Shown here in pieces: positions 1-64,000 of a DNA stretch of 64,000 nt (its first letter is position 1; each line of letters opens with the position of its first letter). Where the stretch lies: contig CBDFLQ010000006.1 of assembly GCA_965249275.1 (NCBI GenBank), positions 224,001-288,000 on the forward strand, read 5' to 3'. The notes beneath the pieces are model-generated. The model was not told where the DNA came from and did not search any database. It saw only the letters and a list, made by a program, of their open reading frames with translations. The position numbers and the translations under genes were made by a program. This DNA comes from Dehalococcoidia bacterium. Its GTDB lineage: Bacteria; Chloroflexota; Dehalococcoidia; Plut-88900.

Positions 1-1
1 T

Positions 2-307
2 CACCGAGCTAAACCCCGCCCCGATCCCGAGAAATGCCCTTCCACCTGACAGTTCATTCACTGTCGCCGTGCCATTCGCCGTCACTGATGGATGCCGCGT
101 GAACGGGTTTGTCACCCCATGCCCGATGTGAATCCGGTGCGTGTTTACTGCCGCCACAGTCATCATTGAATATACTTCCCGGCACAGGTTCTGCGAATCG
201 ATAAGGGTCATTTGCTTGAATCCGCAGTCCTCCGCAACCTGGGCGTGAGTAGCAACCTCATCAAGCCTCAGGTTCCGCCCCATGCCGACACTGAAATCGA
301 ATTTCAT
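2..307 (-). CDS. LLM-class (luciferase-like/Mer-like) flavin-dependent oxidoreductase, 5' part; runs off window start
   Basis: Manual translation from ATG at 307: MKFDFSVGMGRNLRLDEVATHAQVAEDCGF...RIHIGHGVTNPFTRHPSVTANGTATVNELSGGRAFLGIGAG, typical LLM N-terminus; GAGG RBS upstream. Confidence 0.85.
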   Translation of the reverse strand, partial: MKFDFSVGMGRNLRLDEVATHAQVAEDCGFKQMTLIDSQNLCREVYSMMTVAAVNTHRIHIGHGVTNPFTRHPSVTANGTATVNELSGGRAFLGIGAGFSSV

Positions 308-399
308 ATATTATTTCCTCTCTTTCATGACCCTTTCCTAAGGGCGGCATTACCCTATCAACCACCCTAATCCTGTGTCAACGCCATGCTCCTTTAATA

Positions 400-428
400 C
401 TGTCATTCCGAGGCTCCGAGAGGAATCT
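400..428 (+). repeat. Palindromic REP-like repeat family A (CTGTCATTCCGAGGCTCCGCGAGGAATCTA), copy 1
   Basis: Near-identical copies at 3956, 40835, 47233, 58725, 60274, 60909, 63211. Confidence 0.85.
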
Positions 429-540
429 CAAGCGTATGCCTACATCTCAGCTCCTATTGTTCGACTCACCGCCCTTGAACCAATATCCCCAGACGAGTAC
501 GATTGACCTCATACCCACCGACTACTAGGAGAACCCCCCA

Positions 541-1518
541 ATGGCCGTACCACCCCAAGGCGAACTCCACAGACCTCTACTGGAAATATCTGCAGAGGCC
601 AAGGAAGCCCTGTCGGCGAAGCAATTCCTCAACGAAATAGTCGTACGATTTTCGTTGACACCGGAAGACCTGAGCGAAATGATTCCATCAAGCTATCAGT
701 CTCGGATTTTGAACAGGGTGGTTTGGGGGCTTTATGAGTTAGCCAAGGCCGGATTACTTGAAAGACCCTCTAGTGGGCGTTATCAAATAACCACTACAGG
801 CCAGGACTATCTCAAGAAACATAGTGGCAAAATCACGACTTCCCAACTGAAGAAACTAGTAACCCAACATATGCACGAAGACTCTAGCTCTCCACTAACA
901 ATGCCTCCCAACCTCACCGCCACGGCCAGCACCCCGAACGATGACGACACTTCTCCCCAAGACAAAATCGACGCTGGATACCGCGAACTACGGGATAAGC
1001 TAGTCGACGATCTGCTGGACAGCATCTCCCAAATGTCCCCTGAAAGCTTCGAACGGCTGGTTGTGGACTTACTGCAAAAGATGGGTTACGGCAAAGGCCA
1101 GGTCGTGGGCAAAAGTGGTGACCGCGGTATAGATGGCATCATCAACCAAGATGCTCTGGGATTGGAAAAAGTCTACATACAGGCCAAGCGATGGAAAGGA
1201 CAAGTCAGTGAACCGGAAATTCGCAACTTCTCCGGCAGCTTAGACTTCCAGGGAGCCAGCAAGGGCGTCTTTGTTACTACTTCTCGATTCTCTGCAAAGG
1301 CTCGTGATACCGCTAAACAAAGCAAGTTAACCATCCGCCTCATAGACGGCCCGGAGTTGGCAAAGCTGATGATGGACTTCGAGGTAGGCGTAGTCACCCA
1401 ATATGCTTACAAAATCCAAGAACTCGACCAAAACTACTTCATAGATGCGGACCCTGATTTCTTAGATAGGGAAAGTCACTACATGGATATGTACAGTGAC
1501 TCATTCCAACCTCGCTGA
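541..1518 (+). CDS. mrr: Mrr-family (type IV) restriction endonuclease
   Basis: N-terminal winged-helix (NRVVWGLYELAKAGLLERPSSGRYQIT) and catalytic domain FERLVVDLLQKMGY...GDRGIDGII...YIQAKRW...KGVFVTTSRFS...LIDG. Confidence 0.9.
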   Translation: MAVPPQGELHRPLLEISAEAKEALSAKQFLNEIVVRFSLTPEDLSEMIPSSYQSRILNRVVWGLYELAKAGLLERPSSGRYQITTTGQDYLKKHSGKITTSQLKKLVTQHMHEDSSSPLTMPPNLTATASTPNDDDTSPQDKIDAGYRELRDKLVDDLLDSISQMSPESFERLVVDLLQKMGYGKGQVVGKSGDRGIDGIINQDALGLEKVYIQAKRWKGQVSEPEIRNFSGSLDFQGASKGVFVTTSRFSAKARDTAKQSKLTIRLIDGPELAKLMMDFEVGVVTQYAYKIQELDQNYFIDADPDFLDRESHYMDMYSDSFQPR

Positions 1519-1613
1519 GTGTTTACAGTAATGGAACACAATCCCGAAGAGACATGGTAAGCCTCCCCCTCTGATATACTCCCCCCAACCCCCACCCCAA
1601 CGGACATCACACC

Positions 1614-2768
1614 ATGAAATTCGGATACTTCGACACCCGGGTTGACCCCGGCGGCGACCGCCACTATCACCAACTCCTCGACGACCTTCGAGAGGAAGTC
1701 GTCCTCTGCGAACAGGCCGGTTTCCACTCCGCCTGGGTCGGCGAGCACCACATGGGCCCCGAGGGTATGGACCAGCTTCCCAACCCCGTCCTGATGTGCG
1801 CCGACCTCGCCTGCCGCACCAGCCGAATCCGACTCGGCCAGGGCGCCAACCTCTTGCCCTATTGGCACCCCATCCGCCTCGCCGAGGACATCGCCATGCT
1901 GGACCAGATGACCAAAGGCCGCATCGACGTGGCCATTGGCCGAGGTGTCCGTTCCCGGGAGGGCTCCGTCTTCCACCCCAAGTCCGACCCCGCCAACCCC
2001 GAGGCCAACCGCGAGCTCTTCGAAGAGACCATCGATGTCCTCATTAACTCTTGGACCAACGAGTTCTTCTCTCATAAGGGTCCCAACTACACCTTCCCCG
2101 CACCGGGCATCCACTGGAACCACCCCCTGAGCCCTCCAGACCCCCGGTGGTCCGAAGGTGATCTCGTCACGAAGTTGCAAATGCTTCCCAAGCCCTACCA
2201 GAAGCCCCACCCGCCCCTCTGGCAAGTCACCGACAGCGATCGCTCCATAGCCTTCGCCGCCGAGAGAGGCATGAAGGTCATCAACTGGCAGCCTACACCG
2301 GCGCTACTCACGAAGAAGTTCCAGCTTTACGCCGAGACCCGTTCCCGCGCCGAAGGCCGCACCTTCGCCTCAGGAGAGGGTATGGCGCTCATGCGAACAA
2401 CTTACATAGCCCCCACAATGGAGGAGGCCCGCAGAGACGCCGAGGCCGGGATGTTGATGACCTTCCGCTGGACCCAGAACCGCCGACCCCTCATCAACTT
2501 CATGAATCCCGGCGAAGAAGTCCGCCCCGACATGGCACTGGACTGGGACCTGCTGTTTGGAAGAAACCTGCTGATCGGCACCCCGGAATACGTCGTCGAA
2601 AAGCTGGAAGAGCTTCAGGAGACCATCGGGCTGCAGGAGCTTATGACTTACATGGCCATGCCCTACATAGCCCATTCCAAGGTCATGCGCAGCATCGATC
2701 TCTTCGCCGACAAGGTCATGCCCCACTTCCAAAAGGCAGCAGCCCCCCAACCCATCCACGCCTCGTAA
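1614..2768 (+). CDS. LLM-class flavin-dependent monooxygenase (luciferase-like)
   Basis: GFHSAWVGEHH, HPIRLAEDIAMLDQMTKGR, PKPYQKPHPPLW, LFADKVMPHF motifs. Confidence 0.9.
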   Translation: MKFGYFDTRVDPGGDRHYHQLLDDLREEVVLCEQAGFHSAWVGEHHMGPEGMDQLPNPVLMCADLACRTSRIRLGQGANLLPYWHPIRLAEDIAMLDQMTKGRIDVAIGRGVRSREGSVFHPKSDPANPEANRELFEETIDVLINSWTNEFFSHKGPNYTFPAPGIHWNHPLSPPDPRWSEGDLVTKLQMLPKPYQKPHPPLWQVTDSDRSIAFAAERGMKVINWQPTPALLTKKFQLYAETRSRAEGRTFASGEGMALMRTTYIAPTMEEARRDAEAGMLMTFRWTQNRRPLINFMNPGEEVRPDMALDWDLLFGRNLLIGTPEYVVEKLEELQETIGLQELMTYMAMPYIAHSKVMRSIDLFADKVMPHFQKAAAPQPIHAS

Positions 2769-2841
2769 CCTTCCCTCCACTAATGCCCTGCTATGCGACT
2801 TTTGCATTACCCTTCTCAAGGGGCAAAGGGGAAGATCATAT

Positions 2842-2901
2842 CCCCTCTCCGTCGATGGGTCGAAGATGCGCCGAGGCGTAAGAGGGGCTAGGGTGAGGGT
2901 G
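2842..2901 (+). repeat. Host palindrome family D (CCCCTCTCCC-TCGAT-GGGAGAGGG-CTAGGGTGAGGG) without the TIR element, carrying a 21-nt insertion at 2860-2880
   Basis: Comparison with copies at 50052, 46985, 36648, 53637, 16757. Confidence 0.7.
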
Positions 2902-2987
2902 ATCCCAGTATTTCACTGAACATCGTAAGCTGCTAAATAGCCTGGTGTTCACGCATTCCCATTACCACCACCCCCAAGGAGACCCGA

Positions 2988-3920
2988 TTGAAAATCTTCG
3001 TTTCCGGCTCCCTCGCCTACGACCGTATCATGGACTTCTCGGGCCGCTTCTCCGATCACATCATGCCCGACAAGCTCCACATGATTAACATCAGCTTCGC
3101 CGTCAACGGCATAGTAGAAAGGCCGGGTGGCACCGCTGGGAACATCGCCTACGCTCTCCGGCTACTGGGTGAAGACCCGACAATCGTCGCCGCCATCGGC
3201 CGTGACTGCAAGGGTTACTTTCAATGGCTGGACGACAAGGGCATCGACCGCAGTGCCGTCCACGTCGTCGAGGAAGAAGCCACCGCCTGCGCCCACATCA
3301 TCACCGACATGGCCGACAACCAGATCACCGCCTTCAACCCCGGCGCCATGAAACACCCCTCCCCCTTCCCCTCCGAGGCCATAGATCCCGCCCACAGTAT
3401 TGCCATCATTGGCCCAGGCAACCTGGACGACATGGTCGATCTTCCTCAAAGGTTCCGTGACCAGGGCGTCCGGTTCATCTTCGACCCCGGCCAGTCCCTC
3501 CCCATTTGGGACCCTAAACCCTTGGCCCGAGCCATTGAAGGTTCCCATATCTTGATCTCTAATGACTATGAGCTGGCCCTAATCAAGGAGAAAACCGGAT
3601 TAACAGACGATGCCTTGCTCCGCCTCACCAACACCATAATCACCACCAAGGGTGGGCAGGGCTCTGTAATAGTGACCGATGAGGGCGAGACATCGGTCCC
3701 CGCCATCCCCCGCCCCGACACCCTCGTAGACCCCACCGGTGCCGGTGATGCCTACCGAGGTGGACTCATCAAAGGCCTGGTAACCGGACAGTCTCTCGAA
3801 CAATCCTGCCGGTTAGGTACCACTTGCGCCTCCTTCGCCATAGAGGTGCAAGGTACTCAGGAGTACTCCTTCACCCCTGTAGAGTTTGACAAACGCTTCG
3901 CGGAGTACTTACCCCGCTAG
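2988..3920 (+). CDS. PfkB-family carbohydrate/nucleoside (adenosine-kinase-like) kinase
   Basis: GSLAYD, GGTAGNIAY and C-terminal DPTGAGDAYRGG signature; TTG start with AAGGAG RBS. Confidence 0.85.
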   Translation: MKIFVSGSLAYDRIMDFSGRFSDHIMPDKLHMINISFAVNGIVERPGGTAGNIAYALRLLGEDPTIVAAIGRDCKGYFQWLDDKGIDRSAVHVVEEEATACAHIITDMADNQITAFNPGAMKHPSPFPSEAIDPAHSIAIIGPGNLDDMVDLPQRFRDQGVRFIFDPGQSLPIWDPKPLARAIEGSHILISNDYELALIKEKTGLTDDALLRLTNTIITTKGGQGSVIVTDEGETSVPAIPRPDTLVDPTGAGDAYRGGLIKGLVTGQSLEQSCRLGTTCASFAIEVQGTQEYSFTPVEFDKRFAEYLPR

Positions 3921-3955
3921 GATCAATGTTCTTCCTAGCCCTCCACCATTTTCCG

Positions 3956-3984
3956 TGCCATTCCGAGGCTCCGCGAGGAATCTA
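3956..3984 (+). repeat. Family A REP-like repeat, copy 2
   Basis: TGCCATTCCGAGGCTCCGCGAGGAATCTA between convergent genes. Confidence 0.85.
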
Positions 3985-4102
3985 GGGCGCGTCTACTCAG
4001 CCTTCGTATTTAATAAGACTATCGCGCCTCTCCGTCCCCAAGCCTTGCGGTGCCTAGTCCGCAAGCTGAGCACGGGAAGCTATCCACAAAAGGGACCTTG
4101 AG

Positions 4103-5089
<987 letters not shown>

Positions 5090-5208
5090 TTAAGAGCGCG
5101 GTCATACTGGGTCCTTGATTAAACCCTTGCCCCAGTCCTCTGGCCGACACTCAGTCAAGCCTAGCCGGGAATTTATTTACCGTTTTGTATAGGGAGCTTG
5201 GCCTTTGC

Positions 5209-6411
5209 CTAGGCGTATACCAGCTTCTCCCACTTAGCATCCAGATCGGGATCGTTAACCGTAGACACCAGGTACTCCCCGAACTCCTTGCCCGTGGCCC
5301 CCGTGTCCCGGCCAGTCATCACAAGCCTGCGTTCGTACTGGCCGCAAACGTCCAGCGCCTTGGTGAGTTTCTGACCGAGTTCCTGGTACCCGATGTGCTC
5401 CATCAGCATCGCCCCTGCCCGGATCATCGAGCTCGGGTCAGCGTACTTCGCCCGGCCTGTTTTCACCATCCTCGGCGCGCTCCCGTGGATCGCCTCGAAC
5501 ATCGCGTACTCATCCCCAACGTTCGCACTCCCCGCCGTCCCGACTCCTCCCTGCATCTCCGCCGCCTCGTCCGTCAGGATGTCACCGTAAAGGTTCGGCA
5601 GCACGAGGACCTGGAAGCTCTTGCGTCGTTTCGGGTCGATCAGCTTGGCCGTCATGATGTCGATGTACCAGCCCTCCCAATCGATGTCCGGATAGTCTGC
5701 TGCGACCTCTCGGGCCATGTCCAGGAATTTGCCGTCCGTCGTCTTCACGACGTTGGCCTTGGTTACGACAGTAACGCTGTTCTTACCGTTATCCTTCGCG
5801 TACCTGAACGCCTTATCTATAATGCGCCGGGACCCGGGGCTGGTGATCACCTTGAAGTCAACCGCCAGGTCGTCGGTTACGTTCACCCCTTGCGTCCCCA
5901 CCGCGTACATGTCCTCCGTGTTTTCCCGGAAGAAAGTCCAGTCGATGCCCTCCTTGGGAATGCGCACGGGCCTGATGTTGGCGTACAGGTCCAGCTCCTT
6001 CCTCATCCCCACGTTGCAGCTCTCGATGTTGGGCCACTCGTCGCCCTTTTCAGGGGTGGTGGTGGGTCCTTTGAGCGTGACGTGGCACTCCTTGATCGCC
6101 GCCAGCACGTCATCGGGTATTGCCTTTAGGTGCGCCGCCCTATTCTCGATCGTCAGTCCTTCAAGTACCCGGAACTCCACCTTGCCCGCAGCAACCGCAT
6201 CGGCCAGCAGTGTTTCTAGGACACGCTCGGCTTCTTCAGCTATGAATGGCCCGATCCCGTCGCCTCCCAATATCCCGATTACTACCTTGTCCAGCTTCGT
6301 ATAGTCCGTCACAACGGATTGTTTCTTTATTCGCTCTATTCGAGCAAGTTGCTCCTCCAGCATCACCGCGAATTGCACCTGCGCCTTCGCTATGGCATCT
6401 GAGTTCGTCAA
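5209..6411 (-). CDS. icd: Isocitrate/isopropylmalate dehydrogenase family protein (probably isocitrate dehydrogenase)
   Basis: GDGIGP, LKGPTTTP, FRENTED, PNLYGDILTD, FEAIHGSAP; adjacent to mdh. Confidence 0.75.
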   Translation of the reverse strand: MTNSDAIAKAQVQFAVMLEEQLARIERIKKQSVVTDYTKLDKVVIGILGGDGIGPFIAEEAERVLETLLADAVAAGKVEFRVLEGLTIENRAAHLKAIPDDVLAAIKECHVTLKGPTTTPEKGDEWPNIESCNVGMRKELDLYANIRPVRIPKEGIDWTFFRENTEDMYAVGTQGVNVTDDLAVDFKVITSPGSRRIIDKAFRYAKDNGKNSVTVVTKANVVKTTDGKFLDMAREVAADYPDIDWEGWYIDIMTAKLIDPKRRKSFQVLVLPNLYGDILTDEAAEMQGGVGTAGSANVGDEYAMFEAIHGSAPRMVKTGRAKYADPSSMIRAGAMLMEHIGYQELGQKLTKALDVCGQYERRLVMTGRDTGATGKEFGEYLVSTVNDPDLDAKWEKLVYA

Positions 6412-6496
6412 AATCTTCTCCCCTTCTTCTATTGGGTGGCCCCTTCTGATTTCAGTTACCGAATTGGTAGTGTTTTCCCTGCTCTCCGTCCTGGAT

Positions 6497-8902
6497 TCAA
6501 CCTATCAACGCCAGCACTTCACCCTTGCTGACCACCTGGCCCGGATTGCATGGGAGAGATAACGCCTTGCCGTCCGTCGGGGCAGGAAGAGAGTTCTCCA
6601 TCTTCATAGTCTCGATAAGAATAACTCCCTCTCCTGCCTTTACCTCCGCCCCCTCTTCTACTAGGTACCTGATTACAGTCCCTGGCATCGGCGCCACTAT
6701 AGCCGTCCCCTCCCCCGAGTCCCCCGCCGCGGGTTCCTGGGTTGGGGCCGGAGTAGCAGCAGGTCTCGCTGGCGGCGGAATTGGCGGAACGCTCGCTCTG
6801 GAAGCCGGAGGGGGCAGTGGAGCACGCGTCGGAGCTGGTGCTGGTGGTGGAGGCGCCGAGGCCACTGGTGGCGGCGTAGCAGTCGCAGCCTGCCCGGACC
6901 CTTCAATTACCACCAATACCTCTCCCTTCCCCACGGCTTGCCCTGGCTGACAGGGAAGAGACGTTATCTTGCCATCGACAGGCGACGGCAGCGAGTTCTC
7001 CATTTTCATGGTCTCTATCAAGACCACGGCCTCCCCTGTCTTTACATCCGCTCCTTCGTCCACCAGGTATCTGATCACGGTTCCTGGCATCGGAGACACT
7101 ATGTTAGCCGAGCCTCCCGGCCCTGCTGAAACTCCTGCTGTTGGCGCAGGAGTAGGCGCAGCAACGGGTTGCCGAGCTGCAACGGGCCTTGGCGGTGAAG
7201 CGGAACGAGCCGGGCTTGAGGTTGGTGGTGGGGGAGCTTGGGGCCGCAATCTGCTCGGGGGAGCCGGCACGGCTGCTATGCCCACCGATCCCTCTGAATG
7301 TGGCTCAACGTCGACTCGAAATTCCTCGTCGTCGACCCATACGGTAAATGATCGCCGGCCTCGTGCCCGAGTTCCGGCCTCACTGCCTTGCGATACCAAC
7401 TTACCCTCCTTGGCTTCCCTTATTAGCCTATCTTCATCTTTTACTTCTTCCAGCGTCCTCGCCCTAACCGAGACAGGAATCTCGTCGATCCCGTATTTCC
7501 ACTTCAGGAACTGTTTCCCAGTGGAGGGAAACAGTGCATAGGTTAGTATATCTTCTTGGCTCTTGGCTATCTCCCCCACGTCCTTTTTTGCCTTTTCCAT
7601 CTCGTCGTCCAGATCGTCCGCCGGACGGCCCGTCACGGGAGTCTGGCCCTTGGGATAATCCTTAAGTATGAGGGCTGTCAGGTCGGGGTCTATCGGCGCA
7701 GGCGGCCTGCCGTAAAGACCATAAACGTAGTCCTTGACCTGGGTGGAGATCGACTTGTACCGACCCAGCAGCACGTTCTGCACCGCCTGGCTCCCGATTA
7801 TCTGGCTGGTCGGGGTTACCAGCGGCGGATACCCGAGGTCTGCCCTCGTCCTGGCCAACTCTTCCTGCACTTCTCCCAGCCTGTCCAGCGCGTTCAGCTG
7901 CTTCAGCTGGGACTCCAGATTACTGAGCATTCCTCCCGGCACCTGGTGGCGGATCACCGAAGAGTCCACTACTGACAACTTGTCGACACGCAGGTACTCC
8001 CGGTACTTCGGAAACACAGACTCCAGGTGCTCACACACATCTTGACCCTCCGCCATGTCCAGTTCGGGAGATCGTTCGGTCCCGTGAAGCGCCGCCAGCA
8101 TTGACTCCGTCGATGGGTGCGACGATCGCATCGCTAACGGCGAAAGTGAAGTGTCCAGCACGTCCACTCCTGCCTCAATCGCTTTAAGGGCTGCCATGGA
8201 GGCCATTCCGCTCGTGTGGTGACTGTGCAGTTGGATCGGCACGTCCAGATTGGCCTTGAGTGCCTTGACCAGATCAAATGCGTCATAGGGCCCGAGCAGA
8301 CCGCTCATATCCTTGATGCAAACGCTGTCTGCACCCATCTCTTGCAGCTTCTTGCCCATTTCCACGTAGTAGTCCAGCGTATACACCGGCCCCCCGAGCC
8401 GCGCCTCGGTGATTGTGTAGCTCATCGCCCCTTGTATGTGCTTCCCTGCCTCCTTTATCGCAGCAAAGGAGGTTTCCATGTTTCGCGCGTCATTCAGCGC
8501 ATCGAATACTCTGAATATGTCAATCCCCGCCTCCGCTGACGCGAGAATAAACGCCCTTACCACGTCATCGGGATAGTTCCGGTATCCAACAAGGTTCTGC
8601 CCCCGAAGAAGCATCTGCAGTGGCGTCTTCGGCGCTAAGCGCTTGAAAGTCTTCAGCCGCTCCCACGGGTCCTCATTCAGAAACCTGTGAGCCACGTCAA
8701 AGGTCGCCCCGCCCCACACCTCCAGCGAGTGGAAACCCATGTCGTCCAGCTTCCCGATGATCGGCTCCATGTCCTCAGTCCGCAGCCTCGTCGCAAGGAT
8801 CGACTGGTGACCGTCGCGTAGGGTGACATCCGTTACGCGCAGGGGGACATTGCCATTTACTGTCGCTTCTTCAGACATTGACTGGTCAGATGCAGAGGTC
8901 AC
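6497..8902 (-). CDS. Pyruvate carboxyltransferase (PycB/OadA/transcarboxylase 5S-like) fused to two biotinyl-carrier domains
   Basis: LRDGHQS, EVWGGATFD, QMLLRGQN, IKDMSG, HSHHTSG, HQVPGGM, PPLVTPTSQI; two C-terminal PMPG...ETMKMEN domains joined by Pro/Ala linkers. Confidence 0.9.
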   Translation of the reverse strand: MTSASDQSMSEEATVNGNVPLRVTDVTLRDGHQSILATRLRTEDMEPIIGKLDDMGFHSLEVWGGATFDVAHRFLNEDPWERLKTFKRLAPKTPLQMLLRGQNLVGYRNYPDDVVRAFILASAEAGIDIFRVFDALNDARNMETSFAAIKEAGKHIQGAMSYTITEARLGGPVYTLDYYVEMGKKLQEMGADSVCIKDMSGLLGPYDAFDLVKALKANLDVPIQLHSHHTSGMASMAALKAIEAGVDVLDTSLSPLAMRSSHPSTESMLAALHGTERSPELDMAEGQDVCEHLESVFPKYREYLRVDKLSVVDSSVIRHQVPGGMLSNLESQLKQLNALDRLGEVQEELARTRADLGYPPLVTPTSQIIGSQAVQNVLLGRYKSISTQVKDYVYGLYGRPPAPIDPDLTALILKDYPKGQTPVTGRPADDLDDEMEKAKKDVGEIAKSQEDILTYALFPSTGKQFLKWKYGIDEIPVSVRARTLEEVKDEDRLIREAKEGKLVSQGSEAGTRARGRRSFTVWVDDEEFRVDVEPHSEGSVGIAAVPAPPSRLRPQAPPPPTSSPARSASPPRPVAARQPVAAPTPAPTAGVSAGPGGSANIVSPMPGTVIRYLVDEGADVKTGEAVVLIETMKMENSLPSPVDGKITSLPCQPGQAVGKGEVLVVIEGSGQAATATPPPVASAPPPPAPAPTRAPLPPPASRASVPPIPPPARPAATPAPTQEPAAGDSGEGTAIVAPMPGTVIRYLVEEGAEVKAGEGVILIETMKMENSLPAPTDGKALSLPCNPGQVVSKGEVLALIG

Positions 8903-10449
8903 AAGGGTATGTTCCCGTGTTTCCTGGCGGGCGGCTCCTCTTCCTTGTGTCTGAGCATTTGCAGGGCGGCTATCAGCTTGGGCCTGGTCTCGGCAGGGTC
9001 GATTATCTCGTCCACAAACCCCCGAGACGAAGCCTGGTACGGGTTGCTGAAGTTCTCCTCGTAGTCCCGTATAAGCTGCGCCCGGGTCTCATCCGGCGTG
9101 TCCGATGCCCGGATCTCGTTCCGGGAGATGATGTTCACTGCCCCGCTTGCACCCATCACCGCTATCTCCGCCGAGGGCCAAGCGTAGTTTATATCCCCGC
9201 CCACGTGCTTGCTGCTCATCACTATGTAGGCCCCGCCGTAAGCCTTCCGGGTGATCACAGTCACCTTGGGCACCGTTGCCTCTGAATAGGCGAAGATCAG
9301 CTTTGCGCCATGTTTTATTATCCCGCCGTACTCCTGCTCCGTGCCCGGCATGAATCCCGGCACGTCTACGAAGGTAACCAGCGGTATCGAAAAAGCGTCA
9401 CAGAACCGCACGAACCGGGCCCCCTTCAACGATGCCGCTATGTCTATCACCCCTGCGAGATGGGACGGCTGCTGCGCCACAATCCCAACCACCTGTCCGT
9501 TCATCCGCCCAAACCCGACCACCATGTTCGGAGCATACAGCGCTGCAACTTCCAGAAAGTTTCCGTAATCTACGATCCGCTCAATGATCCCCTTAACGTC
9601 GTATGGCTTGGCGGAGTCCTGCGGTGCGGCTTCTCTGAGCCACTCGTCGATCTGGCCCGGGTCCCCGGAGTATGTTGCCTCCGGAGGCTCATCCTCGAAA
9701 CTGGAGGGCAGGAAACCGAGAAGTCGGCGTACCCCGTCCAGGCACTCCTTTTCGGTTCCAAACATGAACTGGGCCACCCCGCTCTTCGATGCATTCGCAT
9801 AGGCCCCTCCCAGCTCTTCATGCGTCACCACTTCGCCCGTCACCGCCTTTACGACGTCCGGGCCCGTGATATACATCTGCCCGATCCCCTCCACCATGAA
9901 AGTGAAGTCGGTTATCGCCGGCGAATATACTGCACCTCCTGCAGCGGGTCCGACGATGACGGATATTTGAGGTATCACCCCCGAGGCCTGCGTATTCCTG
10001 TAAAGAATGTCTCCCACCGCCTTGAGGCTGATCACACCTTCCTGGATACGCGCTCCTCCCGAGTCGTTGATGGCTATGAGAGGCGCCCGAGTCTTGACTG
10101 CCAGGTCCATCGCCTTGCAGGTCTTCTCCCCCACCGCCTCCGACACTGACCCTCCGAATACAGTGAAGTCCTGGGAGCATACGAAGACGGTACGGCCATC
10201 CACTTTGCCATAGCCTGTAACTATGGCGTCTCCCATGAAGATCCGCTTCTGCAGCCCGAAGTCCGTAGCCCGGTGCGTAACAAAAGGGTCGAGTTCGTTG
10301 AAGGTACCGGGATCCAGCAGGAGGTCTATCCGCTCCCGAGCCGTCAGCTTACCCTTGGTATGCTGGCGTTCAATAGAATTCAGCCCGCCGCCAAGCCTGC
10401 TCTGGTCTCTAAGCTTGACCAGTTTTTCCAGCTTGTCGTTGGGTGTCAT
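8899..10449 (-). CDS. Acyl-CoA carboxyltransferase (PccB/methylmalonyl-CoA carboxyltransferase 12S-like)
   Basis: KLTARERI, QDFTVFGGS, DSGGARIQEG, DVPGFMPG, RKAYGGAY, KHGNIPL; stop overlaps next start (GTGA). Confidence 0.92.
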   Translation of the reverse strand: MTPNDKLEKLVKLRDQSRLGGGLNSIERQHTKGKLTARERIDLLLDPGTFNELDPFVTHRATDFGLQKRIFMGDAIVTGYGKVDGRTVFVCSQDFTVFGGSVSEAVGEKTCKAMDLAVKTRAPLIAINDSGGARIQEGVISLKAVGDILYRNTQASGVIPQISVIVGPAAGGAVYSPAITDFTFMVEGIGQMYITGPDVVKAVTGEVVTHEELGGAYANASKSGVAQFMFGTEKECLDGVRRLLGFLPSSFEDEPPEATYSGDPGQIDEWLREAAPQDSAKPYDVKGIIERIVDYGNFLEVAALYAPNMVVGFGRMNGQVVGIVAQQPSHLAGVIDIAASLKGARFVRFCDAFSIPLVTFVDVPGFMPGTEQEYGGIIKHGAKLIFAYSEATVPKVTVITRKAYGGAYIVMSSKHVGGDINYAWPSAEIAVMGASGAVNIISRNEIRASDTPDETRAQLIRDYEENFSNPYQASSRGFVDEIIDPAETRPKLIAALQMLRHKEEEPPARKHGNIPL

Positions 10450-10638
10450 TCCTGTAGGGGAAGTCGCCGGGGAAGACTCAAAAGCTGCATCGCGATTGGG
10501 GTTTGCCGAACGCTCTCAGTCATCCATCCGGCTGCCGAATGCTACCAGAATATCCCTACCCACACAACCTGAATGCCTCCATCTACATCAGGTGCTAAAA
10601 TTAGATAAGGCCACAAACACTGCATTCAATTCCCGCAT

Positions 10639-11481
10639 ATGAAAACCGAGATACAACCACACCCCACCCCGTTCCCCTGGGGCCGATGCACCTTCGTCAT
10701 GGGGATCATTAACGTTACCCCTGACTCCTTTTCGGGCGACGGGCTCGGCGCTAACGTCGACGCCGCCGTCGAGCAGGGCCTCAGTTTCGAATCCCTGTCC
10801 GCCGACATCCTGGACGTCGGTGGTCAATCTACCCGGCCCAACCACACCCCCGTCTCCGAGCGGGAAGAGCTCATCCGCGTCATTCCCGTCGTCAAATCTC
10901 TTGCCTCCCGCTCAAACCTTCCTATCAGCATCGACACTTTCTACGCCCGTGTCGCCGCCGAGGCCCTCTCTGCTGGCGCATCCATAGTCAATGATCAGTG
11001 GGCCCTCCGCCGCGATCCCGAGATGGCCCCTCTCGCCGCCGAGGCCGGAGTCCCCGTCGTCCTTATGCACAACCAGAGCGGCACTGACTACGATGACCTC
11101 ATCCCCGACATGAGGGCCAGTCTTGCCGCGAGCGTCGACAACGCCTTGCAAGCCGGCGTACGCCCCGAGAACATCATAATCGACCCCGGTCTTGGCTTCG
11201 GCAAAACTCTCGAACACAACCTGGAGGTCGTGAGAAGGCTTTCGGAGTTAAAGGGTCTTGCCCCGGCCATCCTGGTCGGCCCTTCCCGGAAATCAATGAT
11301 CGGGCGCACTTTGAACCTGCCCGTGGATCAGAGAGTTGAGGGCACGGCAGCTATCGTGGCCCTCTGCATCGCAAACGGCGCAGACGTCGCAAGAGTGCAC
11401 GACGTCCGGGAGATGGTCAGAGTCTGCCGCATGGCCGACGCTATAGTCAGGGTGCCCGTAAACGGCCATGAGGCCAAATAG
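10639..11481 (+). CDS. folP: Dihydropteroate synthase
   Basis: MGIINVTPDSFSGDG, SIDT, DPGLGFGK, SRKS, RVHDV. Confidence 0.95.
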   Translation: MKTEIQPHPTPFPWGRCTFVMGIINVTPDSFSGDGLGANVDAAVEQGLSFESLSADILDVGGQSTRPNHTPVSEREELIRVIPVVKSLASRSNLPISIDTFYARVAAEALSAGASIVNDQWALRRDPEMAPLAAEAGVPVVLMHNQSGTDYDDLIPDMRASLAASVDNALQAGVRPENIIIDPGLGFGKTLEHNLEVVRRLSELKGLAPAILVGPSRKSMIGRTLNLPVDQRVEGTAAIVALCIANGADVARVHDVREMVRVCRMADAIVRVPVNGHEAK

Positions 11482-11483
11482 AT

Positions 11484-12074
11484 ATGTCGATTACGAGCAT
11501 CGGGCACAAGTGGAAAGTTTATCTGGGCCTCGGGTCCAACATCGGGAGTAAAGAGGCTAATGTCTCCCGGGCCCTCAAGCTCCTCCCCAACCAGGTCACG
11601 GTCACCGAGGTCTCATCTATCTACGAAAGCGAGCCCGTCGGATTCAAGGAGCAGCCTTGGTTCGTCAATGTCGTCTGCTCGGCCTATACCGACCTTTCTG
11701 CACCGCAGCTCCTCGACTACGTAAAGAATATCGAGGGCCAGATGGGCCGAATAATGAGCTTCAAGGATGGCCCCCGCGTCATTGATATCGACATCCTCTT
11801 CTACGGGGACCAGGTCATCGACACCCCTGACCTCACCATTCCCCACCCCCGCATCGCCGAGCGCGCCTTCGTTCTCCTCCCCCTCTCCGAGCTCAACCCG
11901 CTCCTCTTCCATCCCTCCAAATCCCGGACCGTCGCCCAACTCTTGTCCGCCCTCACCAAGCCAGAGCGCGTAAAGAAGCGCAAGTGGAGCACTCTCTACG
12001 GCAAAGACCTGACCTCCACGCCCAAGGGAACGTTGATAGAAAACGAAGAGGGTGACCTTAAGACCCGCTCCTAG
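11484..12074 (+). CDS. folK: 2-amino-4-hydroxy-6-hydroxymethyldihydropteridine diphosphokinase
   Basis: YLGLGSNIG, SSIYESEP, GPRVIDIDIL, IPHPRIAERAFVL. Confidence 0.95.
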   Translation: MSITSIGHKWKVYLGLGSNIGSKEANVSRALKLLPNQVTVTEVSSIYESEPVGFKEQPWFVNVVCSAYTDLSAPQLLDYVKNIEGQMGRIMSFKDGPRVIDIDILFYGDQVIDTPDLTIPHPRIAERAFVLLPLSELNPLLFHPSKSRTVAQLLSALTKPERVKKRKWSTLYGKDLTSTPKGTLIENEEGDLKTRS

Positions 12075-12078
12075 CCAT

Positions 12079-12261
12079 CTATTGCCGCATCTCCCGAGGC
12101 AGAAAATCCGGGATTGAGTCTATGATCGGGTACGTGTGCGGGCACCGCGGACACAGCAGAGACCCCGATACCACCTCGTCCCCTTCCTCCTGCGCCGCTG
12201 TCAGTTTCAATTCACCCTTACATTCAGGGCATGCAAGAATGTCCATTAAGTCCTTTTTCAT
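12079..12261 (-). CDS. Trm112/YcaR-family small protein
   Basis: MKKDLMDILACPECKGEL...LLCPRC...YPIIDSIPDFLP. Confidence 0.85.
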   Translation of the reverse strand: MKKDLMDILACPECKGELKLTAAQEEGDEVVSGSLLCPRCPHTYPIIDSIPDFLPREMRQ

Positions 12262-12457
12262 CTTTGGAAACTCCGAGAGCCTTGGCGATGCGCAACGCCG
12301 GGGCCTTCGCCCCTTGGCTCCTGCCTAACCATTCACCCTCTGATGCGTTATATTATAACCGTGACTCTGAACACTTCTCAGACCGTGTCTCAACCCTTTG
12401 AGCTATCCTTTCAAAGGAGACCGGCCCCGTAGCGGCCCAGTTTTTCGGAGAGGCCAT

Positions 12458-13402
12458 ATGAAGGCAACGCGCCTAACTAAACAGCTCAATATCCAATCCC
12501 CAATAATCCAGGCCGGTATGCCTTGGGTTTCCAACGCCGAGCTTGCCGCCACCGTATGCAACTCTGGCGCCCTCGGCATGATCACCCCCAACGCCGGCCT
12601 CCAGGAAGACGGCGACGAGATTGAAAACTATCAAACCCAGCTTCGTAAGATAAAGGCCCTGACCTCTCGCCCCTACGGCGTATGCCTGTTCATGGACCAT
12701 CCCATGCTGGACATCCTGGTCAGCATTACCACCGAGCAGGCCGTTCCCATAGTCGTGACCGCAGGAAACGGCGCCTCCGACCACACTGGCCACCTGAAGG
12801 ACGCAGGCATTACCGTCTTTCATGTAGTGGGATCCGTTCACCAGGCCCGTAGCGCTGAAGCCCGTGGCGCCGACGGCGTCATTGCCACAGGCCTTGAGGC
12901 CGCAGGGCCAGGTAGCACCGACCGGCTATCCCTGCTCACTCTCGTACCCCAAGTGGTAGACGCCATTGAAATCCCGGTCATTGCTGCCGGCGGAATCTCA
13001 GACGGGCGGGGCCTTGCAGCTGCCATCGGCCTAGGTGCCAGCTCTGCTTACATCGGCACCCGATTCGTCGCCACTCACGAGTGTGTCGCTCACCCCAACC
13101 TCAAGGACGCCATCATCAACGCCGTCGACACCAGCACCGCCATCGCCGACGTTAACTCCTGCCCCACCCGGCTCCTCAGGAATCGTGCCTTCGAACATCT
13201 CCGCAACTCAAGCAACGGCACAGACCCCGCCTCTTCGTTCTCAGATGCGCAGACCCGCGCATGCCTCTTGGACGGAGCCACCGACGAAGGCCTTGTTCAC
13301 TGTGGCGCTGGCGCGGGCGTGGTCAACGAGGTTTTGAGCGCCGCAGAGGTAGTCAAAAACCTGGTCAGCGGCGCTGATACCGCTATGTCCCGCATACGCT
13401 AG
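12458..13402 (+). CDS. Nitronate monooxygenase / FabK-like flavoprotein
   Basis: PIIQAGM, GADGVIATGLEAAG, PVIAAGGISDGRG, IGTRF; start moved to ATG 12458 after GGAGAGG. Confidence 0.85.
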   Translation: MKATRLTKQLNIQSPIIQAGMPWVSNAELAATVCNSGALGMITPNAGLQEDGDEIENYQTQLRKIKALTSRPYGVCLFMDHPMLDILVSITTEQAVPIVVTAGNGASDHTGHLKDAGITVFHVVGSVHQARSAEARGADGVIATGLEAAGPGSTDRLSLLTLVPQVVDAIEIPVIAAGGISDGRGLAAAIGLGASSAYIGTRFVATHECVAHPNLKDAIINAVDTSTAIADVNSCPTRLLRNRAFEHLRNSSNGTDPASSFSDAQTRACLLDGATDEGLVHCGAGAGVVNEVLSAAEVVKNLVSGADTAMSRIR

Positions 13403-14313
13403 TCCGACGACTTCGCCCCTCCCTGGAATCTGAGCTCCACTCCTGCCCGCTCTTCGTGTAGCTTGATTACCGAACGGGAGTCCTCTTCACCCCACCCCCG
13501 ACCCACGGCTTCCCGTATATCCTTCAATGCCAGTTCGATCGCAGGCATGGGCACATCGTATTCCTCCCCCAGTTCCGCAGCGAGCGTCACGTCCTTCATT
13601 GCCAGCTTAAGGGCGAAATCAGGTGAGAAGTCTCCCTTCAACACCTTTCCAGGGATGCTCACGTGCAGTGCAACCCCCCGCCCCACCGCTCCATCCCTTA
13701 CCGCCTTCCACACTACTTCCGGCTCGACCCCCGCCTTGACCGCGACGGTAAAGCACTCGCCCACCGCCTCCATGAATGCGTAGTTAATGGCATTGTGGGC
13801 CAGCTTGCAGATCGTCCCGCACCCGATGCTGCCGCAATACTGTGCTTTGTCCCCTATGGCATCCAGCACAGATTTGCACCGGTTGTACGTCTCCTCATCG
13901 CCGCTGACCATCACGGCCAACCTGCCGGCCACCGCGCCCGGTACCCCACCGCTCACCGGTGCGTCCAGCATTACACACCCCTTCTCCCGAAACATAGGCT
14001 CGATCCTGCGCACCAGGGAAGGTCTGTTGGTGGTCAGGTCCACGTACACCGAGCCCGGCCTCAACCCCTCCAAAACTCCACCCTCTCCAATAGCAACGGC
14101 CTCCATCTCCACCGGCCCGGGCAGGGATGTGAACACAATGTCGCTCACCGCCGCAACCTCCGCCGCCGAACCCGCCCCCGAGGCCCCATTCCCCAGGAAC
14201 GGCGCCATCAACTCTCGCCGAAGGTCCAAAACCGTCATCTCAAATCCGGCCTTCGCCACGTTCCGAGCCATAGGCCCACCCATGTTTCCCAGTCCTATAA
14301 ATCCAACTTTCAT
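13399..14313 (-). CDS. NAD(P)-dependent beta-hydroxyacid dehydrogenase (3-hydroxyisobutyrate dehydrogenase family)
   Basis: MKVGFIGLGNMGGPMA, LDAPVSGG, CKLAHN, FALKLAMKD; upstream ORF extension is a repeat. Confidence 0.9.
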   Translation of the reverse strand: MKVGFIGLGNMGGPMARNVAKAGFEMTVLDLRRELMAPFLGNGASGAGSAAEVAAVSDIVFTSLPGPVEMEAVAIGEGGVLEGLRPGSVYVDLTTNRPSLVRRIEPMFREKGCVMLDAPVSGGVPGAVAGRLAVMVSGDEETYNRCKSVLDAIGDKAQYCGSIGCGTICKLAHNAINYAFMEAVGECFTVAVKAGVEPEVVWKAVRDGAVGRGVALHVSIPGKVLKGDFSPDFALKLAMKDVTLAAELGEEYDVPMPAIELALKDIREAVGRGWGEEDSRSVIKLHEERAGVELRFQGGAKSSD

Positions 14314-14336
14314 TCTGTTAATTCCCCTTTCATAGC

Positions 14337-14372
14337 TCCGCTCATCCTTCGACAAGCTCAAGATGAGCGGAG
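14337..14372 (-). repeat. Family B REP-like hairpin (CCGCTCATCTTGAGCTTGTCGAAGGATGAGCGG), the one copy in reverse orientation
   Basis: Same core as copies at 16808, 28948, 39108, 40998, 42849, 47039, 49890, 53688, 56307. Confidence 0.75.
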
Positions 14373-14376
14373 ATCC

Positions 14377-16023
14377 TTACTCTATCGCCCCCCAAAGATC
14401 GTCCGCGCTCAGGGGCAGCCCGGCATCCGAGACCGCTGCCCGTGCAGCCATCGGTTCTTGCATCGACTTGTAAAATTCCGGTGTCCCGTATTCCCGAGTC
14501 TGGATTACCACAGGCATCGGCACCGAGTGGCCGAAAATCAAGGCCTGTCTGTTCGAGTCCAGACCCGCCAGCACAGTCTTCAACTGCCGCCCCCCGGACA
14601 CCCCGGATAGCACCCTGTCAACATCCCTTTCGTTGTCAAGCAGGCAGCATATCTTCGTTCCGATCTGGCTCATCACTTCCTCGTCTATCCCGCTTGGTCG
14701 CTGGTCTATAACCAGGAGAGTCACGTTAACCTTCCTCATCTCCCTGGCAATCACCCCGAATGTCGTCTGCCCCGAGAGCCCCGGCCCTAGAAACTTGTGC
14801 GCCTCCTCAATTGTGATCATCAGCCGCTCCGGATCGGCGCCCCCGTCTCCCAGCGCCATTTCCGCCCTACGCACGTACTGGTCATGGATCCGACGAGTCA
14901 GAAGATTGGCCACGAGAATATACGCCGCCAAGTTAGTCTCGTACCGCCCAAACTCCAGCACGACGCTCACGCCCCGCACCAGGTGGTCCAGGATCTGCTT
15001 CACCGCGTCCCCACTCCCGTGCGGCGTCAAGAAATCCATCCTCCTGAGTATTTCGAGCCGTCTCAGAAGCGCCGCCAATGCCGCCGGATTGACGTTTATC
15101 TCATCCGCCAACTCGGCCAATCCCTCACCCATGTTCAGGAACTTCTCCAGCCACTTCCCCTTCCCGTACTTCCGCTCCAGCATGTACGCCGCCTCAGCAG
15201 CAACTTGGCTTAGGTTGAGCGTCTCTCTAAGTAAGCTAATGTCCTCCGGCTCAATCTCCTCGTACCCGATCTTCACGTCGTAATCGGTGCTGACTTTCCT
15301 TCGCCGGGAGCTGTCCGGGTCCAGGGTGAAAACCGCCACCTTGGACGGGAAGAGCTGTTTCAATCCCTTAACCTTGTACCGCTCCTCGCTCCGACCCTCC
15401 CACCCGTATTCGCTGTGCATGTCGAACACCAGGTTGACCGCCGTACCCTTCTGGATCGACCCTGCCAAGAGCAGCCTCGTAAGGAAAGTCTTGCCCGTGC
15501 CGCTCTTCCCGAACACCCCATTACTCCGCTTCGCATATTCCCCAAGGTCCAGGCACACCTTGGTCTCCATGTCCAGGGGATTGCCCACGTAGAAATGCCG
15601 CTCGTCCTCGCTCCCGAACACTCGAGCCATGTCCTCCTCCGAGGCCTCCGTGACCCGAGAAAAGTGGGGTGGTATCGTCCTTACCGGCTGCGGCCCCTCC
15701 ACCCCCGACTTGTCCCCCACCCCGATCGTCAGCATCGGCGTCACTTTCAGTCCCCCGTACAACGCCGTCCCGGCAAGGACCTCCGCGACAAAGGGGTCTA
15801 GCGGATCCGGAGGGAACGCCGAGAGCCGGGCGTCCGAGCTTTCCAGGGAAACGTCAGTCACCATCCCGAAGAACCGCTTCGACCCGCCCTGTATGACCGT
15901 ATATCTCCCAACCGCCATGTCCTCAATCGGTGCACTACCGTCCAGCTTGACCGTCAATCCTTCGCTGAACGACCCACCCACCACCCGACCCAAGGGCACC
16001 CCGGCACCCGCCTCACCCTTCAA
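14377..16023 (-). CDS. herA: HerA-family ATPase/DNA translocase (HAS-barrel + P-loop)
   Basis: Walker A GKSGTGKT, VFDMHSEY, Walker B ITIEEAH, AREMRK, DQRPS. Confidence 0.9.
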   Translation of the reverse strand: MKGEAGAGVPLGRVVGGSFSEGLTVKLDGSAPIEDMAVGRYTVIQGGSKRFFGMVTDVSLESSDARLSAFPPDPLDPFVAEVLAGTALYGGLKVTPMLTIGVGDKSGVEGPQPVRTIPPHFSRVTEASEEDMARVFGSEDERHFYVGNPLDMETKVCLDLGEYAKRSNGVFGKSGTGKTFLTRLLLAGSIQKGTAVNLVFDMHSEYGWEGRSEERYKVKGLKQLFPSKVAVFTLDPDSSRRRKVSTDYDVKIGYEEIEPEDISLLRETLNLSQVAAEAAYMLERKYGKGKWLEKFLNMGEGLAELADEINVNPAALAALLRRLEILRRMDFLTPHGSGDAVKQILDHLVRGVSVVLEFGRYETNLAAYILVANLLTRRIHDQYVRRAEMALGDGGADPERLMITIEEAHKFLGPGLSGQTTFGVIAREMRKVNVTLLVIDQRPSGIDEEVMSQIGTKICCLLDNERDVDRVLSGVSGGRQLKTVLAGLDSNRQALIFGHSVPMPVVIQTREYGTPEFYKSMQEPMAARAAVSDAGLPLSADDLWGAIE

Positions 16024-16649
16024 GGTCGTATCCCTGCCAACAATGTGTAAAGCCTCTGCGGTTCCGCTGCCAGCAGCACGGCCAGCGCCTTTCCCGCCCT
16101 GACTAGAAACGCACGGTTATCCTCCGACGCCGCGCTCATCCGACGCAGGCAAGCCCCAATAAGTTGGTCGCCTGCCGGTCCACGCGCCCCGGCCAGAATG
16201 CTCAAGAATTCCATCGACTCCCCGAAAGCCGCTGCGTCTTCCGTTGGACAGTCATAGACGAAGGTATGCACCCGAGGTGGACGAGAAGGCAGCCTCTGCG
16301 TCATAGATCCGCCCGCTTCTCCCCCATTCCGGTACCCGACAATCTGGGCCGTGAACAGGGTCATCAGCAGCTTCTCTATCTGTGGATTGTTCGCGTACAG
16401 AGCCTCGACCGAACTCTCATCCTCGCCTCGGGCCAAGGGCTTTCGTCCCGGCTGAATCGAAGACGTCCCCGCCTCCGAAACCACCCCCACCACCTCCACA
16501 TCCCCATCGGGCACTAGCACGAGGCTGCCTAGTGCCGGGGGTTCATGCAGACGATAACACTGTGCCTGAAACGCCGTGGAGTCGCTTTCGATCACCTCTC
16601 CCACCCTGTCCGCCAACCGCCGTTCCCTGCTCTCCAAAGTGGAATTCAT
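16020..16649 (-). CDS. Stand-alone HAS-barrel-domain protein of the nurA-herA operon
   Basis: VGEVIES...FQAQCY...PPALGSLV, QRLPSRPPRVH; position between nurA and herA; start codon uncertain. Confidence 0.7.
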   Translation of the reverse strand: MNSTLESRERRLADRVGEVIESDSTAFQAQCYRLHEPPALGSLVLVPDGDVEVVGVVSEAGTSSIQPGRKPLARGEDESSVEALYANNPQIEKLLMTLFTAQIVGYRNGGEAGGSMTQRLPSRPPRVHTFVYDCPTEDAAAFGESMEFLSILAGARGPAGDQLIGACLRRMSAASEDNRAFLVRAGKALAVLLAAEPQRLYTLLAGIRP

Positions 16650-16771
16650 ACGCCGGATTGTAGCACGTAAACAGGATGCTTTCGGGAGCAAAATGCCTCA
16701 TCCCCATCCCGGAATCTGATAACCGGCGCAGCTCTCTCTATGGGCAGCATTTCTGTCCTCTCTCCCTCGAT

Positions 16772-16902
16772 GGGGGCCTCGTACAAACTGTGACGGAGGG
16801 GCCGGGGCCGCTCGTGCTGAGCCCCGTCGAAGTATGAGCGGGGGGAGGGGAAGAACGAGTCCCCATTAGAAGAGGCGTGACCGGTAGTTGTACGAAAATC
16901 CC
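16772..16902 (+). mobile_element. ~130-bp TIR element (divergent copy) in loop of family D palindrome
   Basis: Flanks TCGAT/ACGAT; ends TCGTACAA...TTGTACGA; internal family B hairpin. Confidence 0.65.
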
Positions 16903-16930
16903 ACGATTGGAGAGGACTGAGATGCCCCGA

Positions 16931-18181
16931 CTACACCCACCGAGTCTTCTTGCTCGCCGCCTTAGCCGACTTCACCATACTCACCCCACCACCCCCCAAT
17001 TCAATATCGACCATTCTCCAGAACTCCTCCCGGTCGGCCCCGTTCACCACCGCCTGCTCGTGCGCCTCGGCAAGGGCTAGAGGATATCCTTGCCCCAACC
17101 GGCACTGCTCCAACACCACCGAATGCACCAGGTCCACCAGTTCCTCCCGGCGGCTCGCCCATCGAGGCATCTCCACCCGCCCCACCTCCTGACCCACGTT
17201 CACGTAGAAAAACTCTACGTGGTGCTCCCGGTAACTGTCCCTCACTATGGACGACCGGCTCGCAAACAACCCAGACCTCTCTCCCACCCCGAGCAGCCTC
17301 TCAAACAGGTCCCGGTCCCGTATCATCGACACCACGTCGCATTCTCTCACCTCCCCTGGCGCGGCCACACATGCTGCACACCCCGTATTTCCGGCCCTGT
17401 ACCCGGAACAATGTCTGTCGCAGTCGGGGAAAGGCGTGTGAGGACAGAATAAGACTCTAAGACTGTTCACCACCTCAGCACTGCCGGGATAGCTGATGTA
17501 GGAGGCCAGGGCAACGGGTGCCTTCTCGGAAAGCTCCCGAAACCCATCCATCGCCTCTAGCAACCCTTGATCTAGAAACCTCCGCCTTACAAAGTCCTTT
17601 ACGCTGTCTCCTATCAACCCAATGGGCACCAATGTCCCGTCCATAAGACACACCGTCGGCACCCGAGGCGGCTCCTTTTCCATCTCTCTGAGCAGGTACC
17701 GGAACTCCTCCACCATCCGCTTGATCCCGACCATCGCCGGATTCATAAATTGCTCCCCCGCCGACTCCGGGTCCCTCAACACCAGGTCCTCTTCTCCAGC
17801 ATATAGCCTCGGTTCACTCCGAAGCTCAGCCCCGTGCCCCGACCCATACCGAAGCGCCGCCAGCCCGATGTTTATCAGGTAGCACCGCGCCGGCCCGTGC
17901 CTGTCCGAGTCTATGCTCGACCCATCCACCGAGGCCACTCCATAATCTCTGGGCACACTTGGGGCTGGATATTTTACCGAGATTGCCTCCAGCGGCTCCG
18001 ACACCAGCCACGTTACCTTCGTCCTTTCGATCCGCGCCCTCAGCGCCTCCGCGTCCATACCCGGCTGTTCGACCAGACCAAGCGCCGACTCCAGGTGCTC
18101 CTGCCAACCCTTTTCCCCCGACCGGATGTCCTCCGCCATCTGGGCTATCTGCCCTATCACCTTGTCTATTTCTAGACTCAC
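16931..18181 (-). CDS. nurA: NurA-family DNA double-strand-break repair nuclease with Cys-rich insertion
   Basis: VASVDGS, LMDGTL, GRVEMP, C-terminal GYPLALAEAHEQAVV motif; next to herA. Confidence 0.88.
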   Translation of the reverse strand: MSLEIDKVIGQIAQMAEDIRSGEKGWQEHLESALGLVEQPGMDAEALRARIERTKVTWLVSEPLEAISVKYPAPSVPRDYGVASVDGSSIDSDRHGPARCYLINIGLAALRYGSGHGAELRSEPRLYAGEEDLVLRDPESAGEQFMNPAMVGIKRMVEEFRYLLREMEKEPPRVPTVCLMDGTLVPIGLIGDSVKDFVRRRFLDQGLLEAMDGFRELSEKAPVALASYISYPGSAEVVNSLRVLFCPHTPFPDCDRHCSGYRAGNTGCAACVAAPGEVRECDVVSMIRDRDLFERLLGVGERSGLFASRSSIVRDSYREHHVEFFYVNVGQEVGRVEMPRWASRREELVDLVHSVVLEQCRLGQGYPLALAEAHEQAVVNGADREEFWRMVDIELGGGGVSMVKSAKAASKKTRWV

Positions 18182-20040
18182 CTCAGCACCCTGTCATCCC
18201 CGACTCTGCGGGTAATCCTCTGCTGGTCCAGGTATTCCATTAACGCCAGGGCGTACTTCCTGCTAGTGTCGAACATGTCCCGCACCTTGCCCACGTTGAT
18301 CTTCCCCGCCGACCTCGTCTCCTCGACTATCCGGTCCCTCATCTCCTTGTACGCTCCCGCGCTGAATACAACGTCCTGGTTCACCCTCACCACCTTGCCT
18401 CCATCCACCAGGCCGGCAACAAGCTCCCCACTGATCCCCAGATCTGTTGGTGGAGAGAACGGCTGGGCTTCCAACGCCGCCAGATACCGGTCTACCTCCG
18501 CCTGCTGCTTCGCACTCAGCACCCGAGAGTGCTCCGGTAGCCGTACAGCCGACCCCTCTTCAACCAGCGCTCCATCTTCTACCAGTTTCTCGATCACCTT
18601 CCCGAATACCTGCCCGCCAAGCCCGAGCCTGCTCCTCAACTCTTCTTTCGGCAGCCCCGTCCTGAGCGGGTGCTGCTTGTGATACGACTCCAGCGCCGTC
18701 CTCGACTTGGACATCACCCCACCCCAACCCCTCCCCGAGTACAGCACCGTACCGTCCATCACCCGTCCGTTTCCAAGAGCAGTCACTGCGTCACGGTCTA
18801 GCAGACTCTCTAGAGCCGGTGCAACATCCTCCGTTGCGATACCGCTCTCCTCCACCACCCTCTTCAACGAGCTCGGCTCCATCGATTCCAACGCCTTCAG
18901 CAACACCTCCTCAGGCCGACCCTCCGCCAGCACACTGAGCCGTTCCACTACCGGTTCACTGAACCGCTTGTGCCGGCGGGCCAGCGTCTCGATCACCTCC
19001 CCACCCCCGAGGGTCCCCTGGTGCGACCGTACGACGAACAGGTCTCCCTTCACGGCGGCTATCGGATATTGAAGGTGCAGTTGCGCCCACCCCGACTCCC
19101 CCGGTCCCAACTCCTGTTCGTCCAGCAGCCTGACCCGAGCCAGTGTCTCACTTGTACCCAAATGTAGCGTCACGGAGGCTCGATGCTTCACCGCCACCGG
19201 CGAGTCCAGTACGACCCGAAGCCTCACGTCTAGGGCTTCACTTTCCTTCAGCCATCCCCGGTCTGTCAGAATCTGTCCTCTTGCTATGTTTTCGTGACCG
19301 ATCCCCGACAAATTAGCCGCCACCCGTGACCCAGGCATCCCCGATTTCACACTCTGCTTATGCGTCTGGATCCCCCGTACCCGTCCCCTCTGCCCCCCCG
19401 GCGCCAGCTCAACCTCGTCTCCCACCGAGAGCCTCCCCCCAACCAATGTCCCCGTCACAACCGTCCCAAATCCCGATATCGTAAAAGCCCTGTCGATTGG
19501 CAGACGCGGGTGCCCGTTATCGTCCCTCTCCGCCACTCCATCCAACACCGAGTCCAGGGTACCCAGCAGCTCCGTCAACCCCTCCCCCGTCACCGAGGAG
19601 ACTGATACCATGCGCGTATCCTGCAGCGTAGTCCCCTTCAGCGAATCCATGATGTCGGACGTGACCAGCTCCATCCAGTCCTCGTCTACCAGGTCGCTCT
19701 TGGTCACTACCACCAGCCCCCGGTCGATGCGTAGCAAGTCTATGATCGCCAGATGCTCCCGAGTCTGAGGCATCACCCCCTCGTCCGCCGCAACAACCAA
19801 CATCGCCAGGTCTATCCCTCCCACCCCCGCAAGCATGTTCCTTATGAAACGCTCGTGGCCCGGCACGTCGACTATGCTCACCTCTCGACTGCTTGGAAGC
19901 TTAAGCCACGCGAAGCCAAGGTCGATGGTCAGACCCCGTTCCTTCTCTTCCCGCAGCCTGTCAGGGTCTATCCCGGTAAGGGCGCGTACCAATGCGGACT
20001 TACCGTGATCAACATGCCCCGCCGTCCCGATTACGTACAT
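18178..20040 (-). CDS. selB: Selenocysteine-specific translation elongation factor
   Basis: [28 protein letters not shown]-terminal winged helices ending [14 protein letters not shown]...TRRVGDDR. Confidence 0.95.
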
Positions 20041-20123
20041 CTACTCTCCCACTATCTCCAGCCCAGCTTAGAATATCACCCCAAAATCCTTGCCGCCAAC
20101 GTCGCCAATTCTCTAATGCAGAA

Positions 20124-20170
20124 TAAGAAAAATCCTCAATCCGTTGGGCAACCCAGTGGATTGAGGATTT
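20124..20170 (-). terminator. Probable intrinsic terminator after ychF-hemW
   Basis: Inverted repeat AAATCCTCAATCC (20130-20142)/GGATTGAGGATTT (20158-20170) followed on - strand by a T-rich tract. Confidence 0.7.
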
Positions 20171-20200
20171 CACATTCCATCGGTTGATGTGGAAATGTCC

Positions 20201-21430
20201 CTACACCTCGACCGACACAAACCTCTGGAAAACCTCGTTCCCTAGCAACCTCCCCCGAACCGTCAACCTCCACTTGTCCCCTTCTTTCTCCAACAACCCT
20301 AACCCTTCTAAGTCCCTGAGGTCCGCCCCAAACACCGATTCCAAAGACTGCCCAAACCGCTCTAGAAACCCCTCCCCCGACACCCCATCCAGCAACCGAA
20401 GCCCTAGCATCATCGTCTCCCCCATCTCCAGCGGCTTTGATATAACCTCCACCTCACTTACGGGCCCTCCACTCCCTAACGCCTCCGACATCGCTTCCGC
20501 ATCCCCTGTCAATAGTTCACCCCACCCCCCCTTCGCCTTTAATTCTTCCACCTTAGTCACATAGCGACGCGGGTTCTTCTCCTCCCAAAATCTGCATCCC
20601 CCGAGAAACGAATGCGCCCCCGCCCCGATGCCGACGTAAGACTCATTCCGCCAATAGACCAGGTTGTGTCGGCACTCCCTCTCCGGTTTCGCCCAGTTGG
20701 ATATCTCATATTGCCCGTACCCCGACTCTCCCAGCGCCCGTACCGCATATAAGTACATGTCGGCTGCCATGTCCGGGTCAGTATCGGCTGTCGCACCCCG
20801 TGCAACATCCCTCGCGAGGGGAGTGCCCTCCTCCACAGTCAGCGCGTACAAGGACAGATGCTCTGGCCCGAGAGTTCGGGCACGTTCCACCGTATCGACC
20901 CACTCATCTAGAGTGTGATTGGGAAGCCCGAACATCAAGTCCAGGTTTACGTTATCAAACCCCGCCTCCCGAGCCATCTCGAACGCCCTCTCAGCCGCCA
21001 TCGCCGAGTGTCTCCGAGTCAACGAAATCAAATGTGCGTCATTAAAGCTCTGCACCCCGATGCTCAGCCGGTTCACGTCTGCGCCCAGCAGGGCCTTGAG
21101 CCGCTCCACCGTCAGGTCTCCGGGGTTCGACTCCAACGTCACCTCGATGTCCCCGTCGCAACTGAAACCCCGGTAGCAGGCTCCCAAGATCCGTTCGACG
21201 TCTTCGACCGGCAGCAGCGAAGGTGTACCGCCCCCAAAGAAAATGGTTGGCACCCGGGTCCCTTTCCCCAACGCCGCCCCCCACATCCCAATCTCATCCA
21301 CCAACGCCGATACATACGCGGGCATCAGTTCTTCTATCCCCGCGTACGTGTTGAAGTCGCAGTAGTTGCACTTCGTAACACAGAACGGAATGTGCAGGTA
21401 TAAGGAGACCGGAGAGCCTTGGCTATACAT
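20201..21430 (-). CDS. hemW: Radical SAM heme chaperone HemW (HemN-like)
   Basis: YLHIPFCVTKCNYCDF, FGGGTPS, YEISNW, HNLVYW. Confidence 0.92.
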   Translation of the reverse strand: MYSQGSPVSLYLHIPFCVTKCNYCDFNTYAGIEELMPAYVSALVDEIGMWGAALGKGTRVPTIFFGGGTPSLLPVEDVERILGACYRGFSCDGDIEVTLESNPGDLTVERLKALLGADVNRLSIGVQSFNDAHLISLTRRHSAMAAERAFEMAREAGFDNVNLDLMFGLPNHTLDEWVDTVERARTLGPEHLSLYALTVEEGTPLARDVARGATADTDPDMAADMYLYAVRALGESGYGQYEISNWAKPERECRHNLVYWRNESYVGIGAGAHSFLGGCRFWEEKNPRRYVTKVEELKAKGGWGELLTGDAEAMSEALGSGGPVSEVEVISKPLEMGETMMLGLRLLDGVSGEGFLERFGQSLESVFGADLRDLEGLGLLEKEGDKWRLTVRGRLLGNEVFQRFVSVEV

Positions 21431-22517
21431 TAAACAGAAAGTTGATCACATCTCCGTCTTGGACCCGGTATTCCTTGCCCTCCTGCCGGATCAATCCCTG
21501 TCTGCGTGCCTCCACCAGGCCTTGGCATTTCATCACATTCTTGTACTCGATCACCTCGGCCCGTATGAATCCCCGCTCGATGTCAGAATGGATCTTCCCC
21601 GCCGCCTTAGCGGCAGCCGTGTCCCTTTCCACGGGCCATGCCCTGGCCTCGTCGGGGCCGCAGGTAAGAAACGATACCAGGCCCAGCAGTTCATACGACA
21701 CCCGCAGCACCTTCTCCAACGCCGGCTCCCCACCATTCATTGAGGCCCTGAACTCAGCGGCCTCTTCTGCATCCAGTTGCGAAAGCTCCGCCTCTAATTT
21801 GCCGCACACCGCGGACACCGACACCCCATGTCCGCCGAACTTCTCCATGGCTTCCTGTTCAAGCGTGTCCATCTTGTTCAGGTCGTCTTCTCCAACATTC
21901 AGCAAGATAAGCTCAGGCTTGGCTGTTAGAAATTGGTAGCCGCTCAGAGTCTTCTGTTCATCGGCGTTCAAGGCCTGGGACCGCATTGGAACACCGTCTT
22001 CCAGCTTCGCTCTTATCTTGTCTATGAGGACCTGTTCGGCCAGTAGCTTGTCCCGCTCCTGGGCCCGAGCCCCTTTCAAGCTGTCCCGCAGCCGCTCCGC
22101 CTTCCGTTCCAATATGGTCAGGTCCGAATAAGTCAGTTCCAGGTCCAGCACCTCGGCATCCCGATACGGGTCGACGCTTCCCTCCAAATGAGGTGTCGAG
22201 GGCTCGTCAAACCCCCGCACGACATGCAACAAGGCATCCGCCTGCGAGAGCACATTGAGCAACTTCCCCCCGAAACCCTCGCTCTTCCCCAACCCCCTTG
22301 GCGTGAGAGGCACGTCGAAGTACTTCACCTCCGCCTGCACTATCTTCCGAGAACTGAATAGATCTGAAAGAGGCTGCAGCCTAGGGTCCGGCACCTTCGC
22401 CATCCCGACGGGTGCCCGATCAGCATGGGTGCCCTGATTGTGAGCCCCAAGGCCCGTCAGGGCATTGAATATAGTGGTCTTCCCACTCTGTGGCAGGCCG
22501 ATAATTCCTATTTCCAA
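21423..22517 (-). CDS. ychF: Redox-regulated ATPase YchF
   Basis: GIIGLPQSGKTT, FLTAKP, AGKIHSDIERGFIRAEV, EGKEYRVQDGD. Confidence 0.93.
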   Translation of the reverse strand: MEIGIIGLPQSGKTTIFNALTGLGAHNQGTHADRAPVGMAKVPDPRLQPLSDLFSSRKIVQAEVKYFDVPLTPRGLGKSEGFGGKLLNVLSQADALLHVVRGFDEPSTPHLEGSVDPYRDAEVLDLELTYSDLTILERKAERLRDSLKGARAQERDKLLAEQVLIDKIRAKLEDGVPMRSQALNADEQKTLSGYQFLTAKPELILLNVGEDDLNKMDTLEQEAMEKFGGHGVSVSAVCGKLEAELSQLDAEEAAEFRASMNGGEPALEKVLRVSYELLGLVSFLTCGPDEARAWPVERDTAAAKAAGKIHSDIERGFIRAEVIEYKNVMKCQGLVEARRQGLIRQEGKEYRVQDGDVINFLFNV

Positions 22518-22556
22518 GAGTTTTGTTTGGGGCCTCCTGATAAATGGATTTGCGTG

Positions 22557-22958
22557 CTAAAAGAGCAGCAAACCCTCATTGGCAGCTGCTTTCGCCAGCC
22601 TTGAGTCCAGTGTCGCAAGGCTGGCTTTACGCCTCATGGCCAATTCTAAGTAGATAGCATCGTAAAACGACAGTTTATGAATCCTGGCGAGGTCGAAAAC
22701 CACTTCAAGGTTCTGGCTCTCATCAGTTTGTATGGGTAGGCTCTTGAGCGCATTCAGAAGTTCATCAACCCGAACGGCCGAGGTACGCCCGCGGCGTTCT
22801 GCAGAGATCAAGGCATTTCGTGTTTCCAGGTGCCACAGCCAAGGGGCAAGTCCCCCAGTTTCCCCTACTTGCCTTAGGGCCTTGTCAGCAAGTGGCTGGT
22901 GCTCGTCATCAAGCAACGACGCCATGACAATAGATGCATCGATGACAAGTTCGCTCAA
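22557..22958 (-). CDS. vapC: VapC PIN-domain toxin
   Basis: VIDAS, LETRNAL, LSFYDAIYLELA, LATLD; probable TTG start overlapping antitoxin stop. Confidence 0.88.
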   Translation of the reverse strand: MSELVIDASIVMASLLDDEHQPLADKALRQVGETGGLAPWLWHLETRNALISAERRGRTSAVRVDELLNALKSLPIQTDESQNLEVVFDLARIHKLSFYDAIYLELAMRRKASLATLDSRLAKAAANEGLLLF

Positions 22959-23206
22959 TAGCGGTGCCCCTCGTGACGCCATTCAAGCATCTCTTGTAGA
23001 GTCGCTTTGATCTTTTCTCCCTCATCTCGACGACGAAGAAATTCCTCCACAGCCCTTTTCCGCTGTAATCTTTCTTGTGCCTCAGCTGGAATCAGGTGCG
23101 CTATAGGCTTGCCATGCCGCGTGATGGCTATGGTCTCGCCCTGCTCGACATTTCGGAGAAGTTCGGCTAGATGAATTTTGGCTTCAGTTGCTTGAATCAT
23201 CCGCAT
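22955..23206 (-). CDS. Phd/YefM-family antitoxin
   Basis: IQATEAKIHLAELLRNVEQGETIAITRHGKPIAHL; coupled to vapC. Confidence 0.88.
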   Translation of the reverse strand: MRMIQATEAKIHLAELLRNVEQGETIAITRHGKPIAHLIPAEAQERLQRKRAVEEFLRRRDEGEKIKATLQEMLEWRHEGHRY

Positions 23207-23240
23207 TGCGCATGTCCTAACCTGTTGTTTTAACCAGTTA

Positions 23241-23269
23241 ATTATATTATCAGACCAACCGGAAGACAA
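23241..23269 (-). promoter_or_regulatory. Sigma70-type promoter of the Phd-VapC operon
   Basis: TTGTCT-N17-TATAAT on - strand. Confidence 0.7.
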
Positions 23270-23305
23270 TCCGTCACACACCACTCCGTCACTCAAGCCC
23301 CTTCC

Positions 23306-23350
23306 TTGACAACCGACCCCCTCCATCCTAATGTGACATCCGTCGTCACA
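23306..23350 (+). promoter_or_regulatory. Sigma70-type promoter with overlapping palindromic operator
   Basis: TTGACA(23306)-N17-TAATGT; TGTGAC-N7-GTCACA at 23332-23350. Confidence 0.55.
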
Positions 23351-23383
23351 GCTATCCCCGACCCTGATCGTGAGCTCACGAAC

Positions 23384-24523
23384 ATGAGATTCGACAGCGG
23401 CCTATATGTTCACAGCGGCCAGCCCGAGGGCTACCCCTGGCTCGAAGAGTGGCGCGCTGAGGCCCGACTCTTCGAGCAGGCCGGCTTCACCACCGTCTGG
23501 AGCGCCGAGCACCATTTCTTCTGGGACGGTTGGGTCACCCCCACCCCCTCCAACCCCATCCTCACCTGCGTAGATCTCGCCGCCCACACTTCCACACTTC
23601 GCCTCGGCCAATGCGGCGTATCCATCACCGACCGCCACCCTGTCCATGTCGCCGAAGACATAGCCATGCTCGACCACGTCAGCAAGGGCCGCGTGGACTT
23701 CGGTGTCATCCGCGGCATCAACAACCGCGTAAACGGCAATTTCAACGTCAATGCCGACAGGCGAGACAAGAGAAAGAACTACGCCCTATTCGAAGAGGCA
23801 CTTGAGATTATTCTTAAGTGCTGGACCGAAGAAGCCTTTAGCCACACCGGGGAGTTCTACACCCTTCCCATGCCCGGCTGGCACGAACCCGTCGCTGATA
23901 TTGCCCGGGACCGGCGCTTTAACAACCCGGATGGTGAGCTCATCGCGTTGGGCGTCCTTCCCAAGCCGTACCAGAAGCCCCATCCCCCCGTTTGGCAAAT
24001 GGCCGACTCCGCATCTTCTCACGCCTTCGCCGCTAGCAGAGGGTTCGGGGGTATGTCCTGGGGCCGCACCCTGGAGGGGACCCGTGAAGCCTGGACTGCC
24101 TATCGGGACGCCGCCTCCGAGGCCCAGGGCCGCGACGTTCCCATGGGCGAAGGCGTCGCCATGATGCGCCCCATCTTCGTTGCCGATACCATGGAAGAGG
24201 CCCGGCGCATCATGCGCCCCGTAATTGAAACGGCCATGACCTATGGAGCCGGCAAATGGGCCCGACCCACTATGGTCGGCAAAAGCGAAAGCGTATCCGA
24301 TGAGGATCAGGCCGATGATTGGCTCGACTTCCTCACGAAACGAGGCCACACCCTCGTCGGCACTCCGGAATTCGTCGCAGAGGGTATTGAAAAATGGCGT
24401 ACGGAGCTCGGCTGCCAGCACGTAACCATGTACTGGCCCCTGCCCCACCTCACCTACACCGAGGTCATGCGCTCCATCTACCTCTTCGCCGATAAGGTCA
24501 TGCCCCAATTCGTCGGAAAATAA
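23384..24523 (+). CDS. LLM-class flavin-dependent monooxygenase (paralog of 1614-2768)
   Basis: GFTTVWSAEHH, HPVHVAEDIAMLD, PKPYQKPHPPVWQ, LFADKVMPQF. Confidence 0.9.
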   Translation: MRFDSGLYVHSGQPEGYPWLEEWRAEARLFEQAGFTTVWSAEHHFFWDGWVTPTPSNPILTCVDLAAHTSTLRLGQCGVSITDRHPVHVAEDIAMLDHVSKGRVDFGVIRGINNRVNGNFNVNADRRDKRKNYALFEEALEIILKCWTEEAFSHTGEFYTLPMPGWHEPVADIARDRRFNNPDGELIALGVLPKPYQKPHPPVWQMADSASSHAFAASRGFGGMSWGRTLEGTREAWTAYRDAASEAQGRDVPMGEGVAMMRPIFVADTMEEARRIMRPVIETAMTYGAGKWARPTMVGKSESVSDEDQADDWLDFLTKRGHTLVGTPEFVAEGIEKWRTELGCQHVTMYWPLPHLTYTEVMRSIYLFADKVMPQFVGK

Positions 24524-24547
24524 AGATACTCAGAAAAGGATGCGCCC

Positions 24548-25288
24548 ATGTGGAAGGTAGCACTTCTGGTCCTTTCCCTGGCCCTTATAGCATCGCTCGC
24601 CCTCTCCTGTAGCGATGAACCCGAGTTAGTGCGCTTTGGCGCCGACGGGGATTATTTCCCCTACAACTTTCTGGACGACACCGGAGAGGTGGACGGCTTC
24701 GAAGCAGATTTGATCGACGAGGTCTGCCGTCGCGCTAACTTGGAATGCACTTGGGTAATCACCCCCTGGGATGGAATCATCGACAGCCTGATTGCCAAAG
24801 AATTCGACGTCATATCCGCCGGGATGAGCATAACTGACGAACGTGACGAGGTCATAGATTTCACCCAGCCCTACCTGCCCCCCACCCCCTCAATCTACGT
24901 TGCCTTGGCCACCGCGGGTGAAGACGCCCTGAACGGCAAAATCGGCGCGGGAGTCTCCACGGTGCACTCCGCTTATCTCTCGGAGTCGGGTGCCGACTTC
25001 GTTGAAATCGATGGCTCCGAAGCGCTCTTTGCGGCGCTCCTGGCCGGCGAGGTAGACGCCGTACTGGTAGATCGGGAATTCGGCCGCCAGAACATAGCTG
25101 ACAGCGAAGGCAAGCTCTCCGTTCTCGGCTCTCCGATCATCTTGGATAAAGGGATAGGTGCCGGCCTTCGCGAAGAAGACGTCGACCTGAAGGAGAAGCT
25201 GAATGAGGCCATCAGCGCGATGAAAGCCGACGGCTCTCTCAACGACCTGATCCGCAAGTGGTTCGACGAAGACGCCGAACTCTTCTAG
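24548..25288 (+). CDS. Polar amino-acid ABC transporter substrate-binding lipoprotein (family 3)
   Basis: Lipobox LALSC, YFPYNF, WDGIIDSL...FDVISAGMSITDER; no permease genes adjacent. Confidence 0.88.
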   Translation: MWKVALLVLSLALIASLALSCSDEPELVRFGADGDYFPYNFLDDTGEVDGFEADLIDEVCRRANLECTWVITPWDGIIDSLIAKEFDVISAGMSITDERDEVIDFTQPYLPPTPSIYVALATAGEDALNGKIGAGVSTVHSAYLSESGADFVEIDGSEALFAALLAGEVDAVLVDREFGRQNIADSEGKLSVLGSPIILDKGIGAGLREEDVDLKEKLNEAISAMKADGSLNDLIRKWFDEDAELF

Positions 25289-25311
25289 CTCGACCCGAGG
25301 AACAGTCTCCT

Positions 25312-26841
25312 CTAGACCTTCAGCATGTCCAGCGTCCGGTCGAAGATCGAGCGCTCCTTGCCGCCTTCGACCACCGCCACCGACTTCACCGCGGCCACCA
25401 GGTGGCTCCACCTGTACGGCTCCCGAGTTGCGTAGAACTCATCGACAAGCGCTTGGTGATGCTTGATCCCGTGCAGCTCCGTAAAGTCGTCCCGGCAGAT
25501 AATCTCGCCTATTCGCTTGAACAACGCCTCAGGATTGTACCGTCGGTCGGCATAACGCTGCGCCAGCAGCATAGCCTCTTGTACCTCGTTGCCTAGTTCG
25601 AGGTTGTCTACGCCGATCTCTCTCCAATTAGCCCACGGCTGCCCCTCGATGCTCTCCACGATTCCGTCCAGCAGCTCGGCCTGTCCCATCTCCGGCAGTG
25701 ACTCCGACTTCGAGGGATCAAACGGCTTCTCCCACAGCATCCGAGACCCATTGAGGCACTCGGGGCCTGTGAGCGCCGTGATCAGCGCTTCAATCTTGTG
25801 CCTAAGGCCTACACCCTCCACGTTCAGCAGGTAGCGCCGCCCGTTGGTGCCCGTGTGCAGGTGCGAGTCCATCGGGTTACCGTAGCTCGACTTCAGGTAC
25901 GCCATCGACGCACCCACCGACAACGCCTCTCCCGCCCCTTCCAGGGACATCCCCTCGGACAGCGCCTTCGCAATCGGCTCCATGCCGTCCAGGTAGTTGG
26001 TGCATTGCCCTATGGCCTCTCCCAGCTTCCCAATCGCCTCTGTCTCCCGGTCTCCCGTTCGAAGCGGTATATCGCGGTCCATCAGTGAATAGTCTTCTAT
26101 CAGCTGAGTCACGTCGTCGAACACCGAAGCCTCGGTCCGCGAAAGGCTGAACGGGTTCCGAGCCTGGTATCGCACCACAACTCTCATCAGAACGGGCGCC
26201 CACTCCCACCCGATAACGTCCAGTGCCCTGAACGTGAACATCGGATACACGAAGTAGTGGTCGTCAATGCTGTTCCGGGACACGCAGGCCGGCAGCAGCA
26301 GGTCCAACGTCTCTCCCGGTATCCGGTTCTCTTCCAGCCACAGGTAGTATTGCTCCGCCAGGCTCGGCTTCCGCACTTGGATAGCCCTCAGCAGTGCGTC
26401 TTCCGTAGACCCCATTACGTCCGGATCATCCGACGCCTCCGTCCCCTCCGACAGGTGGTATGACCCGATCATCGCCCCCGTGCCTTCCAGCGCATCCATC
26501 GCAGGCATGATGTACGGCCCCATCTGCGGAGAGTGTACGTGGTTGTTGCACAGCGCCACGTGCTGCACTATGGGCATAAATGCCATCTCGCCACTGAGCC
26601 TGCGGGATGTGTTGTACACACCGTGAATCCCGCATATCGGGTGAACTGGACCACCGTGGTGCTCCGGAGGAAGCTCGGTAGACCGGCACACCGCCAGGGC
26701 CCCTGCCCTGAGCAAATCGACAGCCGGCGTCCCCGCCCTCAGTTTGTCCAGCGTGCGCTCGATAATCTCGCTCGGGTCCGTCCCCTCTACAAACTGGACC
26801 AGTTCTTCTACTTCGTCACGAAATACTATTCCCCTGAACAT
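25312..26841 (-). CDS. Hypothetical His-motif-rich protein, possible metalloenzyme
   Basis: 509-aa ORF with GGAGG RBS; motifs HHGGPVHP, DDHYF, MDSHLHT, ELHGIKHH. Confidence 0.75.
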   Translation of the reverse strand: MFRGIVFRDEVEELVQFVEGTDPSEIIERTLDKLRAGTPAVDLLRAGALAVCRSTELPPEHHGGPVHPICGIHGVYNTSRRLSGEMAFMPIVQHVALCNNHVHSPQMGPYIMPAMDALEGTGAMIGSYHLSEGTEASDDPDVMGSTEDALLRAIQVRKPSLAEQYYLWLEENRIPGETLDLLLPACVSRNSIDDHYFVYPMFTFRALDVIGWEWAPVLMRVVVRYQARNPFSLSRTEASVFDDVTQLIEDYSLMDRDIPLRTGDRETEAIGKLGEAIGQCTNYLDGMEPIAKALSEGMSLEGAGEALSVGASMAYLKSSYGNPMDSHLHTGTNGRRYLLNVEGVGLRHKIEALITALTGPECLNGSRMLWEKPFDPSKSESLPEMGQAELLDGIVESIEGQPWANWREIGVDNLELGNEVQEAMLLAQRYADRRYNPEALFKRIGEIICRDDFTELHGIKHHQALVDEFYATREPYRWSHLVAAVKSVAVVEGGKERSIFDRTLDMLKV

Positions 26842-26883
26842 TAAGTCCTCCTGCCGAGATACGGCACACTGCCAATAAAGCGC

Positions 26884-28092
26884 TTAGATTACGCCGGCCG
26901 TCTTCAATTCTTCGAACTTGGTCCCGTTTATTCCCAAAATCTCATTTAACACTTCCGCCGTATGCTGTCCCAGCAGCGGCGCCGGCTCCATCTCAAAAGA
27001 TGAATGCGCCAGCTTTATCGGATCGGCTATGATCTTGAACTTGCCCCGCTGCGGGTGGTCCATGTCCACTATCATCCCCCGCTCGATTAGGTGTTTGTCC
27101 GTATGGATGTCCTCGGCATTGAGCATTGCTCCACACGGAATACCGGCCCCGCCTATCTTCTCCATCACCTCGTACTTCGTGTACTGCATCGTCCACTCTT
27201 CGACAAGCATGTTAACCTCCAGGCCGTTCTCGCGTCGGGCCTGGCTGGTGCTATAGCGCGGGTCTCCAATCAAGTCATCCCGACCCATCACCTTCAGCAG
27301 CTTGGGCCACATGCTGTCCCCGATAACTGAGCTTACATATATAAAAGCGTAGTCGTCAAAACCGCCGGGCGCACAACGGAAGATATCCCCTGGAAACACG
27401 CCGGCGGTCGTCGTCCCCCGACGGTCGGGTGCCTTGCCGGTCATGTTGTACGTCATCATCATCACCCGCCCCAGGTTCACCACCGCGTCCTGCATCGAAA
27501 CTTCCAGTTCCTGTCCGACCCCCGTGGCCTGCCTCTGCCACAACGCCGCCATGATCCCCAACGCCGTGTGGTACCCAGTCCCGATATCTCCGGCGGTAAT
27601 ACCCATCAGCGTAGGAGAACCACCCGGGTGCCCTGTCATCGCCGCCGCCCCGCCGGCCATCTGCGCGATCATGTCGAAGCTCTTGAACCCACTGTACGGC
27701 CCGTACGTCCCGAACCCCTTCACCCGAGCCAGGATTATCTTCGGGTTGACCTCCGACAGCACGTCGAAAGTAAGTCCTAACCGTTCCAGGGTTCCGGGGC
27801 CAAGGTTCTCAACAACAATATCCGCGTTCCGAACGAGGTCAAGAAATATCTTCTTGCCCTCTTCGGTCTTTACATTCAGGGTCAGGCTGCGCTTGTTCGC
27901 ATTCAGTAGAAGGAAATAGTAGCTGTCCAGACCGGGCACGTCCGCCGAGGCTCGTCTCCCCGGATCGCCCTTCCCAGGTGCCTCCACTTTTATGACATCG
28001 GCACCCAACCAAGCCAAGGCCTGGGTGCAAGTTGTTCCCGCCTCGAACTGGGTGAGGTCTATTATCCTGACACCTGCGAGCGCCTTCGCCAT
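26884..28092 (-). CDS. CaiB/BaiF class III CoA-transferase (formyl-CoA transferase-like)
   Basis: LAGVRIIDLTQFEAG, LGADVIKVE, NANKRSLTLN, GFGTYGPY, PAPLLGQHT. Confidence 0.92.
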   Translation of the reverse strand: MAKALAGVRIIDLTQFEAGTTCTQALAWLGADVIKVEAPGKGDPGRRASADVPGLDSYYFLLLNANKRSLTLNVKTEEGKKIFLDLVRNADIVVENLGPGTLERLGLTFDVLSEVNPKIILARVKGFGTYGPYSGFKSFDMIAQMAGGAAAMTGHPGGSPTLMGITAGDIGTGYHTALGIMAALWQRQATGVGQELEVSMQDAVVNLGRVMMMTYNMTGKAPDRRGTTTAGVFPGDIFRCAPGGFDDYAFIYVSSVIGDSMWPKLLKVMGRDDLIGDPRYSTSQARRENGLEVNMLVEEWTMQYTKYEVMEKIGGAGIPCGAMLNAEDIHTDKHLIERGMIVDMDHPQRGKFKIIADPIKLAHSSFEMEPAPLLGQHTAEVLNEILGINGTKFEELKTAGVI

Positions 28093-28319
28093 ACGCCCTC
28101 CCGATATCCAACTACTCTTGTGCCCAATAGTATCACACCCCTCCCATCCACCCTACAAGAACATATTAAGGGATGATTCCCATTTTTCAAATGTTTTCGT
28201 TTATGGGGTGGGAGTTATTCTCTTTGTCTTGACCTCGCAGTGCATGGAACACACACCATGCCGTAGGTCTGCCTTTGGCGGATCGAAGGTCGCAAGGACG
28301 AAATGGTGTTGGAATAACC

Positions 28320-28778
28320 TCAGGAGTTCCTTACAGGAAGCTCCACCACTGCCTTCCCGCTCTTCAACACCCGAGTCCCGTGCTGGTTCTCGATCCACAG
28401 CTCGCACTCCACCACCCCACCCTCACCCTTCCCCGACACCTTGCCCTTACAAGTCAACGTGTCCCCCGGAAACACAAAATCACCATACCTGAACGAAAGC
28501 CGCTTTAACGTCCCCCCGATGCCCGCCCAATCCGTGACATGCTGTGCCAGGTACCCGCCCATCTGCTGCCCATCCAGGAACTGCGTCCTCATCCCCTTTC
28601 CATTCGCATACTCCATGTCATGGTGATAGCGATGAAAGTCCCACGTTGATGCCGCGTACATCACCATGCTGACAGTCGTTATCTCCTTAACCAACGCCGG
28701 AATCTCCTCCCCAACCTCCACATCCTCAAAATACACCCCCAACTCTCCCAAACTCATCTTTCTCGCCTTTTCAATCAT
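28320..28778 (-). CDS. MaoC-family hotdog-fold dehydratase
   Basis: YFEDVEVGEE, YAASTWDFHRYHHD, VFPGDTLTCKG. Confidence 0.85.
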   Translation of the reverse strand: MIEKARKMSLGELGVYFEDVEVGEEIPALVKEITTVSMVMYAASTWDFHRYHHDMEYANGKGMRTQFLDGQQMGGYLAQHVTDWAGIGGTLKRLSFRYGDFVFPGDTLTCKGKVSGKGEGGVVECELWIENQHGTRVLKSGKAVVELPVRNS

Positions 28779-28846
28779 CCTCCTACCGGACAGCTACCGT
28801 CCTTAGCCGCGGGAATTCCATATCGGTTCTAATCTCCCCCCTCGAC

Positions 28847-29044
28847 GAGATGTTTTCGGAACCTGCGTCCAGGGGCCGGGGCCGCTCTTCCCGTCGAAGA
28901 TGCGCCGAGGCGTGACCTTTGCATTACCTGTGCCGGAGGGGCTGGGGCCGCTCGTGCTGAGCCCCGTCGAAGTATGAGCGGAGGAGGGGTATAGGCTCGT
29001 CTGAGCAGCAAAAAAGGGGTGGCCTTCAGCTTTGCGAAGGTCCT
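28847..29044 (+). mobile_element. Truncated plus near-full copy of the ~130-bp TIR element, with a 21-nt insert at 28894-28914
   Basis: ACCTTTGCATTACC...TTTGCGAAGGTCC, internal family B hairpin; separates the two MaoC genes. Confidence 0.65.
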
Positions 29045-29138
29045 TCGTAGGGTTGCAAATGCACCGTGCTATTGAAGACCAACGATGGTATTCACTCCGA
29101 ACAGCAAACAGGTTTGTCGTAGACCTACCCACGTCCCC

Positions 29139-29627
29139 CTACCCCTCCCTGAATATCATCGTCTCGTGATTCACCGCCAACATCTCTTCCCGCTGGTTCG
29201 TATACGTTATGTCGTATTCCAGAAAATACAGCGTCCCCGACCGGCCCTGCTTTTCACGCACATTTGTCACCTTCCAGCGAGCCGTGAGCACGTCGTTGGG
29301 GTGCAAGGGTTGGAAGAACTCGTAGTCGTTCGCCGCCCGTATCTCCATCCCGACCGGCAGCCCGAACCGCCCCGCCGCCCCACCCGTCTCGTCCACCTCT
29401 CCCACCATGTACTGCAAGGTCTCACACACAAGGGTGGGCGGAGCGATAATCCCGCCATACCGTGTCCCCGACGCATATTCCTCGTCATAGTACAGGGGGT
29501 TCATGTCCCCCTGCGCCTGCGCGAAGGAACGTATCCCAGACCTGCCGATCTCGTCGGGGGAAGTGATGGTCATCTCCCTGCCGACCATCTTCTTAAGTTC
29601 GGCTAAGACTGGGCTCCCAGTGCTCAA
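29139..29627 (-). CDS. MaoC dehydratase N-terminal-like (FAS1 dehydratase-type) protein
   Basis: IRSFAQAQGDMNPLYYDEEYA...YGGIIAPPT, YEFFQPLHPNDVL. Confidence 0.85.
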   Translation of the reverse strand: MSTGSPVLAELKKMVGREMTITSPDEIGRSGIRSFAQAQGDMNPLYYDEEYASGTRYGGIIAPPTLVCETLQYMVGEVDETGGAAGRFGLPVGMEIRAANDYEFFQPLHPNDVLTARWKVTNVREKQGRSGTLYFLEYDITYTNQREEMLAVNHETMIFREG

Positions 29628-29729
29628 TTCGTGGCCTCCTTGGACCTCGCGAGTATATCACCACACCCCGATTGCCCTCCCCCTTGCCTCGTGTTACCTT
29701 GCACTCACACCCCTGCTGCGGAGGCTCAC

Positions 29730-31067
29730 ATGAGCGATTATCTGGACAAGCTGTCCCAATTCGTCTCCGATACATCCTACGATACCCTCTCCCCCGACGC
29801 CCGAGCCGCCGCCAAGGACGTTGTTATGGACACATTCGGCGCGATGGTTGCAGGCAGTCGGCTCCCCGAGAATCGCGCCCTCGCCCAACTCGCCTCCGAG
29901 CGTTCCCAACCCGCCGTTGCCACGCTGCTAGGACACAACCTGAAGGCCGAACCCATGTTCGCTGCCCTATCCAATTCTGCCGCCGGTGTCGCCCTGGAGA
30001 TGGACGAAGGCAACCGTTTCGGGGGTGGACATCCCGCAATCCACTCCATCCCTGGAGCCCTGGCCGTTGCAGAAGAGATGGCAGTCGACGGCAAGAGGTT
30101 CATCGAAAGCGTAGTCGTCGGCTACGAAATCGAGTCCCGTTTCGGCGGCGCTACCAAGCCCCGGGACAACGTCCACTCCCACGGCCACTGGGGCGCCGTA
30201 GGCACGGGCGCCGCCATTGCCAAGCTCCGTGGCTACTCCCCCTACAAGGTGCGCGCCGTCATAAACCTCGCCGCCTCCATGAGCCCCGCAAACACCTGGA
30301 CCACCGCCTTCCGTGGCGCGACCATCCGCAATCTCTACCCCGCCCGATCCGGTTTTCAGGGTATCCTTGCAGCCCACCTATACGAGTGCGGTTTCACCGG
30401 CCTCGTAGACGCCCCCTCTGACGTTTTCGGCACCATCATCGGTGATTCCTTCAGCCCCGAGGCCGCCGTCCAGGGCCTCGGCGGTGAGTTGCGAATCCAG
30501 CAGAACTACTTCAAGTTCCACGCCTGCTGCCGCATCAACCACGCCTCCATCGAGGCAGTCCTGGACGCCCGAGCACGCAATGGCCTGGATCCCGACGCCA
30601 TAGAGCGCATAGACCTGCGCGTCCACAGAATGCTCGACGGAATGCTCGGCCCCTACCCCGACAACGTCCTCGCATCCAAGTTCCATGTCCCCTATGCCAT
30701 AGCCGTCACGCTAATGGAGAACAAGACCGACACCACGGTCTTCCACCCCGATGTAATCTCCAAACCCCACATCAAGGACTTTGCATCCAGGGTAAACGTG
30801 AAGATGGACCCCGAATTGGCCGCCGCTGGAGACCCTGGCCCCTTGGCCCAGGCCTCCATCCTCCTGAAAGACGGCAGCACCATCCACGGCGAGACCGGCA
30901 CTCTCTGGGGAGATTACGGCAACCGAGCCCCTCGCTCCCAGCTCCTCGACAAAATCCACTTCCTCTGCGACGACATCCTGGGCGCGGACAGCGTGAACCG
31001 GCTGGTCGACTGCACCGCGAAATTGGACGAAGTATCGGACGTCCGCCGGCTTACCGCCCTGGCCTAG
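29730..31067 (+). CDS. MmgE/PrpD-family protein
   Basis: ALEMDEGN...GHP, VVGYE, YFKFHACC, SKFHVPY; ATG 29730 after GGAGG. Confidence 0.9.
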   Translation: MSDYLDKLSQFVSDTSYDTLSPDARAAAKDVVMDTFGAMVAGSRLPENRALAQLASERSQPAVATLLGHNLKAEPMFAALSNSAAGVALEMDEGNRFGGGHPAIHSIPGALAVAEEMAVDGKRFIESVVVGYEIESRFGGATKPRDNVHSHGHWGAVGTGAAIAKLRGYSPYKVRAVINLAASMSPANTWTTAFRGATIRNLYPARSGFQGILAAHLYECGFTGLVDAPSDVFGTIIGDSFSPEAAVQGLGGELRIQQNYFKFHACCRINHASIEAVLDARARNGLDPDAIERIDLRVHRMLDGMLGPYPDNVLASKFHVPYAIAVTLMENKTDTTVFHPDVISKPHIKDFASRVNVKMDPELAAAGDPGPLAQASILLKDGSTIHGETGTLWGDYGNRAPRSQLLDKIHFLCDDILGADSVNRLVDCTAKLDEVSDVRRLTALA

Positions 31068-32677
31068 AAGGGCGCGGGCATCGGCCCGAGCGGCACCTCG
31101 ATTAGCACAGGGCTGTCCAACTCGATGGCCTTATTGAGCGCCGAGCCCAGCTCTTCCGGCGACTCTGCCTTCATCCCGACAACCCCATAGGCCTCGGCCA
31201 GTTTCACAAAGTCCGGGTTCTTCAACTCGGAGCCAATTGTCCTGCCGTTGAACATCTCTTTCTGGTCTCGCAGCACGTTCCCGAACGCCCCGTCATTAAA
31301 CACGATGCCGATTACGTTAATCCCGTACTGCGCCGCCGTAGCCAGTTCCTGCGAGTTGTATAGGAATCCCCCGTCCCCGCACGGAGACACGACCACCTTT
31401 TCCGGCTGAGCAACCTTCGCCCCGAGAGCCGTCGGGTAAGCAAACCCCAGGTTCCCCGCATACGACGACGTGAAGTACGTCCGCGGCTCATAAGCCTGGT
31501 AATAGGCCCTTGAATAATATCCGACCTGCGTCATGTCCGGCACAAGAATCCCGTCCTCTGGTATGCACTCCCTGATCGTCCGCACAAACCCACCCAGGGG
31601 CTCGACCTGGTTTGCTGGGTCGTAGCGCTGTGCCCTGAGCGTCTCGCATTCCTCCCTCCGAGAGTCCGCCGGAGGGCCCACTTCCCGGCACCCCTCCAGA
31701 ATTCTTTGCAGAGCCAGTTTGGCGTCTCCAGCCACACCTACGGTGTCGGTATGGTTACGCCCTATCTCCTGCTCGTCGATGTCTATCTGCACCACCCTCT
31801 GCCCTTCCAGCGCCTCCACCCCCGCAAATCTCGTCCCCACTGCCAGAATCACGTCCCGCTCCCAGAAATACATCCGCAATGCATCCCGGGTCTGCCCCGT
31901 AGAACGCCCCCTCGTAACCCCTATCGAAAGAGGGTGCCTGTCAGAGATCGCACCTTTCCCCTCCGGCGTCGTGATTACGGGCGCCTGCAGATACTCAGCC
32001 AACGCCAGCAGCTCATCGCTCGCCCCGGAGGAATGCACCCCACCCCCCGCCCAGATCACTGGTCTCTCCGCCTCCATCAATACAGCAACCGCATCCTCCA
32101 CCTCGTCCTTTGTCGGCGCCGACTCAGCCTTCTTGGCAGAGCCGCACAATTCTATGTCTGCCACTTCAGCCAGCGTTTCCGGCGGGATCTCGATCTCCAC
32201 CGGGCGCGGGCGGCCGTTCCGCAATTGTCTGAATGCCTCTTGTACAGTCCCTGGCACCTCTACGGCATTGAGAATCCGTGCATTCCACTTCGTCACAGGG
32301 TCGATAATATCCAGCTGATCGTTGACCTCGTGCAGTATCCCCACGTCCCGACCAATGTTCTTCTTGTTTATCTGTCCCGAGATCAGCAGCACCGGCGAAG
32401 AGCACGCATATGCGTTCCCCAGCCCCGCCCCCGCGTTCTGGAGCCCGGGCCCCGGCACTACCATCGCAGTCCCGATCTGTCCCCCGGCCCTTGCGTATCC
32501 GTCTGCCATATACGTCGTCGCCTGCTCGTGTCGAGTGGTGATGAACCGGATATCCGGCATGTCGTACAGCGCATCCATCGCGTGGTAAAGCTGCACTCCC
32601 GGCAACCCGAAGATCACCCGTACACCCTCGTTATAAATCGAGCGGATCAGTGCCTGGCCGCCCGTCATCTCTGCCAT
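31064..32677 (-). CDS. Thiamine-pyrophosphate-dependent enzyme (acetolactate synthase-like)
   Basis: FGLPG, RHEQ...MADGYAR, GDGGF...N TPP motif. Confidence 0.92.
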   Translation of the reverse strand: MAEMTGGQALIRSIYNEGVRVIFGLPGVQLYHAMDALYDMPDIRFITTRHEQATTYMADGYARAGGQIGTAMVVPGPGLQNAGAGLGNAYACSSPVLLISGQINKKNIGRDVGILHEVNDQLDIIDPVTKWNARILNAVEVPGTVQEAFRQLRNGRPRPVEIEIPPETLAEVADIELCGSAKKAESAPTKDEVEDAVAVLMEAERPVIWAGGGVHSSGASDELLALAEYLQAPVITTPEGKGAISDRHPLSIGVTRGRSTGQTRDALRMYFWERDVILAVGTRFAGVEALEGQRVVQIDIDEQEIGRNHTDTVGVAGDAKLALQRILEGCREVGPPADSRREECETLRAQRYDPANQVEPLGGFVRTIRECIPEDGILVPDMTQVGYYSRAYYQAYEPRTYFTSSYAGNLGFAYPTALGAKVAQPEKVVVSPCGDGGFLYNSQELATAAQYGINVIGIVFNDGAFGNVLRDQKEMFNGRTIGSELKNPDFVKLAEAYGVVGMKAESPEELGSALNKAIELDSPVLIEVPLGPMPAPF

Positions 32678-32733
32678 TCGGTTTCTCCTGTTAAGTCCGT
32701 AATTTTCATGTTCGAAGCCCGCCCGTCAGCCCC

Positions 32734-33879
32734 CTACCTCGGAGCCAGGTTGTACAACCTGGCACAGTTCTCCCACAAGACCTTCCTCTTCGTCTCTTCG
32801 CTCACTTTGTCGTATTGCAGAAATGAGTCCACCGCATGTGGGTAGCTCGAGTCGGTATGCGGATAGTCGGTGGACAGCACCACGTTGTCGTCGCCAATCG
32901 CATCCACAAGATGGTGTAGTAGCTCACCGTCCGTCTCCGTCGACACATAGCACTGCCGCACGAAATACTCACTCGGCTTCATGTCCAGCTGGACTTCCTG
33001 GCTGTCCCCGTAGGTCTCCCACTGGTCGTCCAACCGGTATAGCACCCAAGGGACCCACGAGCAATTCCCCTCCAGAAACGCCATCCTGAGCCGAGGGAAT
33101 CTGTGCAACAGCCCGCCCGCCGTGACACATCCTATCGACAACATCAACGGAATGGGAAACGAAAACGCGTGCACGAGCACCAGGTTGTTCGGATGGTCCC
33201 GAAACCAGTTCCCTGGATTCTTAGCCGCAAACCCCTGCGACGTGTCGTGAAACGTGACTGGGATATCCATCTCCTGCAAGGTGTCCCATAGTGGGTCGCA
33301 TTCCTTGTCGTGCACCATCCGGTTATCGATCACCGTCGGCAGCAGCGTAACCGCCGTCATCCCCAACTCCCTGATGCACCTCCCCGCCTCCTCCACCGCC
33401 GCCGAAACGTCTGTCAATGCCAGAATCCCCGACCCCTTCAACCTCGCCTCGTCCACCGACGCGAATTCATGTAGCCAGTTATTGAACGCCCGGCACACAG
33501 CGAAGGTGTATCCGGGGTCCTGCCCGTCCACCTGTATCGCCATTTGTGCAAACGTGCGAAACAGGATCGCTACGTCGATCCCCTCCACATCCATCGCCCT
33601 GAGAGTTAGCTCAGCCGTATACCCGTGCTTCAGCTCCTCCGCGTAAACCTTCGACTTCCGGTCGTCGAGGCGCTTCCGAGAGACCATCTCCTTCTTGGTC
33701 CACTCCTCGGACACCGGGGCATCAGTCTTCACCACAAAGTCCTTGTGTCCGCTTTCCGGACGGGACATCCACACCGGCGCCGCCTCCCGATACCTCGGTT
33801 CGAGGTATCGCTCGTACATGTCGGGCGGCTCCATCACGTGGAGGTCGCTGTCGGCTACAAGGAATCCGTTTTTAGACAT
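32734..33879 (-). CDS. Amidohydrolase_2-family metallo-hydrolase/decarboxylase
   Basis: DSDLHVMEP, AFNNWL, FPRLRMAFLEG, STDYPH. Confidence 0.88.
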   Translation of the reverse strand: MSKNGFLVADSDLHVMEPPDMYERYLEPRYREAAPVWMSRPESGHKDFVVKTDAPVSEEWTKKEMVSRKRLDDRKSKVYAEELKHGYTAELTLRAMDVEGIDVAILFRTFAQMAIQVDGQDPGYTFAVCRAFNNWLHEFASVDEARLKGSGILALTDVSAAVEEAGRCIRELGMTAVTLLPTVIDNRMVHDKECDPLWDTLQEMDIPVTFHDTSQGFAAKNPGNWFRDHPNNLVLVHAFSFPIPLMLSIGCVTAGGLLHRFPRLRMAFLEGNCSWVPWVLYRLDDQWETYGDSQEVQLDMKPSEYFVRQCYVSTETDGELLHHLVDAIGDDNVVLSTDYPHTDSSYPHAVDSFLQYDKVSEETKRKVLWENCARLYNLAPR

Positions 33880-33948
33880 TGTGTAATGCAGGCCTGCACC
33901 CCAAGCACGGGTCTCCGGCTTGGGCTTGAAAATTCAGTTGAAACCCGG

Positions 33949-35178
33949 CTAGCTGCCGAGAATCTGCGAAGGAATAGACTTCTTAGGGTCCACGAACGGG
34001 ATCGGGACGATTGCAGCGTCCACGGGCCCATCATCCGGGAGCACCGCCTTCAGCTTAGTCCCCTCCGCCGTCATGTCTATCGGCATCATCGCCAGCGCTA
34101 TGTTGCAGTCTAGCCTCGGCGAGAAGAATGCGCTCGTGACGTACCCTACATCGTTCTCACCCGACTCATCTGTAACTATAAAGTAGTCCGGGTTGTACCA
34201 GGTTATCGGCGTGCCGCCCATCGCCAGGCCCACCATCCTCTGCTCTATCCCATCTTCCTTGATCTTAACCAGCGCTTCTTTGCCGATGTAGCCTTCTTTG
34301 TTGAAGTCCACCTGCCAGTCCAGGTTCACCTCGAACGGGTTTGTCTCGATGTCCATGTCCTGCCCGTAGGACAGGATGGCCGCTTCCAGCCGACGCACGT
34401 GGCTCGGAGCGATAACGTGCAGTTCGAACTCCTCACCCGCCGCAAGGACCGTGTTCCACATCTCGTCTGAATTGTCCACGGCGTCGTGCAGGTAGATTTC
34501 AAACCCCACCTCCGCCGAGAACCCCGTCCTCGAGATGTCCACCCGAAGCCCGTTCAGGTCCGTCTGCCAGATCGTGTAGTACTTCATGTCCATGATCCCG
34601 TCACCGAATAGCTTCCTCATCAGCTGTACCGACTTCGGGCCCTGGATCTGCACCGGCGAGATGTCGACCTCGCTGATGTCCACGTTAAACTCGCCCTTGT
34701 AGTTGACCCCCTGGCACCACAGCAGCACGTCAGAGTCCGAGATGCTGAACCGGAACTCGTCCTCCGCCGTCCTCAGCAACACCGGGTCGTTGATGATCCC
34801 GCCATTCTGGTTGCACAGGATCACGTACCGGGCCTTGTTCACCGGCAATTTCTTGTAAACATCCCTCGTGATCACCCGGTCCACAAACGCTGCGGCGTCC
34901 GGCCCCTTCACCTGAATCTGCCTCTCCACTGCCACGTCCCACATCGTCACGTGCTTGGTGATGTACTCGTACTCCTTCATCAACCCGCCGTCCTCGGGCT
35001 TCACGTACGCCCGAGGGTGGTAGGTGTGGTTATACGTGGCGAAAGCCCAGGCGCCTGCTTTCACCGCCAGGTGCCAGTACGGGCCCTTGCGCAGACGGGT
35101 AGTGATCTTGATCTTCGCATCCACGTCGCCGCTCTGCCTCATGTTCAGGGGCAAGGAACGCTTCTTCAATCGCAGCAT
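33949..35178 (-). CDS. GcvT-family THF-dependent aminomethyltransferase/demethylase (DmdA-like clade)
   Basis: YNH, WDVAVERQIQVKGPDA, INDPVLLR, ISDSD, QIQGPKS, RLEAAILSYGQD, NPFE. Confidence 0.85.
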   Translation of the reverse strand: MLRLKKRSLPLNMRQSGDVDAKIKITTRLRKGPYWHLAVKAGAWAFATYNHTYHPRAYVKPEDGGLMKEYEYITKHVTMWDVAVERQIQVKGPDAAAFVDRVITRDVYKKLPVNKARYVILCNQNGGIINDPVLLRTAEDEFRFSISDSDVLLWCQGVNYKGEFNVDISEVDISPVQIQGPKSVQLMRKLFGDGIMDMKYYTIWQTDLNGLRVDISRTGFSAEVGFEIYLHDAVDNSDEMWNTVLAAGEEFELHVIAPSHVRRLEAAILSYGQDMDIETNPFEVNLDWQVDFNKEGYIGKEALVKIKEDGIEQRMVGLAMGGTPITWYNPDYFIVTDESGENDVGYVTSAFFSPRLDCNIALAMMPIDMTAEGTKLKAVLPDDGPVDAAIVPIPFVDPKKSIPSQILGS

Positions 35179-35238
35179 TTAACCAGTCCTCCCGGTCTCT
35201 GGTGACCGTAGAATGTCCGGCCGCTCGGGTGCCGGCCC

Positions 35239-36405
35239 TCAGTTCAGGAACCCGTAGAGTTTCCCGGCATTTTCGTAGACCAGCTTATGTCTCATCTCTG
35301 CGTCAAGCATTCCAAGGTTACGCTCTATCGTTTCCATCGAATCCGGCCACACGCTGTCAGCGTGCGGGTAGTCCGACCCCCACAGCACGTTCCCCGTCCC
35401 AACCGATTCTATGACATCCGCGGTAAGGGGCTCATCCTGGAACGTCGAGTACCCGTGCTGTCTCCAAAGCTCGCTGGGCATGGCGCTCAGACCTAGCTGG
35501 AACAGCCGGTCTTCGTACTCCACGTCTATTCGATGAATCACGTAGGGCAGCCATCCTATCCCGCACTCACCAAGCACGAATTTGAAGTTCGGGAACAAGT
35601 CGCATGCCCCCGACAACAGCACGCTCGTCATGAACTCCGGCCCCGAGAGTTGGAACAGCGTGTACATCAACCCCAACGAGATAGTCTCGTACCGCTCATC
35701 CGCCCCCGACTCCGGCTGCCGGTAGTTAAGCCCGACAGTGTGGAAGGAGATCGGCATGTTGCATTCGCCCGCCGTCTCCCACAGCTCATTCCATTCTTCC
35801 TGGTAGATCGGCGACGACGCACTGGACACGTTCATCTCCGCGCCCTTCAACCCGAGGTCCGCAGCCCGTTTCAACTGCGCCGCAGCTATGGAAGGGCTGT
35901 GGCTCGATATACAGGCCAGCGCCGCTAGCCTGTCGGGGGCTGCTTTGCAAAAATCGGCAGCCCATTGATTGTAAATGTCATAGACACAGGTCAGAGCCTC
36001 TGGGCTCGATAGCCCGCCCTCCGCATCCGAGAAACCCGTAGACACCCCCAGGATTCCGTATATCACCTCGGCCTCTATCCCGTCGGCATCCTGGTCTTTG
36101 AGCCTGAGCTCAGGAGTACTGGGATGGAACTTACCCGCATCCGCATCCGAGAAAAACCCCATCTCCTCCATCCGGTCGAGCCGCTTCGACTTCCCCGGCT
36201 GGTACGGCTCGTAGGAGCCCGTCAGCGCCCCCGCCGCCACAAACCCGAAACTCGTATTCTCAGCCTTCCAGATGCGCCCTTGATCGGTATCCACCACCCT
36301 GGGCATTTTGTCCTTCAGGGAATCCGGCGCATTGGACACGAACAGGTCCTCCGGCAGCCACACAATGTCCATATGGGTGTCGGCAGAAATAACCGTCTGC
36401 TCCAC
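35239..36405 (-). CDS. Amidohydrolase_2-family protein
   Basis: ISADTH, DQDADGIEAEVIY, ISFH, WGSDYPH. Confidence 0.88.
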   Translation of the reverse strand: MEQTVISADTHMDIVWLPEDLFVSNAPDSLKDKMPRVVDTDQGRIWKAENTSFGFVAAGALTGSYEPYQPGKSKRLDRMEEMGFFSDADAGKFHPSTPELRLKDQDADGIEAEVIYGILGVSTGFSDAEGGLSSPEALTCVYDIYNQWAADFCKAAPDRLAALACISSHSPSIAAAQLKRAADLGLKGAEMNVSSASSPIYQEEWNELWETAGECNMPISFHTVGLNYRQPESGADERYETISLGLMYTLFQLSGPEFMTSVLLSGACDLFPNFKFVLGECGIGWLPYVIHRIDVEYEDRLFQLGLSAMPSELWRQHGYSTFQDEPLTADVIESVGTGNVLWGSDYPHADSVWPDSMETIERNLGMLDAEMRHKLVYENAGKLYGFLN

Positions 36406-36662
36406 GACTGTACCCTCCTCTCCTGATCAGGTAATTTGTCCAAGGCCCCGGGGCCCGACTCAACTTCTTAATAGCCCCGACTATCAGCTCAGCGCCGACA
36501 GTCGGCATATTGTATTCCCTACTTTCAATTAAAGAAATACCTAACTCAAATCCATTACTCTGAAAAACCATTCACAACCCATGTCTCGGGGCCAAAGACC
36601 GCTCGTGCTGAACCTGTTGAAGTAAGGGCGAAGGCTCGGAGTCATGCCCTCTCTCCCTTGAT

Positions 36663-36815
36663 GAGACCTTTGCATAATCCGTGCCGGAGGGGGCGGGGCC
36701 GCTCGTGCTGTCGTAGATCCGCCGAGGCGGGAGGCTCTCGAAGTATGAGCTGGGGAGGGAGGTAAGGTGATCTGGATGGCACCAATGGCTTGCTCTGCAA
36801 TTACGCAAAGGTCCC
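36663..36815 (+). mobile_element. ~130-bp TIR element (plus 21-nt insert) in loop of family D palindrome
   Basis: GAGACCTTTGCATAA...TTACGCAAAGGTCCC; flanks TTGAT/TCGAC. Confidence 0.8.
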
Positions 36816-36878
36816 TCGACGGGAGAGGTCTAGGGCCATAGACTCGCTGAGGCGAGTGAGCATGAAATCCCCACCCCC

Positions 36879-37352
36879 TCAAACAGTTGTCGCGCCCGAC
36901 GGCTGCGGCTCCCGCTCAATCAACTCCAACATGTTCCCATCCGGGTCGTACACATAGCACACCTTCCGCGCCCACGGGTACACCGCGCCGGGCCGCAGGG
37001 CCGGAGGATTCACGAACTCCATCCCCCGCCCCGACAGGTCCTCATAAAACGCATCCACGTCGTCGACTATTATTCCCAAATGCGCTGTCCCCACCCGATT
37101 CCTGGGATGCGTCGACCCCGCGATAACCGCAGGTTCCAAGAAATGCACAAGCTCGACAGCGTGCCGCAAATCATTCCCCAGGTAAACGACATGCACCTTT
37201 GCGTTCTCGAACCCCGTCAGCTGCGTAACAATGTCCCCTTCCAAAACCATGTTCCGCTGCTCCCTCAACCCCAGCACATCCCTATAGAAAACCAGCGCCC
37301 GCTCCATGTCCGACACCACAAACCCCGTATGGTTCATCCATTCAACCTTCAC
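36879..37352 (-). CDS. VOC/glyoxalase-family protein
   Basis: NHTGFVVSDMERALVFYRDVLG, HLGIIVDD, DPDGNMLELIE. Confidence 0.9.
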   Translation of the reverse strand: MKVEWMNHTGFVVSDMERALVFYRDVLGLREQRNMVLEGDIVTQLTGFENAKVHVVYLGNDLRHAVELVHFLEPAVIAGSTHPRNRVGTAHLGIIVDDVDAFYEDLSGRGMEFVNPPALRPGAVYPWARKVCYVYDPDGNMLELIEREPQPSGATTV

Positions 37353-37407
37353 AGATATCCTCCGACTCTAGTTCAACTTTACCTGCTGGGCCATTAGCCC
37401 CCTCCCT

Positions 37408-37431
37408 GTAGGGGCTACCGGCTGGTGCCCT
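37408..37431 (+). repeat. GTAG-type REP-like palindrome (GTAGGGGC-ACC-GCTGGT-GCCCT); second copy at 49809-49832
   Basis: GTAG tag followed by GC-rich hairpin, two similar copies. Confidence 0.6.
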
Positions 37432-37572
37432 CCCTGCGTCAGTCCTGCGGAGGCAGGTCTTAGATGCGCCGAGGCGTGAATTCATCCCTTCTCATTACTC
37501 CCACCAGCCCTAATTCAACCTTCCCTGCCAACGCTTCTCCACCTTCACCCGCGGCGCGGGCATTTCCCATAT

Positions 37573-37833
37573 CTAATCTAGTGGCGCGATCTTGCCCGGA
37601 GTTTCCTGTTCTTGCGCTCGTCGCCACGCTTCCCTTAGTTCTTGTTGATGAAGTCGCGTCCATTCCATGACCATGCCCCGTGCCCGGATGGGGAGTCGCC
37701 CTTGCAACACGACTGGTGGATCAATGCAGAAAACTGCTTGGTCACTTCCGTATCTGGCATGGAAATGCGGGGGAGCGTGGTCATCAAAATACATCTGAAT
37801 GATAATGCCGTAGAACCGGCAGAGTTCAGGCAT
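37573..37833 (-). CDS. DUF4160-family protein (putative TA toxin)
   Basis: MPELCRFYGIIIQMYFDDHAPPHFHARYG...EW...HQQEL...W. Confidence 0.88.
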   Translation of the reverse strand: MPELCRFYGIIIQMYFDDHAPPHFHARYGSDQAVFCIDPPVVLQGRLPIRARGMVMEWTRLHQQELREAWRRAQEQETPGKIAPLD

Positions 37834-37834
37834 T

Positions 37835-38113
37835 TTACAGAGCCGTCTGCGCTTCCGGCATTATCTCGACAAGAGACTTGCCTGTAATCCTCAAGTAAAG
37901 AGCATCCGGGCACAACTCAAGCTCCTCGCTCCAGGCAATTGAATCATATTCGGTTATACGCACCCCCTCGAAGCAACTGCGGTCGTTCCATGCCTTGAAC
38001 ACCCCCCGCCCCGCCAGATGCGATAGGTCTACCTCTCCTTCGACACCGTCCGAGTAACGTATCCATATCCTGTAGCCCGTTCTCGGTTCTACCGCTGTAG
38101 GTCTGATCATCAT
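37835..38113 (-). CDS. DUF2442-family protein (putative TA antitoxin)
   Basis: YRIWIRYSDGVEGEVDL...GVF...IAW...LELCPDALY. Confidence 0.85.
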   Translation of the reverse strand: MMIRPTAVEPRTGYRIWIRYSDGVEGEVDLSHLAGRGVFKAWNDRSCFEGVRITEYDSIAWSEELELCPDALYLRITGKSLVEIMPEAQTAL

Positions 38114-38125
38114 AGCCCTCCTTGC

Positions 38126-39016
38126 TTACCCCACCCCCAACACCCGACCCGCATTCCCGCCCATCATCAACTCCACCGCCTCCTCCGATATCTCGCACCC
38201 GTACTTCTTCCCCATCGACGGCAAATCATGGCACAGATCCACGAATCTCTTCAACGACATCTCTTTCCTGATCCCCGGAAAGTCGCTCGCCCACATAACC
38301 CGTTCCGCCCCGAGGCTTTGAATCATCTGATCAATTGCCCTGACCGTACCCTCTTCATCGGCCTTGAACCTCGCCTGCCACTCCGATATCTCCGGGTAGA
38401 TGTTCGGGTGCGACTTCGCCACAGTCACGCAGTCTTGCCACCAGTCCCCACCCGCGTGGCCCAGGATCATATCCAAATTCGGAAAGTCCGCCGCCACCTG
38501 ATCGAACTCCAGCGGGTGCGCCGACTTCCCATACAGCAATGGATGAAACCCCGGCCCCGAGTGGAACAGCACCGGCAGCCCGTTCGCCACGCAAATCTCG
38601 TACAACGCGTAGCAAGACCGGTCGCTGGGAAAGTATCCCGTCGTCGGGTGCAGCTTGATCCCCGACACCCCACCACCGTTCACCGCCGCCTCAAACTTCT
38701 CCGTCGACCCCTCCCTCTGTGGGTCAATGCCGTAAAAAGCGATCAGCCGGTCCGGGTACATCTCATGCGCCGACACCAGCATCGCATTCTCTTCCTCCAC
38801 CCCGACCTCCGTCTCCCCGAAACGCATCGCGAAGTCGGCCAGAATGATCACGCTCATGTCCACCGACGCCCCGTCCATCTCCTCGACAATCTCCCGCGCC
38901 GCCCGACGCCAGTCAAAATCAGAAGGCTCCGACCCTTCCCAACGCGGGTCGCCCGCAAACAGCTTCGGGTGCCGCTGGTCCGCAGACCACATATGCCGGT
39001 GTACATCAATAATCAT
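38126..39016 (-). CDS. Amidohydrolase_2-family protein
   Basis: IIDVHRH, GIKLHP, VLFHSG, ILGHAG, WASDFP. Confidence 0.88.
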   Translation of the reverse strand: MIIDVHRHMWSADQRHPKLFAGDPRWEGSEPSDFDWRRAAREIVEEMDGASVDMSVIILADFAMRFGETEVGVEEENAMLVSAHEMYPDRLIAFYGIDPQREGSTEKFEAAVNGGGVSGIKLHPTTGYFPSDRSCYALYEICVANGLPVLFHSGPGFHPLLYGKSAHPLEFDQVAADFPNLDMILGHAGGDWWQDCVTVAKSHPNIYPEISEWQARFKADEEGTVRAIDQMIQSLGAERVMWASDFPGIRKEMSLKRFVDLCHDLPSMGKKYGCEISEEAVELMMGGNAGRVLGVG

Positions 39017-39107
39017 CTTCCAAATGCTCCCGTTACCCTATCTATGTGACACCTTCGCATAACCGTCATCCCCCCTCCCACTAGGAACCCGTTCCCCGGT
39101 TGGGGGG

Positions 39108-39142
39108 CCGCTCACCCTGAGCCCCGTCGAAGGGTCGAGCGG
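39108..39142 (+). repeat. Family B REP-like hairpin (CCGCTCACCCTGAGCCCCGTCGAAGGGTCGAGCGG); similar copies at 40998 and 49890
   Basis: Direct sequence comparison. Confidence 0.8.
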
Positions 39143-39155
39143 GGGGTTGTCCCAT

Positions 39156-40661
39156 TCAACCAACAATCGCATCTATCGCCTGTTCCAACTTCCCCGCCGA
39201 CTCATCAAGCCTGCGCTTCCTCCCCTCCACCGACTCCTCATCTTCCCGAAGTCGCGCCTTGTACTCCACCATCCTCCTACGGCACTCCTCGGGAGCCGGG
39301 CCCCCGTACAGCGTCCGACGCTCCACGAACGCCATCGGGTCCAACGCCCGAGTCAGGGCTTCCTCACTCAATCCGACACCCTCCCCCATATACTCCACGG
39401 CCGCCTCATCCAAAAGATCCGGAGTCACGTCCCGAGGCCGGATCCCCCGCTCCTCCGTGAACCTCACCAGTATCCCCACTATCTGGTGCGCAGTCCTCCA
39501 CGGCAATCCCTTCTCCCTGACCAGTGCACCCGCCACATCCGTCGCCTGCGCCCAGTGCGCCCCCGCCATCTCCCTCATACGCTCTCGTTTCACCTCCAGC
39601 GCCGGCATCAGCTCAATGAACCATCCCAGGTTCCGAATGGCCATGTCGAACGAGCGGAATAGAGCGTCATCCATGTAGCGAAGGTCCATCGTCGGGTCCC
39701 CACTCGCCGCCTTCTGTACTGCGAACGAGGCCACCAGCCCGCCCATCGCATCTGCCACGGCTCCACGCACGTATTCCAGGCTGTCCGGGTTCTTCTTCTG
39801 CATCATTATGCTGCTCGTCCCGCAGAACCGGTCCGGCACGTCGATGTACCCCGCCTCCGACGTGAACCAGAAGTTAAGGTCCGACGCCCACCTTGAAAGG
39901 TTCAGGTGCACCGAGGCCACCGCCATGAAGGTGTCCAATGGCGTGTCCTCGTTGAGAATTGCGTCATAGGTATTGGGCAATACACCGTCGAACCCCATCA
40001 GTTCCGCCGTCCGATGCCTGTTCAACGGAAAGTCCGACCCAGTCATTATCGCCGACCCCGCGGGGCTCTGGTTTGCCCAGCTATACGCAAACGCCGCTCG
40101 CCCAAAACACCGCTCCAGGCTCGACGTCCAGGCTAGCAGTTGATGGCCTAACGTTGTAGGCTGGGCGTGCTGGCTATGCGTGTACGCCGGCATCACCGAT
40201 TCCAGGTTCTCACCCGCCACCTGCAGAAACACCCCCCGAAGCCGGTTGATTTCCCCCATCAGCGTGATCAGCCCATCCCGTTGCCGGCACCGACGCCACA
40301 CCGCATGCAGGTCCCCCGAGCTCCGGCCCAGGTGCATCCTCCCCCCCACCTCCTCCCCCAGCCGCCGTATCAGAAAATACTCCCCTGAATGCATCGCACC
40401 CCCCGCCTCCAACCTCGACTCCACAATCTTGTCCGGCTCAGTGCTCCTGAGCTCCTTCAGCATCAATACCACATCGAACTTCGGGATTAGTTCCTCCTCC
40501 GCCAGCATCACCAAGTGGGCTTTGTCGAACAGGTGATAGGGATAAAGAGCCCCTTCGTCCTGCCCCTCGGAGAAAGATGGGAGACCTGCCAGCATAGGCT
40601 CCATCAGCCGGATCCCCGCCGTCCGGTATCCCTTGTATTCCTCCTGTTTCTGCTTTCTCAC
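39156..40661 (-). CDS. Argininosuccinate-lyase-like C-N lyase (fumarase/aspartase superfamily)
   Basis: HLGRSSGD, MPAYTHSQHAQP, GTSSIMMQKKNP, LPWRTAHQIVG. Confidence 0.85.
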   Translation of the reverse strand: MRKQKQEEYKGYRTAGIRLMEPMLAGLPSFSEGQDEGALYPYHLFDKAHLVMLAEEELIPKFDVVLMLKELRSTEPDKIVESRLEAGGAMHSGEYFLIRRLGEEVGGRMHLGRSSGDLHAVWRRCRQRDGLITLMGEINRLRGVFLQVAGENLESVMPAYTHSQHAQPTTLGHQLLAWTSSLERCFGRAAFAYSWANQSPAGSAIMTGSDFPLNRHRTAELMGFDGVLPNTYDAILNEDTPLDTFMAVASVHLNLSRWASDLNFWFTSEAGYIDVPDRFCGTSSIMMQKKNPDSLEYVRGAVADAMGGLVASFAVQKAASGDPTMDLRYMDDALFRSFDMAIRNLGWFIELMPALEVKRERMREMAGAHWAQATDVAGALVREKGLPWRTAHQIVGILVRFTEERGIRPRDVTPDLLDEAAVEYMGEGVGLSEEALTRALDPMAFVERRTLYGGPAPEECRRRMVEYKARLREDEESVEGRKRRLDESAGKLEQAIDAIVG

Positions 40662-40834
40662 TCAGACGCTCCTTTCCCAGACCATTCACGACCCCTGACT
40701 CCGACGGTATCCTACATTCTAACCGCCGCCCTCTCAACAAACGCCCACCCCCAACTCACGCTGAAACCCTCCGTCATGCCAATCGAACTACGTCCTTCCT
40801 AGCCATACCACTCCCCTACCCCCTGACATCCACA

Positions 40835-40859
40835 ATTCCGAGGCTCCGCGAGGAATCTA
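40835..40859 (+). repeat. Family A REP-like repeat, copy 3
   Basis: ATTCCGAGGCTCCGCGAGGAATCTA. Confidence 0.8.
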
Positions 40860-41150
40860 GGATTTGCCCACTCACACGTTCTTCGCCAAAACTGTGAGCC
40901 TCCAGCCCCAAGCAACCGTGCCCGCTCATGTTTTCGTAGGTGCGCCGTGCTGAAAATCCGCCTTCGTCGGAGCATAAACCCCTCCCCAGCGGCGGGGTCG
41001 CTCACCCTGAGCCGCGTCGAAGGGTCGAGCGGGGGGGCGGCCTCGCACTGCCAATCCGTCGCGTCCATCCAGTGATCCTATGCTTGACTCCCTCCACGCA
41101 CACGAGTAGCTTTTCACACATAACCCTTGCCAGCACCAAGGAGCCCAGCC

Positions 41151-42788
41151 ATGCCAGACCCGACCCCCTCCATCTTCAACCAAAATCTCGACCCCACCAC
41201 CGCCAATCACCAACCCCTCACCCCCCTCACCTTCCTCGAATGGTCGGCCACCGTTTACCCCGACAAGGCGGCGGTTATATACGGCGATACCGAGTTCACC
41301 TACCGGGAGTTCGCCCGACGCTGCCGACTCCTCGCCTCCGCCCTCTCAAAACGGGGCATAGGGCTCGGCGAGACCGTCGCCCTCATGGCCCCCAACACCC
41401 CCCCGATGCTCGAAGCCCATTACGGCGTCCCCATGACTGGCGCCGCTATCAACGGCATCAACATTCGCCTCGACGCCACCGCCGTCGCCTTCATCCTTGA
41501 ACACGGCGAGGCCCGGTTTCTCATAACCGACCGTGAATTCTCCCCCGTAGTCAGAGAAGCCCTCACCCAAGTCACACGCCCCATCACCGTAATTGACATC
41601 GACGACCCACTTGCCCCCTCGGGTGACCTCATAGGCGAAAAGGACTACGAATCCTTCCTTGAAGAGGGTGACGATAACTTCACCCCACACCCCGTCTCCG
41701 ACGAATGGGAGGCCATCGCGCTCAACTACACCTCCGGCACAACCGGCAACCCCAAGGGAGTCGTCTTCCACCATCGCGGCGCATTCCTTAACGCCATGGG
41801 CAACGCGATGATGTTTGGACTTGACAGGGACAGCGTGTACTTGTGGACTCTCCCCATGTTCCATTGCAACGGCTGGACTTACACCTGGGCTGTCACCGCC
41901 GTCGCCGGGACCCACGTCTGCCTCCGTAGAATTGACCCCGCAGTCATCTTCTCCCTGATCAAGGAGCGCCGCATAACCCACATGTGCGGTGCTCCGGTCG
42001 TCCTGGGCATGCTCATTCACGCCCCCGAGGAGGCCAAGCAGAAGTGGGATCATACCGTCGAGATTGCCACCGGGGGCGCTGCTCCCCCCAGCCCCGTCAT
42101 CGCCGCAATGGAGGGTATGGGCTTCCGAGTCACCCACCTCTATGGCCTCACCGAGACATATGGCCCGGCCAGCGTCTGCGCATGGCAGGACGACTGGCTC
42201 ACTATGCCCACCGACCAGAAAGCCTCCATGCTCTCCCGACAGGGCGTCCGCTACCCGACCCTCTCCTATCTCACTGTCGCCAACCCCGAGACTCTCGCCC
42301 CCGTCCCCGAGGACGGCCGGACCATCGGCGAAATCATGATGCGCGGCAACACGGTCATGAAGGGCTATCTCAAGAACCCCGGCGCCACAGATGAGGCTTT
42401 CGCTGGAGGATGGTTCCACTCGGGCGACTTGGCCGTCGTCCACCCCGACCACTACATCGAGATTAAGGACCGCTCCAAGGACATCATCATCTCCGGCGGC
42501 GAGAATATTTCCTCCCTGGAAGTCGAGGAGGTCTTGTACCGGCACCCCAAGGTCATGGAGGCAGCCGTCGTCGCCAAGCACGATGAAAAATGGGGCGAGA
42601 CCCCGTGCGCCTTCGTCACTCCCCGCCCCGACTCCCCGGACGTAACCGAGGATGAGCTAATCCGCTGGTGCCGAGATAACCTCGCTCACTTCAAGGCCCC
42701 CAGGAAGTTTGTCTTCGGCCCCTTGCCCAAGACCTCCACCGGAAAAATCCAGAAATTCGCGCTCCGTGAGCGCGCCAACACCCTCTAA
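41151..42788 (+). CDS. Acyl-CoA synthetase (AMP-binding; DmdB/AlkK-like subgroup)
   Basis: YTSGTTGNPKG, LPMFHCNGW, YGLTETYG, HSGDL, DRSKDIIISGGEN, PKTSTGKIQK; ATG after AAGGAG. Confidence 0.92.
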   Translation: MPDPTPSIFNQNLDPTTANHQPLTPLTFLEWSATVYPDKAAVIYGDTEFTYREFARRCRLLASALSKRGIGLGETVALMAPNTPPMLEAHYGVPMTGAAINGINIRLDATAVAFILEHGEARFLITDREFSPVVREALTQVTRPITVIDIDDPLAPSGDLIGEKDYESFLEEGDDNFTPHPVSDEWEAIALNYTSGTTGNPKGVVFHHRGAFLNAMGNAMMFGLDRDSVYLWTLPMFHCNGWTYTWAVTAVAGTHVCLRRIDPAVIFSLIKERRITHMCGAPVVLGMLIHAPEEAKQKWDHTVEIATGGAAPPSPVIAAMEGMGFRVTHLYGLTETYGPASVCAWQDDWLTMPTDQKASMLSRQGVRYPTLSYLTVANPETLAPVPEDGRTIGEIMMRGNTVMKGYLKNPGATDEAFAGGWFHSGDLAVVHPDHYIEIKDRSKDIIISGGENISSLEVEEVLYRHPKVMEAAVVAKHDEKWGETPCAFVTPRPDSPDVTEDELIRWCRDNLAHFKAPRKFVFGPLPKTSTGKIQKFALRERANTL

Positions 42789-42812
42789 ATAAGAGAAAGG
42801 ACCCTCTCATGG

Positions 42813-42943
42813 AGAGTCGTTTCACGAACCGCATTGGAGGGGTTGGGGCCGCTCGTGCTGAGGTTCTCGAAGTATGAGCGGGGGTGGCTGCCGTGTGACC
42901 TGGATAGTACGACATAGCCAATCTGCAGTTACGCTAGGGTTCA
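42813..42943 (+). mobile_element. Degenerate copy of the ~130-bp TIR element
   Basis: Internal family B hairpin and TCTGCAGTTACGC right end shared with the 47002 and 53652 copies. Confidence 0.55.
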
Positions 42944-42962
42944 GCGAAGGAGACAACGTATA

Positions 42963-43274
42963 GTGCGCATCCCCACCGATCGTGAACCAACCCACCCAGG
43001 CGAGATGTTGCTGCAAGAGTTCCTGCTGCCACTCGGCATGACCCAGCGGGACCTCGCCACCGCGATCCGTGTACCCTATCAGCGCGTCAATGAGGTCGTC
43101 CGCAAGAGACGTGGGGTCACGCCCAGCACTGCATTACGGCTTTCAAAATTCCTCGGCACGTCTCCCGACTTCTGGATGAGCCTACAACTCCGCTGGGACC
43201 TTTACCATGCCCAACGCGCCGAAGCGGATCAGATCGAAAGCATCCGGCCTAATGAAGTGGCAACCGTCCCGTAG
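42963..43274 (+). CDS. higA: HigA-family antitoxin (HTH), no cognate toxin adjacent
   Basis: PTHPGEMLLQEFL, TPSTALRLSKFLGTSPDFWMSLQ. Confidence 0.9.
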   Translation: MRIPTDREPTHPGEMLLQEFLLPLGMTQRDLATAIRVPYQRVNEVVRKRRGVTPSTALRLSKFLGTSPDFWMSLQLRWDLYHAQRAEADQIESIRPNEVATVP

Positions 43275-43332
43275 AGGGTTGTCAAATCTTACGCGCTCAG
43301 TCCTACTAGAGCGCATCAAGCGCTCCGAATCC

Positions 43333-43869
43333 CTACGCGCTCGAATACTCTCCCGAATCCAGGTCGAAGACGTGCTGCCGCCCCCCATCACCACCCAGGA
43401 CTATCGCCAAGGAGGACGGCTCGTCTCCCTCGGCCCATTGCCGGTGTATGTTCCGCGGCGAGTCATACCAGTAGCCCAGGTCTCCCCGCTCGACGTGATG
43501 GTCCGTGACAACCTGTAGAGATGCCTGTCCCGACTCATCGTCACTCACCCGCCTCCAGACCGTAAACCTCTCCCTGCCGGCTACCCCACACTCCAGACCC
43601 CACCGATAATGGCTATGGATTGGGGTAGGCTCTCCGGGAGGAAAGTTGGCCAGAACGAACTTGTACCGACCCTGTGGATCCACGTGAATTATCCTGCTGG
43701 GCAGCCCCGTGCTCCCCACCGACGCCTCGCCCTGCTTGGTTAGATCGCCGCCCTCCGCCACCAGTTTCTGCAACCGTGGCCCCATCTCCCAGATCGCTTC
43801 CACCGTCGGCCCCCGGTCGTCCAGAATACGGTCCACGTCCGCCACGAAATCGCTTACTTCATATCCCAT
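43333..43869 (-). CDS. Cysteine-dioxygenase-family (thiol dioxygenase-like) cupin
   Basis: TPIHSHYRWG...E and NIHR, i.e. HxH...H iron triad pattern. Confidence 0.7.
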   Translation of the reverse strand: MGYEVSDFVADVDRILDDRGPTVEAIWEMGPRLQKLVAEGGDLTKQGEASVGSTGLPSRIIHVDPQGRYKFVLANFPPGEPTPIHSHYRWGLECGVAGRERFTVWRRVSDDESGQASLQVVTDHHVERGDLGYWYDSPRNIHRQWAEGDEPSSLAIVLGGDGGRQHVFDLDSGEYSSA

Positions 43870-44165
43870 GTCTTCTCCCCCTCTCTTGCCTTAACAAAGT
43901 TATGTCTATAAGAGCCCGAGGCTCGCAAAATGCGGATAGTCTGTCCCAAACTAGGAGCGTAGCAATCAGTCTAGGCTCGGCCCCTGGACCCGTCAAGGAT
44001 TGGCCCGACCATTGCGAAGAGAGTATTATGGGTAAGCACTCCTGATCCGTCACGGTTTTGCTTATGGTGCAAGCTTGACCTTATGTGACATCGTGTTCGC
44101 AGGATGAGGCCCGGGCCCCGGCGGTCGCCCAGCCTCCTACGAATGAAGTCGAGGACGGGGGACAT

Positions 44166-45293
44166 ATGATCATCGGCGTGCCCAAAGAGACCAAAGACCA
44201 GGAAAACCGCGTCGCCCTGACGCCGGCCGGCGTTGCCTCTCTAACCCGCAGCTCTCACAAAGTGCTCATAGAACGCGGGGCCGGCACGGGAAGCGGCTTT
44301 TCCGACAAGGAGTATGCAGCCCAGGGCGCGACCATAGTCCGGGATGCCGAGGACATATTCTGGTCTTCGGACATGGTGGTCAAGGTAAAGGAGCCTATCG
44401 AGCCCGAGTACGAAATGCTTAGGCCGGGCGTCATCCTATTCACCTATTTGCACTTGGCCGCAGACCCTGACTTAGCCAAGTCGCTCCTCGAACATCGCGT
44501 CACCTCCCTCGCCTATGAGACCGTACAGGATGACTATCGCGGCCTTCCACTCCTCGCTCCCATGAGCGAGATTGCGGGAAGGATCTCAGTGCAGATTGGT
44601 GCCCATTTCTTGGAAAAGCAGCACGGCGGCATAGGGAAGCTTCTCGCCGGTGTGCCGGGCGTCTCGCCGGGTACCGTCACCGTTATCGGTGCCGGGATGG
44701 TCGGTTCAAACGCCGCCCTCATAGCCCTGGGCCTCGGAGCAAAGGTAATTCTTATCGACACCAACATAGGGCGGCTGCGTCAGATGGAGCAGGTACTGAG
44801 CGGCAATCTGATCACCGTTGCCGCTGGAATAGACGCCACCTCCCGAGCCGTAGCTGAAGCCGACCTCGTGATCGGCGGTGTCTTGATTCCCGGGGCCAAG
44901 GCCCCGAAGGTCGTCTCCCGGGACATGATAAGCCGCATGACGCCCGGTTCCGTCGTTATCGACGTCGCAGTCGACCAGGGCGGTTGCATTGAGACCTGTA
45001 AGCCGACAACCCACTCCGATCCAACCTTCCTGGTAGACGGCGTAGTCCACTACTGTGTAACCAACATTCCTGGCGCCGTGCCCCGTACCTCCACCGAGGC
45101 CCTCTGCAACGTTTCCTTCCCCTTCATCGAGGAAATTGCCAATCTCGGTCTGTCGGAATCTCTGGGCAGGGATCCAGTCCTTGCCAAAGGGCTCAACACC
45201 TACGAAGGCCAGGTCACAAACCGCGCCGTTGCCGACTCCCTCTCCCTCCCGTTCCAACCCCCCGAGACCCTCGGCGCGTTTTCCTCCAACTAA
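44166..45293 (+). CDS. ald: Alanine dehydrogenase
   Basis: MIIGVPKETKDQENRVALTP, KVKEP, FTYLHLA, VDQGGCIET, YCVTNIPG. Confidence 0.95.
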   Translation: MIIGVPKETKDQENRVALTPAGVASLTRSSHKVLIERGAGTGSGFSDKEYAAQGATIVRDAEDIFWSSDMVVKVKEPIEPEYEMLRPGVILFTYLHLAADPDLAKSLLEHRVTSLAYETVQDDYRGLPLLAPMSEIAGRISVQIGAHFLEKQHGGIGKLLAGVPGVSPGTVTVIGAGMVGSNAALIALGLGAKVILIDTNIGRLRQMEQVLSGNLITVAAGIDATSRAVAEADLVIGGVLIPGAKAPKVVSRDMISRMTPGSVVIDVAVDQGGCIETCKPTTHSDPTFLVDGVVHYCVTNIPGAVPRTSTEALCNVSFPFIEEIANLGLSESLGRDPVLAKGLNTYEGQVTNRAVADSLSLPFQPPETLGAFSSN

Positions 45294-45315
45294 ATCTGAA
45301 AGGCGGTACAACCGG

Positions 45316-45501
45316 ATGGCATCCAATTCCGAATTCGAGGCTCTGGCCCGCAACGCAGGTCTCGACAAGTTTCCCGGTACCCTGGACATGATTGAGCAGG
45401 TTTATGTCAGCTACAGGCAACAGCTCAACCAACTTTATTCTGTCGATCTGGATGGTGAGGAAGTTCTGACCGCCTATCAGTACCTCTACGATTCCGACTA
45501 A
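45316..45501 (+). CDS. Small (61 aa) acidic protein, putative amidase partner subunit (GatC/AtzG-like)
   Basis: ATG 45316 after AAAGG; fills the gap between ald and amidase. Confidence 0.6.
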   Translation: MASNSEFEALARNAGLDKFPGTLDMIEQVYVSYRQQLNQLYSVDLDGEEVLTAYQYLYDSD

Positions 45502-45516
45502 GGAGCATTTTTATCC

Positions 45517-46917
45517 ATGCCATCTACAGAGCTGCATTATCTGACCATCGACGAGGCCTCTAAGCTCATCCACGACCGAGAGCTATCCTCCGTTGAGCTG
45601 ACTCAAGCCCATATCGACAGGATAGACGCGCTCAACGACACCCTCCACGCCTTTCTCACCCCCACCCCCGACCTCGCACTCCAGCAAGCCGAAAACGCCG
45701 ACCGAGAAATCGCTGCAGACAATTCCCGCGGCCCCCTTCACGGCATTCCCGTCGCCCTGAAGGATCTCTGCGACACCAAGGGAATCCGCACCACCTACGG
45801 CAGCCTTGGCTTCAACGACCGCGTCCCCGACTCCGACGCAACAGTCACCGAGCGCCTGCGTGAAGCCGGTACAACAATGCTCGGCAAGCTCACGATGAGC
45901 GAACTTGCCATGATGGGCCCGCCCAGCAACGGCCCGGAAGCCCGAAACCCCTGGAATACCGCTCACGCCCCGGCCGGTTCCAGTAGCGGCTCAGGTGTAG
46001 GCGTTTCCGCCGGCCTCTGCTTCGGCGCCCTCGGCTCCGACACCGGCGGCTCCATCCGATTCCCCGCTTCCTGGAACGGCATATCCGGCATCCTGCCCTC
46101 CAATGGAAGGGTCAGCCGGGCCGGTGTCATGCCCCTCAGTTGGACCATGGACAATATTGGCCCCATGTGCCGCACGGTCGAAGATACCGCCATCATGCTG
46201 AAGGCCATCGCCGGTGCTGACCCCCGGGACCCGACCACTTCATCGGCCCCCGTCCCGGACTACCGCTCCATGCTAACCGGAGACGTGAGAGGCCTGAAAA
46301 TCGGCGTCCTGCGCAGCTATTTTGATCGACACCCCGGCGCCGTCCAGCCGGAAACTCAAGCCGCCGTAGACAAGGCTATCCTCGATCTGGGCGAAATGGG
46401 TGCGGAGGTGGTGAACGTGGAAATCCCTCACCTGGAATACACCAGTGCCGCAGGCGCCCCAATCTACATCGCCGAGGGTTACAACATCTTTCAGAAAGAC
46501 TTCCACGACCGCCCCGACAAGTTCGGAGAGACCGTCAAGGCCTTTCTTCTCGCCGGTGCCCTCTTCACCGCAAATGACTTCATCCAGGCCCAGCGAATGC
46601 GCAGCCGTCTGAAGCGGGAAGTAGAAGAACTATTCGCCCAGGTCGACCTCATCGCTGGTCCCGCCACCCTCGGTACTGCGGTCGCCATCGCAGACTTCAA
46701 CCCGATGGATCTCCTCAACTCAGTCCGCGGCGACACGTCAGTTGTCTTCAACCTCACTGGCTGCCCCTCTATTTCCGTGCCCTGCGGCTTCAGCAGCGAC
46801 GGTCTCCCCATCGGCCTCCAACTCTCAGGCCGCTACCTCGACGAGCCCACCGTCCTAAACGCCGCCTACGCCTACCAGCAGTCCAACCCCCTCCACAAAC
46901 AACACCCACCAGTCTAA
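45517..46917 (+). CDS. Amidase-signature-family enzyme (GatA/AtzE-like)
   Basis: GPLHGIPVALKD, GSSSGS, GSDTGGSIRFPA, GLPIGLQ. Confidence 0.92.
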   Translation: MPSTELHYLTIDEASKLIHDRELSSVELTQAHIDRIDALNDTLHAFLTPTPDLALQQAENADREIAADNSRGPLHGIPVALKDLCDTKGIRTTYGSLGFNDRVPDSDATVTERLREAGTTMLGKLTMSELAMMGPPSNGPEARNPWNTAHAPAGSSSGSGVGVSAGLCFGALGSDTGGSIRFPASWNGISGILPSNGRVSRAGVMPLSWTMDNIGPMCRTVEDTAIMLKAIAGADPRDPTTSSAPVPDYRSMLTGDVRGLKIGVLRSYFDRHPGAVQPETQAAVDKAILDLGEMGAEVVNVEIPHLEYTSAAGAPIYIAEGYNIFQKDFHDRPDKFGETVKAFLLAGALFTANDFIQAQRMRSRLKREVEELFAQVDLIAGPATLGTAVAIADFNPMDLLNSVRGDTSVVFNLTGCPSISVPCGFSSDGLPIGLQLSGRYLDEPTVLNAAYAYQQSNPLHKQHPPV

Positions 46918-47001
46918 ACCCTGGATGCCCCCCTCACATGGTCAACCCCAGCGGCTGCCCGACAGGCACTGGGAATAGTCCTATCCCCTCTCTCCCTTGA
47001 T

Positions 47002-47131
47002 GAGACCTTTGCATAACCTGTGTTGGGGGTGCGTGGGGCCGCTCGTGCTGAGGCTCTCGAAGTATGAGCGGGGGGTGTTAGGGCATCCGGAGGGAACAAC
47101 AGAGATGCGTCTGCAGTTACGCAAAGGTCTC
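47002..47131 (+). mobile_element. 130-bp TIR element (best-conserved copy) in loop of family D palindrome
   Basis: 16-bp TIR GAGACCTTTGCATAAC / GTTACGCAAAGGTCTC (15/16 match); flanks TTGAT/TCGAT. Confidence 0.85.
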
Positions 47132-47232
47132 TCGATGGAAGAGGGCCAGGGCCCTAGGCTCGCTGAGGAGAGTGAGGGTGCTCCCTTTCCGTCATCCCCC
47201 CTCGAGCCGGAATCCATCCCACCCCTATAACC

Positions 47233-47262
47233 CTGTCATTCCGAGGCTCCGCGAGGAATCTA
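47233..47262 (+). repeat. Family A REP-like repeat, copy 4
   Basis: Exact consensus. Confidence 0.85.
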
Positions 47263-47356
47263 CGGCGCACTTAAGCCACTCAGCCCTTGCCAACAAGGCC
47301 AACGTCAATTAGTCATTTTTGCCTTCTCGGGAATCCATCCCTTCCAATCGCCCATG

Positions 47357-47405
47357 AAACAAAGAAGGGCGGTGGTGCATGACACCACCGCCCTTTTCTT
47401 CTTTT
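47357..47405. terminator. Bidirectional intrinsic terminator between convergent transcripts
   Basis: 13-bp stem AAGGGCGGTGGTG/CACCACCGCCCTT with A-rich and T-rich flanks. Confidence 0.8.
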
Positions 47406-47421
47406 CGATGTCTACGAACGA

Positions 47422-49686
47422 CTAGGTCCCGTTGGAACTCTTCCCCTGAATCCCCTTCAGCACTACACCCGGCGACATCGGAAGCTCCCGGAACCTCACA
47501 CCCGTCGCCTTGTGGATCGCATTCGCCAGGGCCGCGAGAGCCGGCACTATGTTCGCCTCACCCGCCCCCCTCACCCCAAACGGGTGTCCGGGGTTGGCCT
47601 TTTCGACAATCACCGGCTCTATCATCGGTATATCGAGAGCTGTGGGCATCCGATAGTCCAGCAGCGTGAAATTCGCCATCTTACCGTCGTCGCCCATGAA
47701 ATACTCTTCGCTGAGAGCCCAACCAATTCCCTGGGTGGACCCACCTTGAATCTGACCTTCCACGTAGCTCGGGTGTATCGCCTTGCCCACGTCCTGGAAG
47801 GCAGTGAACTTCAATATGGCCACTTTACCCGTCTCCGGATCCACTTCAACGTCGACAATATTCGCCGAATAAGACGCCCCTGAACCGGTCGGGCTAACGT
47901 TCCCCCGACCCACAACCGGCCCCCCTGTCTGCCCGAGCTTGGAAGCCATCTCCCTGAATGTCAATCGAAGCTCGGGGTCCGACTTGTGCCTCACCGAGCC
48001 ATCTACATACTCAACCTGCTCTTCCTCCACCTCCCACAAGATCGCCGCCCTCGAAATCATCTGCCGCCTCACGTCCATCGCCGCCTCATATGCCGCAATC
48101 CCCGTCTTGTAGGTAACTCCGCTTCCCCCTGTCGGAGAGGTGAGCCCCACTTCATCCGTATCCCCAATGCTGGGGTTCACGTCTTCTACTGGTATCCCCA
48201 AGACTTCCGCAAGTTGCTGCGAAATCGAGGCCCGCGACCCGCCAATGTCCACAGCCCCTTCTACAAGACTCACCGTCCCGTCACTCAGTACGTTGGCAAT
48301 TGCACACGCTGGACCAGTGTTGTTCCGGCAGAACCCCATGCTTATGCCGCGCCCCCGGTTCTCCCCATCCAGCGGCTCGCTGTAGTGGGGGTGGGACACC
48401 ACCGCCTCCATCACTTCCTTCGCCCCGACCACCAGGTTCTTTACTCCGTCGGCCCTCCGAGTCCCCTCCGTGGCGACATTCAACATCCGAAGTTCCATGG
48501 GTTCAATGTCCAACACTTCGGCTATCTCGTCCATCAGGTTTTCGACTGCCCAAACTACATTCGGCGCCCCCGGCGCCCTGTAGGCCGCGGTCTTGGGCTT
48601 GTTGTCCACTATGTCATAGGCATCCACCAGTAGATTGTCGATTACATAGGGCGAAAAGATCGCCGCAGCCGCAGCCGCCAGTGGGGCCCCGGGAAAGGCC
48701 CCAGCCTCGAACAGGTATGTCGCCTTTGCCGCAGTAATTCGGCCTTCTTTTGTAACTCCTAGCTTGAGCGACACCTTGCTGCCGCAGCTCGGGCCCGTGC
48801 TCTCGAACACCTCGGCCCGGCTCATGGTCATCTTTACCGGCTTTCCTGATTTCTGGGACAACACGGCGGCCACCGGCTCAAGGTAGGCGCTCAGCTTCCC
48901 CCCAAACCCCCCACCGATCTCCATGGGCACAATCTTCACCTGCGAAATCGGGAGACCGAGGATTTGGGCCACCTGCTGCTGGATGAGGAAATGCCCTTGG
49001 CTGCTGCACCATATCGTCACCCGGCCGTCCGCCGACCACGAAGCCGTAGCATTCTGTGGCTCTATGTAGCCCTGGTGCACCGACTTGTTCTTGTATTCCC
49101 GCTCAATGACCAAATCCGCCTCGGCAAACCCCTTCTCAAGGTCTCCGAAAGCGTGCTGAATATGGTCCGCCACATTCGGCCCATCAATCCCGTCCCCACT
49201 TGACCCGTTCTTCGGCCAGTGTTCGTGAAGCGCCGGGGCCTCCGTTTTCAACGCTTCCTCAATATTTGTGATCCAGGGAAGCGGCTCGTACTCTACTGCA
49301 ATCAGGGCCAGCGCCTCTTCTGCGGCCAGCGCAGTCGTTGCCGCCACCGCCGCCACCGAGTGACCTTTGTAAAGCGCCTTACCCCGAGCCAATATGTTGT
49401 CCGATACCCCTTTCGGGAATATGTTGTCCCGGCTCACGGGGCCCGGGTCTGGCAGGTCCGCAGAGGTCGCCACGGCCCGCACCTCAGGATGCGCCTCCGC
49501 CTTGGAGGTGTCTATGGAAATAATGCGGGCGTGGGGGTGGGGGCTGCGGAGCACCTTGCCGTGAAGCATTCCCGGCATTCTTATGTCGGCCCCGTACTGT
49601 GCTCTCCCGATAACCTTGTCCACGCCATCGTGCCGGATGGGACGGGTCCCGATGACCTTGTACTCCGGCTTCGCAGTAGTTGTCAT
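47422..49686 (-). CDS. Xanthine-dehydrogenase-family molybdopterin-binding large subunit
   Basis: LRSPHPHARI, IGGGFGGK, AYRAPG, VEGQIQGG, DYRMPT, GVRGAGE. Confidence 0.92.
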   Translation of the reverse strand: MTTTAKPEYKVIGTRPIRHDGVDKVIGRAQYGADIRMPGMLHGKVLRSPHPHARIISIDTSKAEAHPEVRAVATSADLPDPGPVSRDNIFPKGVSDNILARGKALYKGHSVAAVAATTALAAEEALALIAVEYEPLPWITNIEEALKTEAPALHEHWPKNGSSGDGIDGPNVADHIQHAFGDLEKGFAEADLVIEREYKNKSVHQGYIEPQNATASWSADGRVTIWCSSQGHFLIQQQVAQILGLPISQVKIVPMEIGGGFGGKLSAYLEPVAAVLSQKSGKPVKMTMSRAEVFESTGPSCGSKVSLKLGVTKEGRITAAKATYLFEAGAFPGAPLAAAAAAIFSPYVIDNLLVDAYDIVDNKPKTAAYRAPGAPNVVWAVENLMDEIAEVLDIEPMELRMLNVATEGTRRADGVKNLVVGAKEVMEAVVSHPHYSEPLDGENRGRGISMGFCRNNTGPACAIANVLSDGTVSLVEGAVDIGGSRASISQQLAEVLGIPVEDVNPSIGDTDEVGLTSPTGGSGVTYKTGIAAYEAAMDVRRQMISRAAILWEVEEEQVEYVDGSVRHKSDPELRLTFREMASKLGQTGGPVVGRGNVSPTGSGASYSANIVDVEVDPETGKVAILKFTAFQDVGKAIHPSYVEGQIQGGSTQGIGWALSEEYFMGDDGKMANFTLLDYRMPTALDIPMIEPVIVEKANPGHPFGVRGAGEANIVPALAALANAIHKATGVRFRELPMSPGVVLKGIQGKSSNGT

Positions 49687-50145
49687 GTAAAAACCCTCAC
49701 TGAAAATTACGCATGTCGACCGGGTCGAAACAGCGTCACAATTCTACCACGACTCACTACCACATCCCCTCCACCATCCCACCCCCAATCCGGAGTCGAT
49801 CCAATCCCGTAGGGGCGACCAGCTGGTCGCCTTACCACGGTCTCTCGCGCCGTAAGGGCAAACCCTCGTGTATCCCTGGTACCGAGGGGCCGCTCACCCT
49901 GAGCGCCGTCGAAGGGTCGAGCGTGGGGACGGCCCACCACCGCAAATTCGTCGCGTCCCTAGAAGGCCCCCCCACCCCATCCCCTCTCCGTCATTCCGGC
50001 CGTCGAGAGCCGGAATCCATCCCCGGAGGCGGCCAGAGCGGGGCGTCCTGTCCCCTCTCCCTCAGATGGGAGAGGGCTAGAGCCTGCCCCGAGTCCCCCG
50101 AGGGGGTGAGGGTGATCCCACTTGGCCAAAAGTGACACGAACCCC

Positions 50146-50175
50146 TTGACTTGATGTGAACGTCTGTACTATATT
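50146..50175 (+). promoter_or_regulatory. Putative sigma70 promoter containing a LexA-box-like site
   Basis: TTGACT-N18-TATATT; GAAC-GTCT-GTAC at 50158-50169 in the spacer. Confidence 0.45.
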
Positions 50176-50211
50176 CACCCCCGATAGGCCAATCACCATT
50201 CTAAGATCAAA

Positions 50212-50735
50212 GGAGGAACCAAAAACCCAGGGAAGCCCACCCGACCCACCCGAGGACTCAACGCCTCAGCCCATCCCAACGGCCCTCGCGCAGGCCCGCG
50301 GCACAAGCAAACGCCGCCATCTCCTCACCCCACGGGTCCCGTGTACCCTTCCCTGACACCCAGGCGATGGAAGGCCCATCGACTCTAAGCAGCATGTAGG
50401 CTTGCGAGACCGGCCTACTCGACGCACCTCTCACCCGGCGCGTTCGAGTCAACGCTATGCGCATAGCCCGCGAATATACGGGGCCCTCCATTGCAGGGCT
50501 CGCCAGGGGGCTTCGCGCCCCCGGCTCTGACTCCACCGTCGTTCCCTTCGGAGATTCCCACCCCCAGCGGCGGAAGTTGAGTCGTACTCCCATCCCTCCG
50601 AGATGGTCGAGTAGCGTCTTGCGGACGAGACACCCCGCCTCTCTCGTCCGCCTCAGTAAAGACACGTGGGGTAATCGCAGGCTGGCCTCCCGCCCCTGCC
50701 CAAGAGTCCCGGACCTTCCGTCGCCTTCCCCCTCC
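50212..50735. ncRNA. Candidate large structured non-coding RNA of unknown class (G-U pairs favour - strand)
   Basis: Nested end-to-end helices and about 10 adjacent internal hairpins (see findings); no credible ORF. Confidence 0.5.
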
Positions 50736-50816
50736 AAAAAACAAACAACGAACCCAAACCCCACAACCGAATACCCCCACCGATACGGCCCTATCCTGCT
50801 GGACAAGCGCACCGCG

Positions 50817-50846
50817 TTGACTACCCCACCCCCTACCCCCTAAAAT
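50817..50846 (+). promoter_or_regulatory. Sigma70-type promoter for a near-leaderless TPR gene
   Basis: TTGACT-N18-TAAAAT, 12 nt before ATG 50859; no SD. Confidence 0.55.
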
Positions 50847-50858
50847 TTACCTAAACCC

Positions 50859-52307
50859 ATGCAAGACAGATACGGCCTCCCCATCACCACGAATTCAGCC
50901 AAGGCCGCCGACCTTTTCGTCGAGGGCCTGGACCTCCTCCTTTCCATGAACATCGGCTCCTTGGAGCGCATTAGGGAAGCCGTCGAAGCTGACGACTCCT
51001 TCGCCACGGCCTACGCCACCCTCGCCTACCGCTACATGGTCGAAGGCAAGGTTAAAGAAGCACGAGAGAACATCTTACACGCCGAGGCCCGCGCCTCTGG
51101 CCTCACCCGCCGAGAGCGCCTCTACGTCGCCGTAATCGATGCCTATGTCCACAGTTCCGGCCCCCGAGCCCTTAGCCTGATGAAAGAGTATCTCTGGGAG
51201 TTCCCCAGGGACATACTCATACTCTACATAGCCAACAACCTGCTCTTCTATGGATGCAGCGGTGGCGGCTCCAAGAGTTATCCTGCAGACCAACTCGCCC
51301 TATGCAGTGAGGTGGCCTCTCACTACGGCGATGACTGGGCATTCCAGAGCCGCTATTCCTTCGCACACCACGAATCAGGTATTCTCGACGAGGCCCTTCG
51401 CCTCGCCGAGGCCTCTCTCAAGACACGTCCCGACAACGCCGACGCTTCCCATTCCGTCGCTCACGTCCTATTCGAAAGAGGCGCCTCCCCGGACGGAGCT
51501 CAATTCCTGGAAGAATGGACCAGGGACTACGACCGCCGAGCTCCCTTTTACGTCCACCTGGCCTGGCATTACTGCCTCTTCGAGCTCTCCCAAGGCCACT
51601 ACAACAAGGTCTTGGACCTTTACAACAGCCGCATTCAACCTGCCGTTGCCTCAGGGGACGGTGGGGCCCTCGCCGACGCCGCAGCCATCGTGTGGAGAAT
51701 GATGCTCTACTCGGACACAGTGCCTCAGATCGACTGGAAGGCACTCTGTTCCCTGGCCGAACCCTCCATCAGCACCGAGGGTACAGCCTACCGGGACGTC
51801 CACGCTGCCCTGGCCTTCGCCGGAGCTAACGATTGGGAGAAAATGACCGCTCTCCTTGACCGCTTCCAGGCCCGAGCCGCCTCCGGCGACACCCTCGCCT
51901 CCGAGATCATGGTCCCTCTTATGAAGGGCCTCCAACTCTTCGCCCACGAACGTCCTCAGGAATCCCTGGAATTGTTGGAACCTCTATTCGGCCCTGCAGT
52001 AATGGACCAGCTTGCCCGCGTTGGTGGCAGTCACGCCCAAAGGGAAGTGCTTGAGGACACCCTCGTAACCTGTTTCCTGGAAACGGAACAATTCGACAAG
52101 GCCAAGTCGATGCTCAACACCCGGCTCTCCCGCCGCCCCTCCCCCCGAGACCTCTTCTGGCTGGCCCGCGCGCAGACCGGTCTTGGCGACTCCGAGGCCG
52201 CCCAGCGCGACCTTGCACAAGCCAACGTCGAATGGACCAACTTCAACCATGACCCCGACTCCCCGGAACTGGCCCGTCTCCGCGCCTCTGTAGCAAGCCC
52301 CCGCTAG
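50859..52307 (+). CDS. Tetratricopeptide-repeat protein, TTC38-like
   Basis: DRYGLPITT, HSVAHVLFE, VHLAWH, GGSHAQR motifs; helical repeats. Confidence 0.8.
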   Translation: MQDRYGLPITTNSAKAADLFVEGLDLLLSMNIGSLERIREAVEADDSFATAYATLAYRYMVEGKVKEARENILHAEARASGLTRRERLYVAVIDAYVHSSGPRALSLMKEYLWEFPRDILILYIANNLLFYGCSGGGSKSYPADQLALCSEVASHYGDDWAFQSRYSFAHHESGILDEALRLAEASLKTRPDNADASHSVAHVLFERGASPDGAQFLEEWTRDYDRRAPFYVHLAWHYCLFELSQGHYNKVLDLYNSRIQPAVASGDGGALADAAAIVWRMMLYSDTVPQIDWKALCSLAEPSISTEGTAYRDVHAALAFAGANDWEKMTALLDRFQARAASGDTLASEIMVPLMKGLQLFAHERPQESLELLEPLFGPAVMDQLARVGGSHAQREVLEDTLVTCFLETEQFDKAKSMLNTRLSRRPSPRDLFWLARAQTGLGDSEAAQRDLAQANVEWTNFNHDPDSPELARLRASVASPR

Positions 52308-53551
52308 CGCACCCTCTCCCCGGCCCTGAACACCCCCACAACGTTCCCCAACACCTTCAGGTCCTGGGTCGGGTCGCCATCCACTAGCAGCAGGTCCGCC
52401 TCCTTGCCGGGTTCGATAGTTCCTATCTCACCCCCAAGCCCTAGCGCCAGTGCCGCATCCCTGGTCCCCGATAGAAATGCCTGCTCCGTCGGCATCCCCA
52501 CGTCCACCATGGAATCTAGCTCTCTGTGGAACTGCCCGAATGGGTACGCCCCCCACCCGCAGTCCGACCCCCCGATCAACCGCGCTCCCGCCGAGACCAG
52601 ATCCCGGAACACCTCTCCCCTCTGCCGGATCGTCTCTTCGTTATCCTCCAGCTCCATCCTCTCCTCAACCGAGATCGTACCCTCGTCCCTTTTCGCCTCC
52701 AGGGCCAACGTCGCCGCCCGACGTATGTGAATAGTCGGATTTATCCACACACCGGACTCCGCAATCCTCTCCCCTACCCTCGGGTCCCATCTGCTCACCC
52801 CATCTTCGTCCATGAAGTTGCAGTGGATGATCATGTCGACCCCGGCGTCCAGGCAATACACAACCGCCTGCGTGGAGATAGCATGTCCCGCCACCAGCTT
52901 CCCCCGAAGATGCGCTTCCTCCACAACCGCCCGAAGCTCTTCTACCGTGTACGACGCCCGTTCAGGCATGCTCCCTTGCGTCGTCCCTCCGCTCGTCATC
53001 ACCTTGATGAAGCTCGCCCCATTCTTGATCATCCTGCGCACTGCCGCCCTGACCCCATCCACGCCATCGGCCTCGGCCCCCATCATCCAGCAGTGGCCGC
53101 CGGTCATGGTCACCGGGTTCCCGCACGCCACGATCCTCGGCCCTGGGACTATGTCCCGCCGTATCCCTTCCATCAACGAGAATACGACCTTGTTCCAGCC
53201 TCCGTTGTCCCTCATCGTCGTCACCCCGCTCTCCAGGGCCATGCGCGCGCTCTTCACGGCTTCCATCAGGTGAATGTCATCCCCGTCTTCATGCACTTCA
53301 TCGACCGAAAGACCAGTGCCCGGCATATTCGTGTGCGTGTGGCAGTCGATCAAACCCGGCATCAGTGTCGACCCGGGAAAGTCCAGAACTGTCCCTTCAA
53401 TATCCCCGCACTGAGACAGCTCCGACTGTCGGGCCACCCACTCAATCCCTCCCCCCGACACCTTAACCGCCATCCTCTCCTGCACCACACCGCTCAAACC
53501 ATCCGCCAGCCTCCCCACCTTGATAATCGTCGGCTCACTGTTTCTGTTCAT
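52304..53551 (-). CDS. Amidohydrolase_1-family metallo-hydrolase (prolidase/imidazolonepropionase-like)
   Basis: LMPGLIDCHTH, IKVMTSGG, GHA, IIH, GSDCG, GTIEPGKEADL. Confidence 0.9.
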   Translation of the reverse strand: MNRNSEPTIIKVGRLADGLSGVVQERMAVKVSGGGIEWVARQSELSQCGDIEGTVLDFPGSTLMPGLIDCHTHTNMPGTGLSVDEVHEDGDDIHLMEAVKSARMALESGVTTMRDNGGWNKVVFSLMEGIRRDIVPGPRIVACGNPVTMTGGHCWMMGAEADGVDGVRAAVRRMIKNGASFIKVMTSGGTTQGSMPERASYTVEELRAVVEEAHLRGKLVAGHAISTQAVVYCLDAGVDMIIHCNFMDEDGVSRWDPRVGERIAESGVWINPTIHIRRAATLALEAKRDEGTISVEERMELEDNEETIRQRGEVFRDLVSAGARLIGGSDCGWGAYPFGQFHRELDSMVDVGMPTEQAFLSGTRDAALALGLGGEIGTIEPGKEADLLLVDGDPTQDLKVLGNVVGVFRAGERVR

Positions 53552-53651
53552 TGCTTCCCCTTTCTAAAACTCTCCCATCTCCCTCCATGATACCCTTCAG
53601 CACCTCTCCCGCACGGACTTGCTGGAAGGGCTCTATCCCCTCCTTCTCGAT

Positions 53652-53783
53652 AAGACATTTGCATAACCTACGCTGGAGGGGACGGGGCCGCTCGTGCTGA
53701 GGCTCTCGAAGTATGAGCGGTGGGAGGACGTAGGGTGATCTGGATCGCACCACAGGCGTTATCTGCAGTTACGCAAAGGTCCC
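53652..53783 (+). mobile_element. ~130-bp TIR element in loop of family D palindrome
   Basis: AAGACATTTGCATAAC...GTTACGCAAAGGTCCC; flanks TCGAT/TTGAC. Confidence 0.8.
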
Positions 53784-53820
53784 TTGACGGGAGAAGGCAA
53801 GAGTGAGAGTGCCCCCATCC

Positions 53821-55050
53821 TCAAGGCAACTTCCGAACCCTCGGCAAAACTATCCCCGACAACAAATTCGCAACCGCCAGTATGCCCCCGTTTATCAACA
53901 GTGCCCGCGGCGCCCCCAACACCCCCGCCAGTGCCCCGACCTCCAGGTGCCCCGACGGCGCAGTCCCTATCGCCAGCACCCAAGACCCCATCGCCCGGCC
54001 CCGATGCTCGTTCGGCACGTTCTGCTGCATCAGCGTCTTGTAAAGCGTATCCGCCGCAGTTGCACACGCATTCACCACTGCTATCACAAACAGGTAGAAG
54101 ATGAAGTTCTCATACAACGAAAATGCCGCAAGCCCAAGCCCGAATCCCCCCGCCGACAGGAACGCATACAACCCCTTCCTCCCGGAATTCCTCAACCTCG
54201 CCAAGCTCAACAACCCCGCCAGCCCTCCGACCTGGCTGGTAGCCGCCATTATCCCCAGCCCCACCTCCCCGACGCCAAGCACATCCTTTGCAAAAACCGG
54301 TAGCACGCTCTGATGCGTGAAGCCAAAAATCTCCGTAACCGCCGCAAGGTACATCAGGGTGAGCAACACCCTGTTTTGGCGGATGAGCCTCATCCAGCCC
54401 ATCAGGTTCTCGAACACAGGCCGCGGATGCACCACCGCCGACTGTCCCACCTCCCGGGTCCCCATCAGCACCCCCAACCCCACTACGTACGTCGCCGCTA
54501 TCAGCACGTACAACCCCGCGATACCCAACTCGTGAATCACAAATCCCGAGCCCAACGACCCAATCAGCGCCCCAATCCGGTGGCTCGAAGACATCAGCGC
54601 CAGTCCATTCAGGCTTCTATCCGGCCCCACAATGTCGTATGCATACGCCTGGCTCATCGTCCCGAAGAACGCCTTCAGGCTACCCGCCACCCCCGCCAAC
54701 AGGATTATCGGCCATACCCTGTCCAGATCGTTGAACATCAGCACTGCCATGATCACTGCCACCGCGCTGCCTCCGGCGTAGACGAACCGCAGAAACACCC
54801 TCCGGTTCACCCTGTCCGCCACCGACCCCGACACTATCCCCAGAAAGAAAAATGGCGCCATCCCCGCTGCAAACGCCACCCCGATGAGGAATGGAGAATT
54901 AGTCATTTCGAAGACCAGCCACCCCAGCGCCACCATCTCCATGCCCCAGCTCAGCGCGTGGAATACTCCCCCACCCCAGAGGAAACGAAAGTCCCGGTAG
55001 GCAAAAGATGCCCATACGCCTCTTGGCGCTGCGAAAGCTGTCTGAGCCAT
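53821..55050 (-). CDS. MFS transporter (MFS_3/DHA3-like)
   Basis: About 12 hydrophobic segments, GSVADRVNRR motif A, PNEHRGRAM. Confidence 0.9.
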   Translation of the reverse strand: MAQTAFAAPRGVWASFAYRDFRFLWGGGVFHALSWGMEMVALGWLVFEMTNSPFLIGVAFAAGMAPFFFLGIVSGSVADRVNRRVFLRFVYAGGSAVAVIMAVLMFNDLDRVWPIILLAGVAGSLKAFFGTMSQAYAYDIVGPDRSLNGLALMSSSHRIGALIGSLGSGFVIHELGIAGLYVLIAATYVVGLGVLMGTREVGQSAVVHPRPVFENLMGWMRLIRQNRVLLTLMYLAAVTEIFGFTHQSVLPVFAKDVLGVGEVGLGIMAATSQVGGLAGLLSLARLRNSGRKGLYAFLSAGGFGLGLAAFSLYENFIFYLFVIAVVNACATAADTLYKTLMQQNVPNEHRGRAMGSWVLAIGTAPSGHLEVGALAGVLGAPRALLINGGILAVANLLSGIVLPRVRKLP

Positions 55051-55107
55051 ATCAGTAAGTCTGCCTGCGACTCCCGGAGTCCAGGCGAGGAGAGTGGAGA
55101 TCGAGAC

Positions 55108-57534
55108 TTATTCCGGCACGCCCACCAGGCCCGCCTTCAGCATTGCCTCAATCTCTTCCGAAGAGTAACCCATCTCACCCAACACCTCCACCGTGTGTTC
55201 ACCTATCAATGCCGACGGTGGGTTGTCCACAGTCCCCGTCTCCGAAAAGTGCACCAGAACCCCCGGCTGCCTTAGCCCCGTGTAAACCGGGTGATCACCC
55301 TCATAAACCATCCCTGTCTCGATGGCATGAGCGTTCTCGTAAAACCCCTCCATGTTCCCTTGCGCCACCTTCACACACGGCACCCCCTTCTCCACAAGCC
55401 GAGCCTCCCACTCCCGCGCCGTGCCTTTTGCGAAAACGGCCGCTAGAACCCCGCACAATTCCTCGTTCCACGGGTCCATTACGGACGCCTCCTCGAATGT
55501 CACATCCGGCTCATCCCATTCTCCGCTCAGCACATCCTTCAGCCGCTCCCACTCCTTCTCTTGCACGCACGACAGGAACACCCACCCCTCCGCAGTCTCG
55601 TACATCCGATACAGCGCCGACATCCCATGAACTCCCGCGTCCGCCAAGGCCCGAGCCTTCTTCCCCTCGTATCGCATGAAGTCGTCCGACGTAGCCAGTG
55701 CCCCGGTCTTCATCAGGCTCAGATCGATCTTCTGCCCTTGACCCGTCCTGTCTCTATGATTCAACGCCATAAGCACGGCGACTGCCAGCATCAGCGCGTT
55801 CGTGTCGTCGCAGATCGCCGTCCTCAAAAAGATCGGCCCCCCCGACCTCCCCCCGTTCCAAGCCGTCAGCCCCGACATCGACTGAAACAGCGGATCGAAT
55901 CCCGGCTTCTTAGCCTCAGGGCCCGACGGCCCGTACGCAGTGCTGTGTACGTATATTATGTCGGGTCGAGTGGCTCGCGCCGACTCATAGTCGATTCCCA
56001 GCCGCTCCGCCACCCCGACCCTCATGTTATGCACCAAGACGTCGCTCTTCTCGATCAGCCTTCTGATCACCTCCCGAGACTCGGGCGCCTTCAGGTCAAG
56101 TGCCAGGTCCCTCTTCCCCCGATTTGACCCGAGAATGAGCATGGGAATACTGTGCGCCCCTTCTCCTTGGAGCGGCTCCACCTTTACGACGTCCGCCCCC
56201 AGATCGCACAAAGCCATTGGCCCCAGCGGCCCCGCAATGTACGCCGAGAAATCCAGCACCCTAAGCCCCCGCAACGGCGTCCGTCCTAGGGTGGGGACGG
56301 CGATCTCCGTTCGCCCTGAGCTTGTCGAAGGGTCGCAAGAAAGGATGGTGCCGTGGGGGCTCCATTCATCCTCCCGTTTAGGAAACACCTCCTCCGGCAA
56401 TGACGGGCCAGGCGTCTCCGCCCCATCTACAGGCGCAGGCCCGCGCACCTTACCCGGAGTCTCCGAGAAAATTATCGGGTGTCCCACCTGCTTCATGTCC
56501 CCCAGCACCGGGTCCTTCACATCCACTACCAGCCCGTTATGGTGCACCTGGGGCGCGTCCATATACTCCTGCGTGGTCAATACCGGCGCCATTGGCACGT
56601 CCCCCGCCTCCAGCACCTTGAGCCACTCCGCCCGAGGCCGCTCCCTCAACCTCCTCCCAATAATCTCAATCGCGGCGAGTCTAAACTCGTCCTCCGGCCA
56701 GCCCGTGGGGGCGGTATCAAATCGAGTGTCGACAACCAGTTCGGGAAGGTCCAGCGCGATGGCCAGCTTGTCCCAGAACCACTTCGTCAAACAGCCAATG
56801 TGTATCCACTTGTCGTCGGCGCACGGGTACATCCGGTACGCCGGCATTCCGCCGTGGGGATGGATGTTGTTCACGATGAAGGGAGGCAACTCGTTGGATA
56901 TGGGCAGCACTGGGTACCGGATAGCTATCGCCCCCTCGTACATGCTCGTCCACACCCGCTGCCCCACCCCCGTCTCATTCCGAACGTGCAGCGCCGCCAA
57001 TACCCCCTGTAAGGCAAGCATCACGGTTCCCAGGCTTGCTACCGGTGACGACACGTACACCGGCCCCGGCCTTACCCCCGCCTGCTCCGTCATTATCCCC
57101 GATGCCGCCGCAGCTATCCCCTCATATCCCGGCAGATTCTTTAGAGGCCCCTTCTCCCCGAAAGACGAGATCGAGCAGTAAATCACACCCGGGTTCCGCT
57201 CCCGCACAGCTCCATATCCGATCCCAATCCCATCCGCCACCCCAGCTCGCCAGCTCTCTAGCACAACGTCCGCCCGAGATGCCAACGCCAAAGCTCTCTC
57301 CACCTCCTCCCCCGACCTCAAGTCCAATGCGACGCTCTTCTTACCCCTGTTCCACACCCGAAACCCTGGCTCAGTCCCTAGTGGGTCTCCCTCCGGCCCC
57401 ACCACTTTGACTACATCCGCTCCGTAGTCGGCAAGGAGCATCGTGGTCAGCGCCCCCGGATACCCCCGCGAAAAATCGACCACCCGCAGCCCGGCCACCG
57501 GCCCCGAGGAACCTTCGCTATGCGTCCCTGCCAA
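55108..57534 (-). CDS. Tandem-duplicated CaiB/BaiF class III CoA-transferase (two domains)
   Basis: Two GLRV(V/L)DFS...GADVVKV...NRGK units joined by a linker. Confidence 0.9.
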   Translation of the reverse strand: MAGTHSEGSSGPVAGLRVVDFSRGYPGALTTMLLADYGADVVKVVGPEGDPLGTEPGFRVWNRGKKSVALDLRSGEEVERALALASRADVVLESWRAGVADGIGIGYGAVRERNPGVIYCSISSFGEKGPLKNLPGYEGIAAAASGIMTEQAGVRPGPVYVSSPVASLGTVMLALQGVLAALHVRNETGVGQRVWTSMYEGAIAIRYPVLPISNELPPFIVNNIHPHGGMPAYRMYPCADDKWIHIGCLTKWFWDKLAIALDLPELVVDTRFDTAPTGWPEDEFRLAAIEIIGRRLRERPRAEWLKVLEAGDVPMAPVLTTQEYMDAPQVHHNGLVVDVKDPVLGDMKQVGHPIIFSETPGKVRGPAPVDGAETPGPSLPEEVFPKREDEWSPHGTILSCDPSTSSGRTEIAVPTLGRTPLRGLRVLDFSAYIAGPLGPMALCDLGADVVKVEPLQGEGAHSIPMLILGSNRGKRDLALDLKAPESREVIRRLIEKSDVLVHNMRVGVAERLGIDYESARATRPDIIYVHSTAYGPSGPEAKKPGFDPLFQSMSGLTAWNGGRSGGPIFLRTAICDDTNALMLAVAVLMALNHRDRTGQGQKIDLSLMKTGALATSDDFMRYEGKKARALADAGVHGMSALYRMYETAEGWVFLSCVQEKEWERLKDVLSGEWDEPDVTFEEASVMDPWNEELCGVLAAVFAKGTAREWEARLVEKGVPCVKVAQGNMEGFYENAHAIETGMVYEGDHPVYTGLRQPGVLVHFSETGTVDNPPSALIGEHTVEVLGEMGYSSEEIEAMLKAGLVGVPE
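56307..56335 (+). repeat. Family B REP-like unit embedded in frame in the CoA-transferase linker
   Basis: CCGTTCGCCCTGAGCTTGTCGAAGGGTCG, translated as DPSTSSGRT. Confidence 0.7.
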
Positions 57535-57649
57535 AACTTCTATCCGACTTCCAATCTTTACGCTGCCCCTTCTGAAATCCGTCCTCCCCGTCTCATCTCC
57601 CCTATGCCCTTTCTTATGTCATTTCGAGGCACGTTTGCCGTGTCATTCC

Positions 57650-58705
57650 TGTAGATGTCAGGTAATTCGTTGACAGAATTAGAGAGATTTAAGGGTTTGC
57701 AAAGGGGTCTTTCCGTCCATTGCCTGGTGGGGTCTCTGAGTATTGTAGTAGATCAGGTATTGCTGAAGCTCGTCCTTCAGTTCCGAGACCGACTCGAAGG
57801 TTGTCCCCTCCAGCAGGTCCTCGTTCAAGGTTCTCCAGAACCGTTCTATCTTCCCGTTGGTCTGGGGCCTATAAGGGCGGGTGTAGCGGTGCTTTATGCC
57901 CAGTTCATTGAGCATGCGTTCCATAGGGTGGCCCTGGGTGTTCCTTGGGGAGGCCATCTCGGGGCCGTTGTCGGTGAGGATAGCCTCGAATTGGATGCCG
58001 TACTCCACGTTAAGGAAATTGATGGACTTCAGAGTAGCCAACATCACGGAGAGACTCTTGATGTCTCCAACCACTTCGGCCCAGGCCAGACGGGTGAAGG
58101 CGTCGATGAGGGCCACGAGGTAGTAGCGGTGCTTAGTGCCCACGATGGTATCCCGGCTGAGGTAGTGGCTGTCCAGGTGGCCCAGCTCTCCTGCCCGGGT
58201 CTTGATGATCTTGCGCTTCGACTGCTGCATCGGCTTTGTGAGCCTATTGAAACCGTGGCGTCTGGTGATGGCGTAGATGGTGGAGGGCTTAGGGGTGTTG
58301 TGTTTAAGGATGGGTTTGAGTATGGCATAGATCTCGTAACGGTTGGTACCGTTAAGGCGCTCGTTGATGACCTTCTGCTCAATGTAGGGCAGGGTGCGGC
58401 GGGACTTCCACCCGGGACCCCGCTTACGGGGGAGGAAGGCGTTGTCGGAGGGGGAGAGGAGGAACCGGTTGTAGTACTTGGCGAAGGTCTGACGGCTAGT
58501 GCCGTGGAAGGAGTAGAAGTCCTGGGCGAAGCGGAAACGGGGATGCTTCCCTGCCTTGACCAGTTGATACTCATGGATGAGGAACCGCCACTTCTGAATG
58601 TAGTTCCGTTCAAGGGTGAGGTCCTTGCTATTGTCTCGCATTCTCGCCTCCAGATTGGTGTTGGCCTCTTATACCAATCTGTCAACGAATTACCTAACAC
58701 TTACA
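57650..58705 (-). mobile_element. IS481-family insertion sequence, complete
   Basis: 28-bp TIRs TGTAGATGTCAGGTAATTCGTTGACAGA / TGTAAGTGTTAGGTAATTCGTTGACAGA (25/28), TGT ends, 5-bp target duplication ATTCC. Confidence 0.92.
57679..58641 (-). CDS. IS481-family DDE transposase (rve integrase core)
   Basis: GELGHLD, IDAFTR, LTDNG, RPYRPQTNGKIERF, YNTQRPH. Confidence 0.92.
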   Translation of the reverse strand: MRDNSKDLTLERNYIQKWRFLIHEYQLVKAGKHPRFRFAQDFYSFHGTSRQTFAKYYNRFLLSPSDNAFLPRKRGPGWKSRRTLPYIEQKVINERLNGTNRYEIYAILKPILKHNTPKPSTIYAITRRHGFNRLTKPMQQSKRKIIKTRAGELGHLDSHYLSRDTIVGTKHRYYLVALIDAFTRLAWAEVVGDIKSLSVMLATLKSINFLNVEYGIQFEAILTDNGPEMASPRNTQGHPMERMLNELGIKHRYTRPYRPQTNGKIERFWRTLNEDLLEGTTFESVSELKDELQQYLIYYNTQRPHQAMDGKTPLQTLKSL

Positions 58706-58724
58706 ATTCCGATGCGTTTTATTA

Positions 58725-58754
58725 CTGTCATTCCGAGGCTCCGCGAGGAATCTA
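58725..58754 (+). repeat. Family A REP-like repeat, copy 5
   Basis: Exact consensus, 19 bp from the IS end. Confidence 0.85.
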
Positions 58755-58864
58755 ACGCGTCAATCCCACAAAACCACCCCATTCACCACCACCCACCCCT
58801 AACCATAGACATCCCCACGCCCAACAACCTTCCAAACCCCATTAGGAATACACACCCCTCCCCC

Positions 58865-60073
58865 CTACAGCACCACCCTCCCTTCCTTCATCTCCGAAAT
58901 CTCCTCCCACGTATACCCCGCCTCCAGCAGCACCTCTTCGGTAGACGCCCCGAACTCCGGGCTCGACGCCCTGGGCGTTAGAGGCGCTCCGTCTATCTGG
59001 AACGGTATAGCCGTTTCCCTCAGATGCCCGAGAACAGGGTGCTCTACCCCTATCACGTACTCATTTGCATTCACCTGCTCCCCCGAAATTACCTCCTCAG
59101 GCTCCGTTACCAGCCCCCAGGCAATGTGTTCGGCATCCAATCGCTCTCCCCACTCTTCCAGCGTCCTTTTCCTGAACTCTACGTCGAATATCTCCACCAT
59201 CGCCGCGCTGTTTTCCCTGCGCGGCTCGATCACTGAGAACCGGGCGTCCTCAGTCAAGTCTTCTCTTCCAATTGCCCGGCAGATGTTCGGCCAGAATCGG
59301 TCTCCCTGCAGAACAGTCATGTAAATCCAGCGATTGTCCGAAGTGTTGTAGATATTGACCAGCGGGTTCGGCGGACTCTTTCTCGAATACTTCGGAGGTG
59401 TCTTACCCGTTCTCAACGGCGCCCAAAGGTTCTCCGCCGCCACCCACGTGCCGGTGGCCAGCAGGGACCCATCCACCAATCCTCCTTCTCCCGTCCTTTC
59501 CTTCCTGAATAGCGCGGCCATCATCCCCGCAAATAGAAACGTTCCCGTCGACACATCTCCCAGCGACCCCCTCATCCTGACAGGTACCGCCTCAGGGTCC
59601 CCTATCGATGCCATAATTCCCGAGCGTGCCCAGAATCCTATGGAATCAAACCCCATCCTGTCCTTCTCTGGCCCCCTGGGCCCGAATCCCGTGCCCCGCA
59701 CGTACACGATGTTGGGATTAACTTCCTTAATGGAATCATAATTCACTTTGAGTTTGTCCAGCGTTGACAGCCGAAGATTGGTAATGAAAACGTCGGCCTG
59801 CTTACACAGCGTGTATAGAACTTCACGCCCCTTATCCTGGGACAGGTCCAGCGCAATGCCCCGCTTGCCGCGGTTCATAGTCTCGAACACGTAGTTGGGT
59901 TCTTCCTTGACGGTCGCATCGGTCGGCGTCCAGCCCCGAGCCGGGTCCCCTCCCGACTCCAAATGCTCGACCTTTATCACGTCCGCACCGCAATCCGCCA
60001 TGATCACGCCGCATGCGGGACCCGCCAACCAGATCGCAAGCTCCACGACCTTTACACCCTCTAAAGGCAACAT
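58865..60073 (-). CDS. CaiB/BaiF class III CoA-transferase
   Basis: PLEGVKVVEL...AGP, GADVIKVE, NRGKRGIALDL, GFGPRGP. Confidence 0.92.
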   Translation of the reverse strand: MLPLEGVKVVELAIWLAGPACGVIMADCGADVIKVEHLESGGDPARGWTPTDATVKEEPNYVFETMNRGKRGIALDLSQDKGREVLYTLCKQADVFITNLRLSTLDKLKVNYDSIKEVNPNIVYVRGTGFGPRGPEKDRMGFDSIGFWARSGIMASIGDPEAVPVRMRGSLGDVSTGTFLFAGMMAALFRKERTGEGGLVDGSLLATGTWVAAENLWAPLRTGKTPPKYSRKSPPNPLVNIYNTSDNRWIYMTVLQGDRFWPNICRAIGREDLTEDARFSVIEPRRENSAAMVEIFDVEFRKRTLEEWGERLDAEHIAWGLVTEPEEVISGEQVNANEYVIGVEHPVLGHLRETAIPFQIDGAPLTPRASSPEFGASTEEVLLEAGYTWEEISEMKEGRVVL

Positions 60074-60273
60074 AGGCCCAACTCCCTAAATCTCCGTCTA
60101 GCCTTCCGTCCCGAAAGCCCCACCCCTCCCCGCCTTAGCCGCAGATTATACCAGCAGCCCCCACTACTCCCTCCCTGCCCAAAACAAAGTCCTTTGCTCC
60201 CCACCCCGAATCCAACAGTCTCGTTCAGTCTCATTCCAAGGCTTTTTTTCACTGTCATCGCGAGGCCTTTTTG

Positions 60274-60303
60274 CTGTCATTCCGAGGCTCCGCGAGGAAT
60301 CTA
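60274..60303 (+). repeat. Family A REP-like repeat, copy 6 (partial copy just upstream)
   Basis: Exact consensus. Confidence 0.85.
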
Positions 60304-60444
60304 AGGCATTTGCTGAGTCAAAACCTCAATCTATGCACTACCTCATAGGTAGTGTGGCCATTCCCCACCACAAGCCAACCGCCAACTTGACAAAGCCCAC
60401 CCGCACCCGTAACCATTGCCCCACCCACACCGTCTAGCAAACCC

Positions 60445-60849
60445 ATGAACGTAGAATACGCCTTCCTCTGCGACTACGCAGAGTCTTCCAACAAGCTCAC
60501 TGCCGTAGGCATCGGCATCGACACCATCTACGCAAAGACCGTCCCCGTTGTCCACCAGCAGCTCTTCGCCGTCCTTGGCCTCAATTTCACCATCAACGAG
60601 ACCCGACGCACCAAAACCTTCGAGATGCGCGTGCAGGACGCCGACGCCAGCGACGTCATCCCTCCCATCACAGCCAACCGGGACATCCCCGCCCCTGCCA
60701 AAGGACTGACTTACCGCACCTATCGTACCGTTAACGGCCTCTACGGCCTTCGCTTCCAAAAGTTCGGCGACTATCAGGTCAGCTGGGTCATAGACGGCGT
60801 CGAGGTCTGCACCCGCCACTTCCGCGTCGCCGAGATGCCCCAACCCTAA
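60445..60849 (+). CDS. Small beta-rich hypothetical protein (DUF6941-like)
   Basis: AFLCDYA...KL...GI.IDTI...F...G.Y pattern; C-ending codons like other + genes; flanked by family A repeats. Confidence 0.7.
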   Translation: MNVEYAFLCDYAESSNKLTAVGIGIDTIYAKTVPVVHQQLFAVLGLNFTINETRRTKTFEMRVQDADASDVIPPITANRDIPAPAKGLTYRTYRTVNGLYGLRFQKFGDYQVSWVIDGVEVCTRHFRVAEMPQP

Positions 60850-60908
60850 CCTACCCCCTTGATCGTCCCTTGCGCGGAAACGAACCCACCCCGCCACCCC
60901 TTTTAGGA

Positions 60909-60937
60909 TGTCATCCCGAGGCTCCGCGAGGGATCTA
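60909..60937 (+). repeat. Family A REP-like repeat, copy 7, with compensatory stem change
   Basis: ATCCC...GGGAT instead of ATTCC...GGAAT. Confidence 0.8.
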
Positions 60938-60997
60938 GGACTTGCCACATCACGTTGTCTTCCCAACCCCTCCTCCCTCCCCCCCGCCCACCAGTCA

Positions 60998-61789
60998 CTA
61001 GGACAACGAAGGCCTAAGCGCCCCGATCCTGTCCACCATCCGAGGAAGAATGTCCCCGGAAGGACCCCGTAACACGACATCACACCGCGCCGATATCACC
61101 GTCTCGTAAGGATTGATCTCAATCAGCACTCCCCCAGCAGCCTTGATCATGCTAGGGAACCCGGCAGCCGGATAAACTTCAGCAGTAGTACCCACCAACA
61201 TCATGCAATCCGACTTCCTAGCCTCCTGCTCACACCTCACCATCACGTCAAACGGTATCGGCTCCCCGAACATGACGGTATCGGATTTGATGATTCCTCC
61301 ACAGTCGACGCACAGGGGCGGGTAGTCGGTTATTTCATAGTCGGCCGCCGACCACCGGGAAGTGCATCCTATACACCGCAGCTTGGTCGAATTGCCGTGA
61401 ATTTCAGCAACATTCTTGCTTCCAGCCTGCTGGTGCAGGTTGTCGACATTCTGGGTGATGATGCACCGCAGATACCCCATCTCCTCCATCTCGGCCATGG
61501 CTAGGTGTCCCGCATTAGGGCGTGCCTGCTCGAAGGTGCTTCGAAACTCCGCCATAGGCCCCTCATCGCTGTTCCGCTCCAACCAATACCCCTCCGGGTC
61601 CTGCAGCATCTTTCGATAGCCGTCCATCTCGGGCTCGCCATACTTCGTCCAGATACCCCCCGGCCCTCTGAACGGCGGGATGCCGCTCTCCACCGACATC
61701 CCCGCCCCGACCAACGCCGTCGCATACTCGCAACCGACTATCAACTCCGCAGCCCAGTCTATCTCCCTCTGCAAATCGACTTCGCTCAC
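60998..61789 (-). CDS. cobB: NAD-dependent protein deacylase, Sir2/CobB family
   Basis: GAGMSVESGIPPFRG, ITQNVDNLH, EIHG, CxxC...CxxC, VYPAA. Confidence 0.9.
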   Translation of the reverse strand: MSEVDLQREIDWAAELIVGCEYATALVGAGMSVESGIPPFRGPGGIWTKYGEPEMDGYRKMLQDPEGYWLERNSDEGPMAEFRSTFEQARPNAGHLAMAEMEEMGYLRCIITQNVDNLHQQAGSKNVAEIHGNSTKLRCIGCTSRWSAADYEITDYPPLCVDCGGIIKSDTVMFGEPIPFDVMVRCEQEARKSDCMMLVGTTAEVYPAAGFPSMIKAAGGVLIEINPYETVISARCDVVLRGPSGDILPRMVDRIGALRPSLS

Positions 61790-61837
61790 GGTTGCCCCTC
61801 CTTTTTCTGATCAGCCCACGCGTTGCATCTACTGGCT

Positions 61838-63007
61838 CTATGACAGAATGCCTTCCCGCACCCTTAACAGTCTGGCTTGCGACTTAACGCTTTCGTCTAT
61901 TCTGTCGAGGTCGGTAGTAGTCAGAATGGTTTGCTGACTTGCCAGCGCGGTCTTTAGCACCCGCCGACGCCTAGTCTCGTCCAATTCCGACAGGATATCA
62001 TCCAGCAAAAGGATGGGGTCTTCACCGGTCTTGTCAACGAGAATATTGACCTCAGCAAGCTTCAAAGTGGCAACGACAGTCCGCTGCTGCCCCCGAGACC
62101 CGTACAACCCCGTGTCCCGCCCCTCGATTGCAAACTGCACGTCGTCTCGGTGAGGGCCCACCATGGTCGCCCCTTGGCCTATCTCCCTATCAACATTTGC
62201 CGAAAGTCTGGCCTGCATCACGGCCCTGACCTCCTCGGCATCTTCAAGTCGATTGTCTGAAAGCTCCTTGGGATTCGGGAGATAGTTGAGCGAAAAAGTC
62301 TCACCGCCGTCGGTCAACTCGTCATAGATAACCGACCCCAAAGCGGCCATCTCATCAATGATGTGGCTGCGAGACAGGTGTATGAAGGCAGCCTCTTCCG
62401 TCAAAGGCTGGTCCCATACCCTTAGGTGGCTGATTTGACTTCTCCCTTCCCTTATCGACCGGAGAAGATGGTTCCTTTGCGTAAGTATGCGTGCATAGCG
62501 CTGAAGCGCCTTAAGGTATTGCCTGTCCATCTGGGAAATCGTAACGTCCAGGTAGCGCCGCCGCACCGACGGCGGGCCGGTCACAAGGTCCACATCCTGG
62601 GGGTCGAAAAGTACAGCGTTTAGAGTCCCGACCACATCCGACGCCCGACGCGGCACCCCGTTCACCCGGGTCTGCTTGCGAAGATTAAAACTGGACTCCC
62701 CATCCACGCCGGCCTCCCCCCTCTCAGCCACCAGCCCGATCTCCAATTTAGTCGGTTCGCCTCCACTGCTCAGCTGCCCTGTGACTCGTGCCGAGGGCAG
62801 CGGATCATCCAGCGCCTCCCAGTTGATCAGCTCCCGCTCATTTGAAGCCCTCGAAGACTTGGTGGTGGCCAGCATATACACCGCTTCGAGAATGTTTGAC
62901 TTTCCCTGGGCGTTATCGCCCCACAGGATGAATGTCCCCGGACCAAGGGGCAGATTCAGGGAAACGTAGTTTCTAAAGCCCGTGAGGGCCAAGCTTTCCA
63001 GGTACAA
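61838..63007 (-). CDS. recF: DNA replication and repair protein RecF
   Basis: FRNY, GDNAQGKSNILEA, RRRYLD, GPHRDD, GSRGQQR, LLLDDILSELD. Confidence 0.95.
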   Translation of the reverse strand: MYLESLALTGFRNYVSLNLPLGPGTFILWGDNAQGKSNILEAVYMLATTKSSRASNERELINWEALDDPLPSARVTGQLSSGGEPTKLEIGLVAERGEAGVDGESSFNLRKQTRVNGVPRRASDVVGTLNAVLFDPQDVDLVTGPPSVRRRYLDVTISQMDRQYLKALQRYARILTQRNHLLRSIREGRSQISHLRVWDQPLTEEAAFIHLSRSHIIDEMAALGSVIYDELTDGGETFSLNYLPNPKELSDNRLEDAEEVRAVMQARLSANVDREIGQGATMVGPHRDDVQFAIEGRDTGLYGSRGQQRTVVATLKLAEVNILVDKTGEDPILLLDDILSELDETRRRRVLKTALASQQTILTTTDLDRIDESVKSQARLLRVREGILS

Positions 63008-63210
63008 AGGCTTTCAACCGCGCAGGAGATTCGGGCCACTACACTCTATTAGTTGTAAGGCCAAAGCCGCAAGACACCTTCGGTCAGACAGAACGATATG
63101 CTCTCGTGCAATATCATCGGCGACATTGCCTCGTTCACGTCCCTTTCGTTCCAAACACCTCTTCCCCAGTCATCACACCTCCCTTAACTGCCATTCCGAG
63201 GCTTCACTAA

Positions 63211-63240
63211 CTGTCATTCCGAGGCTCCGCGAGGAATCTA
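63211..63240 (+). repeat. Family A REP-like repeat, copy 8 (partial copy just upstream)
   Basis: Exact consensus. Confidence 0.85.
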
Positions 63241-63594
63241 ACGCGCCCATCCCCCAAACCACCCAATTCTCCACCACTCTGGCCCTTCTCCCCTCTTCCC
63301 ACCCCCGATCCCGAATCCGGGGACGAGGCACCCCTCCCTTATCCCCTCATCCCCTGCCGCGCGAAAGGGGCTAGGACCGTAGGCTCACCGAGACGAGTGA
63401 CACCAACCCCTTGCCCCACCCCCCTCCCCCTATAATCTGTCTGTGACCATGCACTTTTCCCCACGTCCAGACCTGCTCCATTTGAGGATGCGCCGGGATT
63501 TCTTCCCAGAACAATCAAACAGGCACGAGCTTTCGATTGTAACAATCAAAAAACCCTCAAATCATGGCAACCCGCCAGCCAGACCTACCGGGGA

Positions 63595-63623
63595 TTGTCC
63601 ACCGTAACCGTCGCATGTAATAT
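63595..63623 (+). promoter_or_regulatory. Sigma70-type promoter of the FAH-family gene
   Basis: TTGTCC-N17-TAATAT. Confidence 0.55.
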
Positions 63624-63697
63624 GTCCTCGCTCCCACAGGGGCCGCACCACTCCCGGCCCCCGAGCGCCAATCAACGAAACCCCTGGAGACGTATAT

Positions 63698-64000
63698 ATG
63701 AAATTCGCGAGATATGAGGCTAATGGCAGATTAGCCTACGGCGTCGTGGAAGATGGCTCCGTCACCGAGATCGAAGGAAGCATCTACGGTGACATGAGCA
63801 AGACCTCAACCCGTCACAACTTGAATGACGTGAAGCTCCTAGTCCCTTGTGAGCCGACCCAGGTGCTCGCCGTAGGCCTCAACTACGCCAGCCACTTAGG
63901 GGAGCGCAAGAGGCCCGAGGTCCCCGGCATCTTCTTCAAGACTCTCACTTCCCTCCTGGACCCCGAGGGCACCATCGTCCTGCCCCATGACGCCGGCCTC
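63698..64000 (+). CDS. Fumarylacetoacetate-hydrolase-family protein, 5' part; runs off window end
   Basis: Manual translation MKFARYEANGRLAYGVVEDG...VKLLVPCEPTQVLAVGLNYASH...PGIFFK; GGAG RBS. Confidence 0.88.
   Translation, partial: MKFARYEANGRLAYGVVEDGSVTEIEGSIYGDMSKTSTRHNLNDVKLLVPCEPTQVLAVGLNYASHLGERKRPEVPGIFFKTLTSLLDPEGTIVLPHDAGL

What the first reader, a model, noticed from the sequence alone, without database searches (positions are those of the whole stretch)
50212..50735. Candidate novel ~525-nt highly structured non-coding RNA
Seen in sequence: this ORF-poor intergenic block closes on itself through strictly nested long-range helices. These are GGAGG(50212-16)/CCTCC(50731-35), GGGAAG(50230-35)/CTTCCC(50725-30), CCG-a-GGACTC(50250-59)/GAGTCC-CGG(50704-12), GGCC(50281-84)/GGCC(50684-87), GCCCGCG(50294-300)/CGCAGGC(50676-82) and ACCCCACG(50327-34)/CGTGGGGT(50665-72). 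The innermost helix encloses ~330 nt tiled almost without gaps by hairpins: CGATGG/CCATCG (50365-81), GTAGGC/GCCTAC (50396-418), ACTCGACGCACC/GGCGCGTTCGAGT (50417-49), GCTATGCGCATAGC (50454-67), CCCG/CGGG, GCCCT/AGGGC, GCCAGGGGGC/GCCCCCGGC (50502-25), GACTC..CCG/CGG..GAGTC (50529-83), TACTCCCATC/GATGG-GAGTA (50585-613) and a perfect 10-bp GCGGACGAGA/TCTCGTCCGC (50621-51). Most stem mismatches are G-U on the - strand, but local G/T skew could also produce that, so the strand is uncertain. It contains none of the repeat families found elsewhere in the window, and I see no conserved cores of RNase P, tmRNA, SRP, group I/II introns or common riboswitches. Inference: a large multi-branched RNA in the size class of OLE/ROOL/HEARO-type RNAs, or a structured non-autonomous mobile element.
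Basis: partly seen in the sequence, partly recalled or inferred. Interest (0 to 1): 0.82.

Follow-up and report, generated by a model that had tools for sequence, protein, structure and literature searches.

The report
Promoter-seeking mobile element encoding structured RNA
The block is one worn copy of a roughly 0.7-0.9 kb jumping DNA element, present about 50-60 times per genome in one uncultured Dehalococcoidia genus, that carries its own promoter, encodes a large folded non-coding RNA and lands just in front of host gene promoters.

Summary
The sequence is real and folds better than shuffles (z -5.55 on +, -4.02 on -). It is not a unique RNA gene. Its 165-nt 5' domain occurs 54 times in this genome. 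All 8 other species of the genus hold it; none of 52 other relatives searched does.

Each copy has a near-consensus sigma-70 promoter, an invariant AAGGAGG and a conserved 5' domain. A long-range clamp (GGCGAUGGAAG.../...CUUCCAUCGCC) encloses a variable multi-hairpin domain. A C/A-rich tail follows. Compensatory changes support the 5' domain, the clamp and several inner hairpins. G.U pairs point to the + strand.

Four of his six outer helices conflict with pairings that have compensatory support, and as a set the six score no better than shuffles.

Canonical copies have imperfect inverted ends and a 5-6-bp target duplication (22 of 29 copies). There are filled and empty sites. The right end sits 5 nt before a -35 TTGAC box.

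Best reading: a non-autonomous transposon carrying a promoter-driven structured RNA. No Rfam family, ORF or partner transposase was found. The RNA's role is inferred, not shown.

The parts
50114..50145 (+). Left-end-like block (GATCCCACTTGGCCAAAAGTGACACGAACCCC) upstream of the element's own -35. It corresponds to the canonical left end (T)GATCCCGTTCACATAGAGGGGTGACAT of other copies.
   Evidence: Upstream alignment by eye of 52 copies and left-end consensus. The boundary in the window copy is not proven: its flanking 6-mers match only 3 of 6 (read).
50146..50175 (+). The element's own sigma-70-type promoter: TTGACT, 18 nt, TATATT. The inferred transcription start is near 50182.
   Evidence: Promoter scan gives 10 of 12 matches. 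The same block is conserved upstream of 52 of 52 copies. The start site is inferred, not mapped.
50210..50216 (+). Invariant Shine-Dalgarno-like AAGGAGG with no start codon behind it.
   Evidence: Invariant in 52 of 52 aligned copies. No ATG/GTG/TTG lies 5-10 nt downstream, and copies differ by 1-2-nt indels.
50210..50362 (+). Conserved 5' domain. Helices:
- H2: 50228-35 / 50348-55
- H3: 50238-40 + 50243-47 / 50334-38 + 50341-43
- H4: 50252-56 / 50322-26
- H5 (variable hairpin): 50281-84 / 50293-96
- H6: 50300-02 + 50307-08 / 50313-14 + 50316-18
- Invariant single-stranded CUCAACGYCNNAGCCCAUCCCAA: 50257-79
   Evidence: The covariance model matches window 50208-50376 at 176 bits. On 93 copies from other genomes, 18 of 31 pairs change on both sides, against 9.9 +/- 1.5 in shuffles, and 0 of 500 shuffles reach that. 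For H5, 61 of 62 distinct sequences form a hairpin of at least 4 bp.
50363..50385 (+). 5' arm of the long-range clamp: GGCGATGGAAGGCCC-ATC-GACTC.
   Evidence: Positions 1-10 are paired in 92-100% of 120 distinct copies. Positions 12-14 covary: GC 40 / AT 39, TA 38 / CG 29, CG 42 / GC 35. The clamp is also in the MFE and the consensus fold.
50386..50703 (+). Variable multi-hairpin domain, specific to a subfamily. It is 337-523 nt long in other copies.
   Evidence: Subfamily structure of the copies. The consensus fold of 8 relatives has 133 pairs, 21 of them with compensatory change.
50704..50725 (+). 3' arm of the long-range clamp: GAGTC-CC-GGACCTTCCGTCGCC.
   Evidence: A CTTYCATCGCC block was found in 51 of 53 copies. 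The window copy carries one U.G and one C.A in the clamp.
50726..50775 (+). C/A-rich, G-poor tail ending in CAACCGAATA. Candidate unstructured Rho-loading or protein-binding segment.
   Evidence: Composition over 119 copies: A 0.43, C 0.42, G 0.08, T 0.07, against a genome G of 0.28. Tail alignment. The function is inferred.
50776..50811 (+). Degenerate right-end block (...TATCCTGCTGGACAAGCGCA), matching the canonical ...TAATCTRCCGAACGAGTACA.
   Evidence: Compared by eye with the right-end consensus. It is diverged, so the boundary is inferred.
50812..50846 (+). Five-nt spacer, then the host gene's own promoter: TTGACT 50817-22, 18 nt, TAAAAT 50841-46. This is the insertion target, not part of the element.
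   Evidence: Promoter scan. The orthologous site in relative G001 lacks the element yet keeps a promoter (read there by eye as TTGCAA, 17 nt, TAAAAT) and the gene. Family-wide target TTGAC: T42, T38, G41, A33, C31 of 47.
50859..52307 (+). Downstream host gene: 482-aa TPR-repeat protein.
   Evidence: ORF list. Pfam TPR_19, E 5.7e-08. Orthologues found in 5 of 5 relatives tested.

Best explanation
Window 50114-50811 is one old, partly degenerate copy of a genus-specific family of non-autonomous DNA transposons. Members are mostly 0.74-0.87 kb. This genome holds about 54 copies with this 5' domain, plus about 9-10 with an alternative 5' domain.

Shown:
- Canonical members have imperfect inverted ends, (T)GATCCCGTTC... 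and ...GAACGAGTACA.
- They are flanked by a 5-6-bp target duplication.
- They are present or absent at orthologous sites.
- Their right end lies exactly 5 nt upstream of a TTGAC -35 box, which is followed by a -10 box.
- Every copy carries a near-consensus sigma-70 promoter of its own.
- The body has no ORF and keeps an RNA secondary structure through compensatory changes on the + strand. That structure is a 165-nt 5' domain behind an invariant AAGGAGG, a 15-20-bp clamp closing a variable multi-hairpin domain, and a G-poor C/A tail.

Inferred:
- The DNA is moved in trans by a transposase not yet identified. TTGAC is its target sequence, and selection keeps only insertions in front of promoters.
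- The RNA serves the element. My preferred guess, at about 0.3, is that it makes the element a self-contained transcription unit: the structured body is followed by an unstructured C-rich tail on which Rho ends transcription before the adjacent host promoter. An insertion at a promoter would then be tolerated.
- A direct role of the RNA in targeting or transposition is possible but untested.
For: Copy number and range:
- 54 covariance-model matches in the genome.
- 8 of 8 congeneric genomes have 23-46 scored copies each. The 3 other genera of the family and 49 other genomes of the class have none.

Promoter: conserved in 52 of 52 copies and scored 10 of 12 in the window.

RNA structure:
- 86.3% of cells are paired, against 38-57% when the partners are slid.
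- 18 of 31 pairs change on both sides. 85 such cells are seen against 26.3 +/- 4.1 in shuffles, and 0 of 500 shuffles reach that.
- The clamp covaries over 120 distinct copies, with 33 G.U against 3 A.C pairs.
- 61 of 62 distinct H5 segments form hairpins.
- 21 compensatory pairs occur in the window's subfamily.
- Seven of 8 random copies fold better on the + strand than on the - strand relative to shuffles.

Mobility:
- A clean filled/empty pair: an 874-nt insert in G002 against an empty site at G000 C7:435882-84. Flanks are 96% and 94% identical, with a 3-nt overlap.
- At two further G000 sites that lack the element (three filled copies in relatives), homology resumes within 1-2 nt of the -35 box.
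- The window's own locus is empty in G001 and G007.
- Target duplication is at least 5 of 6 identical in 22 of 29 copies with both canonical ends (11 are 6 of 6). Mismatched left/right pairs reach that in 4.5%. There are 17 distinct duplications.
- End-to-end inverted alignment scores 27 against 13.7 +/- 3.3, and 1 of 500 shuffles reaches it.
- All 23 right-end blocks in G000 lie downstream of a 5' domain.
- Target TTGAC is seen in 31-42 of 47 copies per position, with TAnnnT 16-19 nt later in 40 of 47.

Non-coding:
- No Pfam match for 4 overlapping ORFs.
- Copies differ by 1-2-nt indels.

Other:
- Contigs from 4 RNA libraries of 3 studies lie on 50208-50731. These are contigs only, which does not prove transcription.
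- Rho is present in 8 of 8 relatives.
Against: - The window copy itself shows no target duplication (3 of 6), and its right end is diverged. Its membership rests on homology of the promoter, 5' domain, clamp and tail.
- Only 29 of 120 copies carry both canonical ends. Two other left-end types have no defined boundary, and their right-hand 6-mer is not found upstream.
- No autonomous partner was found. The left-end 11-mer is absent from every transposase locus fetched (27 loci of 4 Pfam families, of which 16 are rve or DDE_Tnp_1 loci), and occurs only in the element loci. IS110 (4 of 8 relatives), TnpB (1-2 of 8), Y1 (0 of 8) and RT (3 of 8) do not track the element.
- At 0.7-0.9 kb the element exceeds the 50-500 bp usually given for MITEs.
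- Parts of the element are swapped between copies at orthologous loci: 39-77% identity next to 88-99% within one element. Recombination therefore shapes the family alongside transposition.
- Selection on RNA structure is unusual for dead transposon copies and could mean a host function.
- The Rho idea rests on composition alone. Rho was not found in G000 itself, which is 87% complete.
- One of 8 random copies folds no better than shuffles (z -0.57).
Confidence: 0.72

Rival explanations
1. A host cis-regulatory leader family. The promoter and structured RNA form a long 5' UTR or sensor, with a riboswitch-like or attenuator-like 5' domain, that controls the gene downstream. The right-end block would supply an activator site to that gene's promoter.
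For: - In 40 of 53 copies the first same-strand ORF of at least 150 aa starts 240-900 nt after the 5' domain. These ORFs are mechanical calls and about 6 look dubious.
- The right-end block sits at a fixed 5-nt distance from a -35/-10 pair.
- RNA structure is under selection.
- AAGGAGG and GAGGA can both pair with the invariant UCUCCUC, which would allow a switch. This is read from the sequence and is inference.
- The right end contains TGTGT-N6-TCTAC centred near -61.5, which resembles a CRP-type site. The CRP consensus is recalled from memory and was not tested.
Against: - The downstream genes have their own promoters. That promoter persists where the element is absent.
- The genes are functionally unrelated: LeuRS, deformylase, FAD synthetase, ArgC-type, Lgt, amidohydrolase, sulfate permease, TPR and others.
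- 13 of 53 copies have no such gene.
- The variable domain at a given locus is replaced by another subfamily between sister species.
- Target duplications and inverted ends are not features of a leader.
Confidence: 0.13
2. A family of independent trans-acting large non-coding RNA genes, in the OLE/ROOL/GOLLD/HEARO size class. Their many paralogues would each carry a different variable domain, for example as guides or decoys.
For: - Own promoter, 550-600 nt, selected structure, and conserved scaffold plus variable part.
- Invariant AAGGAGG, complementary to the usual 16S 3' end. That complementarity is recalled, not tested.
- RNA-library contigs lie on the element.
Against: - No Rfam family matches the window or 20 further copies.
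- No associated protein gene was seen.
- Copies carry transposon hallmarks.
- Variable domains fall into a few subfamilies rather than being unique per copy.
- No target complementarity was tested.
Confidence: 0.1
3. Protein-coding or pseudogene remnant, or a chance fold of G+C-rich spacer.
For: A 184-aa ORF on the - strand and 128-aa and 66-aa ORFs on the + strand overlap the block. The C-rich + strand has few stop codons.
Against: - No Pfam match for any of the 4 ORFs.
- Copies differ by 1-2-nt indels.
- Substitutions are compensatory in stems.
- z scores of -5.55 and -4.02.
Confidence: 0.02

Closest known systems
Promoter-bearing bacterial MITEs: Correia/NEMIS of Neisseria, MITEAba12, QMITE1/2 of Coxiella (which give sRNAs)
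   Same: Non-autonomous, dispersed in intergenic DNA, with inverted ends plus target duplication. They carry sigma-70-like promoters, lie mostly just upstream of genes, and their transcripts fold stably. Some yield small RNAs. (Passages of the review PMC10969869.)
   Different: - Those elements are 50-500 bp and typically AT-rich. Their fold is essentially the hairpin of their inverted repeats.
- This element is 0.7-0.9 kb and G+C-rich.
- Its multi-domain RNA fold is kept by compensatory changes.
- It has a C/A tail and a sequence-specific target at the -35 box.
- No parent IS is known.
HEARO / omega RNAs of IS200/IS605 (IscB, TnpB) and bridge RNAs of IS110
   Same: Multi-copy, structured RNAs encoded inside mobile elements, with a conserved scaffold plus a variable part. 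(General features recalled, not read here.)
   Different: - No adjacent IscB, TnpB or IS110 gene.
- Y1 transposase found in 0 of 9 genomes, TnpB in 1-2 of 8 relatives and IS110 in 4 of 8, while the element is in 8 of 8.
- The roughly 1.15-kb IS110 unit excludes the element.
- A 5-6-bp target duplication does not fit what I recall of the footprints these single-strand or DEDD elements leave (recalled, not tested here).
- No Rfam HEARO match.
OLE, ROOL and GOLLD large non-coding RNAs
   Same: Size class (about 500-800 nt), many helices, covariation, no ORF.
   Different: - Those are, as I recall (not read here), single or few per genome and are not flanked by transposon ends.
- cmscan finds none of them here.
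- This family has 54 copies and insertion polymorphism.
REP/BIME-type intergenic repeats
   Same: Genus-specific intergenic repeats assembled as mosaics and reshuffled by recombination. Other REP-like units lie beside the element.
   Different: REPs are hairpins of about 20-40 nt without a promoter. This element is a complete transcription unit with inverted ends and target duplications.

Membership tests
MITE / non-autonomous DNA transposon | Terminal inverted repeats | tested here: met
   Consensus ends of 29 copies align with score 27, against 13.7 +/- 3.3 in shuffles; 1 of 500 shuffles reaches it. The repeats are imperfect. The window copy's own ends are too diverged to score.
MITE / non-autonomous DNA transposon | Target-site duplication flanking each copy | tested here: met
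   22 of 29 copies have at least 5 of 6 identical, against 4.5% in mismatched pairs. There are 17 distinct duplications. The window copy matches only 3 of 6, so the feature is not met for this copy.
MITE / non-autonomous DNA transposon | Presence/absence at orthologous sites | tested here: met
   G002 is filled where G000 C7:435882-84 is empty, with flanks 94-96% identical. Two further G000 sites are empty. The window's locus is empty in G001 and G007.
MITE / non-autonomous DNA transposon | No transposase gene inside | tested here: met
   ORFs over the window copy have no Pfam match. All 54 copies are 0.7-1.1 kb.
MITE / non-autonomous DNA transposon | Small size (50-500 bp per the review) | tested here: not met
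   698-1102 bp, mostly 740-870. Size range taken from review passages.
MITE / non-autonomous DNA transposon | A cognate autonomous IS with the same ends | tested here: inconclusive
   The left-end 11-mer is absent from all transposase loci fetched: 8 rve, 8 DDE_Tnp_1, 15 IS110, 2 TnpB and 4 RT loci (loci). This is a sample, not all IS copies.
Known Rfam RNA families (OLE, ROOL, GOLLD, HEARO, riboswitches, introns, RNase P, tmRNA) | Match to the family covariance model | tested here: not met
   No match at gathering score in the 64-kb window. Nothing but chance-level hits at E up to 10 on 49600-50950, and at E up to 0.05 on 20 other copies.
Riboswitch / cis-regulatory leader | Association with functionally related downstream genes | tested here: not met
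   The 10 downstream genes scanned belong to 10 unrelated Pfam families. 13 of 53 copies lack a co-oriented gene.
IS110 bridge-RNA element | RNA lies inside the IS next to a DEDD recombinase gene | tested here: not met
   IS110 is found in 4 of 8 relatives only. The unit shared between copies is about 1.15 kb and excludes the element. 4 of 11 IS110 copies merely sit upstream of an element.
IS200/IS605 omega-RNA (HEARO) element | Adjacent TnpB/IscB or Y1 TnpA gene | tested here: not met
   Y1_Tnp found in 0 of 9 genomes. The TnpB zinc-ribbon domain scores above cut-off in 1 of 8 relatives.

The most novel reading that the evidence does not exclude
The conserved RNA is an active part of the transposition machinery. 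On this reading an element-encoded RNA, through its invariant single-stranded loop and clamp, helps recognise promoter -35 boxes or RNA polymerase-bound promoters and directs insertion 5 bp upstream of them. That would be a new kind of RNA-assisted, promoter-targeting DNA transposon. Nothing here excludes it:
- The target is sequence-specific (TTGAC).
- The RNA is under selection in every subfamily.
- No known transposase family tracks the element.
Probability: 0.1. Interest if true: 0.9.

Novelty: new variant of a known kind. Interest (0 to 1): 0.62.

Why it matters
Bacterial MITEs are usually seen as short decaying hairpins. Here a non-autonomous element of nearly 1 kb has three unusual traits:
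- It keeps a multi-domain RNA fold through compensatory evolution.
- It brings a strong promoter.
- It lands at a fixed distance from host -35 boxes.

If the targeting is real, about 50-60 host promoters per genome have a foreign transcription unit placed 5 bp upstream. That is a natural experiment in promoter insulation and rewiring.

It also raises a concrete, testable question: why does a transposon without a gene need a folded RNA? The candidate answers are termination or insulation, copy-number control, or help in targeting.

The family is confined to one uncultured Dehalococcoidia genus. It was laid on contigs from RNA libraries, some of them labelled sponge metagenome. It could therefore serve as a marker for that lineage and for tracking insertion polymorphism in metagenomes.

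Tried and rejected
- MAFFT plus RNAalifold on the 52 5' domains gave only 20 invariant pairs, because the variable hairpin was misaligned. I replaced it with a hand-set structure, a covariance model and a refit.
- Reading AAGGAGG as a translation start: rejected. There is no start codon, many copies have stop codons behind it, and the indels break any frame.
- Known mobile-RNA systems: Y1, TnpB, IS110 and RT were first sought in G000 alone and all were absent. G000 is only 87% complete, and Rho was missed there too although present in 8 of 8 relatives. I therefore repeated the searches over the genus. Hfq was sought in G000 only and not found, so nothing can be concluded from that.
- IS110 as carrier: rejected.
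- An rve IS that abuts some copies ends in ...CCCCGGTCGTACA and sits on a REP-like GTGAGGGTGATCC. It lacks the element's ends, so it is not shown to be the partner.
- Left boundaries of the two other left-end types were sought through the right-hand 6-mer. Nothing consistent was found.
- Viral contigs: 0 hits. Metagenome contigs: 6 short contigs of one project.
- RNA-library contigs left 50132-50185 and everything beyond about 50780 without cover. No contig bridged into the gene. With contigs only, and runs chosen through the element, this says nothing about transcript ends.
- The 'ORFs' of 246-409 aa behind the second family's ATG look like translated non-coding sequence. They were not searched further.
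- Papers: five searches gave no description of this element. I saw listings only, except one passage of 10.64898/2026.10.21.760802 (unrelated tandem arrays) and passages of PMC10969869. Supplements were not opened.
- No protein searches, structure predictions or complex predictions were run, because no protein is involved.
Full report
**What is at the coordinates.** The block lies in a 1170-nt gap between a - strand gene (47422-49686) and a + strand gene (50859-52307). As RNA, the 524 nt fold well below dinucleotide shuffles: z -5.55 on the + strand and -4.02 on the - strand, with 0 of 100 shuffles as stable in either case. Rfam finds nothing at gathering scores in the whole window, and only chance-level hits at E up to 10 around the block.

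**It is a repeat, not a unique gene.**
- A DNA search of the window's own genome (G000: 2.9 Mb, 7 contigs, 87% complete) found dozens of copies of the first 165 nt and four copies alike over about 640 nt.
- A covariance model of the 5' domain finds 54 copies in G000. The window copy scores 176 bits.
The 3 other genera of the family and the 49 other genomes of the class searched have none.
All lie in six complete chromosomes titled 'MAG: Dehalococcoidia bacterium'.
- Viral contigs gave 0 hits. Metagenome contigs gave 6 short contigs from one project.

**Shared architecture**. From left to right:
- a conserved block GTGACAYNNNCCCC;
- a TTGAC -35 box, 17-18 nt, and a TAnnnT -10 box, seen in 52 of 52 copies;
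- a C/A-rich leader of about 30 nt, in three subfamilies;
- an invariant AAGGAGG (52 of 52) with no start codon behind it;
- a conserved domain of about 160 nt;
- GGCGATGGAAG, then a variable middle of 337-523 nt that falls into a few subfamilies;
- CTTYCATCGCC, the exact reverse complement of the earlier motif, found in 51 of 53 copies;
- a tail of about 45 nt with A 0.43, C 0.42, G 0.08 and T 0.07 over 119 copies;
- CAAYYGAAKA;
- in many copies, 1-3 mini-hairpins and a right-end block GTGTCACTAAYCTRCCGAACGAGTACA.

**The RNA structure is selected, on the + strand.**
- On 93 copies from other genomes fitted to my model of the 5' domain, 86.3% of cells pair, against 38-57% when the partners are slid.
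- 18 of 31 pairs change on both sides. 85 such cells are seen, against 26.3 +/- 4.1 in shuffles, and 0 of 500 shuffles reach that. That alignment is fitted to the model, which favours it. The slid controls and the raw sequences agree with it.
- The variable hairpin H5 has 62 distinct sequences in 109 copies, and 61 of them form at least 4 bp on their own.
- Over 120 distinct copies, clamp positions 1-10 pair in 92-100%. Positions 12-14 covary between subfamilies: GC 40 / AT 39, TA 38 / CG 29, CG 42 / GC 35.
- Non-Watson-Crick pairs in the clamp are 33 G.U against 3 A.C. That fits + strand RNA and not the - strand.
- In the window's own subfamily (8 sequences) the consensus fold has 133 pairs, 21 of them with compensatory change.
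- Eight random copies give + strand z scores from -0.57 to -7.83. Seven of the 8 fold better on + than on - relative to shuffles.

His six nested outer helices are 82% paired on the 8 relatives, with 2 double changes, and 107 of 500 shuffles do as well. My alternative is 89.8% paired with 8 double changes, and 5 of 500 shuffles reach it. The real closure is 50363-50385 with 50704-50725. GGGAAG, GGCC and the GAGTC partner each pair elsewhere. Five of his inner hairpins are in the consensus fold, four of them with compensatory or wobble changes. The 50529-83 hairpin is not: the consensus puts its 5' arm in a longer-range helix with about 50664-73, and compensation of its inner pairs is seen by eye only.

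**It is a mobile element.**
- In G002 an 874-nt insert lies between flanks that are contiguous in G000 (C7:435882-84). The flanks are 96% and 94% identical, with a 3-nt overlap. The insert runs from (T)GATCCCGTTC... to ...GAACGAGTACACTC and ends right at the -35 box TTGAGC that the empty site already has.
- At two further G000 sites that lack the element, homology with the filled relatives (three filled copies, from G007 and two other relatives' loci) resumes within 1-2 nt of the -35 box.
- The window's own locus holds the element in G002 and G005 (89-92% identity). It holds a variant in G004 and no element in G001 or G007. In G001 the gene and a promoter (read by eye as TTGCAA, 17 nt, TAAAAT) remain.
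- Of 120 copies, 47 carry the right-end block and 29 carry both canonical ends. In 22 of those 29, the 6 nt before the left end and the 6 nt after the right end are at least 5 of 6 identical (11 are 6 of 6). Mismatched pairs reach that in 4.5%. There are 17 distinct duplications. Several of the 29 are orthologues or paralogues of each other.
- Because the sixth base is almost always T, the element may start with TG and end with CA, with a 5-bp duplication.
- The two ends align as imperfect inverted repeats: score 27 against 13.7 +/- 3.3, with 1 of 500 shuffles reaching it.
- After the right end come 5 variable nt and then T42, T38, G41, A33, C31 of 47, that is TTGAC. A TAnnnT lies 16-19 nt later in 40 of 47.
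- All 23 right-end blocks in G000 lie behind a 5' domain.

The simplest reading is a target sequence, TTGAC, plus selection that leaves only insertions in front of promoters.

**Other features of the family.**
- Downstream genes are unrelated: TPR, LeuRS, deformylase, FAD synthetase, ArgC-type, aldehyde dehydrogenase, Lgt, amidohydrolase, sulfate permease and a flavoprotein.
- 40 of 53 copies have a co-oriented ORF starting 240-900 nt after the 5' domain.
- At orthologous loci with flanks 91-97% identical, the promoter, 5' domain, middle and tail are each either 88-99% or 39-77% identical. Parts are therefore exchanged between copies.
- A second family of about 9-10 copies has the same promoter, the same clamp and (in the two copies read in full) the same 3' block, but a different 5' domain.

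**What was not found.**
- ORFs over the block have no Pfam match.
- Twenty further copies have no Rfam match.
- Y1 transposase is in 0 of 9 genomes. TnpB is in 1-2 of 8 relatives, IS110 in 4 of 8 and RT in 3 of 8. None of these tracks the element.
- rve and DDE_Tnp_1 transposases are common, but the left-end motif is absent from every transposase locus fetched.
- The partner is therefore unknown.

**Expression.** Contigs from four RNA libraries of three studies lie on 50208-50731 at 88-99% likeness. Several fit the window's own middle domain with 3-8 differences per roughly 110 nt. These are contigs, partly from paralogues, and DNA carry-over cannot be excluded.

**Mechanism.**
- Shown: the transposon hallmarks, the promoter, the selected + strand fold and the promoter-adjacent position.
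- Inferred: movement in trans by an unidentified transposase, and an RNA that serves the element.
- My preferred guess (about 0.3) is insulation. The G-poor C/A tail behind a tightly folded body would load Rho, which is present in 8 of 8 relatives, and end transcription before the host promoter.
- A regulatory leader (0.13) and a trans-acting RNA family (0.10) remain open. So does a direct role of the RNA in targeting (about 0.1).

**Comparison with known elements.** Promoter-bearing, transcribed MITEs such as Correia or QMITE are the nearest kind (review passages). This element differs in size, in having a multi-domain covarying RNA, in the C/A tail and in the -35 target. I file it as a new variant of a known kind.

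**Limits.**
- The window copy is degenerate: no duplication, and a diverged right end.
- The boundaries of two left-end types are undefined.
- Copies are related to each other, so shuffle counts are not probabilities.
- The CRP-like reading of the right end, the TG...CA rule and the statements about HEARO, bridge RNAs and OLE-class RNAs are recalled, not tested.

Noticed in passing
G000:C6:141657-142290 (+), G000:C5:168300-169190 (-), and about 7 more (C5:156945, C5:735562, C5:272080, C6:946494, C6:841619, C7:453337, C7:724391): A second element family has the same promoter block, a clamp arm (A)GCGATGGAAGGTCC paired with GGACCTTCCATCGCC and the same 3' block (read in the two copies named first). 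Its 5' domain of about 190 nt is different (CAGGCCCGAC..GTCGGCCCTAATAAGGAAAGGA..AGGAGTCCCATG...). An ATG follows an SD-like AGGAG, but the 246-409-aa 'ORFs' look like translated non-coding sequence.
   Followed up: partly
window 50024-50077 (also upstream of many other copies): A REP-like repeat (CCCTCTCCC..GGGAGAGGGCTAGGGTGAGGGTGA) lies just upstream of the element. RNA-library contigs pile up on it to summed depths of 245-3044, far above the element itself.
   Followed up: no
L012, L022, L023, L027, L034, L039, L047 tails; inside helix H6 of L019 and L021: A unit of about 22 nt, (GGAACA)TCCGCCTCTGGAGGAC, forms a mini-hairpin. It occurs 1-3 times in tandem between the tail and the right end, and is also inserted into the H6 loop of two copies. 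It behaves like a tiny insertable repeat.
   Followed up: no
L165:1321-1477 (G004, orthologue of the window's locus): At the orthologous site, G004 has a variant element. Helices H2 and H3 and the clamp are kept, but the interior of the 5' domain is replaced by unrelated sequence.
   Followed up: no
L179, L183, L184, L185 (G003, G004, G002): Four of 11 IS110 copies examined sit directly upstream of an element's promoter, in the same orientation. The IS110 unit itself (about 1.15 kb) does not include the element.
   Followed up: partly
L032 upstream, L074:1340-1370, L200:2250-2275: An rve-type IS (transposase of about 408 aa) ends in ...CCCCGGTCGTACA. It abuts the REP-like GTGAGGGTGATCC that precedes window-type elements, so it seems to target that repeat. 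By coordinates, many rve hits lie within about 1 kb of elements.
   Followed up: partly
window 57865-58140 (-) = G000:C6:281865-282140: An rve (integrase-core) transposase domain of a multi-copy 329-aa IS family lies inside the window.
   Followed up: no
window 49960-50020; L037, L042, L053, L055 downstream regions: Another short repeat, GTCATTCCG(A/G)..GGAATC (an inverted repeat), recurs next to elements and elsewhere in intergenic DNA.
   Followed up: no
right-end block of canonical copies, e.g. L029, L039: The right end contains TGTGT-N6-TCTAC centred about 25 nt before the host -35 box, near -61.5. This resembles a CRP/FNR-type site at a class I position. The consensus is recalled from memory and was not tested.
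   Followed up: no
G000:C5:117381 (+): The same conserved promoter block also drives a tRNA gene-like sequence and about 20 other loci without the element. It may simply be the genus's strong-promoter consensus.
   Followed up: no
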